DNA of 56,796 bases, the filler included, from Sphacelaria rigidula (Eukaryota), in assembly GCA_964200075.2 (NCBI GenBank). It is 6 parts of 6 records of this genome, joined end to end, with 100 filler letters (N's around TTAATTAATTAA, not from the genome) between each part and the next. Parts side by side here need not be neighbours in the genome. Positions count along the whole stretch, not along the records: positions 37,934 to 47,315 come from CAXNAA020008625.1; 5 more parts are not named here. One strand, written 5' to 3'. Shown here one piece after another: positions 1 through 56,796 of the stretch. The stretch's first letter is position 1. Every line of letters starts with the position of its first letter. The translations under genes and the position numbers were made by a program. A model generated the notes under the pieces. It saw only the letters and a list, made by a program, of their open reading frames with translations. It was not told the DNA's origin and made no database searches.

Positions 1-614
1 GGGGGGGTATAAACCGCTTTCCAGTCTGTAAGGCCCCTTGCACAGTATAGTAACTGCGTCAAAAAGGAAAAGGCGCCTCGTCATGAACACAACAGCAAAA
101 TATCTACGTGCACTTGACGAAAAAACACGCTACCGTCTTCCTCATGGATACTGACACATCTTGCGTGGCATTAAGCAACGCCGCAGAGATATCGTCAGGC
201 AGGAGCAATACAACAGGCGCCTGTGAAGAAGGTGAGCTACAGCTCAGTCGACTGCTATCAATATACTTTGCCACCCTTTCACTGCCGATACGGTCGGTGC
301 CTGCTGGCTTTGCCAACTTTTGGCGTTCCACCGTCTAGTGTCAAAGTTCGCTGGTCAGCACCACAACACGAGCCTCACATCACACTCACAGGTGCTCAAT
401 ACTTCGTAGCCTGTGAGCACAGAAGGCGTCCGCATCAAATGCCCAGTGCGAAGTACTACGTAGACATCGGAACGGCTTCTAATGTGAAGGTAAGAACAAA
501 AACAACACAAACAACAACGACAACGACACTGGACACAGCAGATGTCCTCAGAAGTCTTGATACGGCAGTAGAGTTCTCCACTTGGTAGGTATTAGATTTT
601 GGTGAGGTGTAATC

Positions 615-800
615 CGGATCTTTCATGGGGGTCAGTGCTCCCGGCGTGCTCCCAGCGTGCGCAGAACGCGTGTGTGTCAAATCGGCGACTGCAACGCGCA
701 CTTTGCCCAGGGAACACTTTGCACCCCCCTTGCTCGAGGGTTCTCGGTATGCCTTCGTTGGGATTGGATTAGGGTGAGGGTTAGGGTTAGTGTTACTCGA
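615..800 (-). mobile_element. Partial copy of a short CGGATC...GATCCG-terminated element with degenerate telomere-like repeats
   Basis: CGGATC at 615-620. Reverse complement aligns with 3110-3299 and 47575-47661 (AAGGCATACCGAGAA-CCTCG-GCAAG core). TTAGGG-like run at about 760-792. Confidence 0.6.
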
Positions 801-843
801 AATCATAAACTTTCGAGAAACTTCCGACACCTACCAAGTCGTA

Positions 844-1677
844 CGAGCTGGGCCAACCGAGAAGCGAGTTTGTAGTCTGGAGGCCCATTCACCGGCCAAT
901 ATTTAGAGTTTGGCCCTGAAATTTGGTATGGGCAATGAATGGGGTATAAGAGAAACATATACCAGTGCACACATAGGTCACTCGAGTTTTTTTTGCCTGA
1001 GCTAAGGGCATGGTATTGATACCTGAAAACTGATTATTGCCCCCAGCTCGTGGGAAAAAAACTTGTGTGCACTGGTGTTTGTTTTTATCACGCCCTATTC
1101 ACTGTTCATACCAAGTTTCAGGTTCCAACTCTGAATATTGGCCGGTTAATGGACCCTTTAGTGACGGGGTCAGAAGACTTTCGGAACAGTATTTTGAAGG
1201 TCACTTACGGGTCCACGTTTAGTGTTTGTGTTGTGAAACTTCATGTGGGCCCTCGCTGGAGCATGATGAACGAAACAAAGTGGGTCAGGTTGATTTTTCT
1301 TCATATTTTTACTGATTTAGGGTGTGTAAGTGTGGAAACGACCTTTTTTCACGAGAACGCCCGAACCTCTCCCCCCAAAAATAAGGGCCCATTTTTTCAT
1401 TTATTCAGCATACTTCTGTGGTTCTCTATGCCGAGTTTCAAATCACAACTCCAAAAATTGAGCTGAAAAGTTGAGATAAGGCCCAAGAGTAGTGGTCATT
1501 TCTCCTCAAAACTGCCCCCAAAACGGAAAATAAAATAAAAATAAAAACGAAAAAATGAAAAAGCCGTGTCTTCTACCTTCATTATGCACCATCGGTTCTC
1601 CATACGAAATTTCATAAAATGACTCTCAAAAACTGAGACGCGATATCCAGATTTAGTTCATCTAGCCCCTCTGCTCG
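844..1677 (+). mobile_element. Non-autonomous Tc1/mariner-like element (TA-flanked)
   Basis: TA|CGAGCTGGG at 842-852 and CTGCTCG|TA at 1671-1679 (short imperfect TIR). Internal ~90-bp inverted repeat, 882-973 vs 1064-1157. An inverted second copy at about 13500-14063 ends at the same CAGCTCG|TA boundary. Confidence 0.55.
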
Positions 1678-1694
1678 TAATATTTTGTTCGGTA

Positions 1695-2385
1695 ATGCTA
1701 TTTCCAAGTCGCGACATGGAAATAGTTATGTCCACTTCCAGCTAGGATTTGACTACCCGCCCTCGTCCGTCTCATGTGCCTTGCATCGACACCACAACAC
1801 CCGGAATACACTCACACAGCCCGTAGCCATCGTTCAAGCCATCGCTCGGTGCAAACGGCCTCGTAGCGGACGAGAAACGCGTCTGCTGCACAGTGCCGAA
1901 AAATACGCCCACCCGACTGGAGGTGGCTACGGTATGTCCAAGTCGCTCGCGACTTGGACATACCTTATATCCACTTCCAGCGATTGGAATACCTGCCCGA
2001 ACTCGTCACATGTGCCTCGAATCGACACCACAGCAGCTGCAATATACTCACACAGTCCGTCGCCACCATTCAAGCCATCGCACGGTGCAAACGGCCTTGT
2101 AGCGGTCGAAAAACGCGCCTGCTGCACAGTGCCAAAAAATACTGCCACCCCACTGGAGGCGGACATAAGCTACTGTGTCCAAGTCGCGAGTTGGACACAG
2201 CCTATGTCCAACTTTAGCAAGTGGAAAATCTGTCCGCGCTCGTCCCATGTGACTTGTATCGACACCACAGCAGCTGCAATACACTCACACAGTCCCTAGC
2301 CATCGTTCGAGCTATCGTGCGGTGTAGGCGGCCTGGTAGCGCAGTAGAAAAGCGCCCGCTGCACACAGGACCAAAATATATATAG
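1695..2385. repeat. Tandem repeat, three diverged units of ~237 bp, each starting with a palindrome
   Basis: TCGACACCACA recurs at 1786, 2022 and 2259. Palindromes at 1698-1725, 1931-1964 and 2173-2200. Confidence 0.85.
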
Positions 2386-2728
2386 CACTGGCCTAAGAAA
2401 GGTATACCTTCTCGTTTTTGCCCAAGAAAGGTACGAAAAATGGCCAAACACGCGAAAACAGCCAACCACGGCATTTTGACCGTTTTAGCTCCGAGTTTTT
2501 CACGCACATCATTCAATGGGACCATTGGCACCTTGGCCTCGAAAAAAACGGAAAAAAACATTTTACTCGAGAGATATGGCCACGCGAAGACGGACGTCTC
2601 GCCTCGAAAAACCGCTGACCTTTCGTAGGCCAAATTTCGCCCAGGTATACCTGATCTAGGAATACTTTCTCAATCGTACCTTATCTGGGCCACCGATCGG
2701 CCGAGAGCGTACCTGTGCTAGGCCGTTG
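2386..2728 (+). mobile_element. Degenerate CACTA/EnSpm-like MITE
   Basis: Starts CACTGGCCTAAGAAAGGTA and ends TACCTGTGCTAGGCCGTTG. Subterminal GCCCAAGAAAGGTACG / CGTACCTTATCTGGGCC repeats in inverted orientation. No TSD visible. Confidence 0.4.
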
Positions 2729-3059
2729 CTCTCTACACCGTATCTGATGCGGCACATCGCGCGCAAGTGAGTCTACGCGCCAACTCCAACCTTGGCGCGC
2801 ACACCTTCCCCTCTCTTCCCGCTCATTTCCCGTTCACGGACGCCACAACGACCTCGCCCTTTCCTCCCCGGAAATGGTTCTCGAGTCTCTCCGCTATTAC
2901 TGTTCTGTCCCTATCTCTCTATGCGTGATGACCAGTACTGTATCCGTTTCTTGAACCAACCATCGATGATGCGACAACCGCCCGTTGGTGGCGGAAGAGC
3001 CTAGCTTGACCCTGACACCAGCCCCGAGACCAAAAGTACAACAGTGTTCCACAACCCAC

Positions 3060-3299
3060 CGGATCACAAAAGACCAACGCGCTGAAAGTTGTGAGTCCAC
3101 TTACTGTGTCGATGCCCAACCCTAATCCCAAGCCAATAAAGCATACCGAGAATCCTCGGGCAAGGGCGGTACATAGCATTATCTTGGCAAAGTGCGGCCT
3201 TGGTAGACCCCAAATCGGCGCCTATGGCGTCGGTTTTAACGAAAACGCGTTTTGCGCATGCGAGGAGCACACACGACTGTCAGCCCTACTAAAGATCCG
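3060..3299 (+). mobile_element. Complete ~240-bp CGGATC...GATCCG element with CCCTAA-like internal repeats
   Basis: CGGATC at 3060-3065 and GATCCG at 3294-3299; CCCAACCCTAATCCC at about 3115-3129; homologous to copies at 615-800 and 47575-48620. Confidence 0.6.
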
Positions 3300-3346
3300 A
3301 TCCTCCAAGTAATATCAACCATGAATATTTGTAGCTCAATGGTTAA

Positions 3347-3444
3347 CCCTTAGATGACGAGAAAAGGTCATATATTGAATCGGCATCAACTTCACTTGAA
3401 AAAAATATGCATGATCCAGATGAACTACCCTCGCGGTCTCAGGG
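3347..3444 (+). mobile_element. 98-bp piggyBac-type MITE, copy 1
   Basis: TTAA at 3343-3346 and 3445-3448; CCCTTAGA...TCTCAGGG ends; same length as and homologous to 35555-35652 and 49925-50022. Confidence 0.85.
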
Positions 3445-3690
3445 TTAACACACTCATCACGTCTATCGACAGACTGTGTGAGTGCGCTCATCGTAAACTG
3501 TGGAGTGCGGCTCAGTCGCTGCATCACTCAGTCGACTGCATGGGTACGATATCCCGGAAGTTGACCTCACCGCTAACTACACTGCACAGTACTATGGTGA
3601 TATGAGAAAAACGAAAACGGTTACCAAATAGGAGGCCTTATTCCCATAATAAAAGAGAACGGTTAAACCGACTTTTTTCACCGAGTTTAA

Positions 3691-4751
3691 CCCTTTCGGG
3701 ACCGACCCCCAACAACTACGGGGTTAACCATGTTTCAGTAAAATAATCAAAAAATAAGTCAGGGAGCGACCTGTCCAATCACGGCGAGGCGAAATTTATC
3801 GACCAGACCCGAACGACCAGCGCTGGAATTGTTACCGAATTTGATGTCACTGCCAAGATCGTGTGGGGGCCCTATCCCTGGCCCAGATAAAGCGCTTTCC
3901 CAGGTATGCAAAGCGCGGATGCTCGGGGAACGACGTCTCGTTTTGCTTGCATTCAGAATAGCGCTCTCGTGATTTTCCGGATGTTTTTCGGGGTCGCCAG
4001 CCTATACTAAAACGTAATTACGCTAACACATGATTGGGGAGGGGAAACCGGGAAAGAAAAGCGTACATGCTACAATGTGGTCATTTTGACGAGGCACTAT
4101 GCCCAGCTGGGCCGTGCAAGGACTGAAGAAGCTATCGTCGTGAGCTCCACCTATCCCTCTGCCGATGCCTTGCAGAACGTGGTAAACATGTATGTCGTGG
4201 GCGAGGACGAAGAAGCGGTATATAGGTAGCTGATCTCGGTAGCTGAGAACTGCCCATAATGTGCAAGGGAGTATGCAGCGGCAGCTGCTGCTGCAGTCGG
4301 AGAGTCGTACTGCACTGCACTGTACTGTATGTATGTATGCGCGCCGCAATGCCCATACCCTTCGAAAAGAATTTGCCGCTTGCCACAAAGAAGGAAATCG
4401 CGGCCCACCCCGACCACAAAGGGCTGTGTGGTAAGGTGATAGGGACAATAATATCATCCAAAGCCACAAGTGGCGGGCGGCCCGCGGGTCGCCACATCCT
4501 GTTGAAAGCTCTCTACGGCGACCCATACTGCTTGTTACATCAGATGTACATTACCTGATGCGCACCCCACGCGAATCACAGTTTGTACCTGCACCTGAAA
4601 ATAGATTGGATGAAACTGGTGGTCTTCCTCCTAACCCTGCGGTTACATCTGTGGATTTTCAGCAACATGAAGCCACTGTTTCGTGCAGACGCCAGACACG
4701 TCATTCCCAACCAGCCTCATTAGTCGTTCTTGAGGCCCGGTCCCAAAAGGG
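3691..4751 (+). mobile_element. ~1.06-kb non-autonomous piggyBac-type element
   Basis: TTAA TSDs at 3687-3690 and 4752-4755; TIR CCCTTTCGGGACCG / CGGTCCCAAAAGGG; second copy begins at 18381. No recognisable transposase. Confidence 0.85.
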
Positions 4752-5750
4752 TTAACCTGTTCACCGATAACCGGTTTAACCTGATGAACGAGGAAAAATA
4801 CCTCCAAGTCATTCAAGAGCAGGTGAATTAGGCGTTGTTGTCGTGTGTTTCCTGTGTAGTGGGTGATTTTTACGCTGCAACACATCTATTGTCGGTGACG
4901 GCAAGGTTCAATCTCACACCTCCGCATCCATACAACATCTGTGGAACGTACAGCACATCGGCTGATGACATCAATTTTAATGGTTCATCGGAAATGGTGT
5001 TGGTGATTACTTGAACAGCTGCTGTTCGAGTCTTGAAATCGGTATGGACAGTTGGACGAGGCATCAGAGAGAGAGGAACCCCTTAACCCCTCTCGCGATA
5101 AAAATAAGGTAGGTGGAGTACCATCACAAAATAAAAAACAAAGAACTCGTGTGTTGGGCTTCCTCATGTGTGACGCCGGCTGATGCGCCCGCGTATACCG
5201 AAAGGTATGAACTAGCATTCAGATTAGATGGAAGGACAACACGCACACATTAGAACGAAATACTACTTTATTCATGTGAAGAATATCCGGCGTGAGCTAT
5301 AGCGTGCAAGCCAACATACGGTGCCGAAAGGGGAAAATCTGCACCCCGCACCCCGCCCGCCCCTGCAACCCAATGCCCGAAATAGGAGGGAGGGGCAGGG
5401 GTATAATGCTCCCCCTCAACTCTATATAGAAAAGGTGCACTGTCTCAGTGTCCAGAGGCAGCGGAAACGCACACGACACGCTGCAAATCATGCCGCTGGT
5501 TTTTAAGCACCAACTTACGAATTTTCATAAATTCTGTACAAAAACGGCAGTCACGTGCCCTTGTGCCCCGTTTGCGCCGGCTGCAACAGCCTCCATCGAT
5601 ATGTGTGCTTCCAACATGCGCACACGTCGGTATCTGCGCGCCATGGTCGACCTTAACCCGCTGTGTGTTTTCTGTGCCATCCTTATGTCGTCGGTGCACC
5701 AGGTGTTCACCCCGTTGTCGCGGTAATCAGACCTGGTGCTTCTCGTTGCA

Positions 5751-6860
5751 ATGCACGTCGCTACCTCCCGCTGCGCGGTAAGTGCCACGAAACAGTTGGT
5801 CTCATACGTCATTCGACGACGATCTTTGCACCCATCAAGGACATCCAAGGATACTAACCACTTGTTGCAACCAAGGCAGGCCAGAATCTCGCCCAGTGCA
5901 TACCCTCCGAACAGCGCAGACCGTAGCGCCGATGGCGCATTTACAAGTGCCACTCCGCCATTCAGCGGGGTCGCCGACAGGAGCGATCCGCCGGTGCCAA
6001 CATCGATGCCACTTCGAGTTTCCCCCGGGACAGGTTTGCTACGATGTCAGGCGCCTCGACGGTCTAATTCCGGGGGAGCTGATCTCGTCGCAGGAAATTT
6101 ACGGCTATCACCCGGACGAGAAGAGCGGGTCGGCAAAGGTGGCAAGCGGTGGGGCGGGGAAGAGATGGGCTGGGCGGTGGAACGAATGAGCGACTCCACG
6201 AGAGGAGATGTGGCTGTGGGTTTTGAAAAGGTCAGATATGGTGATGGTCACGAAGGGCGTAATTTAAGCGAGCATGGTCGGGCACGTCAAATGGAGAAGG
6301 GGACAAGGAGAAGGAGCGACAGGGGGGGTAGGGAACTCGCGGGGAGGGGTAGGAAGGGGGAGGTGAGAGGGGGGTCGTGGGGTGCGCAGGCACGTCCGAA
6401 GAATAATGACAGGAGTGGGGATAAGACTTCTCCTGAGATCTGCAAAGTCCAGAGGGTATGCATGAGGCTGTTGAGAGAAGCCGGTCGAGAGAGGGACTGG
6501 GAAAGGGCGGGGCAAGTACTGGAGGATGCTCTCGCGAGGCCGGACTCTGACTCGGTCGTAGATTTGATCATGTACAACGTGGCGATCAACGTGTTCGCCA
6601 AGTGCGCGAAGTGGGAGAAGGCACTGGAGGTGCTGGCGCGCATGAAGAACGCTAAGGGCGGGGTACGACCCGACGTTTTCACCTACAATGCGGCGATCGA
6701 TGCGTGCGGGAACGGAGGACAGTGGGAGAAGGCCCTGGGGCTTCTGAGGGAGATGCAGGCTGGTGACGACCGCGACGGAAAATGTCAAGGCGTCGCGCCC
6801 GACGTGACCAATTTCAACACAGCTATGAAAGCATGTGTTTCCGCGCGCCAGTGGGAGCAG
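5751..6860 (+). CDS. Pentatricopeptide repeat (P-class PPR) protein, exon 1; probable mitochondrial presequence
   Basis: First ATG at 5751 after an in-frame TAA (5724-5726). N-terminus MHVATSRCAVSATKQLVSYVIRRRSLH is Arg/Ser-rich and lacks acidic residues. PPR motifs MYNVAINVFAKCAKWEKALEVLARM...RPD and TYNAAIDACGNGGQWEKALGLLREM...APD. Phase-0 donor CAG|GTGGGT at 6861. The start is less certain than the PPR call. Confidence 0.9.
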
Positions 6861-7877
6861 GTGGGTGGTGCTGATTTCGTCCGTCAGCGGAGAATCAAAG
6901 AGTGAAAAAGTGCTGTCCTTTTTTTCCGATTTTCGAGTGCAGTTGATGTTGCCCTCTCGTTGTAAAGCGCACAGATATTCGTGTTGAATGGTTTTGCTTG
7001 TTTTCCGCAGCCATGCAGACTGCTTGGCACGCCACAAAAGTGAAAAACGTCGAATGAAACGTCGTGGGAGCACCCAATACCGGAAGGCAAAGGAGGGCGG
7101 GAATGCAGAACGAGTTCAAGGAGAGGGGGGCTGAAACAGCAAGGATGGAGCGGGGGCCGGGAGCTGCCGTCAAGCAGAACTCCCAGTGAAATCGCGTGGA
7201 TTTTTTCGTGTCACAATAACATCATGAGCCTTGACACAAAATGAGAACAAGATAGATTGAGTAGCCCAAGTGGAACGACCAAAACGACCATCCGACGTCT
7301 CACTCTGTAACCGCCTTCCGCGCACCAATCCTGGGGGATGACACGATCGGCCGAAAGTCCATGCTTCAGTACGACCTTGCCAATAAAATCGTATCGCTGT
7401 TGGAAAAGGCAAGTGCGCTACTGTATAACGCATCGCCGCCGAGCCCCCCTCGAAACACTACTGGATTTCGCAAAAAATGTTGATCTCGCCGGTAGGTATT
7501 GTGGCATCCGAACATACTGCGTGCGGAACGTCCCTCCGAGAAAAGTGTCATGACAGACATGAGCTCTCTACGGTACAACCATGCACTTGCGACTCACATC
7601 TTGTTGACTGAGACACCAATACGTATAAACGAGTACTTGTCGAAACAGAAAAGGCTCATGTAGCGCGGGATTTTCGGGGGGGGAAACAGCTTTTGTGATA
7701 TCACGAGGGGTCGGTCCCTGAAAAACAATCTGGCGTGATTCACCGGGCGACGAAAAACTCTTCGACGCATTTTGTATCATGGTTTCATTTTTGTACGGCC
7801 GTGTAAAACGACGTCATCGTTTGAACGGGTATTTATACCGAAGTCACAAAATGTACCATTTTTTGTCGGTTTTGCAG

Positions 7878-8528
7878 GTTTTGACTCTCTTGAAGGAGGT
7901 GGAAGCCAAGGACGACCTCGTGCCCACGGTCGTCACCTACACAACCGCTATCGCGGCGTATGGAGGGTGCGGACGGTGGCAAGAGGCGCTGGGGCTCCTG
8001 AAAGAAATGTCGACGAACAAGGGCGCCAGGCCCAACGTTGTGACGTATAGCACCGCCATGCAAGCGTGCCTCGACGCTGGCCAGTGGGAAGCCGTGTGGT
8101 CTCTTTTGGAGGATATGCACGAGAACACCGTCGCGCCAAACGTGGGGTGTTACAACATCGCGATCACGGCATGCGCGGCCGCCGGGGGAGACCGCTGGGA
8201 AGACGCCTTGCGCATGCTGAGGCAAATGAACTCCGCGGGGGTTCGACCGAACGCCGTAAGCCACCGAGAGTCTATGAAAGCGTGTGGGGACGCCGGCCAG
8301 TGGGAAGCGGCTTTGACGCTTTTGGATGAAGTGAGGCGCACCGCAGTAACCACGGCCAAAACCGGCGCGATTTACCACTGCGCGATGGAGGCATGTCGGG
8401 ACGGGGGCCGGCCCGACAAAGTTCGGAAGCTATACAGGGAGATACAAGCCGAGGAGGTCATCAATCCGCAAGTGGGTATCTACAACATGGCCGTCGCGGC
8501 CTTCGAATCTGGGAGCCAGTGGCTTGAG
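7878..8528 (+). CDS. PPR protein, exon 2 (gene continues beyond the contig end)
   Basis: Acceptor TTTTGCAG| at 7877. Splicing restores a PPR helix (QWEQ|VLTLLKEV). About six further PPR motifs. Phase-0 donor GAG|GTAAAT at 8529, in mid-motif. Confidence 0.92.
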
Positions 8529-8630
8529 GTAAATGAACCATGTGTGTTTGTTCGTGTGTGTGTTGTGTCTTCGGCAGTAGTTATTGCTGTCCTCTTTTTC
8601 AAGGTTCTGTTCTGTAGGGTACGGTTTTCT

Positions 8631-9005
8631 GCATGTGTGTGTGCTGTCCCATCCATTGTGGGCGCCGGTTTACACCCTTCGGTATATATATGGTCTACAC
8701 CTTTCGGTATATGTGCACCAGCCGGGGTCACACAGGAGGGAGGTTAAAACAGGAGTTTGTTTTTTCATCTGGTTTTAGTACCCCACCTTCCTTCTGCGGT
8801 GCTTGCCTTTATTTTCTATCGCGAGAGGAGTTCAGCTGTCCCTTTCCCTCGTCGACCGTTAGGTCGAATTTTGTGTACTCACGACATAGTCGCTCTCCAC
8901 TGTTGGGAATGGTGTGAGAAAAAATCCCAGATCGGTCCGAGAATTGAACCCACGACCCGACCGTCAGAAGGTTTCGAGGTTACCAACTGAGGCACCGGGG
9001 CGACC
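8631..9005 (-). mobile_element. tRNA-derived SINE, near full length
   Basis: Minus-strand head GGTCGCCCCGGTGCCTCAGTTGG (A-box)...GGGTTCAATTCTC (B-box); CA-rich tail near 8631-8644; body homologous to 9250-9384 and 19555-19932. Confidence 0.8.
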
Positions 9006-9034
9006 GTGTATATCCGGGTAATTTTGCCGGGTAT

Positions 9035-9240
9035 TTACCGTACCCGACAGTTCTGTAATGTTTGTAAGACTTCCATACCCTCACTCGATAGTTCTGTGAG
9101 TTTTCTAAGCCTCCCGTACCGTTACCGTCAGCCATGGGTACGCTCTTTGATAAGATACCTGATTTGCGGATACGGTTTTCCGTACAATCTCCATACCCTA
9201 CCCGACAGTTTCTGTGAGTCTTGTAAGCCTCCCGTACCCT
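9035..9240. repeat. Degenerate minisatellite (~35-40-bp units, TACCCGACAGTTCTGTGAG...GTAAG.CT.CC.TACC)
   Basis: Three or four diverged copies lie between the two SINE heads. Confidence 0.6.
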
Positions 9241-9249
9241 TGTGTGCCG

Positions 9250-9384
9250 GTCGGTCCCCGGTAGCTCAGTTGGTAACCTCGGAACCCTCTGATGGTTGAG
9301 TAGTGGGGTTCAATTCCTGGAGCGATCCAGGATTTTTTCTCACAGCATGCCCAACAGTGGAGAGCGACTATGTCGTGGGTATAC
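9250..9384 (+). mobile_element. tRNA-derived SINE, 5' part (cut by contig end)
   Basis: A-box GGTAGCTCAGTTGG and B-box GGTTCAATTCC, followed by the SINE body (CCAACAGTGGAGAGCGACTATGTCGTG) shared with 8631-9005. Confidence 0.8.
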
Positions 9385-9484
9385 NNNNNNNNNNNNNNNN
9401 NNNNNNNNNNNNNNNNNNNNNNNNNNNNTTAATTAATTAANNNNNNNNNNNNNNNNNNNNNNNNNNNNNNNNNNNNNNNNNNNN
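9385..9484. other. Artificial 100-nt contig spacer (also 18869-18968, 28352-28451, 37834-37933, 47316-47415)
   Basis: N-run with a central TTAATTAATTAA (stop codons in all six frames), identical five times. Confidence 0.98.
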
Positions 9485-10059
9485 AGAACCGGGGGTCGGG
9501 GTGACGTACGAGTACCGACAGTCAAGTGTGTGCAAATGTGGTACAGTACAGTTGACAGCAGCGAAGCTGCCCACCTTCCTTGTTCATTCTCATTTCATCT
9601 ACCTCCCTCACTTCAGCAATCTCCCAAGTTATAGTAGAACTTGGGTGCTCTTCAATAAAAGGTCTAAAACCATTACCCTGTGCCTGAGCCAAGGAATACC
9701 CCCAGCCGCGTACATCCACTGGCAGTAAAGATGCTGCTGATACTGCCGTTGTTGCTTCTTCTCCTCCTCGTGCGGAACGCGATTAGAACGGCGCGTGATT
9801 TCTCGTGATGCTGCAAAACTTCTGCGTTGTGTTGTGTTGAGTGTAGTACTCTGTAGTCCATACACCACTGTGAAATTGTCTGGTCTTGACTGTACTGTCC
9901 TGTACTCCAGATACTGGGGTCATGGTTTGAGCAGTTTTCTTAAACGTTCTCCTTGTTCTTTTCAAGTATTCCGAATAAAATGGGAGTGTTTTCTGTCACA
10001 GAAATCTAATGCCGAATCTGGAATAGCCTGAGACAACAACAAATTTGAAATTTGGAAAC

Positions 10060-10337
10060 GTTTGGGTAGATTGAGCATGATCTCAAATACTCTACTCATG
10101 TTTTTGCTAAATTAAGCACGGCCTCAAATACTCAACTCCAATTTTGGATGAGTACCATCACTAATAATTGAGTGTAGAGAATCACTTAGGTATGATCCCA
10201 ATATCTTACTCATATGTAGAGTAGATAAATTTTGGGCAGATTGAGTTCGACCTCAAATAATCTACTCAAAATGTTGGGTATTAAAATTATGACTTTTCAA
10301 TAACGAGCATCGAGTATACTCTACTCGACCTGCCCTT
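10060..10337. repeat. AT-rich cluster of TACTC/GAGTA motifs, probably the subterminal region of a DNA transposon
   Basis: Repeated TACTCTACTC, GATTGAG and CTCAAATA motifs in both orientations. Confidence 0.4.
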
Positions 10338-11699
10338 GAAAGCTGCGTATATGTTGCACTCGAAGCTTTCAGTATTCTTTCCGGCAGACCACGTACGCAA
10401 ATACCAATTGAACCACACGTCGCACTCTGACTCGCACCCGCAAAGCAGGGTAACCAAAATCGCGCGGAGGTGTCTGTGACGGCGCGGGAGAGGTCGCCCA
10501 TGGAGCTTCACATCACGTTTGAGGCCCCCGGCATGGTTATGCGCGTGCTGGTACTCTCCGCGCGCTACCTCCCACGTCTTTCAGCCCATCTCCGGCGGTT
10601 TGCATATTCTCCAGTGCTGTGACATTTTTATAACGATGCTTCAGCACTGAATCCAAACGAAAATCCTATTTCGCAGTGCCTGAGCGTGCTTCCCCACGGC
10701 CGCAGTTTAAGGGCAACCACGAAGACTGCGGAAGTGCCCTCCTGTTTTCCTCAACGTTGGAGCACTGAGGCGCTGTCGCCACGACGAGTGTGTACATGCT
10801 CTCCTAGGCTTGCCGTCGGAATAAAGGATACCGATTGGTCATCCCTCTTTTCGTGCACGCTCGCGGTCCGCGAAGAGAATCCCACGAAATAATCACCTGC
10901 GATATGGCTCTAGAGATGCGAACATATTTCCGCTGAAAGCTCACCGGAAGGCTTTGGCTAACCGCTTGCGTGACCCCAAATAATAAAAACCTAATGCTGA
11001 GAAAAATTAACGCCACGATGCCAATACAGTCTACACCCAAGGTGATATCGTCAAGCGAGGAAGCATTTCCCGCCCAGCAGCCACCGTCGCATGGTCTCAC
11101 CACTCCGCTTGGAACCGTCAAAGAAATCCTGCCCGACCCTAACCGCAGGAAATATATACCGGGTAAACCCGACACGAAACGCAGACTACAACCCGACCAT
11201 GCAGCAAGGAGTGAAAACGAGCGGAGCAAAACACCTGGGGTTCTGGAAAGTAATGGGAACGGCAGTTTCTTTCGTATGGGAACGCAGAACAAAACCCGCG
11301 GTGTTCGGAATGGTGGGAAACTGTACCCGCCGAAGGCACCGTGGAGGGTAGCGCAAGCCGTGGAAGGGTCTTTGAAATGGTTAGTGCCCTCGAATGGAGA
11401 CTGCACTGGCACCAGTCCCGACCAACCTGAAAAAGGAAAGGGACACCGAGATGTTACTAGCTTCTGTGAGTCCAGGCACCAACGTGACCGTAACAGAAGT
11501 TCGTTCCCATTGTTGAGATTATCCTTCAACTCGAAGAGCAAAATATAAGAAGTTAAAACGATACAAGGGGTATGTATAATGGAGTAAACGCCCAGCCCCT
11601 GCAGTCTGCCCCTCCCCTTGCATGTCCTTGGGTTGGTTCCCCCACCCCCTCGCAATCCCGCGCACCCGTACCATTGCCGGCGGATAATTCATCCTCGCT

Positions 11700-12470
11700 C
11701 GGAACGCGGTCGACCCCTTCAACCCTCCTGTGTGCTTCCTGAGTTCCGGTGAATGTTGTACGAGGGGCGCCACTGCTTCAGCTGCACCAACACCTCGAGC
11801 AGTGCCGCTCGGACGGGGGTTTCGCCGCTCCTCGACGGTTTTGGCGCTCCCGTATGCCAGTCATCAGCCAGCGTCCCCTCATCCGACTCGGGCAGACGTC
11901 GCGCCCCGGCACGTCGTCTTCTTCTGTCAAGTGCACCGGAGTGACCTTCTCATCCTGCAGGAAGTTATGCAGACGGAACAAAGCGCAGATGAGGTCGGTG
12001 CGGCCTCCGAGCTGGAGTCGTAGCGGCCGCCACAATATTCCCCACGTCGAAACCAGAGTGCCAGAAGCTTTGTTCGATCTTGACTCGAAGCTGGCTCAGA
12101 TGGAAGTTGAACGAGTTCTCACCCTGCGGCAATTTTTTCCCAGGGTATGGAGTGATCCGACGATCGCTGACAGGGTAAGCTGCATCGCCAAATATGTAAT
12201 GGCCTCTGGGTAGACGGCCGACGACGTCCGACAGTGCCGAGCAAGTCCAAGCCATCCAACCGTGGGTGGAACCGGGAGAAATGACCGGCATGCCGCAAAA
12301 ACGGTAGTCAGCGTTGCACATCCTCTGCACGTTGACACCGTACGCCGACTTCTAGCCGGGGTAGTAAGAGAGAACGTTCTCGACTTCCTTCGGACACGGC
12401 GCGGTGGTCTTGATGAACAGGTCGTCCACACAAGCGACAACTCCATCGAGCACACCGTTCGTACTTGATC
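11700..12470 (-). pseudogene. PIF/Harbinger (DDE_Tnp_4, HARBI1-like) transposase, catalytic region, disrupted
   Basis: Translates GVLDGVVACVDDLFIKTTAP...YYPG*KSAYGVNVQRMCNADYRF...SPGSTH...IFGDAAYP...TPYPG...FNFHLSQLRVKIEQSF, then after a frameshift WRPL...LHNF. Contains an in-frame stop and frameshifts. Confidence 0.9.
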
Positions 12471-13096
12471 GCTGCAATGCCAAGGGGAAGAACGAGTACA
12501 GCGGAGGGCAGCACCCGCAGTTATTTCATCAAGTGTACAACATTGGTTTCATGTTCGCAAAAAAGTCGTATTTGCATCCCTCGCGGAACACGGGTTCCAC
12601 CCGTTAGAGGCAAGTACCGTACGGCCTCGAGTGAGCTAGTTTCATTTTCTGGTTCCTGCACTTCCACAGACAGGCACGACTCACACTGCCTCGTCGGTGC
12701 CTTGCAACAAGAGGAGGAGGGGGGGGGACAACTCTCATGAACAATTAATCGACCGAGTGAAATCAGACGAGATTAAGTCCCACATCGAACCGCGCTGCAT
12801 ACCCTCTACAATCGAACTCCGTCTGGGGGAAAACGAACGGGCCGACCTCCGGCGTCTTGTTGATTGCGTCGATAACTTGTCAAAGTATATGAAATACCGT
12901 GGGCACAGACAGGCCAAACATCAAAGCCACGTCTAAATATGACGCCCCTGCAAGGATGCGCAACGCCACAGCCAACCGCACATATTCCGAAGCGGCGCCG
13001 TTGATCGTCCGCAGTTCTGAAAGGGATGGGATGGCGACAGGAGGACAAAAGAGGCGCTTGCACGGCCTTCACGCGCCTTCTGGGAAGGCCTTTTTC

Positions 13097-14299
13097 TAGG
13101 GCTGTGAAGTGGCTGCTTTGGCCAGCTGAGTTCAAACTGGCCGCGCCGGCGCGGCCAATACGTTGATGTTTCTGCAGATAATCGGCGAAGCCGATTAACT
13201 GGGAAAAAATCGGCGGCGAGCGGCGAAGCTGCCAGCCGCAAACGTCCCCCCTCGCCCCCCCGCTGGTGAAGGGCCCGCGCGGGAGCGCCGCCGGAGGCGA
13301 GGGGAAAAATCGTTATATGGCTTGTTTTTCCTTTCAAAATGTAGAAAATGTGACCACTTGCATTGAGGAGCTAAAAAGCCTTAGATGACAATCGCATCCA
13401 ATTCAAAGCGGTGAACGATTCGAAACTCACTCATCCACATGATGCAGCAGCAGACTCTCCCTGAGAAAGAGGATGCCAACAAGCCAAGGCTGGCAGCACG
13501 CGGGAATAAGGTATGCTGGGTTTTTTTTCTCAACTGCCGTCTTCTTGAGGGAGGGGGGAGAGGTTCGGGTGCTCTCGTTACTCAGACGCCCTTAACCAGT
13601 GAAAGAAAAAAATAAATAAAACTGGCTCATTTAGTTTTGTTCATGGCGCCCTAGCGAGATCCCACACGAAATTCCAATACACAAACACCAAACATGGGCC
13701 GGTAAGCGGCCTGCAAAATACTGTTCCGATGCTTCACCGACCCGGTTTTCAAACGGTCCATTCGCGATGTAATACTTAGAGTTGGACCCTAAACAATTGG
13801 CATAGACAAGCAACAGGGCATAGTGAAAAAAACTATGCGTAGACCCAAATAGTTCTTTTTTGTTGTGACTTAAAGCCAATGATCAGTCTTCAGGTTTCAG
13901 AAAAATGTCTTTAAATCACTGAAAAATATCTTCGGGTCCATGCATGATTATTTTTTTTCATTCCCTATTGATTGTCCACACCGAGTTTGAGGATTCCACT
14001 CCAAGTATTAAATTGCGAACGGGCCTGCAAACTCCAAATCGGCTTCTAGGCTGGCCCAGCTCGTACCACGAGTACTGTCTGTACTTGTACTGTTTACAGA
14101 AGCAGGCCCCAATTCTACTATCATTTTGTTCGTCATACTGTAAGCATCTTCGTTATAAAATCACCCCACTAGAATTGGTACAAACATCGCCGGTAACGGC
14201 AAATTTCAAATCAACTGGATAAACTGGAGTCCTCATCACCAGTTCCAGCAAAACTTCCAGTTTAATCGCCAGTACAAACTGGTCCTGTTCACAGCCCCA
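13097..14299 (+). mobile_element. Non-autonomous hAT element
   Basis: TIR TAGGGCTGTGAA / TTCACAGCCCCA (11/12); 8-bp TSD CCTTTTTC (13089-13096) vs CATTTTTC (14300-14307); subterminal AACTGG/CCAGT repeats at both ends. Confidence 0.8.
13500..14063 (-). mobile_element. Second, diverged copy of the mariner-like element at 844-1677, nested in the hAT element
   Basis: Reverse complement begins TA|CGAGCTGGGCCAGCCTAGAAGCC, matching 842 onward; homology is traceable to about 1410 of copy 1. Confidence 0.65.
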
Positions 14300-16289
14300 C
14301 ATTTTTCGCGATCAACCGCAGTACACTGCTCGAATGTCACGGAAACAATGGTGTTTCCAAATACGCCGACGATGCCCTCTTATTGACCAAGGAACTTTTT
14401 GTCATCGTGTTACCCATGCCAACCACGTGGGCAACTAGCGTGGGATATCACCCACTGCGGTTGGAATTGATTTCTTTCAGAATTAGACGTGACAACTTCC
14501 ACAAGCATCAATGAACCTCAAAAACTTATCCATGGGAATCTGTGAAGCGCGGTGTCAAGTGGGACTCCCATTACTGGGAAGGTCGGACAGGAACAATGGA
14601 TACCGAATTTACTAGAATTACAACTGGGTTTTTACAACGAGTGAAGGTGTGTCATATTTCTCAACACCAACAGTTGTGCTGCAGATGACGATCCGAGGAT
14701 GCGTTTTACCATTTTCCTTCTCTTTAACTTCCGGTGGATATGAACGTTCCCAACATTCATCCTCAACAAATTTTCCATCCTCTACTTCGCAACCTCGCGT
14801 TCAAGATGAATCGGAATTCAGACCCACTTGTTAACGGGACAACCTCCAACTATAAATTTGGGCCATTTTGAATGCTGTTATTTTTCTGCCGCGATTTTGA
14901 ACGCAAATAACCAAAGCGCTGGTGTGGGACGAAGCCGCAGTTGCAGGCATGGAATTGGCGACACGTCGGAGACTTGTCCGGATACAACACCACTCTAAGG
15001 AGACGCCGCGGTTGCGGCGCCAAGACATGACCCTTTTAATTTTGGGCACGCTGAAATTCGTTCTAAAGCCTTCTCTGTGCGGACCCGGATACATGACAAG
15101 TAGAGCACCCCACGCAACCTCCAGCGCGTACGAAACTGCGTTTGTAGGCCTCACACCCACGACAAGTGAATGATACGCACAGAACCTAAAGGAAATTTAT
15201 GGGTGTGGTCACGGAGCGCCTTGATGGTTTTCCAGAAAAAACAAGAGACAACATATCACGCTTTCAACAGTGAAAAAAGAGCACTGAGTGCCAACCACAA
15301 TTTGTGTACCGCCCGCGGCAAGACAATGACACAGTAGCTCAGGCAAGCCCCATGGTAGACGAAACTATCTTAGCAGGGCTCATACGCACCACGTTTCAGT
15401 GTGTGTTACAGGAGTCCTAGTGTAAATATAGTCGCCATCTCGAGATGTGTTTACAGTCTGCTTGTCATCTTCACAATGGAGTTAGAGAGTCGACAGGGTT
15501 TGGACGAAAAACCACATTGTGCTAAGGGATATATTTCCGGAGCTTGTGTTGCCGCAACAATACCGAGTGAAATCTCGTTCATCGAGGGGGGGAGGGAGGA
15601 GGGGAGAGGGGGGGTTCCACTGCATGTCACCCGCGAAACACTGTTTGGGGCTGAAGCAAGATGAATACGACGAATATTGGAAAACGGAAGATAAATTTAT
15701 AGCCGGAAGTCATGGAAAACGGAAGGTAAGCTCTGAGACAGCGACCCTCCTGCAGGTGGGCTGACTTGGGCTATGCCACATTTGGGACCCAGGGCAGCTT
15801 TTTCTCGAAAAATGAAACGCCGCTTTCATGAACATGTGGATGTTGGGCATGTACATCGACAACAGTTCCGGAAAACCCCCGACCGGTTTTGACAGTGCAG
15901 TCAATAGCGTACGGGATCAGCATGTGTGCAGTATGTCTCCGCTGGACAACAGTTGGACTACTTCAGTGTGTCATCGCTCTCCACTCAAAACAATTTACTG
16001 CATGCTGCTGATGCCCCTGCTTCGTGTTCAAGAACACTGCAGACAGTGCGAAGCTATGCTGGCAACACACGAGGCGTCAGACAGGCGGCTCAGACCTCGA
16101 GCAGGGCACAAGAAGAAGTTATTTGTTTTCATATAAGCTATGGCTGAATTGCCATGGCTAAAATTAGAAATGCTGGTAGACAGCGAAGGAGTCCACCTGT
16201 AGGGGAACTGCGTGCTCATTTTGACGGCCGTGATTGGTTAGAATGATCATCCCGCGCCTCTCGGACCCCGTTATTGGGTGAGGAAAGAC

Positions 16290-17326
16290 ACGTCCAACAA
16301 CACGTCATCATGGCAATTTCATATCGAGAACACAGAACTGCGTGCCGACTGCAGTTATTCCCTACAGAGCGAAACACAACAACACAACAGGGCAGACACC
16401 CCCAGCGGAGAGAATTATTTTTGGCAATGTGTCAGCACAGCACAAAACACACAAACAGGTACAGTCCGGTCGTTGGTGTGTTCCTGCTGGGGTACTCGTA
16501 CAGTCAACAGTTACATACAGACATTACCCCCATCTACAGAAGTTTAAAAAATCAAACTTCATCAGACAGTACTGCCTACGATCAAAGGCAACTCCGGCAA
16601 AGACTACATCGTGTTTGCAAGGGCCAAGCACACTCCAGTACCGTCATGGTCACAGCACATGCGAGAACGCGTGACTGTGCTTACGCTGCACAGCACATCA
16701 ACTTTTAGCATGCCGCTGGAACAGCGAAACACACACAGCACTCACCAGCGTGGTGCTGGCTGACCCAGAGGAACGGAGCCAGCAGGCCGACGATTATCCG
16801 GAGCGTCTCCTTCGGGATACGGTACATCCGCTCGAAGCAGCCCCGCCCTTCGAGATCCTGCAGGTGTTCATTCCAGTCGAGACGCCTTGGCTCATGTATC
16901 GGCTTCCTAATCTCAGGACGCTGCATGGTGTGAGCGACACCGGATGACACCGCGGCCACGACGATGACAGCTGCCGTTATGCCTCTGTCTCATCACGGAC
17001 GCCGGGGTGACATCCTCTTGACCCGCCTTCGACGACCTGAGGACGCCACGGTCGGTAACCCACGGCGCTTCCTGCCCTCCAACATGGCCCAAGGTGACAC
17101 TGGCAAAGTTCCTCACGATTTTTGTACGCATGCGGGCATCACGGCGTGCGCCAAGGGCAGCTCTGCGGAGTATTGCGCTGCGGTCCGAAATATTCGGTGT
17201 TTGCCAGACGTGAAGGCTTGGCGAAAAATTCTAGCCGCTTCATTTTCGGAGAACGCCAAGCGCAAGGTGCGAAAACGCCTAAAATCTTGGCGATCTCCGA
17301 AAAAACTATGTCTATAGTACCGGCCC
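16290..17326 (-). mobile_element. 5' end of a PIF/Harbinger element: TIR, transposase exon 1, intron and start of exon 2
   Basis: Terminus GGGCCGGTACTATAGAC at 17326-17310; 17040-17326 is homologous to 47662-47930. Exon RRLDWNEHLQDLEGRGCFERMYRIPKETLRIIVGLL has the Harbinger N-terminal F-x-R-M-Y-R signature. Donor G|GTGAGT at 16745, acceptor CTCTGTAG| at 16362, then ...YEIAMM... Confidence 0.75.
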
Positions 17327-18380
17327 TAGCGTGTGTGCCAGGCTCACAAGTAGACGTGTTGGCGCACCTTCATGGTGGATGGACAAGGTGAAGCTGAAGT
17401 CCTCTTTGTCGCTTCCAAGGGTTTTTGTGCGCAGAACCCTGCCCAGGGTGCGGCGGAATTACATGCGGATACCTTCACGGTTGGCATGGCGCGGCATAAA
17501 TACTTCACCGATACTTCCTTGATGTTTGCTGTTCGAATGATTTCACGATGTCCACCGATCCCTCGGTTTCTCGCCAAGGTGCCGCCCCAAGGTATATCTT
17601 AGGGACGAAAACAGGTTTGAAAGTCGCAAAAAAATCGACAGCGGGTACCTTGGCAAGATGCAGAGGCTCCCGGATGCTGTTTTTACCCCCTCTTCTGGCA
17701 ACTTGACAAGGGTCAAGTGGTACTGTAGTTGTACTTGAGATAATAATCATGACCATTGTGAAAGATTGACAAATAGATCATGACATGTGATTTCTTGCGA
17801 CACTTAACTGCCAGGCCGACGGAGCAACGCAGACGACCTACACGCTACCGCCGCTAGATTTGGAGGACAGCCACCGGAGCTCTAGCCGTCTTCTAGCTTA
17901 ATAAAAATGGTGCAACGCCGGCGTTGTTGGAAACGAGGACGCAAAAGCAGTTCGAAAAATAGCGGACGCAACCTATGCATTGCTGTCAGTCTCCTGCTGC
18001 TAGTGTTGTACCTGGCCCACACTGCAGGATCTATGGAAATGCAGCAGCAGGTGGGACTGGGCACACGAGCAGGTCGGCAGCATGGAGCACCACAGTGTAT
18101 GCCTCCAGAGACTACAGAAGGATCCTGCAGTTGGCGTGGGCGTGGACGTCGCATTCTGTCGCCCGCTGTAGCGGCAGATAATGCTAGAGGGATCGGGCTT
18201 TTATCGAATATCCCGCAACTGTCGTCGTTGTTTCCAAGTTTCGTGGTGAGCTTATATTGCCCTATATGTTGTACTGCAGATTACTTCACAAAGAACGGAC
18301 ATAAAACGGGGAAGATGAAGATATCATGGGCGCGTTGAGATGGGGAGAGTAATAGGCTTCGGCTCCGTAAGCGCGCTTAA

Positions 18381-18868
18381 CCCTTTTGGGACCGACCCCC
18401 CACTAACACAGGGTTGACCCTGTGTTAGTGAAATAATAATAAACAAGTCTTCGAGCGACCTGCCCAATCACGGCGAGGCGAAATTTATCGACCAGACCCA
18501 AACGACCGGTGCTGGGGTTGTTGGCGAGTATGATGCCACTGTAAAGATCGTGTGGGGACCCTCTACCTGGCCCAAATAAGCCTTCGCAGGTTTCCAAATG
18601 CAGGGCGGTCCGAGCTTGGTATATGATGTGACTTGCACTCAGGATACCTTTCCGGGGTTTTCCGGTGGGTTTTTTGGGTCTCAATTTCCTACTAAAGCGT
18701 AGTAATTACACCAACACAGGGTCGACCGGAAAACCGGGAAGGAGTGTACATGCTACCATGTGGTCATTTTCACCACCCAGGTGGGCTGTCGAAACACAAA
18801 AGGATCTACTGTCATGAGTTCTGCTTATCCCTCTGGCGATGACCTGCAGGGTGCAGTCAACATGTATG
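18381..18868 (+). mobile_element. piggyBac-type element, second copy of 3691-4751 (cut by contig end)
   Basis: TTAA|CCCTTTTGGGACCGACCCCC; colinear with 3691-4195. Confidence 0.85.
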
Positions 18869-19002
18869 NNNNNNNNNNNNNNNNNNNNNNNNNNNNNNNN
18901 NNNNNNNNNNNNTTAATTAATTAANNNNNNNNNNNNNNNNNNNNNNNNNNNNNNNNNNNNNNNNNNNNCGCGCGTGGCATTGCGAGGTGTGCAATCCAGA
19001 AG

Positions 19003-19083
19003 TAGGGCGAGCACTCGAGTCATTGCTCGTTGTGGAAAAAACGAATAGGGCGAGCACTCGAGTCATTGCTCGTTGTGGAAAAA
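19003..19083 (+). repeat. Direct duplication (43-bp period) of a hAT-like terminus TAGGGCGAGCACTCGAGTCATTGCTCGTTGTGGAAAAA
   Basis: Identical 38-mers at 19003 and 19046, followed by further GAGTCA/CTCGT motifs to about 19175. Confidence 0.7.
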
Positions 19084-19554
19084 GGTGATGGCTTGAGCAC
19101 AAGAGTCATGCTCGTTGTGTTTTCGAAAAACATCCACGAGTGCACTCGTCTCGACGAGTGATGACTCGTCCGACGTATGAAAGTTTTCAACAAGGTTTGA
19201 ACCAAATATTGGTGGTGTTTTCCTGAGAACAAGAATTCGCTTAATTAAGTGAGTAACGATAACAACGCCTATTTTAAAGGGCGGGCGGGGCGGGGAAGGG
19301 CGGGGGGTGGGGGTGGGGGGTGAATATTTCAACAGTGACTTGATGCGTGCTATCTTTCCGTGCGAGATACTTGGACACTTGAACAGTACGACACGATCAA
19401 AAAGTAGGGAAAACATATGTAGGCCAACACAGTGAAATTACAGACAACCTCAGCGTGACTTCAACAAGCCCTTGCGGCTGAGCAACGCTATCCCAACTGA
19501 AAAATAGGGGCTAGACTCTTACCCGCAGCTACACCTAAACCCATCAACTGCGGT

Positions 19555-19932
19555 TTGTATGTATATGTGTGTTGTCATTCCATGTATTCTGGACGCCGGT
19601 ATACAACTTTCGGTATATGTGGGCACATCAGCCAGGGTAACGTAAGAGGAAGGTCAACACAGGAGTTTTTCATTTTTATATTCAATTTTAGTACTCCATC
19701 TTTCTTTTGCGGTGGTTGCCTTCGTGTTTGGCGCGAGAAGGGTCTAGGGGTCTCTTTCTCTCGCCAACTGTGACGTCGAACTGTGTGTCACGAAAAATTC
19801 GCCCTCCACTGTACTGACGAGGCGATATATGAGAGCAAATCCTAGATGGTGTGACTTCACCGAGATTCGAATCCATGTCCCGATCGCCAGAATGTCTATT
19901 TCGAGGTTATCCACTGGGCCACCGCGGCAACC
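19555..19932 (-). mobile_element. tRNA-derived SINE, diverged subfamily
   Basis: Head GGTTGCCGCGGTGGCCCAGTGG...GGATTCGAATCTC; 3' body homologous to 8631-8905; (CATA)-like tail at 19555-19572. Confidence 0.75.
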
Positions 19933-20092
19933 ACCTTCGCACATACCGGAATCAGATCGTCACCCGAAGGTGCGATAGGTACTTCTCACCACCTGCTGTG
20001 CTGTACTGTCGTGCTGTACGGTCAGTACAGTGCAGTACAGTACGCACGTGAGTGGGGACATAGCGCGGTTGGTTGTCAATGTCGCGTGACAG

Positions 20093-20146
20093 CACTATTG
20101 TGGGACCCCGCACTGTAATGGGATCCTGCACTGTGGTGGGACTCCC
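20093..20146. repeat. Three 18-bp tandem repeats (CACTRT..TGGGA.CC.G)
   Basis: CACTATTGTGGGACCCCG / CACTGTAATGGGATCCTG / CACTGTGGTGGGACTCCC. Confidence 0.75.
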
Positions 20147-21129
20147 GTTGTTTTGTTTCTTGTTGTTGCTGTCCAGTATACACTATCGCCATTACCTGTG
20201 GCATCACGGGGGTACTCCCCCTAGAAAAGGAGAACACCGCCCCCCCGCCGTCAGGTTCCGCTAAAAATATGAGGTTTTCACAAAATCGAGGGGCTCGGTC
20301 ACGGCCTGCAGTCAGTGGAGGGCCCCAACAGGGTATTGCCGCGAATGAACACTGTGAGTTACAGCGGATCTCACGGGGTTGAGAGTAAACACAGCCTCGA
20401 CTTGTGGTCAACTGCAGTGGCCATGCCGCCAACAGTTTGTTTTGAAATACCAGGAGCTCGGAAATGGTTTGTCCAACTTTTATCCACTTGAATGCTTACG
20501 CGTAGCACAACCACTAACCAGTTTAATGGTACATAATGGTTTGGTCATCGAGCGGCGTAGCCGCGAGCCAAAAAGCATGCCCCAGCGGGGGGGGCTCCGC
20601 CGGAGGCGCCCCCGGAGGGCCCGCCTTGAGGCGCCGGGCCGGAGGTACGTTTTTGTGCGATTTGGCCTTACTGGGCCAATTTTTTTTGGGCCAATTTTCA
20701 AGGGCTGTATGTAGCATACGTAGCCGGTAACGGTACATAATTATTTGAAACCATTATCCATTTTTTCATATAACCATCACCATTATTATCATGACAATCA
20801 CAGTAGCCAGTTACAACTGGTACCACTTCTGAGCTCAGGAAATACCTTGTGGCGATTCTTCTCTATTGGGGATATTCCAGCAGAGTACCTGACAGTATTG
20901 CGGGGTATTTTTCGAGGAGAAGATCCAGGTTGGGTTATTCATCTTCTCCGGTGATATACCCCGTGAGCTGGAGTAATGTTATCTCTTGGAGGTGTGAACA
21001 GGCGGTGTCCAGGTGTTCTTCGACAATATAATGTTCATTTTCGGAACAGTATTCCGAGCCACTGTCTATTGCAGCCTTGGAAGGTGGACACAGGAAAACT
21101 CAGTAGCTTATCAGGTGGGTAAGGAAGCG

Positions 21130-23500
21130 ATGTCATGTCACGATCAATGATTGTGTGTGATGTGTAAAACTGCGCTGGCGTAAGTCATAACAAGTCCATG
21201 TATGGTGGCCAACCAGGTGGGGGTGTTGCTGTGAAAGCCTATTTGCACACCTGATCCATGAAAGTGAACGCAAATGCGTGCTTTCCGCGCAGAGGAAAAC
21301 GAACACCTCAACGCCATTGTCGCTCACGATGATCGTCGACCACCGTAACTCCTCGGGTGTAACCCCCTCCTTTGCTCCCCTTTGCAGCAGTACCCGTGAC
21401 ACTCGACTCCACGTTTCAAACAGCGATAATTACTTTCTACTATTTGTCATTTCCCATTTTCCCTGCGTTAGCGTTTTCAATGCAATTTGTTCCGACGTGA
21501 ATGAAGGAGCATGGATTAATCTGTCAACCAATTCAGTAATAGACTAAAGTCAGCTTGTTAGATTTGTTCTTCCCCACCTGTCTATGGATCGTAAGGGGCG
21601 TGGATTCTGAGTAGCACACAGTTTCGTTGAACCAGCGTACGACAATATTTTTGATGTTGTACAATGTTGAGGTATGGCCGCTCATGCTTTCTGGGATTCT
21701 GTGCACCACATTTTATCGGATACATGCAACTCATGTTGGACACACTTGCCACATGAGATGCTCTCGGCCGTTCAAACAACGTACTTGCAGCGAACGGAAG
21801 GTGACTGGATCTACGCTAGAAGAGAGAATTTCGCGCTCAAAATCTGTCGGTATCCACAACAAGTCAACGTACCCAACATGGTCTCCATTTTTTAATGATG
21901 TTTGCGGTCCGTCATTTCAGCGGTGCCCCTCGATTCGCACCATACATACGCTGTGGTATCCATGAGACATGGCTGTCCAATCGATAAAGAGCTCGCGGGG
22001 TGAAGTGACATTGTCATTCCCGTTAATTCCTCAGATACACACGGTATTGAGCTTTGATCCTTCGATATGTTGGGCGATGATGGAACGGTAGGCCCCGTGT
22101 GGCGGGGTTCATCGCACCGACCCCACCTGATACTTGTGCAGGTGTACCTGCGAAGTACACTCCAATCAAGCTCCAATGAAACATCCAGTCCATGTACATA
22201 CCCAGTTTACCCGCCACACCAACTGCCCGAGTGCACTGATGACGTCTCTTCATACCGTCAATCACGCAGCCGCGCGCCGCACGCACTGCATATATCCGCA
22301 TTTTCCCCGCGAGTGTCCTGCCACATGGCCGCAGGGCCTCGATGTCTTGTATCGTTGGTTTCATGTACAAACTTCTTGTTGTCTCAGCTATTGCTTTGTC
22401 CCTGATCACGAGTTGGCGAGTGTGTTCGAATTGAGAATACAACACGCTGCGGTATTCATGGCCGAACCTCACCTGTGATTATTTTGCTGGTACGGAGGTG
22501 TATGTACAGTAATTCTAGGAAGCGAGCATCAATTGAGTTAAGCTTGTGTTTTCATGCTCCCGTGCGCTTGACTACATCTCAGCGACAAATGTCGCAGACA
22601 CGGGTGACCATAAAAAATCCTCAACGGCGTTTAGCACCACAGAGCGTCCTATTGTACATGGCACGCGCGCACAAACTTGCGCCATACGTAGACGTATAAA
22701 CTATTATAGTACCCAGTTATTGCTCTACTACAGTATCACCGTTCGTCTTGTTCACCTAAATATAGGGCAATATGTTGCGCGTTTTTCTCGTGTACGCAGC
22801 TCCTGTTGATCACCTTAGCCACCTCAAGGAGGGTCCTCGCCAAAGCGACTCCCCACATCCATGGGCGAACAGCGTTTTTGTCAAGCCCGTAGGCTACTCC
22901 TAACCCAATCCTTAACTCGATGCAGACCGAGAATCGTTGGGAAAGGAGAATACATACCATGCCCGAGGCAGTCTTTACGTTGGCAGAGGTCAAACGGGCG
23001 CCCGTGAGCCGTAAACATGATTGTTGAAACCAAAAACAAGCATGTTCAACAATAAATTTGAGTCGCCCAGTCGGGAAGGAGAACTTCACTGGCCATTGCA
23101 TGTTGCCCCAAGCTCTCCTTGGTTGAAGCAACTTCTACAAGACAGCCACAACGACACGCGGTAGACACACATAGACAAGAACGTAGGATACCGGCCCCAC
23201 ATGCCGACAAAAAAGTAGCCATCGTGTTAATGCCTACTGTCGAGATCATGGAGTGATGCGCAAGTAGTGAGAGGTTGCCACCGGTCGTTTCGAAGACTCG
23301 CGTTAAATAACTCGCCCTTGAAAGGATGCAATTCTCAAGGCGGAGTCAGGACTACTGTCACCGCCTGATACCGATAGAGACGCGCTCGCGCAGCATCCGG
23401 AGAAAATATGTATCCGAAATCATTAGGTCTTTCTCCATTCCATTCCGTTCCAGTCATGGTCCTCCACAGTAACCACGCCAGTTGCAGCAAAACTTCATTG
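21130..23500 (-). pseudogene. Highly decayed transposase-like relic, possibly Plavaka (CMC group)
   Basis: Fragments in Plavaka-like order: FGYIFSPDAARARLYRYQAVTVVLTP; CRCGCLVEV..LG; LTGARLTSANVK; HWSLIGVYFAGTPAQVS...HHRPTYRR. Many stops and frameshifts; matched by eye only. Confidence 0.3.
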
Positions 23501-23987
23501 GTCGTACTTCCACTACATATATCAGTCCGTTTGCCTGTCCGATCGCCCCCCTCCCTCCCCCCAGCGCTAGCAAGCTCTCGGTGCAGAAAGAACAAGATTT
23601 GCAGAGAGAGCACACAATATTCTCATGATATCTGTATGTTTATATCAAAATGCTCAGAAACAGATATATCGCAAACACGTGGCGTAGCGTACGAGATGCT
23701 TTCAACTGCAGCCACCCACAACAGATACGAGAACGAGAGAGAGAGAGAGACACTCACTACAAAACAACACGATCCTGGCTTTCCCTCTTACCTCCCGGTA
23801 TCTTAGCCAGTGACCTGTGCCAAACATGCGGCGAGAGATGGTCAATCACGTCTCATCGCCTTTACGCTATACCCTACACAACAAGTAGATTCTTCGACAA
23901 ACATTTATACGATACGAAGACACACGGTACTGCACGAATATTTTTTGACAGAAAACACACGCTGCATCGTCGTCTCCGGATGCACAA

Positions 23988-24317
23988 CTATATCTCTCGA
24001 CCCTTCTCTCGGCAGACATCCTTTTCGGGAACGTCACCGGGAGCGTCGGCAGTCGCGCCACTGCTTTCTCCTCCTGTTGTTCCTGCGGAATCTTGTTTTT
24101 GTTCGACCCCTTCTTGCTGAACACCGAGGTCAACGATTCGGTCAAACAAGGACGCATTTCCCCCACAGCCTGCCTTTGTATCTTCTACGGCATCGGCGTG
24201 GGTGCCGCCTCTGACTCCCCCAGATCCTGACGCCGTCGTGACACCCTCGATCGTATCATGCGTAGTGCGAGGAAACATGCGCGATTTCGACGGTGACGAC
24301 GATCCAAGCTTTGACGA
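23988..24317 (-). CDS. Unknown low-complexity protein, terminal exon
   Basis: Branch-like GCTAAT plus pyrimidine tract ending GCAG|; phase 0; SSKLGSSSPSKSRMFPR...KGREI*; 330 nt. Confidence 0.6.
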   Translation of the reverse strand, partial: SSKLGSSSPSKSRMFPRTTHDTIEGVTTASGSGGVRGGTHADAVEDTKAGCGGNASLFDRIVDLGVQQEGVEQKQDSAGTTGGESSGATADAPGDVPEKDVCREKGREI

Positions 24318-24923
24318 CTGCCTCAAGTAGACAACGCAAGGGATATTAGCAACGCAGCGGAGGGGGGGTGAGCGGTGACGTCCAATGCATGTTTCAAGGA
24401 GGCGACTTTGCGGCGTTATCACTCTCAATATCCTCGACGACTGACCAGGTTGATCCAAAATGCCACCAAATTTCCGAAGAAGGGAGGACATCCTCGTGCT
24501 GTGTATGTTCTCGACGGCTAGGCATATGATAGACGGGGCTGGGGGAGGAGGGAGAAGAGAGGGGGGGCAAATGCCTCATGCGTGAGGGGCGGGGGGCGGA
24601 AATATGATGAAAAACATAGACGAACGGTTGTCTTGATGTGGTAAATCACTAGGTATATGAATTGAACTCTACTGTGGAGTACCCGCTGCGTACAACAGCA
24701 GTATAAATGCACGCTCTCTGGGATACCTACGCTATAATATCTTCCGCAAAAAAAACGTTGATATGGACGGGAATACCCCAGCAACAAGTGTCAGAGGGGA
24801 GTTCACTCCTCCTGTCACAGCGTGTTTAGCTGTCTCTTGATAAACTACAATAGCTTGCAATTTTGTGATCACTGCGCTAACCGTCGACAGAAGAAATCTA
24901 TGTATGTAACGGAAGCATCGTAC

Positions 24924-25106
24924 CGTCCTGGGACTGTGGCTGAAGTGGTACGATCCGACACCCCAAGCACCGCGCGCTACACCTCCCATGGACGCGGGGG
25001 TCGTCGGCGTAGATCCTGGTGTGGTGAAATTTTTGAACGTCGGGGATCTTGTCGGATAGCCGATGGGATCCGAGTTGGCCGCCAAAGCACGCGGCGACTG
25101 CACCAG
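24924..25106 (-). CDS. Unknown low-complexity protein, internal exon
   Basis: Acceptor TTTTTTCCCCACAACCGGACAG|, donor |GTACGA; 183 nt, phase 0/0; LVQSPRALAANSDP...HSPRT. Confidence 0.65.
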
Positions 25107-26753
25107 CTGTCCGGTTGTGGGGAAAAAACAAACAACGGCGTTTCGTTCTCGCAAGTGGGCCGTTGGGTTTGTTTGAACGAAACGTCTGAGGGTTGATGAG
25201 AACTGGAGGAGGGGCAGGGAGGGGCGGGGGAGTCCAGCTCTGTCCTCAAGGATAGGCCAGTCGATCCCAGCGAATATACATCTTCATGTGGGGATGCTCT
25301 CTTCTAAATCGGAAAAGTCATGCTGCATATGAGAGCGTTGGCTGTATGATGACATGTGTTTAGGTTTGTCACTTGGAGTTGTGTGTTTGTGTACGACCGA
25401 AAACCTGTGTTGCGCTGATAGCGCGGTCGGTAAAGCGGTCGCACACTGGGGCGTGTGCACGTAGGAAGGTCACGCATGCCAGGTTAACGCGACCATTACC
25501 GCCATGAATGAAGTCGACATAATCGCAGCACGGGAAGCGCTTGTTGTGACTACTCGTGAGAATTCATCCCGTCAAGGCGCCTAAGCACCTGTCGGTTGCG
25601 CTCTACAGCACACATGTTAGGTCCCGTCTACAGAGTACCGCGAATAATTGCAACCGACTTTGATTTATAAATTAGTGTTGTTGCGAACGCAGTCCTCTCT
25701 TGGCACCTCATGCCGCCATGACCATTACGAAACGGGTATTCTGTCTCCGCCAAAACAGCGGAAATGTGGCATGTTCAGGTTATGCTTGGCAAGTTTTGTT
25801 GTCCTGTGGTCTCAGGCCGTTTTCAAATGATGTGTGCTTGTTTGTTTCATATGCTGGACAAAAAATACGACATGCAGAATGGCCAGACAGAATAAGTTTG
25901 ATCCAATTATATGGCGAATGTACCCCCTTTTCAATTGGTCGCGTTCGGGTACACGACTTTCACACGACGTGTTCAGCTGTCAAACGAGACGCACCGCCCT
26001 CTTCCTCCTCGCTTCCTTGCCGGCTTATGTTATTAATCAGCAACAACACTAGGTGAGTAGCACACCCTGTGAAATCGGATTTACAATAGTGTCAGGCTGC
26101 CAACCGGAATTTCTATGAGCCATAAGGTGCATGGTCCTGCCTTGTAGTCCCTCATACGTATATGCGTCTCATATAAATTATGTAACCAAAGTTTGCTGGT
26201 GTATACTCACAGAAGTACTGCATGATCCTGAACCGCTCTGCATAGTCACTGACATGGTAAAAATCATGGTACATGTGTAACGGAGATCGCATACCCACTG
26301 GTGGTTACCGCAATCTCTCAGACACACAGTATCAGTACTTGAACATAGGTGAGCCGGGCGGGGACAATACTCCTGAGGAGGTCCAACGTTCCACTCCGTA
26401 AGTCAAGAAGGCGATGCTCCCGGGTTGTCGGAATAACAACAGCAAACCGGCATGCGAACACCGGACGGTGTTTACAGCACCCTGCGACAGTGGACTATTA
26501 TTACCAATGATCGTCAATCTGAGCTGACGCATGCGCGCCGCAATGCGAGTGAACGCTCGCAATCGACTGTATCAATGTACGGGTGCCCGCCAGCACGTCA
26601 GAACATCCCTAAAACGCCTGACCGCAGAACGAAAAAGAACAGCGAGAAGGAACACTCCTCGCTATTCTACTACGTTGTCATCGTCATTGTCTCTATCTCT
26701 TTCTCCTTTGAAAACACGTCTTTTTTGCCTTTTGAAACGCGTCGTTTACGCAC

Positions 26754-26879
26754 CTCGGTGGGGCACATGCTCTGAGCCCGAGCAGACAGGGGCGTAGGTG
26801 GACGGAGGTCGTTGACGCTGCCGACGGTGGTGTTGAAAGTTCTCCCCAGGCCTCGCGGACTTCGCGAACATTCCAAGCC
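26754..26879 (-). CDS. Unknown low-complexity protein, internal exon
   Basis: Acceptor GTGTATGTAG|, donor GAG|GTGCGT; 126 nt, phase 0/0; GLECSRSPRGLGRTFNTTVGSVNDLRPPTPLSARAQSMCPTE. Confidence 0.65.
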
Positions 26880-27621
26880 CTACATACACCAACCCACACA
26901 TACACACGCACATTTCATACGCGTACGTTCTTTAGCGATAATATTCGGCCCACCCCTTGCAACGCTGCTGCTGCATACGATATGAATTTCTTGCCAAACA
27001 AGACGATGACCAAATGTCCATACCTGGGCAAGAACGCGATTTCTGGAAGGAGAAAGTGGTGATAGGTTTATTCGCAGTGGATCGCTAAAAAAACACGCCT
27101 CGCAACGAATAGGAACACGGGCACAGAGTAGACAGAGCTGGCAGGAAGATCGATTATGACGCCTTCGCTCATACAGTTGGCAACAGAGGGTGAGGGTGAA
27201 TGTATTGAATGGATACGAAAATATACCACTAAAGTTCGGGGCCTAGGCTTACACAGCCGACTATATACCCTTGTGAGGTACGCTTGTGACGTGTAACGTA
27301 CATGTAACGTGTAACGTAAAGAGTCCTGGAAAAATCGATTACTCTACGTAGAGAAGCTGTGCGAGAGGGGTCGGTACATATGTGTAAGGGGAATACGTCA
27401 GTCTTGGCTTTGAAGACCATGGTTGTTTCTCTGCAAAAAATCCCCCGTGAACAGACAGCTGAGCATAAAAACGGTGTACCTTCGCCTTACCGTTTTTATC
27501 TTTCTTCAACCACGAGGTTCGGCGATTTTCTCTAACTTTTTTTTTCTTTCTTTTCGCCTCGAGAAGTCAATCCTGGACTACTTGTATCGGCTATCAAAAA
27601 GCACACACGTATCTCCTTCAC

Positions 27622-27697
27622 CTGCATGTCGAGGACTAGATCTTGTAGATCTTCACTACGCTCCTTCGACCCGCGTAGGCTGGACGGTTGAACCCGG
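27622..27697 (-). CDS. Candidate upstream exon of the same gene
   Basis: RVQPSSLRGSKERSEDLQDLVLDMQ|GTGAAG; the phase-0 donor is compatible with the next exon; acceptor uncertain. Confidence 0.35.
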
Positions 27698-28043
27698 CTT
27701 GTGCGACCCAGCAGCGTTCACCGAAAAAAACAAAAGTGGGCGGAAGCCGGATTACAGGAACGTGTGGGACATGATACCGCGCAATATTGAACCCGTCGGG
27801 CGAACGTTTGTTTTGACGCAATGACAATAACATCGACTTTTGCATTCGGTACAGGAATCAGGTATGCCACGTAGCAATCATATTGTCTGTTTCAAACCAT
27901 TGCAAAACAACACCCAACAACGCGAACACCCGGCTCGTGCAATATTTATTATTGCAAGTCAGCTCCTACGTACTGTAGCATCCTATCGGCCTGCTATACG
28001 ATCACCTACTTGATTTCCTTTTTTTTTTTTTTATTTTTTTTTC

Positions 28044-28092
<49 letters not shown>

Positions 28093-28235
28093 CACGTCTT
28101 AGTCTACCATGTTGTTTTTTTTTCTTCTTTTTTTCTGTTTCTTCTTTTTCTTCAGCGAGTGCTTCAACTTTGTTTCATCTCGGGTACGTCTGTCAAGTAA
28201 CCACGGCTGGATCCCTTTGGGGGGGGGTCGGTTAA

Positions 28236-28351
28236 CCCTTTGAGAACCCGGTGCTGATTTTTGTTTTGGTGAATCGACATCATTTTCAGTCATTTTCAAG
28301 TCAAAATGATGCCGATTCACAAAAAAAAAAATTAGCACTGGCTTCCCGAAG
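28236..28351 (+). mobile_element. piggyBac-type palindromic MITE (right end lost at contig end)
   Basis: TTAA|CCCTTTGAGAACCCGGTGCTGATTT...AATTAGCACTGGCTTCCCGAAG; internal GAATCGACATCATTTT / AAAATGATGCCGATTC. Confidence 0.7.
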
Positions 28352-29862
28352 NNNNNNNNNNNNNNNNNNNNNNNNNNNNNNNNNNNNNNNNNNNNTTAAT
28401 TAATTAANNNNNNNNNNNNNNNNNNNNNNNNNNNNNNNNNNNNNNNNNNNNAAACACAAAAGCAGGACGATGATAGAGGGAGGGGGGGGGGGGGGGGAGG
28501 GGGGGGGGGTGGGGGGGGGGGGGGTGGGGGGGTAACAGAGGAATGAGCCTAAAAAGGTCCCAACTGAGGACACAATAAACGCGGCTGAGGAAAGCAGGAG
28601 GGAGACGGCAGAACGTGTAGCAAAATGATATGTACCGCGGACGGAATACGGTAGGGGTGGCGGGGATATCGGCCATCCCCGTGGATGTACCGCCACTAAC
28701 AACAACAACGACCACCACACCGTCATAACAACGATAACATAAATGTATCGGCGCTGGGTGTAATCGCATACTCTATAATTTCATACAGTAATTTGGACCA
28801 AAAGTTCCTGCTTCGTCTATATGGTGAAATTGACCGATCCTAAACTTCGTTAGGACTATAGGGTGAAATCTGTTGTGTTGGAAGGTTGGAACGTTCCCCC
28901 ATCGGGGACTCACCTGTGCCGATCGATCATCTACAGATGACCCGATCTATCTACTACAACAGCATCTGCGGCTCCCACTTCAGCCCGCTGCAGATGAAGC
29001 ACTCCTTGAACGCACGAGGCGCACACCCTTTCCCGCATGATCATGCGATTTGGAATGCACACGCATTGTTGATCCTGTCTGCCTGCGTTGCGCTTGAAGT
29101 CGGTCGGGGGTCTTTCTGAGGACATCGCGAGCATCGCTCTTCTTGTAGCAGCCCGCTCTCGTCTCCAAAGGTTATGACGTTATGACATGCGAACGCCATA
29201 AATTTGCCCTTTGGCCATCTCTCTCAGTTTGATCTTCGTGAATTTCCTTTGTCCATTTTCAATAAACTAAACGCGATCGAGTATTTCCAGTTTTTTCGAA
29301 ATTACATTGTACGTACTTGTTTCCAGTTGTTTTCTCATCGTCGTGTGTCAGTTGCCATTCTACGCGCCTCGCGGTAGAAGCTCCCCAATATAGTCAATGC
29401 CGGCTTTATAGAAGACTTGATCTCTAACCTTACTCCGTCCTAACCCCTACAGCATGAATAATAGATAGTCATCGTGGTGCCAGTGGGAAATCAAGCGCGC
29501 TTCCGTCCACGTTTCTACGAAGCAAACACGACAGTGATAGATGGACTGTGTGGTACACTTCATGTGACGATCGTAGACGGCATGTCCTTCACTGTGGCAC
29601 ATTCACACGGAGAAGCAAAGGGCCTCGGCCGGCTGTCGTCAACCATCGTAGATTTCGATACAGATGGGAGAAACGACCTTACACGAGTCCGAAGTCCAAA
29701 CTACAGTATATTATAGGTACCCAGTCTGGGAGTTCGTGAGTTCGTCGAACGCTAAGATTTGATTCTTTGGAGGCTGGCGAGGGGGGGGAGCGGGGCAGCA
29801 ACCGTTAACACTTGCCAGCGCACACAGACACGTTGCGCGCAGCACGGTTTTGCTGTGTAGCA

Positions 29863-30082
29863 CGGATTTGAACTCTACCAACATACCTTCATCTGGGGCA
29901 TCTTGTTCACCCTCGTTGCCTGAGGAATCTTGTTCCGGACAGGATTAAGGGTTGGGATTAGGGTGAGGGGTCGAAAACCCCAAGGTCTGCCAACCATCGA
30001 TTATTTTGACCGCTAAGTAAACCCGCCCATTTTGCGTACCGGCTCGTGGAGACCTGAATATTAACGTCTAGTTCAAGATCCG
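29863..30082 (-). mobile_element. CGGAT...ATCCG-terminated element with telomere-like repeats
   Basis: Ends CGGATTTGAAC / GTTCAAGATCCG; internal TTAAGGGTTGGGATTAGGGTGAGGG at about 29945-29969. Confidence 0.5.
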
Positions 30083-31199
30083 AATTTTCCTTTTATCCAT
30101 GTAAACTGACAGCTGACAGCATCAACTCGTCATCATCCCTCGACGGTGTTGTGTCAGATGACAGCAATCGGCAGCCTTGTGTTGCAACTCCCAACACTCA
30201 CAGTGCAGACCATCAAGATCATGCCGGACACATGCTAGGTGGCTAAGGGCGTGCGCGGAGTACTGGCATAGCAGAGAGATAACAGAATAACTTCTTGGAC
30301 AGGGTGACATCGGCTGCTTCTTCACCAACTATCATGGGTGATGATGTGAGAGAAAATTTGCACACCACTTTTTACCAGCAAGCGCGGCCGAGGTGCGGTA
30401 CAGCAATGGTTCTGAATACAAAATATTGTTGCTGTACACTGAGCGCTGTCCCAACACTAGCAACATCAACCCCGCCGCATCCTGAAGAGCAACCTATCCC
30501 ACCAACATGCCTCCTCCCAACCCTCATGGAGGGTAAAGTCCCTGCTTCTTGGCCTGCTCGTAAACTGTAGTGAAGTGGTCGTATTATTGTCTCCTGGTTG
30601 TTTTTATGCTACTCCTCGGCATATTTGATGGAAATTACTTAATGTGTACTCCGGACAGTTAGCCGCTTCGTACTGACCATGGTGTGCACTACCCTGGTGG
30701 AGATTCTCGGTCCGTCTTGTTGATAGTTGCGAAAAGAGCAGAACTTCGACCAAGAATTGCTATGGATATGCGCAGATGCACCTCGATAGTAAACCACCAT
30801 TTTACGCTGTTGCAGTTTCAGAGGTCAACTTGGGGCAACGAATGTAGTGTGTAGTTTGTACGTTGACGTGCTCCCCGGTTCCCTCCTCCTCGTTCGCGGA
30901 ACACTGCTTCATGTTTCCGGCAAATGAAGTCTGCAGTCGACAAAATGTAGAAGTCAGAGCTTCGAATATGATTTTGCGAGAGACATGCATGGAAGTGCGA
31001 CACCTCGAGAGTGTCCCATCCGTCCTCGAGAGTTTGTCATCAGCTGTACTATCGGATTTACGGGGGCAATAAAAAACGTGGTGTATCCTTGACTAGTTGG
31101 CGCGCTCGATATTTTACTTCCCTCATCCAACACTGCGGCACGGTCAAGACCATGTTGTAATAATGGAAAGGGCAACAACAGTAGTAGTGCAAGTCTTGT

Positions 31200-34100
31200 G
31201 GAGTCCTCGAAACGTCCTTGAAAAGTCTTCGAGAATTACTAAAGGCACAGTAGATTCGGTTTTAATTTGTTGTCCCGCATTGTAATTTGGGGTGTTGTAG
31301 GTTTATACTGCTGTAGGCGTGTGATGATAGTGGGGAGTCGTGTTGGTAGTGCTCGGTGTCAGCCGGGCAACCCCAAGAAGTTGGTAGCCTAAACGAAGAG
31401 CACCAACAGACGGCACAGTCCTGCCGTTCTGATCGTTTATTGTCCTAGTAGTAGCCAATAAAATATCAATTTCATCATGTTTTTCGAGACTGGAGACACA
31501 TCTTGATTTGTTTTCGGTTTACACTGCGTGTACTGTTTCTCCTGTGCCGTGAACATGTTCCGAGTACGAGATACCTGGAGCAGCAAACACATCCAACTGT
31601 TTTGTATACCGTAGTGGACATACAAGGAGCCGAGGAGGTCGGGACACGTTCCATACAAACGAAGCTGCAGCTTGCTGTGCACCGTTAAAAGGAAGTGTTA
31701 CGGCAAATCCAGAATTCTTCTAATTCCAAGTCTACGTCTAGGACTACTGTCTGTACACGAAAGTTTGCAGTTCGGTTGTCGATGTAACGGGCGATGGTAG
31801 ACCTGTCACCTTGGACGCCTTTCGTCAATCTCGCGGTCCGCAATACAGTTATGTTTTTCTACTCGTACAGACTGGGGTACACGTGGCATGATTTTCAACT
31901 CGGTGCATCCCAAGGATGAAAGTTTCTACCCGTTACATACCTGAGATATGACTGTCGAAGCTCCGACAAAGAGCAATATGTGCGCGTACGCGTGCTGCAT
32001 TATGCGATGGTACTGGTACAGACAGTAGAGTGCGGCAGGGTACAGAGCAAAGCTGCGCCGTCGTTGCGTTTCATCGCGCCGGCAGCACGCAATATGAAAC
32101 AATAATTACACACGTATAGCAATACTCTCCTGATGGGGCATCACATTAGATGAAGTGGATGACATCTGCTACTGCTCCACAGTATTCTTCCCATGGGGGG
32201 CCGACGGCTTGGAAATTTGGGCACAACGCAACGACGACCCTTTGAGGGAAATATCCAAGGTTCCCCCATTTCACCTAGCCTCGCGAACGGTCTCCCCCGC
32301 GGCACACACATTCTTCTCGTCTTTGGCGCCACTATCTTTTACATCTTCCCACATCAATCACTAGTCGGTGAAAGGTAGTGTGTCGACTTTCATCCTACAC
32401 CTCGCACAGCCCCGGTCCAATCTCGTTGAGTGTGCAGATATTTCCTTTTTTGAGGATGGAAAAACACACACTGTACAGACGTGACCACCTGCTGGTGCTC
32501 AGGAACACACACTTGTGAGGATAACGTCAACCTGCAGTCAAGAGAAGACTCTCTCTGGGCGTTGTGTGTAGAGATCCTGAAACCTAACTCGGTGGCTCAC
32601 CAATGTGACTTAATACGACCGTATGTATCTACACCCCCTGACATTTTTCACGCAATCATCGTTGACTGTGACTTTCCACCACTTGTAGTAGGCAGTAAAG
32701 ACCGGTTCGAAAATTGCATGCAGTACTCTTCGCGAGTAAACATGATGCATGAGTTTTAACGGGTCGGATCATTTCTGTCGAGGTGTAATCCTCGCGTCGC
32801 ATTTCAATACCAGAGTATGACACCTATATTTCTGATGCCGAGTTTGCTGGGAGAAGGTGTCCCTTCACTCCCCAAAATGCCCCTATAGACGACACAACTT
32901 CCGGCTGAGCAATCCCGCCACGTTTTGAGGAACTCGATGTTGACCCTTCGATCTCCAGGTTAAATCACTTACTGCTTGAATAGGAAGAGTTCCCCTTGAA
33001 ACTTGAAGGCAAGTCTCGGATTACCTAACCTGGCGACCCAAGGATTCACCTTTTCAGTGCCCACAGATAGGCACCTGTGTCTGAAGCTCATTCCCCATAA
33101 TGACTAATGGAGATCCCTCGGCGGTAGAAGGGATGATGAAACCATTCGGAGGCATGAAGGTGGATCATCTGGGTTCAACAGTAATTTTTGGAGTGGGGGT
33201 CGTGCCGATTGAGTAGTTGACCCATAACTATCCCGGTGTTCAAGCAAGGAGGAAGTGATGACTCCCGCTTTTTTTTACCGCCAAGGTGGTGATATAATCT
33301 GTTGGAACAAGCATATCGTTTTCAATCAAAGCACGAGTGTAGAGTCAACCTAGCCGGCTCCCCCTGGCGTCTTGGGGGTATCCTGCCGCCCAGGGTAATG
33401 CACTCCGATCAACCTGCCGTGTATGCGAGAATACCGGGAAAAGTCCTGGAGGTCGGCGAAAATGTACTCCCGACTCAAGTGATGTGTCATCCTTGCATAC
33501 TATTCATGGAAGTATCCCATACTCGAGGTTGTTTCCGGTATATTTCACAATAGTTCTGTGAAATATACCGGGAACAACCTCGAGTTTCTCCACGTACCGC
33601 TGCCGAACCCTTTGACCACCAGCTAAGTGAGGCAATGTGTAGAATCGGCATATCGGCATCATTTTCACTGTGCTTCCGAGGATAATGATGCCGATTCAAC
33701 GCATGGCCTGCCCTGGCACTTCACGATCAATGTTGCAATGTTTTACCGCGAAGGTCCAATAATGTAAAGATTGATTATCTTATCGAGACACGTCCGAGTG
33801 CACGGGCTAAAAATATGTCCGTTAACGAAGGCGAGAAGTCGCACGGTTACCCTGAAATTGTTTTCGTTATTATTAGAGGTATCTCAAACTCGAGATCCCC
33901 GGTACATTTCACAGTAATTTACTGCCGACAATATCGGAAAATATATATATATTGATAGTTTGAAATACCTCTATTATTCATTCATGCCATAGACAGTGTC
34001 GGCAACCAGGCTTTCCCTGTCAAGACAAGAAGTTTGATGAGCAGCGTGAAAATCAACATCTAGTTGACAATATTCGTGGTATGCTGTTGCATCCTCGGGG

Positions 34101-34650
34101 TGTTGGATATTTGGGTACTCATACTCGCGAAAGTAGCACGCCGAAAGAGTAAGATGGGCTTCGGTATCCTGGCATTTGCCCCGTGAGACTCGGAATTAGA
34201 ATTTGTGATTTGCACCGACTCTTGATTGTCCACACTTGCCAAAAATGTAAAAAAAAATGCACGCTGAGTCAAGCCTGAGCAAGGGAAAACGGCTTCGCCT
34301 CCACGTGGACAATATAGGGTGACATGTAGGGAAACTTGGCGGATCATTCCATAGATCAGGACAATTAAAACGCTCACCCCACCTCGTCCAGACCCGTTGA
34401 TAGACTTGGAAATTCCCTGGAAACACGCACCGTATACTCGAAGTAGATCTGGGAAACATTCGCTGACGATGGGGGAAGCTGTACGACTCCCAGAAGTTCA
34501 AGGGCTGGTCTGCCGTTATATTCGAGGCAGTGTGTAACCCATGGAACTTCCCTTCTTCGCGATTTCCACGTGCAATTCCGAGTCTCGGAGGGCAAAGACA
34601 CAGTTTCAGAGGCCTGAGTTCTCCCATTTCGCCATCAACCATCGACACAA
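31200..34650 (-). pseudogene. Decayed transposase-like relic, possibly Plavaka, interrupted by MITEs
   Basis: Fragments in order: FQVYQRVWTRWGERFNCPDLW; YIFADLQDFSRYSRIHGRLIGVHYP...ARLTLHSCFD; LKLMHHVYSRRVLHAIF; RYTKQLDVFAAPGISYSEHVH. These resemble successive Plavaka transposase blocks; by eye only. Confidence 0.4.
33521..33585. repeat. Near-perfect 65-bp hairpin (29-bp arms, one mismatch), mini-MITE
   Basis: ACTCGAGGTTGTTTCCGGTATATTTCACA-atagttc-TGTGAAATATACCGGGAACAACCTCGAGT; a related half-site lies at about 33888-33913. Confidence 0.9.
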
Positions 34651-35554
34651 AAGTTTGGGCGATCTCTGCGCTCTGTATAATGCAATTCGTGCCACCTACA
34701 GTACCTCTTATCTTACCCCCCTCTTATACTGTCCAGCGCTGCGCTCTGTTGATGTATAACACCGATTGAGAAGGAATTGAAACAGCGTGTTTGCGCTTTA
34801 GCGTGCTATGTACCACGAGTTCACAGTACTACCGCATGCACTTTTGTGTCCAGGCGCCGAGGAAAAAGCCCGTCGATACTGGACTGTACCATACATAGTG
34901 TACGGTTGAGATTATTTGGATATTAAAGTATCCAGGAGATAAGCCAGCAACGCCTTGAAAGCACAGTAGTACAAAGACTGCTAGAGTAAGGCAGGTATAT
35001 TCCTTCAGTACATCGTAGCAGTAGCAGAAGCAAGCGTGCATTACCTACGTGCGCATGACATGTACCGCCTACCCAGCGTACCGACAAGTACACCAATGTG
35101 GCATGACGAGGAGAAATGGGAAAATGATCAGGGGTCCTCCTGTACTGTTTTCCCTACACGAACAGTCAGCATGTATACATACACCTAGATAAATACATTT
35201 CAAGGCATGTTGTACCTCGTGCTCGGAAAACGACAGATCCAGAAGCAAATTTGACCATCGGCGATCTGTTGAGCGATCCTGAGGAGGCTGGAGGTCAACG
35301 GATGGAAAAAAGCAACCCTCGGACAAAAAATCATATGTCTAAACGTACCATACTGACTATGTTCTCCATCATGGGTTCCTAGACACATCACAGGAGGAAC
35401 ATCTAAACACAACATGTAAAGAAACCCAAAAATCTAGACGAGGAAGAAGATTTCAAGTGTACAAGGAGCACGAATTTGACACAGTTGGTGGTGTGTTGTA
35501 GACGGTAAACGGGCGAAAAACAGGATCACCAAAAGAAGCAACTTTTAACGTCAA

Positions 35555-35652
35555 CCCTTAGACCGCGAGATTAGTCTTTCTGGGTCATGCATACTTTTTT
35601 TCACTTGAAATTGATGCCGATTCAACAGAAGACTAACCTCGCGGTCTAAGGG
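35555..35652 (-). mobile_element. 98-bp piggyBac-type MITE, copy 2
   Basis: TCAA|CCCTTAGACCGCGAGATTAGTCTT...AAGACTAACCTCGCGGTCTAAGGG|TTAA. Confidence 0.9.
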
Positions 35653-36044
35653 TTAAGAAACGTTTTGCCGATGCGATTGGCGCGGATGGTCGGGTAGCTT
35701 ATCCCGCTGCTACGCCCCCAACCACCTACTCCGTTGGTGGTTGAAGGTTAGCGTTACAGTGGCGCGTTGGACGTGGTTGATGCAGCCTGCACAAACGTGA
35801 AGATCAGCAAGGCGCGTGAGATGGTGAACAACCTCGTTAGGTGATATACCCCCCTCGACCCTTGAATATCCTACAGCATGTGCAGTATGGCGATGTATGT
35901 TTCGAAAGAAAATTTCCGCATCTCTGATCAAAATAATACTACGTAGTACTAATCATGACGTCCTACTGTGAAATCTAGCTGTAAACAGGGAGCCTTCTTG
36001 CCCTCTTGCCGCTGAACTTCTACCATCCGTTTTTGTGTGCGAAG

Positions 36045-36194
36045 GCGGCGAGCCGGCCGCTGCAGTCGATGCAGCCGGTGCAGCCCGCTCCCGAGGAAGC
36101 GGCTTCCGGACACGGGATCAATAAATCCGCAGACTCACTGGGGAGCTTGAACATCGGGCCGCCGGATCTGACCCAGTTTTTGAGCCTCGTCGAG
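36045..36194 (+). CDS. Orphan exon of an unidentified gene
   Basis: Pyrimidine tract + AG| at 36044; strong G/C third-position bias; 150 nt, phase 0/0; donor |GTACCG (or read-through to a stop at 36257); AASRPLQSMQPVQPAPEE...PPDLTQFLSLVE. Confidence 0.45.
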
Positions 36195-36726
36195 GTACCG
36201 ACGCAAGAGATAGTATCTACAATAATGATGAATCATGATATTGATGGTCGCATATGAACTGATCCCCGAAGGACCCAGCCGTGGTCACAAGATTTAAACC
36301 AAGGTAAGCACAAAATGTGAGCTGACTTCTCCGTAAAACCGGACACACAGTACGTGCAGGTGACTACTGAGTCAAGGATATACGTAGAAATGTATCCTGC
36401 GCACCCATGCACCCCTCCCCCGTGCCCGCCCGGGGGGGCGAATATCATTTTTTCCATCATATTTACATTTCCCCCTCCTCGTTGTATTTCCTCTTTTAAT
36501 TCATGTGTTGGCTGCACATGGCCCCTCGAAGAGATATCTCAGACGGGAGGTTCCCCGTACATTCAACCCTTGACGAGAATAGGCCACGCGTTGAATCGGC
36601 ATTCATTTCACTCGGAAGAGGACTGATGGTACGGCAGGAGTGCACAAACATTTTTTTAGGTTAGAAACTTGATAGGCCCTTAATCTTATCCCAAACACGA
36701 CGTAAAAATATGTGAGCGTACCCCAG

Positions 36727-37198
36727 GATTAGGCTATTTCTCATATATAAAAAATAAAGCTTGTCGAAAAGTGCGTTTTTGACCCTTCCCCGTCATTTTC
36801 CCCCGAAAAGAGGGCTAGGCGAATGCTGACACCTTGAAATGACTTGCTCGACTCGCTTAGATCGTTCCAGAGCACCTTTGCGTTTTCCGTAGGTCGCACT
36901 TTCGTTCTTAACCAAACTTGCATTTTCAATAACGAACGGTCAAAGTACCAAAAAGCAGGGGGGAAACTGCAACTCTTTTGGAAACCTGACCGTTCATGAT
37001 TGAAAATGCAAGTTTCCCCAAAAACGAAAGTGTGACCTAGCGAAAGCGCAAAGGTACTCTGGAACGATCTCAGCGAGTAGAGCAAGTCATTCCAAGGTGT
37101 CAAGATCCGCTTAGCCCTCTTTTGGCGGGAAAAATCACGGAGAAGTGGCAAAGATGCATTTTCCAACTTTTATTTTTACATACACAAGAAGTAACCTC
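36727..37198. mobile_element. Foldback MITE made of two ~225-bp imperfect inverted arms
   Basis: 36727-36955 pairs with 36972-37198, e.g. AAACTTGCATTTTCAAT / ATTGAAAATGCAAGTTT and GATCGTTCCAGAG / CTCTGGAACGATC. Confidence 0.85.
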
Positions 37199-37933
37199 AC
37201 TATTCAAATTTGCGACAGCGATATTCCGAATAACTTTGCAAATGAAGATGTCCTGACCCATATTCTTGTGCATCTAGAATCGTTAGGAGACCCTGAACCA
37301 GACAAGATTTTGCGCGAAAATTGCACCCCTACCGTAGCATCGCTCAGAAGTATGCATGAGCCAGATGGAGTACCCTCGCGGTCGAAGGGCTGACAAGAAT
37401 TTTTGCGGAAACACCTGCATGCTGCTGGTGGTTGACTTGGCTTTATTTGACGTCCGTCGTTGGAGACGATCCTCAACCAAAACCATCCCCTGCGACAACC
37501 TCGAGCAAAATTTCACAGCAATAACTCACATCTAACGAGCTTAGATGCTTGTTGTGCAAACCGGTAATTATGGAAGGGACTCACGCCTAGGCCACAGCTA
37601 TGGTGGAGCGTAGAGTATTGAATGAACACGTCACTCACAACACCTTCTCATTTATTATTTTTTGTTTTGTTCTTTATACACCCACGTTCCACGGGGGGCA
37701 CGAGGATCGCATGCTAACCCCCTCATTAGGGAAGGTTCCCCCCGTCCAACACCGCCCACTGTGTTTGAGATTTAGAATGTGACAGGTCTATGTGGGAGTT
37801 GATACGGCGTTTGGGAGGGGGGGGGGGGGGGGGNNNNNNNNNNNNNNNNNNNNNNNNNNNNNNNNNNNNNNNNNNNNTTAATTAATTAANNNNNNNNNNN
37901 NNNNNNNNNNNNNNNNNNNNNNNNNNNNNNNNN

Positions 37934-38670
37934 GGGGAAAGCACTGTTTTAGACTCGAACCTCATCTCGGAGTTAAACCTCAATTTGCACAATTTGTTGT
38001 TATGGTCTGTGAGGGGCAGGAGTTGGTCGCCGTCCGAGACAAAATGCTCAGTGCCAGCGGGCGCCCCGACTTTAGGCAGTAATTCTGCAAGGTAGTGGCC
38101 GGTGAGGGCAGGCATACCGTTGCGGCGAACAAGCAAAACTTCTAAGAGTTGAGGCTCATCAGACAGGGTGACACCAGAACTGCCGGTGTACCGAAGGTGG
38201 TAAGCCGTTCCGGTAGCCTGCTCATTCTTTTGTAGGCTGAGGCACGATTGAGGGTACCAAAGTGTTTGAGTTGGAGTTCTCCACGAGGCGCCGACTCAGG
38301 CGATAATGGTGGAAGGGTACGGTATGTGCGTTGGTCGAAGCGCATGTGACTGTCTCTGCCAAGGAGGAGAGCATGATGCATGGTGCTATCAGGGACGATA
38401 TAAGCCCAGATTGCGAGGCTAGCCGAACGTGTATCGAGGTGAAAAAATTGCACACTAAGGCGAACAGATTTTTGTGTCGTCAAGGGTGAATTGGAGTCGC
38501 CGAAACCACCCCAAACGCGAGGTTGGGTGATGATTTCGCAGACATCGGAAGTAGGGCTAGTCTGCTTCATATGATTCCACATGGATTCTTTGACGAATGT
38601 CTATGGACTTCCGCTGTCTAACAACGAGACGCACTTGGCACGCGCGGTGGCGTAAGGGTCGCAGTGTAAT
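37934..38670 (-). pseudogene. Retropepsin-type aspartic protease region of pol, disrupted
   Basis: CVSLLDSGSP*TFVKES (catalytic D at 38616-38618, stop at 38601-38603)...WGGFG...VRLSVQF...LLLGRDS; then LVRRNGMPALTGHYL. Confidence 0.85.
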
Positions 38671-39756
38671 GCTACGTGGGTGGTGAAGGTGGCAGCATCA
38701 ACGGATACCTTACCACCAACAAGGTCAGGGCCATGTTCAGATAAGGTGAATTGGTCAGGAGTAGTTGGACTGACCGTGAAAACGGATGGCGGGTGATCCG
38801 CGGGGGTTCGAAGGTATCGATAGACATCGTGGGGGTCTGATCCGATCGTAAAGGGCAGCGTGTATTATGATTTTGTATCAATCTCGTAGATCACCAGCTT
38901 GGAATTACAAGGATCATTGTTGAATAGAGATTGCTGCGGAGTACGACAGGGGTCATCGGTGGAGGATGCGGTACCGTCTGAAAGGTCCGATTTTGGTTCC
39001 TTTGGGATACCTGGCAATGTCATCGAGCTCAAAGTCGCCGCTTTTTGGGGAGGATGAGGTCGGAATTTTCCTCTGACGGGAGGGGGACGTGTCAATGCTC
39101 GTGCTTCCGTGAGGGCATGACGACGAGGCTTCCTCTCGTGCCATGACAAATGACTGGAAACTTCCAAGACTTCTTGGGAAACTGCAACTGCGCCCAGTTG
39201 AGGTGATGTTGTCAACATTGGGGCATGCTCGGCCGAAACTTGTGGACTGTCCGCTGGCAAGCTCGGTACAAAGGGCACTGCTAAATGTGAAAGGCGACGG
39301 GTGTTGTCCGCTGTTTGTCGGGGGTAATTTCGCGGAAGAAGAGTGTCGCGAAAAACGACTACGATCAGGCCGGGCGGGAGTCGAAGGGTTTGAAGCGGTC
39401 AGTTTCGAAACATCAACACCAGAACCAGGTGAAGAAAGTCTGCTACAACCGGTGCGTGCGGGCGTTGAGGGAAGCCTGTGCCTCAACGGTCCGCGGTCGG
39501 TCTTCCCACACCTCAGATTTATACTTAGTTCCGGAGGACCAATCCTGGAGCCAAGCATAGAGCTGGATTGTGAGTCAACACAACGGTTACGCTGCGTATA
39601 TAAAGATAAAGACGGGGGTCGAGAAGAGCGGCCGTCATTAGATCTCCTGAATAGTGATGGGTGAGAACGTTTTGTCACCCGAGCGATGTTGTGTGTTGGA
39701 TGAGTCTTCGATTCTGCTGTCGGCGGCGCCGAAGACTTCACGCCGTCGTCGGCGTG

Positions 39757-42700
39757 TCATGGGTCGTTGCGATCCGTCATGAAAGAACCAGGGTTTCTGG
39801 CATTGGGGTTGTTGTTGTTGTGAGTTGGCCCTGTTCGTTGGTGATGACCATGTGAAGACTGAGAAGGGCGGAAAGCACTATCTCTATGGCGAGGACCTGA
39901 GACTGTGTTAGTGGTGTGGCGGCGGTCGCGATTTGAGTGAGAGTCGCTATGATTTTGGTAAGGCTGGCGAGGGTGGCGAGAAGGTGGAGTACACTCGCGC
40001 ATGCGTTTTTGCCATCGGCGCCACGCCTGCCTGTTGCTCTGAAGTTCAGGGTTCATGAGCGAAAATATATTGATGCAATGTTCAGGGTAATCTCGTATAC
40101 TGTGGCCAGTACCATTGCAGTTAAGACATGTGTTAGCATGGCGACGAAAAGCATCCCTGCGAGCCGAAGGCGAAAGCAAGGGGTCCACAAATGTGGGTCA
40201 TCGGTGATGAAAGCAGTCGTGGAAACGACATAAACGTCATCAAAGGTGTCTGCCGAAAAAGGCCAAGCATCGAAGCTTGCACCGAACGGGACTCTTTTGT
40301 TATGAACAGGCATGACCGATCCACCGACAGAGTTTGGTGTACAACTATTATTGGACAAAGTCTGAGTGCGTCCACGAGATCCGGAGGTACTCGTTGAAGC
40401 GGCACGCAAGGTCTACGAAGACCCAGAAAAACACTGTGCGCCACGAATGGCAGGCGTTAAATTATGTTCCTGATCTACGAACGCATTCCACATCGCGTCT
40501 ACGAAGGCGTGAGCCACTTATTTGTGCGTCAAGGCGCCCGGAAACAAAGACGGCATCAGCGTCGGAAATTGCTGAGCGATACTATTGCGAACGTATCTTT
40601 GACACATAGCATCACTAGGGCCATTTTGTCGCCCGGTACCAGTCACACTCGGCACCAAAAGCTTGAATTCGCGGAGGTAGTCAGCAAAGGGTACGTCTGT
40701 TGCCACGGCGAAGGAACTAAGGCGCTTGATGGCGCCTGCCTGATCAGACTTATCAAAGTAACCTATGAAACGCTTTTCCAACTTGCTGAATAATAACGGC
40801 GCTGGTTGCCCGCTGGCACGATCTTGGTCCATGGCGGCGAAGAAGGAATCGATCGAGAATCTGAGTCAAAGAAGCAACAACGTCAGGGGAGCGGAAACTA
40901 ATTGAGCGGTGCAAAGCCTTATGCAGCGGTGTTTGCCATCCATCAACCCAGTCGGAATCTTCGAAACGTTGTTGACCAGTCGCATCGGCCAATTTACGGG
41001 TGTTGCGCATCGTTCGACGCATTGAGGAAATGAGGGCTGATATGAACTGACCAGAGTCTTCATTGTCTGCAGCAGGCATGGATTTGATATGCCAGAGTTT
41101 CTTTACATCCATCTGTAAGTATTCTCGCTTTACGACAGCGACACGAGACGCTTCTCTACGAGTATCGGAAGCCATTTTATCCGCGGCAGCTTGGCGTTTG
41201 GCTGCGGCGGCGGCAGCTAGTGGCCGAGCCGAGTTGGAAGACAATGGGTGAGCCGAATTGTCACTACCACTATCCGTGAGACCTTGAATGCGAGCAGACG
41301 CATCAGCTAAAGGAGGCATTACTTGCCTGACGGCCGATGAGGGCATGTCGTACCGAGTTGAGGCGTGGGGGCGGTGTCGTGCAGTCGACGAACCCGAAGA
41401 CTGGTTGCCAGCCCGTTTGTGAGTGCCTCGGGTCGATCGTCGATTGTTGTTGTTAGTGCGGTGGGACCCGTGCCCACGGTGTGGTGCAGCCCCGGAAGGG
41501 TCGTCGTCAGAGTCGTCATCATCATGACGATGGCGAGGGGGGTGCGGGGTGATCCAAGCTCCATCATCGTCGTGCGGCAGTGTGTTGTGGGCTTCCCGCA
41601 TGGCGGCAAAGAGAGCGGCGACGGCGGTCTCATAATTAGAACGACCGTCCCCGGCACCAACCGTGAGATAGAGCAAGACTCGTTCCATGGTGAGAGCGCC
41701 GGGATCGTTGCGCGGGAGCTGTCCATCTTGTTGGAGAAAGGGGACGATCACACTATTGACGGGCAAAATGAGAGAGCTCCAAGCCTGCTCAGAGGCACGA
41801 AGGACGTTGTTGCAAGTGTTTTCTCCCGAAAGTTGGCGGAGCGTCCAACCAAGCCAAGCACGTTCGCTGCCCTGCAGGTGCAGCCCGGGTGTGGCGGCGG
41901 GGGGCGCCGAAATCCGAGGGACCTGCAGTGGTGCAGGCGGGGGAAGCGTAAGCGAAGCCGCAGAAGCCGCGGCAGCAGCGCGTAAGCGCGAAGACTGAGG
42001 GTCTGTTCGAGAGCCAGAAATGGCGGCGACAGGTGCCGGCTCTGCCGGCGTGATCCGGAGCAGAGGAAGATGTTGTTCTTGTTCCATGGAACGTAGAGCA
42101 GTGGTCGCGGTTTCGGTTGCGGTCTCGCATTGACGCAAACGGTGTTCATCGCGGCGTACGGAATCCTATATCTGGCCGAGCGTAGCGAGGCGTTCATTGG
42201 GGTTACGTTGAGCCGCCCGCTGGCGGCTGGATGCCGAATCAACGGCCTGGCCTTGGCGCGCCAGTCGTTCCGCGAGGTCATCCTGAAGGAGACGGGGAGC
42301 AGCGTTGTCCACCGATTGTCCGGGTGAAGGTGGCGCCGGGGCCGTGGCCGGTTCGAAAGCTTGATATTCAGCCAGAATTTGTTCCTGGTCTGCTCGGGCG
42401 CCACGAAGCCAGAGCCGGGGCGGAAGACCCGACGGGTAATGCTCGACGCCTAACAGGGGGCGATCGTTTGTGTCGTGCTCGGGGGCAGGCGCCGGAGCCG
42501 AGCCCGCGGCAGTGGAATTTGGCGCCGAAGGGACCGATCTCGCCGAAACGGCCGCGACAGGGGTGTGATCCTGATCCGTCGTGGCGGAATCCGCTGGGGC
42601 CGCCGCGCGGGGAGCGGGGGGCGTGACACGGGTGCTCTCGGCATCCGTATCGATGTCGGCTGCCGTAGAAGGGGCAGGGGCTGCGATGGGTGCAGTAGTC

Positions 42701-43950
42701 GAAGGTGCAGGGGCATTGGCCATAGTTTCAGCGGAGTGTAAGTAGCACACACGACTACTGTTCGACAGCGCACACAGTGGCAGCATCGGGATGGGGCGGA
42801 AAGGCAAGGTGAGTGCTGCTTCCGCTGCGTAAAGGTGCGTGAATATTAGCCAACGAAGCATCAACGGGCAGTCGTGAGCTCACATGTGTCTGATCGACAG
42901 ATTTAGGCCGTGAGGATCCCGTGGTTGAAGAAAGTCCCGATAACAGAGCACGTACATCATGGGCATGAGTAGTGGTATCACCGTGGTGAACAAGGTCGTC
43001 ATGATCCAAATCAAAATCAGAAGCAACATCTGAGGCTGAACGTACATCATCAGGGTCTGCAGCCAGTGGTACAGAGGCTCGATGGTTCATATTACTGTCA
43101 AAGTGAACATGATCAGAAGAAGTTGAATGTTCAACGGCTGTGTGAAACGCGGTTGCAAGCGCTTGTGAAAGGGCAGTTGTCGCCGGACCGTCAGAAATGA
43201 CAGCCGGTGATGAACGAAGCAGGTGCTCAAGAGCTGTGACTAAAGGCAAGTGCTCTGTGGAAGGCGCTTCGGAGCGGCCAAGACGCGAGGAGGATGTTCG
43301 GCGCGAGGTGCGGTGAACAGAAGTGTCCTCACGATATATGTCTTGTCGGTGCTGGCGCTGGGAGGCGTCGTAACCCTCAACACCGCAAGCGGGGGGTGAG
43401 TCAATAACCGCGGTGGGAGCCTGAAGCGGTTGGCGTTCCACAACAATGGCGACGCGTGACGACCCATCAGACATATGGGAACCCCGAGACTGAGCCCGTT
43501 GTACAACAGAGCGAGCGCGTAGCGACTCGTCGACCATGTTGGAAGTCTTGGACAGTGTACGATCCGCGACAGAGCGAGCGCGGAGCGACTCGTCGATATT
43601 GCCGGGAGCCTTGGACAATGAACGATCCGCGACAGGGCGAGCGCGTAGCGACTCGTCGATAATGCCGGGAGTCTTGAACGGTGTTCGGTTCGCAACAGAG
43701 CGAGCGCGGAGCGTCTCGTCGATAATGTTGGAAGTCTTGGGCAGATGGCGGTCGTGGTCACCAACAGCAGCCAAGTCTTGAGACGTGTAGTCGTCAGAGT
43801 TGCGAGTCGAAGCTCTGTCGGATTTCACTTCTTCGTGTGCAGGGGAAGTAATAGTGAAAGGTTTGGTTTTGAAAGGATTGATTAAAGTAAACGCTGACGG
43901 CGTAAGGATTCGTAAGTAGGCAGGGCCGAGAGGGGAATTATTTTCTGCGG
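39757..43950 (-). pseudogene. gag-like region, frameshifted, with degenerate CCHC knuckle
   Basis: Long overlapping ORFs 43828-42755, 42864-42166, 42138-40753 and 40832-40518 (FADYLREFKLLV); knuckle CLNCNGTGHSIRDY at about 40128-40087. Confidence 0.7.
43487..43738 (-). repeat. Four 63-bp in-frame tandem repeats (KT..IIDESLRARSVADR)
   Basis: Visible in both DNA and the ORF 42755..43828 translation. Confidence 0.9.
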
Positions 43951-44852
43951 TTGCGCCATGTTAAATTGAAGAAGTAGAAATGGACGCCAGAAACCCGAGT
44001 ACAAGGTTCCTGGTGGTATAATAATAGCAGGTAGTGTAGACTCGGCAGGAGATTGTAAGTACCGAGAACAAATTAAGCAGTAAAGACTGCAGAATTTTAT
44101 AAACGGAGTTACACCAAACTAGAGTAGACTGCTGTGATAATAATAATCAGCGTAATCTCGGCAATTCCGAGTACCAAAAGGCAGACAGCAGAGCAAAAAG
44201 GTGAAGATTTTGCAACGCCGAAAAGAGAGGATCTGCGGCGGAAATAAGACACCTCTAGAGAAAACTGTGTATGGGGGAGTGGGGGGGGCGCACTGAAGGT
44301 GTATCAAAGGTGTAGATAGTCGCAGAGGAACAAACTCACAGATAAACTCAGCAGTTCTCGCACGAGCGGCTTGGTGCAGGAGTAAACCCTAACAATGAGG
44401 CGACTGTGAAAGGAGACAGACAGCCGGGCAGAAGTCCAACGGGCGCGCTGTGCACGGCAAATGTGACAGGAATACGTAGTGGCCAGGCACACGCTGGACA
44501 AGGGTGTTGCAGTGGTGCAAGCAAAATACCGCACACAGGAGGTGTAGAAAAACACCACTCGAGACCGCGGAAGGAGGCACCAATACTAGTGTAGAATACG
44601 TTGCCAAAAGGGAGGCGCTGTGTAAGTATCTGTGAAATTCAAGACAGAAAAAGAATCAAAAGTGCGGCAACGAGGGTGCGAAACAGTGAACTCAAGTGCA
44701 GGGGTCCAAGAGAAGACAGCTGTAGCAGTCGACTGAAACACTAATTGTTGGTGCAGGTCAGGCGCCAAGCGGAAAAGACTACCGGGGGATACGAAATTCC
44801 GAACAAGGAATCAGGGAATCGTAAAGCGATCCAGGTAGTGGAGCACCAAAGT

Positions 44853-44908
44853 GGAAAAAGTCAAAGAGGAAAAAGTTAAAGAGGAAAAAGTCAAAGAGGA
44901 CAAAGTAG
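44853..44908. repeat. About four 15-bp tandem repeats (GGAAAAAGTCAAAGA)
   Basis: Direct inspection; lies in the retroelement leader. Confidence 0.8.
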
Positions 44909-45841
44909 AACACGCTGTGCAAGGCCAAAAGGAAGAAGGAATCGCGGATATAGTACCCGCGTGAAAGATTAAAAAACAAATGTATTCACCAGTACACGCA
45001 CAAAAGATGAAAAACGCCTCCGGGAGTGCACGACCCAAAAGTGAAAAGTTGACCACGTAGTGCTCACCCGGCGAAAAATGTAGTAGCGGGGCGGAGGTGT
45101 GATAGAAACCTGATGAGAGGTGCGACGAGAGACGTACAGCACCGAATGTATCACTTGGGTTGGTGCAGATTATCGCGCGGAAGAACAAACAGTGTGCGCT
45201 ACAGTACTCTGCACGCTGCAGCGGTGGTCGCTACTACCATAACTCTGCTGCGGCAGTCGTGACTACGCAATTGTCGCACCGAAAAAGTACGAAGACACAG
45301 CACTATAAACACAGCAGCGGCACACAAGTGTCAACGTCCGCGAGGAGAAAAGGTACAGTCGCTTTCGCCGTAAGATAGAAGCGGCGTATTCTGTAACGGT
45401 TCAGTAAGGGATAGTGTCAACTGTCCGTACAGTTTTAGAACAACCCAGCTGACACAACGTTGGGCGGGGTTGAAAAGGACGATGACAACAGAACAAGGGC
45501 ACTGCAAAGCAAGAGTGTCGCCCAACAAAAGGAGCGACCAGAACAGGAGAGGGACAAATGGCAGTTTGCAATTGTTGCTGCTGCGGCGGAGATGCAACGG
45601 AAAGAAATGCAGGGAGACAGCACCGTAGTACAGCAAAAGAAAAGCACTCTAAAAGCTAAACGAAAACGAAGAACTGTTTGAACTGCTACTAACTAGGGGG
45701 GGGAAATACAGATGAACCAAAAGTGAGGAGTAGCAAACGGGGGCTACAGAAAAAGACAGCTAGACAAGGCAACAAGGCTATGAGAATACGCGTGGGCTAC
45801 TGAAACACCAAGCAAGACACGGCCAATTAGTCGAACGCCAG

Positions 45842-46385
45842 TGTAATAGGGAGGGGTGTGAACAAGCTCCACACCCTCCTAGCTATGATCAATGTGCTGC
45901 AAGCTTCGGTAGATGCGCAAACGCGCAAGGTGTCCGAGTAAAACAAGCTGCAGCTACACACGTGCAGATTCACGTGACTGTTGGTTACAGTAGCAAATAA
46001 ACAAAAGGTAGCTCAAAGGCTTGATATCTCTTAATCTCTCACTGATTATTCCCTTGATCGCCCAGCACACTGTTCTCACCAAAGATAAACAGTAGGAGAA
46101 GATGGTCCGGCTCGAAGGGTAGCTCAGGAGCGAGCGAGGGTGCATGAGGCACGGTAGAGCAACCTACTTTTGAACTCGGCCCGGAGAGGCGTTTCGCCTC
46201 CCCGGGACTAGGGCACACCAATCTGCACACTACTCTTCCCCAGCTAGGGTACACCAGTCTGTACACCAATCTTCCCAGAGTTATGGGAGCATTCCCGTGG
46301 ACAGATCGAATAATCTGTAAACCAACCTGCCCCAAAGTTGTCTGTGGGAACAAACAACGCCTCTCTATCTTCCTTCCTCATGACA
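45842..46385 (-). repeat. Putative LTR (544 bp)
   Basis: Minus strand TGTCATGAGG...CCCTATTACA; preceded by a PPT-like GGGTGGGTGAG (46386-46396); followed by c-TGGCGTTCG; shares TT.CTC.GACACCTTG near its 3' end with the other LTR. Only one copy is present. Confidence 0.6.
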
Positions 46386-46982
46386 CTCACCCACCCAGAC
46401 GAACCTCTATTTGAGTTGCGATGAAATCTCAAGAGCAACTAAACTTGAGGCTTGTCTCACCCATCAAGTCATGAGGAGACAACACGAAAAAGAAAAGAAA
46501 AGAAAACAAGAGGGCAATGACCAGCCTGGTGCCCGATCCTCCCACACCTCAAACAAGAAAAACCAAAGGTGCCTCAAAAAGCGCAATTACGCAATTGCGG
46601 TTGACTGCGCAGGAGCACACAATACTGCTGCGAGCTAGCGAACAAACAGCGAAAGCGCACAATGCTTTGACGCGCGAGCTAGATAAAAAGCAAAGGAAAA
46701 TCCCGCAAAGGACACAGTGGTAATCTCAAGCAGGAGACAAAACTCAAGGACCCGAACATGGTCGAGTGCCAGCCAGACAAAGCGGCGGCAGCGTAGGGGC
46801 AAATGGGGCCAATGGAAGTCGTCGAAGAGGTTGATGAGGGCATAGATGAGCCGCGATAGGAGAGCCAGCGTAGGTGAAGCAGTGAAGAGTAGAGCGCACC
46901 TGAGGGGGGACGAAGAAAGTACCAGAACCAAACTGGAAGGGCAGATACAAATCGCGTTAAAGGGAGTGCGAAGAGATGGAAC

Positions 46983-47315
46983 TCAAGATGGGGCATTGAT
47001 GTCGTGGGTACGATCGATATTTCGCTGAAGACCTCGACGTAAGCCGTGTGACTTGAAGCGTTGTAGGCGCCAAGAACTGCGGGGTGCGGAAGGGCTGGTT
47101 GTGTAAAAATCGGGGCGAAGCTTGAGCTGAACTGGGCCAGGGTCGTCGAGGAAACGCACGATATACGTGTCGACCGCGAGGGCATCGACGGAGTGGATCT
47201 GACCTAGCCACCAGAGGTAATCGCTGCCCTTATACCACAAGTAGGCACCTTTAGGGAGCGGTTGTTGTTTTGCGCGAATCTTTTCGTCCCATTGTTTGGT
47301 GGGTACGAGTTCGTA
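46983..47315 (-). CDS. Probable C-terminus of Gypsy pol with a PWWP/Tudor-like domain (open to contig end)
   Basis: YELVPTKQWDEKIRAKQQPLPKGAYLWYKGSDYLWWLGQIHSVDALAVDTYIVRFLDDPGPVQLKL...*; lies about 600 bp upstream of the PPT/LTR on the element's sense strand. Confidence 0.65.
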   Translation of the reverse strand, partial: YELVPTKQWDEKIRAKQQPLPKGAYLWYKGSDYLWWLGQIHSVDALAVDTYIVRFLDDPGPVQLKLRPDFYTTSPSAPRSSWRLQRFKSHGLRRGLQRNIDRTHDINAPS

Positions 47316-47429
47316 NNNNNNNNNNNNNNNNNNNNNNNNNNNNNNNNNNNNNNNNNNNNTTAATTAATTAANNNNNNNNNNNNNNNNNNNNNNNNNNNNN
47401 NNNNNNNNNNNNNNNCGTAGGCGCAGGGA

Positions 47430-47497
47430 TATCCTTGTGACAGGGTTGACAGGTTTGTCCTTGTGACAGCGATGACAGATATGTCCTTGTGACACGG
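47430..47497. repeat. Three ~26-bp tandem repeats (TCCTTGTGACA...)
   Basis: Direct inspection. Confidence 0.7.
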
Positions 47498-47574
47498 ATG
47501 CATCATTACACAAGTACTTCACAGAGGGGACCTAAATAAATGTACGTGAGCAATTGTTGGTACTATGGAGATGC

Positions 47575-48620
47575 CACGAACCCTAACGCTAACCCCAACC
47601 CTAACATCGACCAAGGCATAGCGAGAACTCTCGGGCAAGAGGGATGCAGAGTGCTTCTTAAGGGCCGTTATTATCGACACAGCTGTTTAGGAGATCGTCA
47701 AGATTTTAGGCGTTTTCGCACCTGGCGCTTGGCCTTCTCCGAAAATGAAGCGGCTAGATTTTTCCGCCAAACCTTCACGTTTGGCGAACGGCAAATATTT
47801 CGGACCGCAGCGCAATACTCCGCAGAGCTGCCCGTGGCGGACGCCGTGGCGCTCGCAAGCATGCGAGAATAATCAGGAACCTTGCTAGTGACACCCTGGC
47901 CTATGCCGTAGAGTAAAAAGCACCGCGGGTTGGCGGTGTTTATGTTCTTAAGACCGTGTGTGCCCCGGCAGCGGTGTTGGAGCTGTTGGGGTCAAGCACG
48001 GTGGTCGTTTGCAGACAAATGCACTTTCTAAGTGAAGAGTAGAAACAACCCAGTAACTACCTACTTGCCTGCAGTGCTGCTTCGAGTGTACGCTACTGCA
48101 CTGTCTGAAAAGTGTATTGCTGGGGGTTTATGTGATGTATCTGCGCATACAACTCACAGAGAGCAAGCATGCTGCAATCTATGCACGGGGCTTTCTGCAG
48201 TCGGTATTTTTACTCATGTGTGCTCCTACAGCATCCCGAGAGAGCCAGTTGATCACGCCCTAGCTTGTCCGACTGCTCCCCTGTGTCACAGAGAGGTTGT
48301 GAGAAATGTGTTTGCCACAGTTATGAACGCCATACACGGCAGGTAGAATAACCCTGTCCTTTATTTTGACGGCGAAGGCAAGCAAACGACGAGATCAGCA
48401 CCATCTGTAATAAGATATCTAACAGCAACAGTAAATTTAGATAATAACGAACCCTAGGCTATTGCCGGAATTTCAGATCTTCTCCCATTTTTTCTTTCGA
48501 CGATAATGGAGGCCCTGAGTAAAGCGTGCGTTGCGAGAGCTCAAACAGACGCCTTTCGAGAGCTCAAATCGACGCCTTTGAGCCGATTTTGGACCAAAAC
48601 ACGTTCTGGACGACCTGGGT
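47575..48620 (+). mobile_element. Telomere-like-repeat element split by a Harbinger MITE
   Basis: AACCCTAACGCTAACCCCAACCCTAAC at about 47579-47605. Removing 47662-48515 restores ATGCAGAGTGCTTCTT(G/A)AGTAAAGCGTGCGTTGC, matching GTGCAAAGTGTTCCCTGGGCAAAGTGCGCGTTGC of the 615-800 copy. Confidence 0.7.
47662..48515 (+). mobile_element. Non-autonomous PIF/Harbinger (Tourist-like) element
   Basis: TAA|GGGCCGTTATTATCGAC...GACGATAATGGAGGCCC|TGA; the first ~270 bp are homologous to the transposase-bearing end at 17040-17326. Confidence 0.8.
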
Positions 48621-48795
48621 CTACTGCTCATCATTGCCCACCTGTCCCAAATCATGGATTTTCTCAGAACTTTCTTTAGTCTGAAATCAAGTAGAATCCA
48701 GTACCAAGCACCACATTGGAAAATGCGGGTATATGATATGATGAGTGAATTGTGGCAAAAGGTGCGCATTCGAAGGCGTACGTGACCTTTGACAA

Positions 48796-49073
48796 CGTGA
48801 GATTGAGAGTAGAGCGCTGATTGAGAGTGGCTTTAGTCATTCGATCTAACTTGCCCGTTTTTTTATTCCGTGCGCGCTTTTGTTTGCCTCCATCACTGGC
48901 CTGTGCTTATAGTTACACATCGATATCCTACTCAGGGATATCAAGGGCATCAGTGGCATGCTACTACAGAAATCATATCGGGCCTCGCGGAGGGGTATTT
49001 CGGAACTGAAACGATTTCTTCATTCAGTGGCCGCTTCTCACTCGCAATCGTATCCTCTACTCTCAATCTTACG
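48796..49073. mobile_element. MITE-like element with ~35-bp inverted repeats
   Basis: CGTGAGATTGAGAGTAGAGCGCTGATTGAGAGTG vs CACTCGCAATCGTATCCTCTACTCTCAATCTTACG. Confidence 0.55.
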
Positions 49074-49228
49074 GAAACATTGTTCTACGTAATTGGAGGC
49101 TCCCTCATCAGTTGTGTTTGTTTGTCCACGTCTCTTTTTTTTTCGCGGAGGGCATTAAATACCTGCTCATCGTCGCGGACAAAGCGATGACTCACGCGCT
49201 TTTTCTCTGTTTATTCTACCCATGTATA

Positions 49229-49510
49229 TTATGTACATGTATCATTTCGCATTTCCCCCCACTTTTGCCGACTTTTCTCTGCCATCAAGGCATTTTTTCC
49301 CGCGCTTTCTTTTGCAGCGCACTGAGAAGGCATACGAAGTATATTTATACTTTCGACTTGCGTCACCCCCGGGAGGCCCGTACCAACCTCCCGAAGGGGA
49401 ACCTTGTATGTACATGTGCCATTTCATTTTTTTCACCACTTTTGCCGAGTTTTCTCGAGCGGCAAGGCATTTTATCACGCGCTTTCTTTTGTAGTGCACG
49501 AAGAAGGCGC
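49229..49510. repeat. Diverged direct repeat, 177-bp spacing
   Basis: ATGTACATGT...CCACTTTTGCCGA...CAAGGCATTTT...CGCGCTTTCTTTTG at 49231 and 49408. Confidence 0.75.
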
Positions 49511-49924
49511 AGCGGTACATTATCGTTCAGCTTTGGGTGCCATCTGATGCCTGTGGAGCGTGTCCTGGCCATCGAAAGTCGCCCACACTGGCTCTTTTTT
49601 GCGGGGTGTCGATCTCGAACCACAAACGCCTTACCAAGAAAATGGAAAACTTCAAACGAGAACCCGAACCACAAAAGCCTGTTCATGGCGGAGTATTTTT
49701 CCACCGTGATTTTCTTGGCGTTGTCGTTGATTTGGGAGCACGAAGACAGTGGTTATGCAGTCAATGTCACGAGAATGTGAGAGCAAAGCAGTAGGAAACA
49801 CTTGAACATTGCCTTGGCTTTAGTCAGCAACGAACACAAGTCGACGTGGAGCCTCTAACACCGCCTTATCTGCGTCATGTGTGTCCCAGTTATGCAAACT
49901 CAACAGTCCACAAAAGCATGTTAA

Positions 49925-50022
49925 CCCTTAGACCGCAAGGTTAGTCTTCTGTTGAATCGGCATCAATTTCAAGTGAAAAACAGTATGCATGATCCAGAAA
50001 GACTATTCTCGCGGTCTAAGGG
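49925..50022 (+). mobile_element. 98-bp piggyBac-type MITE, copy 3
   Basis: TTAA at 49921-49924 and 50023-50026; ~24-bp TIR CCCTTAGACCGC... Confidence 0.9.
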
Positions 50023-50418
50023 TTAAATGTTGGTTATGAATTAGAACAACTTGAGACAGAATGACGGTGTTAACACCCTACAGTCATGCGAACCCAACAA
50101 TAATTTCCGATTAACATTGAACAAGACCACGGGCCCTGTGCATAGGAAACTCCTTACCACGAGTTTTGCTCCTAGTGTGATGGTAAATGACTGAGTACCT
50201 AAATTAAACTAGTTCTTTGGGGATGCAGATGATCCCCAGAAACAACCGGCGGGTATTGAAAGATTCTAGTCGAATGTGTGTTGTATAAGGCAGGATTTAG
50301 ATCATTATATTCTTTGACGCTGCTTGAAGGTAGATACAAGTTTGTACCCGATTAGCCGCGTGTACCTGCTACTACTACAGCGTTGATTGGCTAAAGGCAC
50401 AGCACGTCACGGTGGTTT

Positions 50419-51025
50419 TGTATTATGACGAGGTTGTAAGCGGGGCAGACGGACGTACCGATAGAACAGCTGCCCCCAGCTGTTCTACCCACCTGTCTCA
50501 CTCGACACCCCCGACCACAGTCTTCAGGCCTCATTGGATATAAAGAAGAGCTTTTACTCGTCATCTACCCATCGATCTCCTGTCTTCAGTGTCGCGAGTC
50601 CACAGCCTTGACGTGAGTCTTAGCTGTGCTGTACGATCGCCCTCATAAACGAATTGATATTGTATTCTGGCTTCGGGGCTGCGTGGCCTTCCCCTTTGAC
50701 AGCTGGGCTACTGTATTGAGAGTTTGAAACAGCAGTTTGAGTGTAGCAAGTCGAACCAGGATCGCTTGTTGACACCTCACAAGGGTGTGGCTGCGTTGCT
50801 GCGTTCGGCGTATACGGTTTTACTGCTTGCGGTATTGCCTATACCGCCACATTGTGGGGCTTCATAGGTAGCTTGTTTCATTCAAGCTGTACGTTTTTCT
50901 TTCTCGATCGGCCGTTGCTTACACACAGCCAAACACCTGCTCACGGTTTTCTCTCCGACACCTTGTATTTCGGCCCTTGTTTTCACTACTTGATATTTGT
51001 GTACACGATTTAGCGGTATAATACA
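50419..51025 (+). repeat. Putative 5' LTR (607 bp)
   Basis: Perfect 8-bp terminal inverted repeat TGTATTAT...ATAATACA; TATA-like GATATAAAG at about 50537; upstream of gag-pol remnants. Confidence 0.65.
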
Positions 51026-54000
51026 CCAAGCTAATCAGACAGCTTCTTAGACAGCTGTCTCTCTCTTACTCGGAATTTAACGGGCATCCCGACTCGAGCT
51101 AGCTGCAGGTGTTCGATGTGTCATACAGTCCCCACGTTGGTTTCAGGCAACGGCGATCGAACCATCAGGCGCTTCAGGTACGAACGCACACGCAAGCCCT
51201 CTTTTGCTGCACAAGAATATTCCCCGCAACCTGAAGGTCATATCGATGGTACAAGCCAACCCACTGTGGCGGATGCGCTCTCTCTGGTAACCTTATACAC
51301 TGCACAGAGAACGCATTGCGTTCTCATGCACACTCGGTCTGATGTGCTGTATCCTTTTTCACCCACGGGCAGTTGTTGGATAATAAAGCCGCTCACACGT
51401 TCCTTGTTTAGATACGCCCCTTACGGGCCCGTAGCTTTTTCAACGCCCCCCCGACCACCTGCCCCCGCAGGCGCCCCTCCTCACAGTCCGTCGATTCTGT
51501 ATCAACCGAATCGACCGACTTGTGTCCCAACACACGCCGATTCAGGCTTGCAGATAGGGAGTTCGCGGGCTATTTCAATCGCCGCCCGCTGTGCATACGC
51601 CTTCTCTTGCCTAAACACGGAACGTTGAGCCACCATGTGCACCAAATCATGTCGATGCGACATGATGGACCAGGATTGAGAATGATGTTTGTACACGAGC
51701 ATGGTTGAACACGGTGAGGCGCGATGCTCATGTTACTTGTACATAAGCTCTCGACTCTGTACTCTTTTGACTTACACGGCACCAGGGCACACTAAAGTTT
51801 GATTGGCACCCCACCAACACGCACTACAGTACATACTTGATCGTCCAGAGGGTCGCGTACCTTTCGCGTTGAAGTATTGTTCCGAATTGAAGTACTGACC
51901 ACAGTACAGTACCGTCTGAGTTCCAAATGGTCTCGGCGGGCAATACGCTGCGGACGGCGACGTACCGTGGTGCACATACGTTGTTACTGCTGCACTATCT
52001 GAACGAAATCATCTTTATTGCATTGTAGTTATGAACACGGCGCGGATATAGCGGGTGTCGGGTGTTCTTCGTGTAATACGAACGAATTGACGTCGGTACA
52101 GCACCATTGACCCGACCCTCCGCTACCTCACGCGAAGATCATATGTACTGTAGTGTGCCACCGTGCATCTTACTGTCTGGTGCTTTGCACGCTGCTGTTG
52201 TACTGCACTACCTATTGTATTACGGTTGCGCTTGTACATTTATTGACTGTGTACCTGCACGATGATACGTCATCGATCCCCGACTCCGCTATTTTATCTA
52301 ACTACGCGGTGCTGCAATAAGTATCACCAGCTGCGCTGGTGTTGCCTCTGGAAACACGGCATCCGGTAGTTATTTGTTTTCTCGGCCTCAACGTGTTCTT
52401 AAAATAGAATTGAGCGGTTTGACGCCGCTGTTCGCTGTATCCCATACGTCTCTTCCTTCGTGGCATGCAGGTTTGTTAATGCCCTGTTGCGCTGGTGACA
52501 GACGCTGTATGTCTGTTGATTGTGACAACCTTCGTTTTCTTGTCTCTTGCTGTTACAATTTATTCCAACACACACACACACACACGGTTCGTTGTGTCAG
52601 TTTTACATATTTGTTTTCCTTTCGTATGCGCCTGATTGAAAAGGTGGTAGACCTCATGCATGTGCGGAGTGCGCGGAACTACATGTCGATCGCAGATCGA
52701 CAGTACCCTGCCACTCTATTCCTTTTATTTTGTTCACTCCGCCTCAGTCGTCAACAACTATGCTGTCTCCCACGACGAAACGTTCACTTTTCAACCCTCG
52801 CATCCCTACGTCAACGATCTGGCGCAAATGCGCAGGTGTACAAGCCATGTCTGATATCAACCGCCCTTCGACTTCATCGGAGCACGATGTCACGAAGGAC
52901 GGGTCGCTCCCTACAGACCATGGTGAACAACCGTACAAATTCACCACGCGTAGTGAGACGAGTGACCAAAACGAACCAGAACGTTGCGACGTTGATGATA
53001 GCGTCGTTGCAGGACTAATTTTAGTGACGTGAGTGTGGATAAAGACAATCCTCCTCCACATGCCCATCCTAACCCCATCGGTGCCCACTCCCCTGTACAC
53101 CGACCAGCCACTCAAAGCGCTGACGGTGTTTCCACTCTTCTTTCTCAGATGGCATCACTCCACGTGAACCCTGATGCTGCGAAAACCTTCCCTGACAATG
53201 ACCTCCGCACCCAAACACGTGCTGAACTCTCTGATCGCCCCACTCTGGCTTTTGATACGTCGCCCAAATTGGAACAATACCTGCCCACGCGTGACGAAAC
53301 ACACGACCGGCTTCGGCAAAAGCGTCCAGCCTTCATTCCCGCCATTGGTACAACGTTTCAAAGGCTGAACAGACAGCGTACTGGAATCACATCCGCGGCA
53401 ACGATCTAGCACACATTGGAGTTTGCCCGCCTATAGGTATCTACAAGTGTCCAGGAGCCCGCTCAGGTTTCCCATCATGTAGATGTCCACCCCGAGAAGA
53501 AGCTAACGGAACAGAATGAAGTAGAACGCGCAATCCGCGAATCCACGAAGGCTCTGGAAATTGCGGAGCAAGAATATAAGCTGTTGACGAAAAGACACTT
53601 GGAAGCTTCGCGTCATTTTGGACTGTGTTGGCGAGTCTGGCAATCACATCTGCGTTCGCACGGTCGCCTGCTCCTCCCCAGAGGCGACAACTGATTCACT
53701 GCCTGACCCACCTGACCTGGCACACTTTCAACCACATGCACAGGCCCATTCACAAAACGGTAGACGTTTACACATGAGTCGACCTAGTGCCGCGGCTGAA
53801 GCCCGCCAGGGCGGTATCCACACAGCACTGATGTTCACCTCACAACTTGACAACCTTTTGGAAACGTTCTACAAGTTCCGGAGATTTCAAATAGCATACA
53901 GTGGGGTAACCCAGGACGCGTTGCTTAGCCCAAAACCTAAGCCCCGCCACCTGCCTGTTTATTTTCCTACTTCTGTAATTCATTTCTCATTCGTTGGTAC

Positions 54001-55559
54001 AATCCCACAATTAGAAATGAACAATGACCGGTAATTCACTGCAGAAGTATCCATCAATTTTATGTCAACCATTTGTTTTTAGCTCGGCCAGGTCACACCC
54101 ATCGCACGCACGAATCAGCGGTGGCCACCGCGGGTTCAACCACGTGGTGTGGGTTCCCTTGATATGCTTAGACTGCCTTGAAGGGTTCCAAGACAGTCGA
54201 AGCCCGTGCACCGTTGCATGGCTATCAATTGAGCAGTGACCAAACCCAACGTTTTAACCCTGGAGTTGATCACCCAGTTTTACATTCACCAGGTACTAAT
54301 CATATTCAATCGAATCTCCTCCCTTCGAAGGAGAGGAAGTCATTTAGCGCAGTTTCTCACGCATCAGGAGCCGAAATATCTTCTGATACGATGGGCACTG
54401 CTGCTCCAACCGTTCATCGGTGAACACAAAATTCAAAGCCACACACTCAAGCACCCCCCAACTGCTCAAGTGCCCGGCTAACCACCCTACCGAGTTCCGC
54501 AGAAACTACGGTACCCGGTTCCCTTTTATTTGATGAGCGTATTTATTCCTTGATGGATCACAACCGCAAAGAACCCATGCTTTCCGTCGCTCAGCGGGTT
54601 GGAATGGAACCCCAAGTGACAGCGACTCAGGTGGTGCGCCAAGAGCGTGACCTAGGTTCGACTGTCCAAGAACCTATTTCAATAACTCCTGGAGCCGCCG
54701 ATCCTTTCGTGCGCTACACGCGTAACCAGAGACGGGCTCCTCCAGATGATCATGTAGATAACCCTGATGTAGCGAGCACACGTGAACTCCAAGGAGGAGA
54801 TTGCGTGTGGGCTCAGACAGATGAAAACATTAGAGTGGAACAGGCCGGTACTCCCCAGATTTCGAACAGATCGTTACTGCTCCCTAACCACCCCGCGTGC
54901 ACTACGTTAGAACCCATTTCCGATGAAGCGTTGCCGTCTGTAGGGACAGAGACTTCGCCGACTCAGGGACGTTCGCATCCTAGTCATGAACGCACCTCAA
55001 TCGTGTGTTCGTCACCAGGCAAACAACATGTTACGCAAGACGACTCGTCTCCTAACTCGCCCACGTTGGCCCCTTTAATAGATGCCGGGTTGAACAGTAC
55101 AGCTTTCCCAACCCCGTGTCCTGACGAATCGTCTCCGAAACCTCCCACGTTGGCCCTAACTAGTGATGGTATTGAGTTGATTGGCGTATCAAACTCAACA
55201 CCGCGCCCCGATGAATCGTCCCTTGTTCCGACCAAGCTGGATAATGTAATTGATCCCGCTTTGCACAATGACGATTCGCCCCCTCTGTTGGCCAATAAGG
55301 GTGAAACACCAAGCACAGACCAGTTGTCGGGTCCAACCACGGCAACTGCCCTTCCTGGCATCGCCCCTCCGTTGCAGTATATGAGATTCAACCCTCGACT
55401 GACGAGACAAATATTCTAGGCACAAACACTGACACTCCATGCACGCACCACCCTTCCGACCAAAAGCTTGTCCCACAGGATCATAAACGGGTGTATTTTA
55501 GCACATTTGTTCAAAACGCGAAGCAGGATATGTCAGATGTCTTGCCCGAATTTCGGGCC

Positions 55560-56796
55560 CGATCTCGTCGGTGGTACTGTAACTCTGGATGATGCTTCTT
55601 TTACGACTAAAATAGGTGTACATAGTGGAGCCCGTGCAAACTGTCATTTGATAGCTCTTGCACTACCAGACTCTGGTTCGCCTCAAACGTTCATCACAGC
55701 CAGCTGCTGGCAACAGATGACCCACACGGGTGCGGCGGACGAGCATTGTCTGTCCACCGTGCACCCCCGTGTTTCCGGTGGCTTTGGTTCCTCCGCATGT
55801 CTTACGGTCAATCAATCGGTGAGACTAAGTGTACAATTCTACCAGGATATTACCCCCACTGCTCGGTTGTCCGTATGGGCGAATTGTGCCCGACGGTTCC
55901 ATGTCTTTTGATGTTTTGTTGGGTCGAGATAGTTGGCTTCGTTTTTCCACACACGCGTTTACAACGGACACACTTGTCCCGAACCGTCCAGTCACAGGCA
56001 AACTGTCACTGGGTCACTTCGACACTGATTCGGGAGCTCATGCTCATGAGGATGACCCCACGCAAACAGGTAATGCTTTCCGTCTGTACTATGTTGGTGA
56101 ACCGGTAGTCTCGCTTTCTCGTGAACCCCAACTAATTCAAGTGAACCTCGTGAGACGCAATGGATCGCCCGCCCTCACAGGACATTATTTGGTCGAGTTG
56201 CTCAAACCTGACCAAGCACAGGTTGGTCCGTTTGAACAGACTGAAGTCTTTGTCCACGAAGGTAGGCAGGCCATTTACCTTACGTCCCCTGCATGTTCCG
56301 ATATACTCAACGGTCAGTCGTTGGGTTATGCTCAAGCGCCTCTCGTACGAACCGCCCTGTCAGATGTGTGCCCCCCGGCGAACAACAACTCGCCGACCGA
56401 CCCCCCGAAATCCACGGCCCCCCCTACGCTACACATGCCTGACCCCATGGTGGTGACAAACCCACCAGATGCGCCTGACCCTCAACCCCCGACTGTATTT
56501 CAGGATAGATGTTCTTCAGAACAACGCGCCAATTTTCAAAAGTTGTGGAATGACATTCCCCCTCACTTACGGCATATTGTTTTTGATCTATCTGGCGATG
56601 GTTGGACACCCACTGAAATCGATAGATTGAGATCCATCTTGCTTAGATATTCTGAACGCTTTTCTACTCCACCCTTGGATTTAGGTCGATGTACCACGAC
56701 ACCGTTTAAGATCAAGATTCCTGATGGCACTCCGCCTATCGCTATGCGTCCGTACCGTACGAACCCCCTCTTAGCGGATAAGATCCAGGTAATTCT
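55560..56796 (+). pseudogene. pol (protease, linker, RT N-terminus), frameshifted, cut by window end
   Basis: Frameshift near 55880 (WA/VPDG) and further breaks; about 100 clean codons at 56497-56796. Confidence 0.85.

Follow-up and report, generated by a model that had tools for sequence, protein, structure and literature searches.

The window, the whole stretch of 56,796 nucleotides analysed here, comes from the Sphacelaria rigidula assembly GCA_964200075.2 and is made up of six contigs of about 9.38 kb each, with N44-TTAATTAATTAA-N44 linkers at the joins. The contigs are placed in order of falling size (the four whole contigs are 9384, 9383, 9382, and 9382 bases) and the linkers between them carry stops in all six frames; adjoining contigs therefore have no genomic relation to one another. 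Contig 5 covers positions 37934-47315. At its edge, the minus-strand frame from 47315 to 46986 holds 110 stop-free codons and is followed by a TGA at 46985-46983, its N-terminus having been cut by the scaffold linker. A sequence-only reading of this locus had described an ORF open to the contig edge and had quoted a motif from it. The frame does run into the linker at the end of contig 5, and the translation is identical to the motif quoted, residues 21-58 of the peptide being PKGAYLWYKGSDYLWWLGQI, ten further residues, and YIVRFLDD. Length alone is no evidence for such an ORF, since 28 stop-free frames of at least 100 aa are present in contig 5. The features of the contig are:

46986..47315, minus strand: final 110 codons of the pol of a Ty3/Gypsy element (P0001), assigned from the reading frame and homology to P0153 and P0152
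47256..47315, minus strand: residues 1-20, a short strand and a helix (residues 6-14) ahead of the barrel, with AF2 pLDDT of 93 over the first 10-residue block and 91 over the second
47055..47255, minus strand: residues 21-87, a predicted five-stranded Tudor-like barrel (strands 25-29, 35-43, 50-55, 61-65, and 82-86), from the AF2 model and structure matches
46986..47054, minus strand: residues 88-110, a C-terminal helix (residues 89-98) and a low-confidence tail, with pLDDT of 54-55 for the last two blocks
46983..46985, minus strand: TGA stop codon at the end of pol, from translation
46360..46381, minus strand: candidate polypurine tract, the sole strong sense-strand purine tract downstream of pol, about 600 nt past the stop and with TG after it
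43961..46982, minus strand: pyrimidine-rich non-coding stretch from the pol stop to the gag-like ORFs, from composition and the contigs of public runs
39757..43960, minus strand: gag-like ORFs, named by position only, spread over several frames and interrupted by in-frame stops
37934..38747, minus strand: pol start from this family, covering the protease end and the next segment and running off the contig end, with a frame change at about 38.23-38.25 kb

The non-coding stretch presumably holds an LTR and a 5' leader. Across its approximately 3 kb there is just the one strong purine tract, which, judged by its sequence, is a fair candidate for the polypurine tract; a contig of the public run X6 ends close by at 46356, a weak hint of a repeat boundary. 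Of the polypurine tract and LTR that had been proposed downstream of the ORF, the former is thus represented by a single candidate at 46381-46360, and the latter has no pair in the window. Because the window contains no repeat pair or second LTR copy, the ends of the LTR cannot be delimited. A tRNA scan of the window for a primer-binding-site match gave 0 genes. In contigs from two of the public runs, 44630 is joined to 46047 through three other letters, and some copies are therefore without 44631-46046, a segment of 1.4 kb that may be a nested insertion in the window copy or a deletion elsewhere.

Pfam searches with nine ORFs of contig 5 returned nothing useful, and no family for the gag-like ORFs. 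A zinc-knuckle-like C-x2-C-x4-H motif was recognized by eye within 40197-39757. The first gag-like ORF includes a 63-nt tandem repeat at 43443-43743, present in four copies that are 67-86% identical to the reference copy and encoding a repeated 21-residue unit.

The pol start at the far end of the contig has 48% and 60% identity to residues 1-52 and 55-127 of P0153, a predicted polyprotein, and matches residues 24-277 of a second, P0278. Residues ~55-200 of P0153 (37934-38295 of the window, minus strand) form a conserved segment of unknown fold in the gap between protease and RT, with 60% identity between the window and P0153; P0289, a third relative, instead has a NADAR domain ahead of the RT. 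Word depth, when summed, is about 30 times as high over 37934-38001 as over the remainder of the contig, and 38001-38004 is where many contigs part ways, a pattern suggestive of a border with a different repeat of far greater abundance.

Contig 5 can therefore be read as one unit's 3' end, then an LTR/leader region, then the 5' part of a further unit, an arrangement that could be a tandem or an assembly walk through the repeat. The window copy of the element is a fragment and probably inactive. Public-run contigs contain thousands of pieces of 90-99% similarity across the whole of contig 5, thus the family is a high-copy one. Within the window, tblastn and blastn found no further copy of the domain or of contig 5.

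Elsewhere in the window, the end of contig 6 (55540-56794, plus strand) holds the 5' part of a second pol, from a related Gypsy family, running off the window end. The match is to residues 24-445 of P0278, spread over two frames (E 1.9e-72), and it surfaced only when this relative's protein was used. The start of contig 6 has short degenerate CCCTAA-like telomere-type repeats near the contig end (47578-47606). In contig 1, 5727-6905 and 7722-8747, both on the plus strand, encode pentatricopeptide-repeat proteins (PPR_2, E 1.7e-15 and 2.2e-28), which are ordinary host genes.

A search among 1.84 billion proteins with the 110-residue peptide found 197 cluster representatives at E<=1e-3, 52 of them at E<=1e-10, the best being 1.2e-27. 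Two long repeat proteins, P0067 and P0141, have only short motifs in common with it and are not counted as relatives. The relatives are automatic gene predictions from short contigs and some are chimeric (P0003 and P0291). Those with a known source are from brown algae, namely P0171 from Sphacelaria rigidula itself and P0289 from Ectocarpus sp. CCAP 1310/34. The closely similar P0152 (85% identity to the window peptide) reaches 127 residues further upstream. In 50 of the 79 matches that cover the core, the domain ends no more than 13 residues from the C-terminus of the protein.

In the profile of about 150 sequences, residues conserved at 80% or more are W27, W35, W36, L37, G38, R54, D57, P59, G60, P61, L66, Y71, S81, W82, C83, L84, and Q85. 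Residues 1-20 are part of the conserved domain, with Y1 and W9 conserved. The window copy departs from the family at R83 (C in 82%) and F87 (H in 71%). Judged by its relatives, the peptide is a real conserved protein domain. Pfam has no family for the window peptide at E<=10, and for the 52 relatives there are weak matches to Agenet in three and to Tudor_2 in one. The ESM Atlas gave matches that serve as leads only (best score 0.89, all below 0.9), with KIF2A-like, Agenet, Tudor-knot, Spin/Ssty, and Tudor_3 proteins among them.

It had been proposed from position that the domain is fused in frame to an integrase lying outside the contig, and this fusion is seen in the relatives. The window peptide aligns with residues 1513-1615 of P0153 (50% identity, E 6e-34), a protein of 1618 aa from an 8.9-kb contig in which Pfam identifies RVT_1, RT_RNaseH, Integrase_H2C2, and rve. 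Among 31 longer relatives of P0152, the domain is present in 26 and the rve core in 18, and in all 18 of the latter the domain is downstream of rve, near the C-terminus. With P0153 this makes 19 predicted proteins, four of which (P0153, P0278, P0282, and P0289) are near-complete pols whose single polyprotein runs from RT through RNase H to integrase. This is the order that defines a Ty3/Gypsy pol; it is found in the relatives, and the window itself has the C-terminal domain and a pol start. Integrase and chromodomain are both absent from the window, and the fusion for the window copy is drawn from its relatives.

The relatives also have a chromodomain fold between integrase and barrel, at a site that for the window copy would be outside its contig. 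The AF2 model of P0152, built from 52 sequences (pLDDT 85.6, pTM 0.77), has three strands and a helix, a long linker helix, and then the barrel. In Foldseek the first part of this model matches the chromodomains of Swi6, Chp1, and cpSRP43, and the second part the Tudor domain found in PHF1 and in PHF19. Pfam Chromo weakly matches 22 of the 52 family members, with a best E of 5e-6. Of what we take to be the three chromodomain cage positions, read from an alignment with MPP8, only the Trp is kept, in a W-x-G-aromatic stretch. The order in complete relatives is thus protease, RT, RNase H, integrase (H2C2 and core), integrase C-terminal module, chromodomain, helical linker, and the domain of about 105 residues. 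Conservation of the barrel (0.71) is on a par with that of the chromodomain (0.75). The suggestion that the lineage encodes its own Royal-family reader is therefore borne out in that there is a barrel at the C-terminus of pol; it is not there in place of a chromodomain, as in the relatives the two are in tandem. A duplication of the integrase's own C-terminal module was considered as a source of the barrel and rejected (hhalign probability 2.2%).

The domain is also found at the ends of two proteins lacking both RT and integrase, P0012 (residues 728-828 of 828) and P0017 (508-609 of 612). The N-terminal parts of these share 23% identity, are coiled-coil and Ser/Arg rich, and belong to no Pfam family. 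In P0112, an N-terminal part of this kind is joined straight to the chromodomain and barrel. These three proteins may have arisen by deletion, be fusions with Gag, or reflect errors in gene modelling. No similarity was found between the gag of the window and the N-terminal parts of P0012, P0017, and P0112.

Modelling of the window peptide with AF2 from a 65-row alignment (pLDDT 86.4) predicts the helices and strands given above, with an insert between strands 4 and 5 that is specific to the family and with only the one helix and a low-confidence tail after the barrel. The SH3-like barrel expected by the sequence-only reading is therefore predicted, and the best Foldseek matches in the PDB are the Tudor domains of PHF1, PHF19, and MTF2, with probability 1.00, TM of 0.60-0.66 when taken on the target, 28-30% identity, and an rmsd of 1.8-2.0 A across 46-47 columns (E 8.6e-3 and worse). 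The PWWP1 domains of NSD2 and NSD3 are also matched, with probability 0.8-0.98, but their rmsd is 9-12 A. By VIA-align, on which Z below 8 is common according to the tool's own warning, the PHF19 Tudor domain has Z 6.2 and rmsd 2.0 over 56 residues of its 57-residue chain, and the top match is a bacterial TraI SH3-like domain (Z 7.4), with Spindlin at 6.7, the RDM15 Tudor domain at 6.4, and a PWWP at 6.2. There are 42 chains at Z>=5 in this comparison, mostly Tudor, PWWP, or chromo-barrel domains. A search of PDB sequences with the family profile gave nine matches, all to the Tudor domain of PHF19 or PHF1 (best E 0.0016), and among the viral structures of BFVD there were only generic small phage barrels, none at E<=0.001.

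These models support well a barrel of the Royal-family type, five-stranded and SH3-like, as in Tudor domains. The structural scores lie in a middle range, with a best E of 8.6e-3 and every Z below 8; the fold class is firm, and homology to Tudor domains is putative. Pfam PWWP is silent on the peptide (E<=10) and on the 52 relatives (E<=1), and the motif in the second strand is L-W-W-L, with no prolines. The PWWP/Tudor-like label first given to the domain thus shifts to a fold closer to the PCL-type Tudor than to PWWP, and on the predicted structures the best label is Tudor-like, not PWWP.

PHF1 and PHF19 each have a Tudor domain that reads H3K36me3 (PMC7492083). The aromatic cage of PHF1 is composed of W41, Y47, F65, and F71, with D67 and S69, and the single changes W41A, Y47A, and F65A each abolish binding (PMC7492083). 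In the HMMER alignment, Y47 corresponds to W36 (W in 85% of the family), F65 to F55 (F in 78%), and D67 to D57 (D in 87%). The equivalents of the other two aromatics are lost, W41 corresponding to position 30 (A, G, or S) and F71 to P61 (P in 88%). A complete PHF1-type cage of W41, Y47, F65, and F71 is therefore absent from the alignment, with two of the four aromatics kept, and the conserved aromatic cage that had been anticipated is present in part only: W36 and F55, together with D57. Because the cage is only half conserved, a simple PHF1-like pocket for H3K36me3 is argued against, and such a pocket as such is unlikely. It might be that Y28, on the same face in strand 1, and Y71 and W82 in the insert complete the pocket. 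On these residues, methyl-lysine reading by the barrel is plausible.

Several explanations of the domain have to be weighed. That this is a chance open frame or a host-gene exon, with no link to a retroelement, can practically be dismissed: the 28 stop-free frames of contig 5 and the silence of Pfam on the peptide would suit it, but it is contradicted by the homology results, with 197 relatives and 19 predicted proteins in one frame with integrase, and the AF2 fold is a confident one. A true PWWP, which would read H3K36me2/3 and steer integration to gene bodies and introns as the sequence-only reading had it, is improbable. The peptide has G-x3-W-x-K-x5-W-W-x-G-x-I followed by Y-x-V-x-F, which resembles what we take to be the pattern of PWWP strands 1-2 and strand 3, and the window copy has Y33 at what is presumably the site of a PWWP cage aromatic. 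NSD2 and NSD3 do appear in Foldseek, and the nearest Tudor domains, those of PHF1 and PHF19, read H3K36me3 themselves. Set against this, the family has an aromatic residue at position 33 in only 9% of cases and G in 52%, the superposition on PWWP domains is far poorer than that on Tudor domains, Pfam finds no PWWP in the peptide or its relatives, and a single short helix is present past the barrel rather than a helical bundle. In addition, the LTR elements of Ectocarpus are reported to dominate intergenic distal regions, not introns (PMC12477816).

The SH3-like C-terminal domains of retroviral integrases serve in DNA binding or intasome assembly. A barrel that aids intasome assembly or binds nucleic acid, be it target DNA or the ends of cDNA, with no reading of histone marks, is accordingly the main competitor to a targeting role, although unlikely. 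It is consistent with the incomplete cage, with two of the four PHF1 positions, and with basic residues that are conserved or common (K29 75%, R54 81%, K63 66%, R94 59%, and R98 74%). A DNA-bound PWWP (6kco, Z 6.2) and the Tudor domain of UvrD/PcrA are among the structure matches, and the title of a 2026 paper states that in the PHF20L1 Tudor domain methyl selectivity is overridden by DNA binding. However, pol already has an integrase C-terminal module of its own, for which hhalign shows no relation to the barrel, the conserved W36, F55, and D57 are equivalents of the PHF1 pocket, and the domain adjoins the chromodomain, the usual site of a targeting reader. Peptide binding is frequent among SH3-like and Tudor folds, and the presence of the domain at the ends of the non-pol proteins P0012 and P0017 would also fit a protein-protein adaptor, docking integrase or Gag to a protein of the host or element and not directly to chromatin. 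This is very improbable; it has no known partner, and the two proteins may be deletion derivatives or faulty gene models.

The preferred reading, to which a probability of about 0.6 is given, is that the frame is the C-terminal Pol domain of a high-copy Ty3/Gypsy family of the brown algae or their close kin, in which the chromodomain and the barrel are a targeting tail of the integrase. The architecture and fold described above can be held with high confidence, and the element probably carries two modules of the chromatin-reader type. That the chromodomain and Tudor-like barrel act together as such a tail is somewhat favoured. In chromoviruses, the chromodomain steers integration sites. By the same principle, the two domains would tether the intasome to nucleosomes with a particular histone state, and this tethering would bias the landing sites of new copies. 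Chromatin tethering of the intasome is the most likely role for the barrel, at slightly better than even odds, with DNA binding or intasome assembly as the main rival. More doubtful, but possible, is a specific form of this, in which a widespread brown-algal Gypsy lineage has a rigid two-reader tail, in which a cryptic Tudor-like barrel accompanies a chromodomain of reduced cage. Such a tail would read a combination of marks, or would read one like H4K20me3 or H3K79me2 as a stand-in for heterochromatin in algae devoid of H3K9me and H3K27me3. In that case the second domain would have gone unnoticed because Pfam is blind to the barrel, and the integrase would be the first to carry two distinct members of the Royal family.

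The landing site of a retroelement is set through the tail of its integrase, and a lineage with tandem readers could account for how a repeat family of very high copy number is distributed. Brown algae are reported to be without the repressive marks H3K9me and H3K27me3 (PMC12477816), and their Gypsy elements keep domains of the reader type despite this absence. A lineage with two such domains would be a natural probe of what marks 'safe' chromatin in brown-algal genomes. The domain profile itself detects elements in which annotation based on Pfam misses the last domain.

Comparison with known systems places the family among several that link an integrase to a chromatin reader. HIV integrase uses the host PWWP protein LEDGF as a tether. 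The window family is like LEDGF and the PWWP domains of NSD2 and NSD3 in having W-W in the second strand of the barrel and an integrase tied to a Royal-family reader; it differs in that the element encodes its reader in cis instead of borrowing one, in the silence of Pfam PWWP, and in a poor superposition. The likeness to the Tudor domains of PHF1, PHF19, and MTF2 is closer, as D-G-L-aromatic-aromatic-L-G-K-I and V-x-F-x-D can be aligned and counterparts of Y47, F65, and D67 are retained. The family departs from them in having an additional helix at the N-terminus, about 16 inserted residues ahead of strand 5 that include the conserved Y71, W82, and C83, and a C-terminal helix, and in the loss of the W41 and F71 equivalents.

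As in the chromoviruses MAGGY and Tf1, the integrase is followed by a chromodomain. The family is unlike them in having a second Royal-type barrel after it, and its chromodomain keeps only one of the three positions taken to form the cage. The MAGGY chromodomain is reported to target H3K9me regions, and in a survey of fusions between transposable elements and readers these were mostly Chromo and PHD (10.1101/2021.11.30.470311).

For PWWP or Tudor domains on the integrases of LTR elements, the sole direct report found in the literature is that of 2025 on Ectocarpus (PMC12477816). Four Gypsy lineages are described there, three with C-terminal chromodomains, one of these also having NADAR at the N-terminus (Gypsy-12_Ec32 is an example), and the chromodomain lineages fall outside the chromoviruses. 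The fourth, Gypsy-10_Ec32, has a C-terminal Tudor domain, is called the first transposable element with a Tudor, and has a homologue in Tribonema. The window family is like Gypsy-10_Ec32 in being a brown-algal Gypsy with a pol that ends in a Tudor-class domain. It differs, in a comparison by published description only, in that the Tudor domain of Gypsy-10_Ec32 is seen by CDD whereas that of the window family is invisible to Pfam; Gypsy-10_Ec32 is also placed in a lineage separate from the chromodomain and NADAR elements (PMC12477816).

The NADAR lineage offers the nearer parallel. P0289 has NADAR, RT, RNase H, and integrase, with the domain at residues 1282-1384 of 1398, and is 57% identical to P0153 from RT to integrase. 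The window family is therefore kin of the NADAR/chromodomain lineage, and yet P0153, P0278, and P0282 show no NADAR. In the available text of PMC12477816, the chromodomain alone is mentioned for that lineage, with no second barrel. The concept of a reader encoded in cis at the end of an integrase is thus known, and it is the tandem tail of chromodomain and cryptic Tudor-like barrel that appears to be new.
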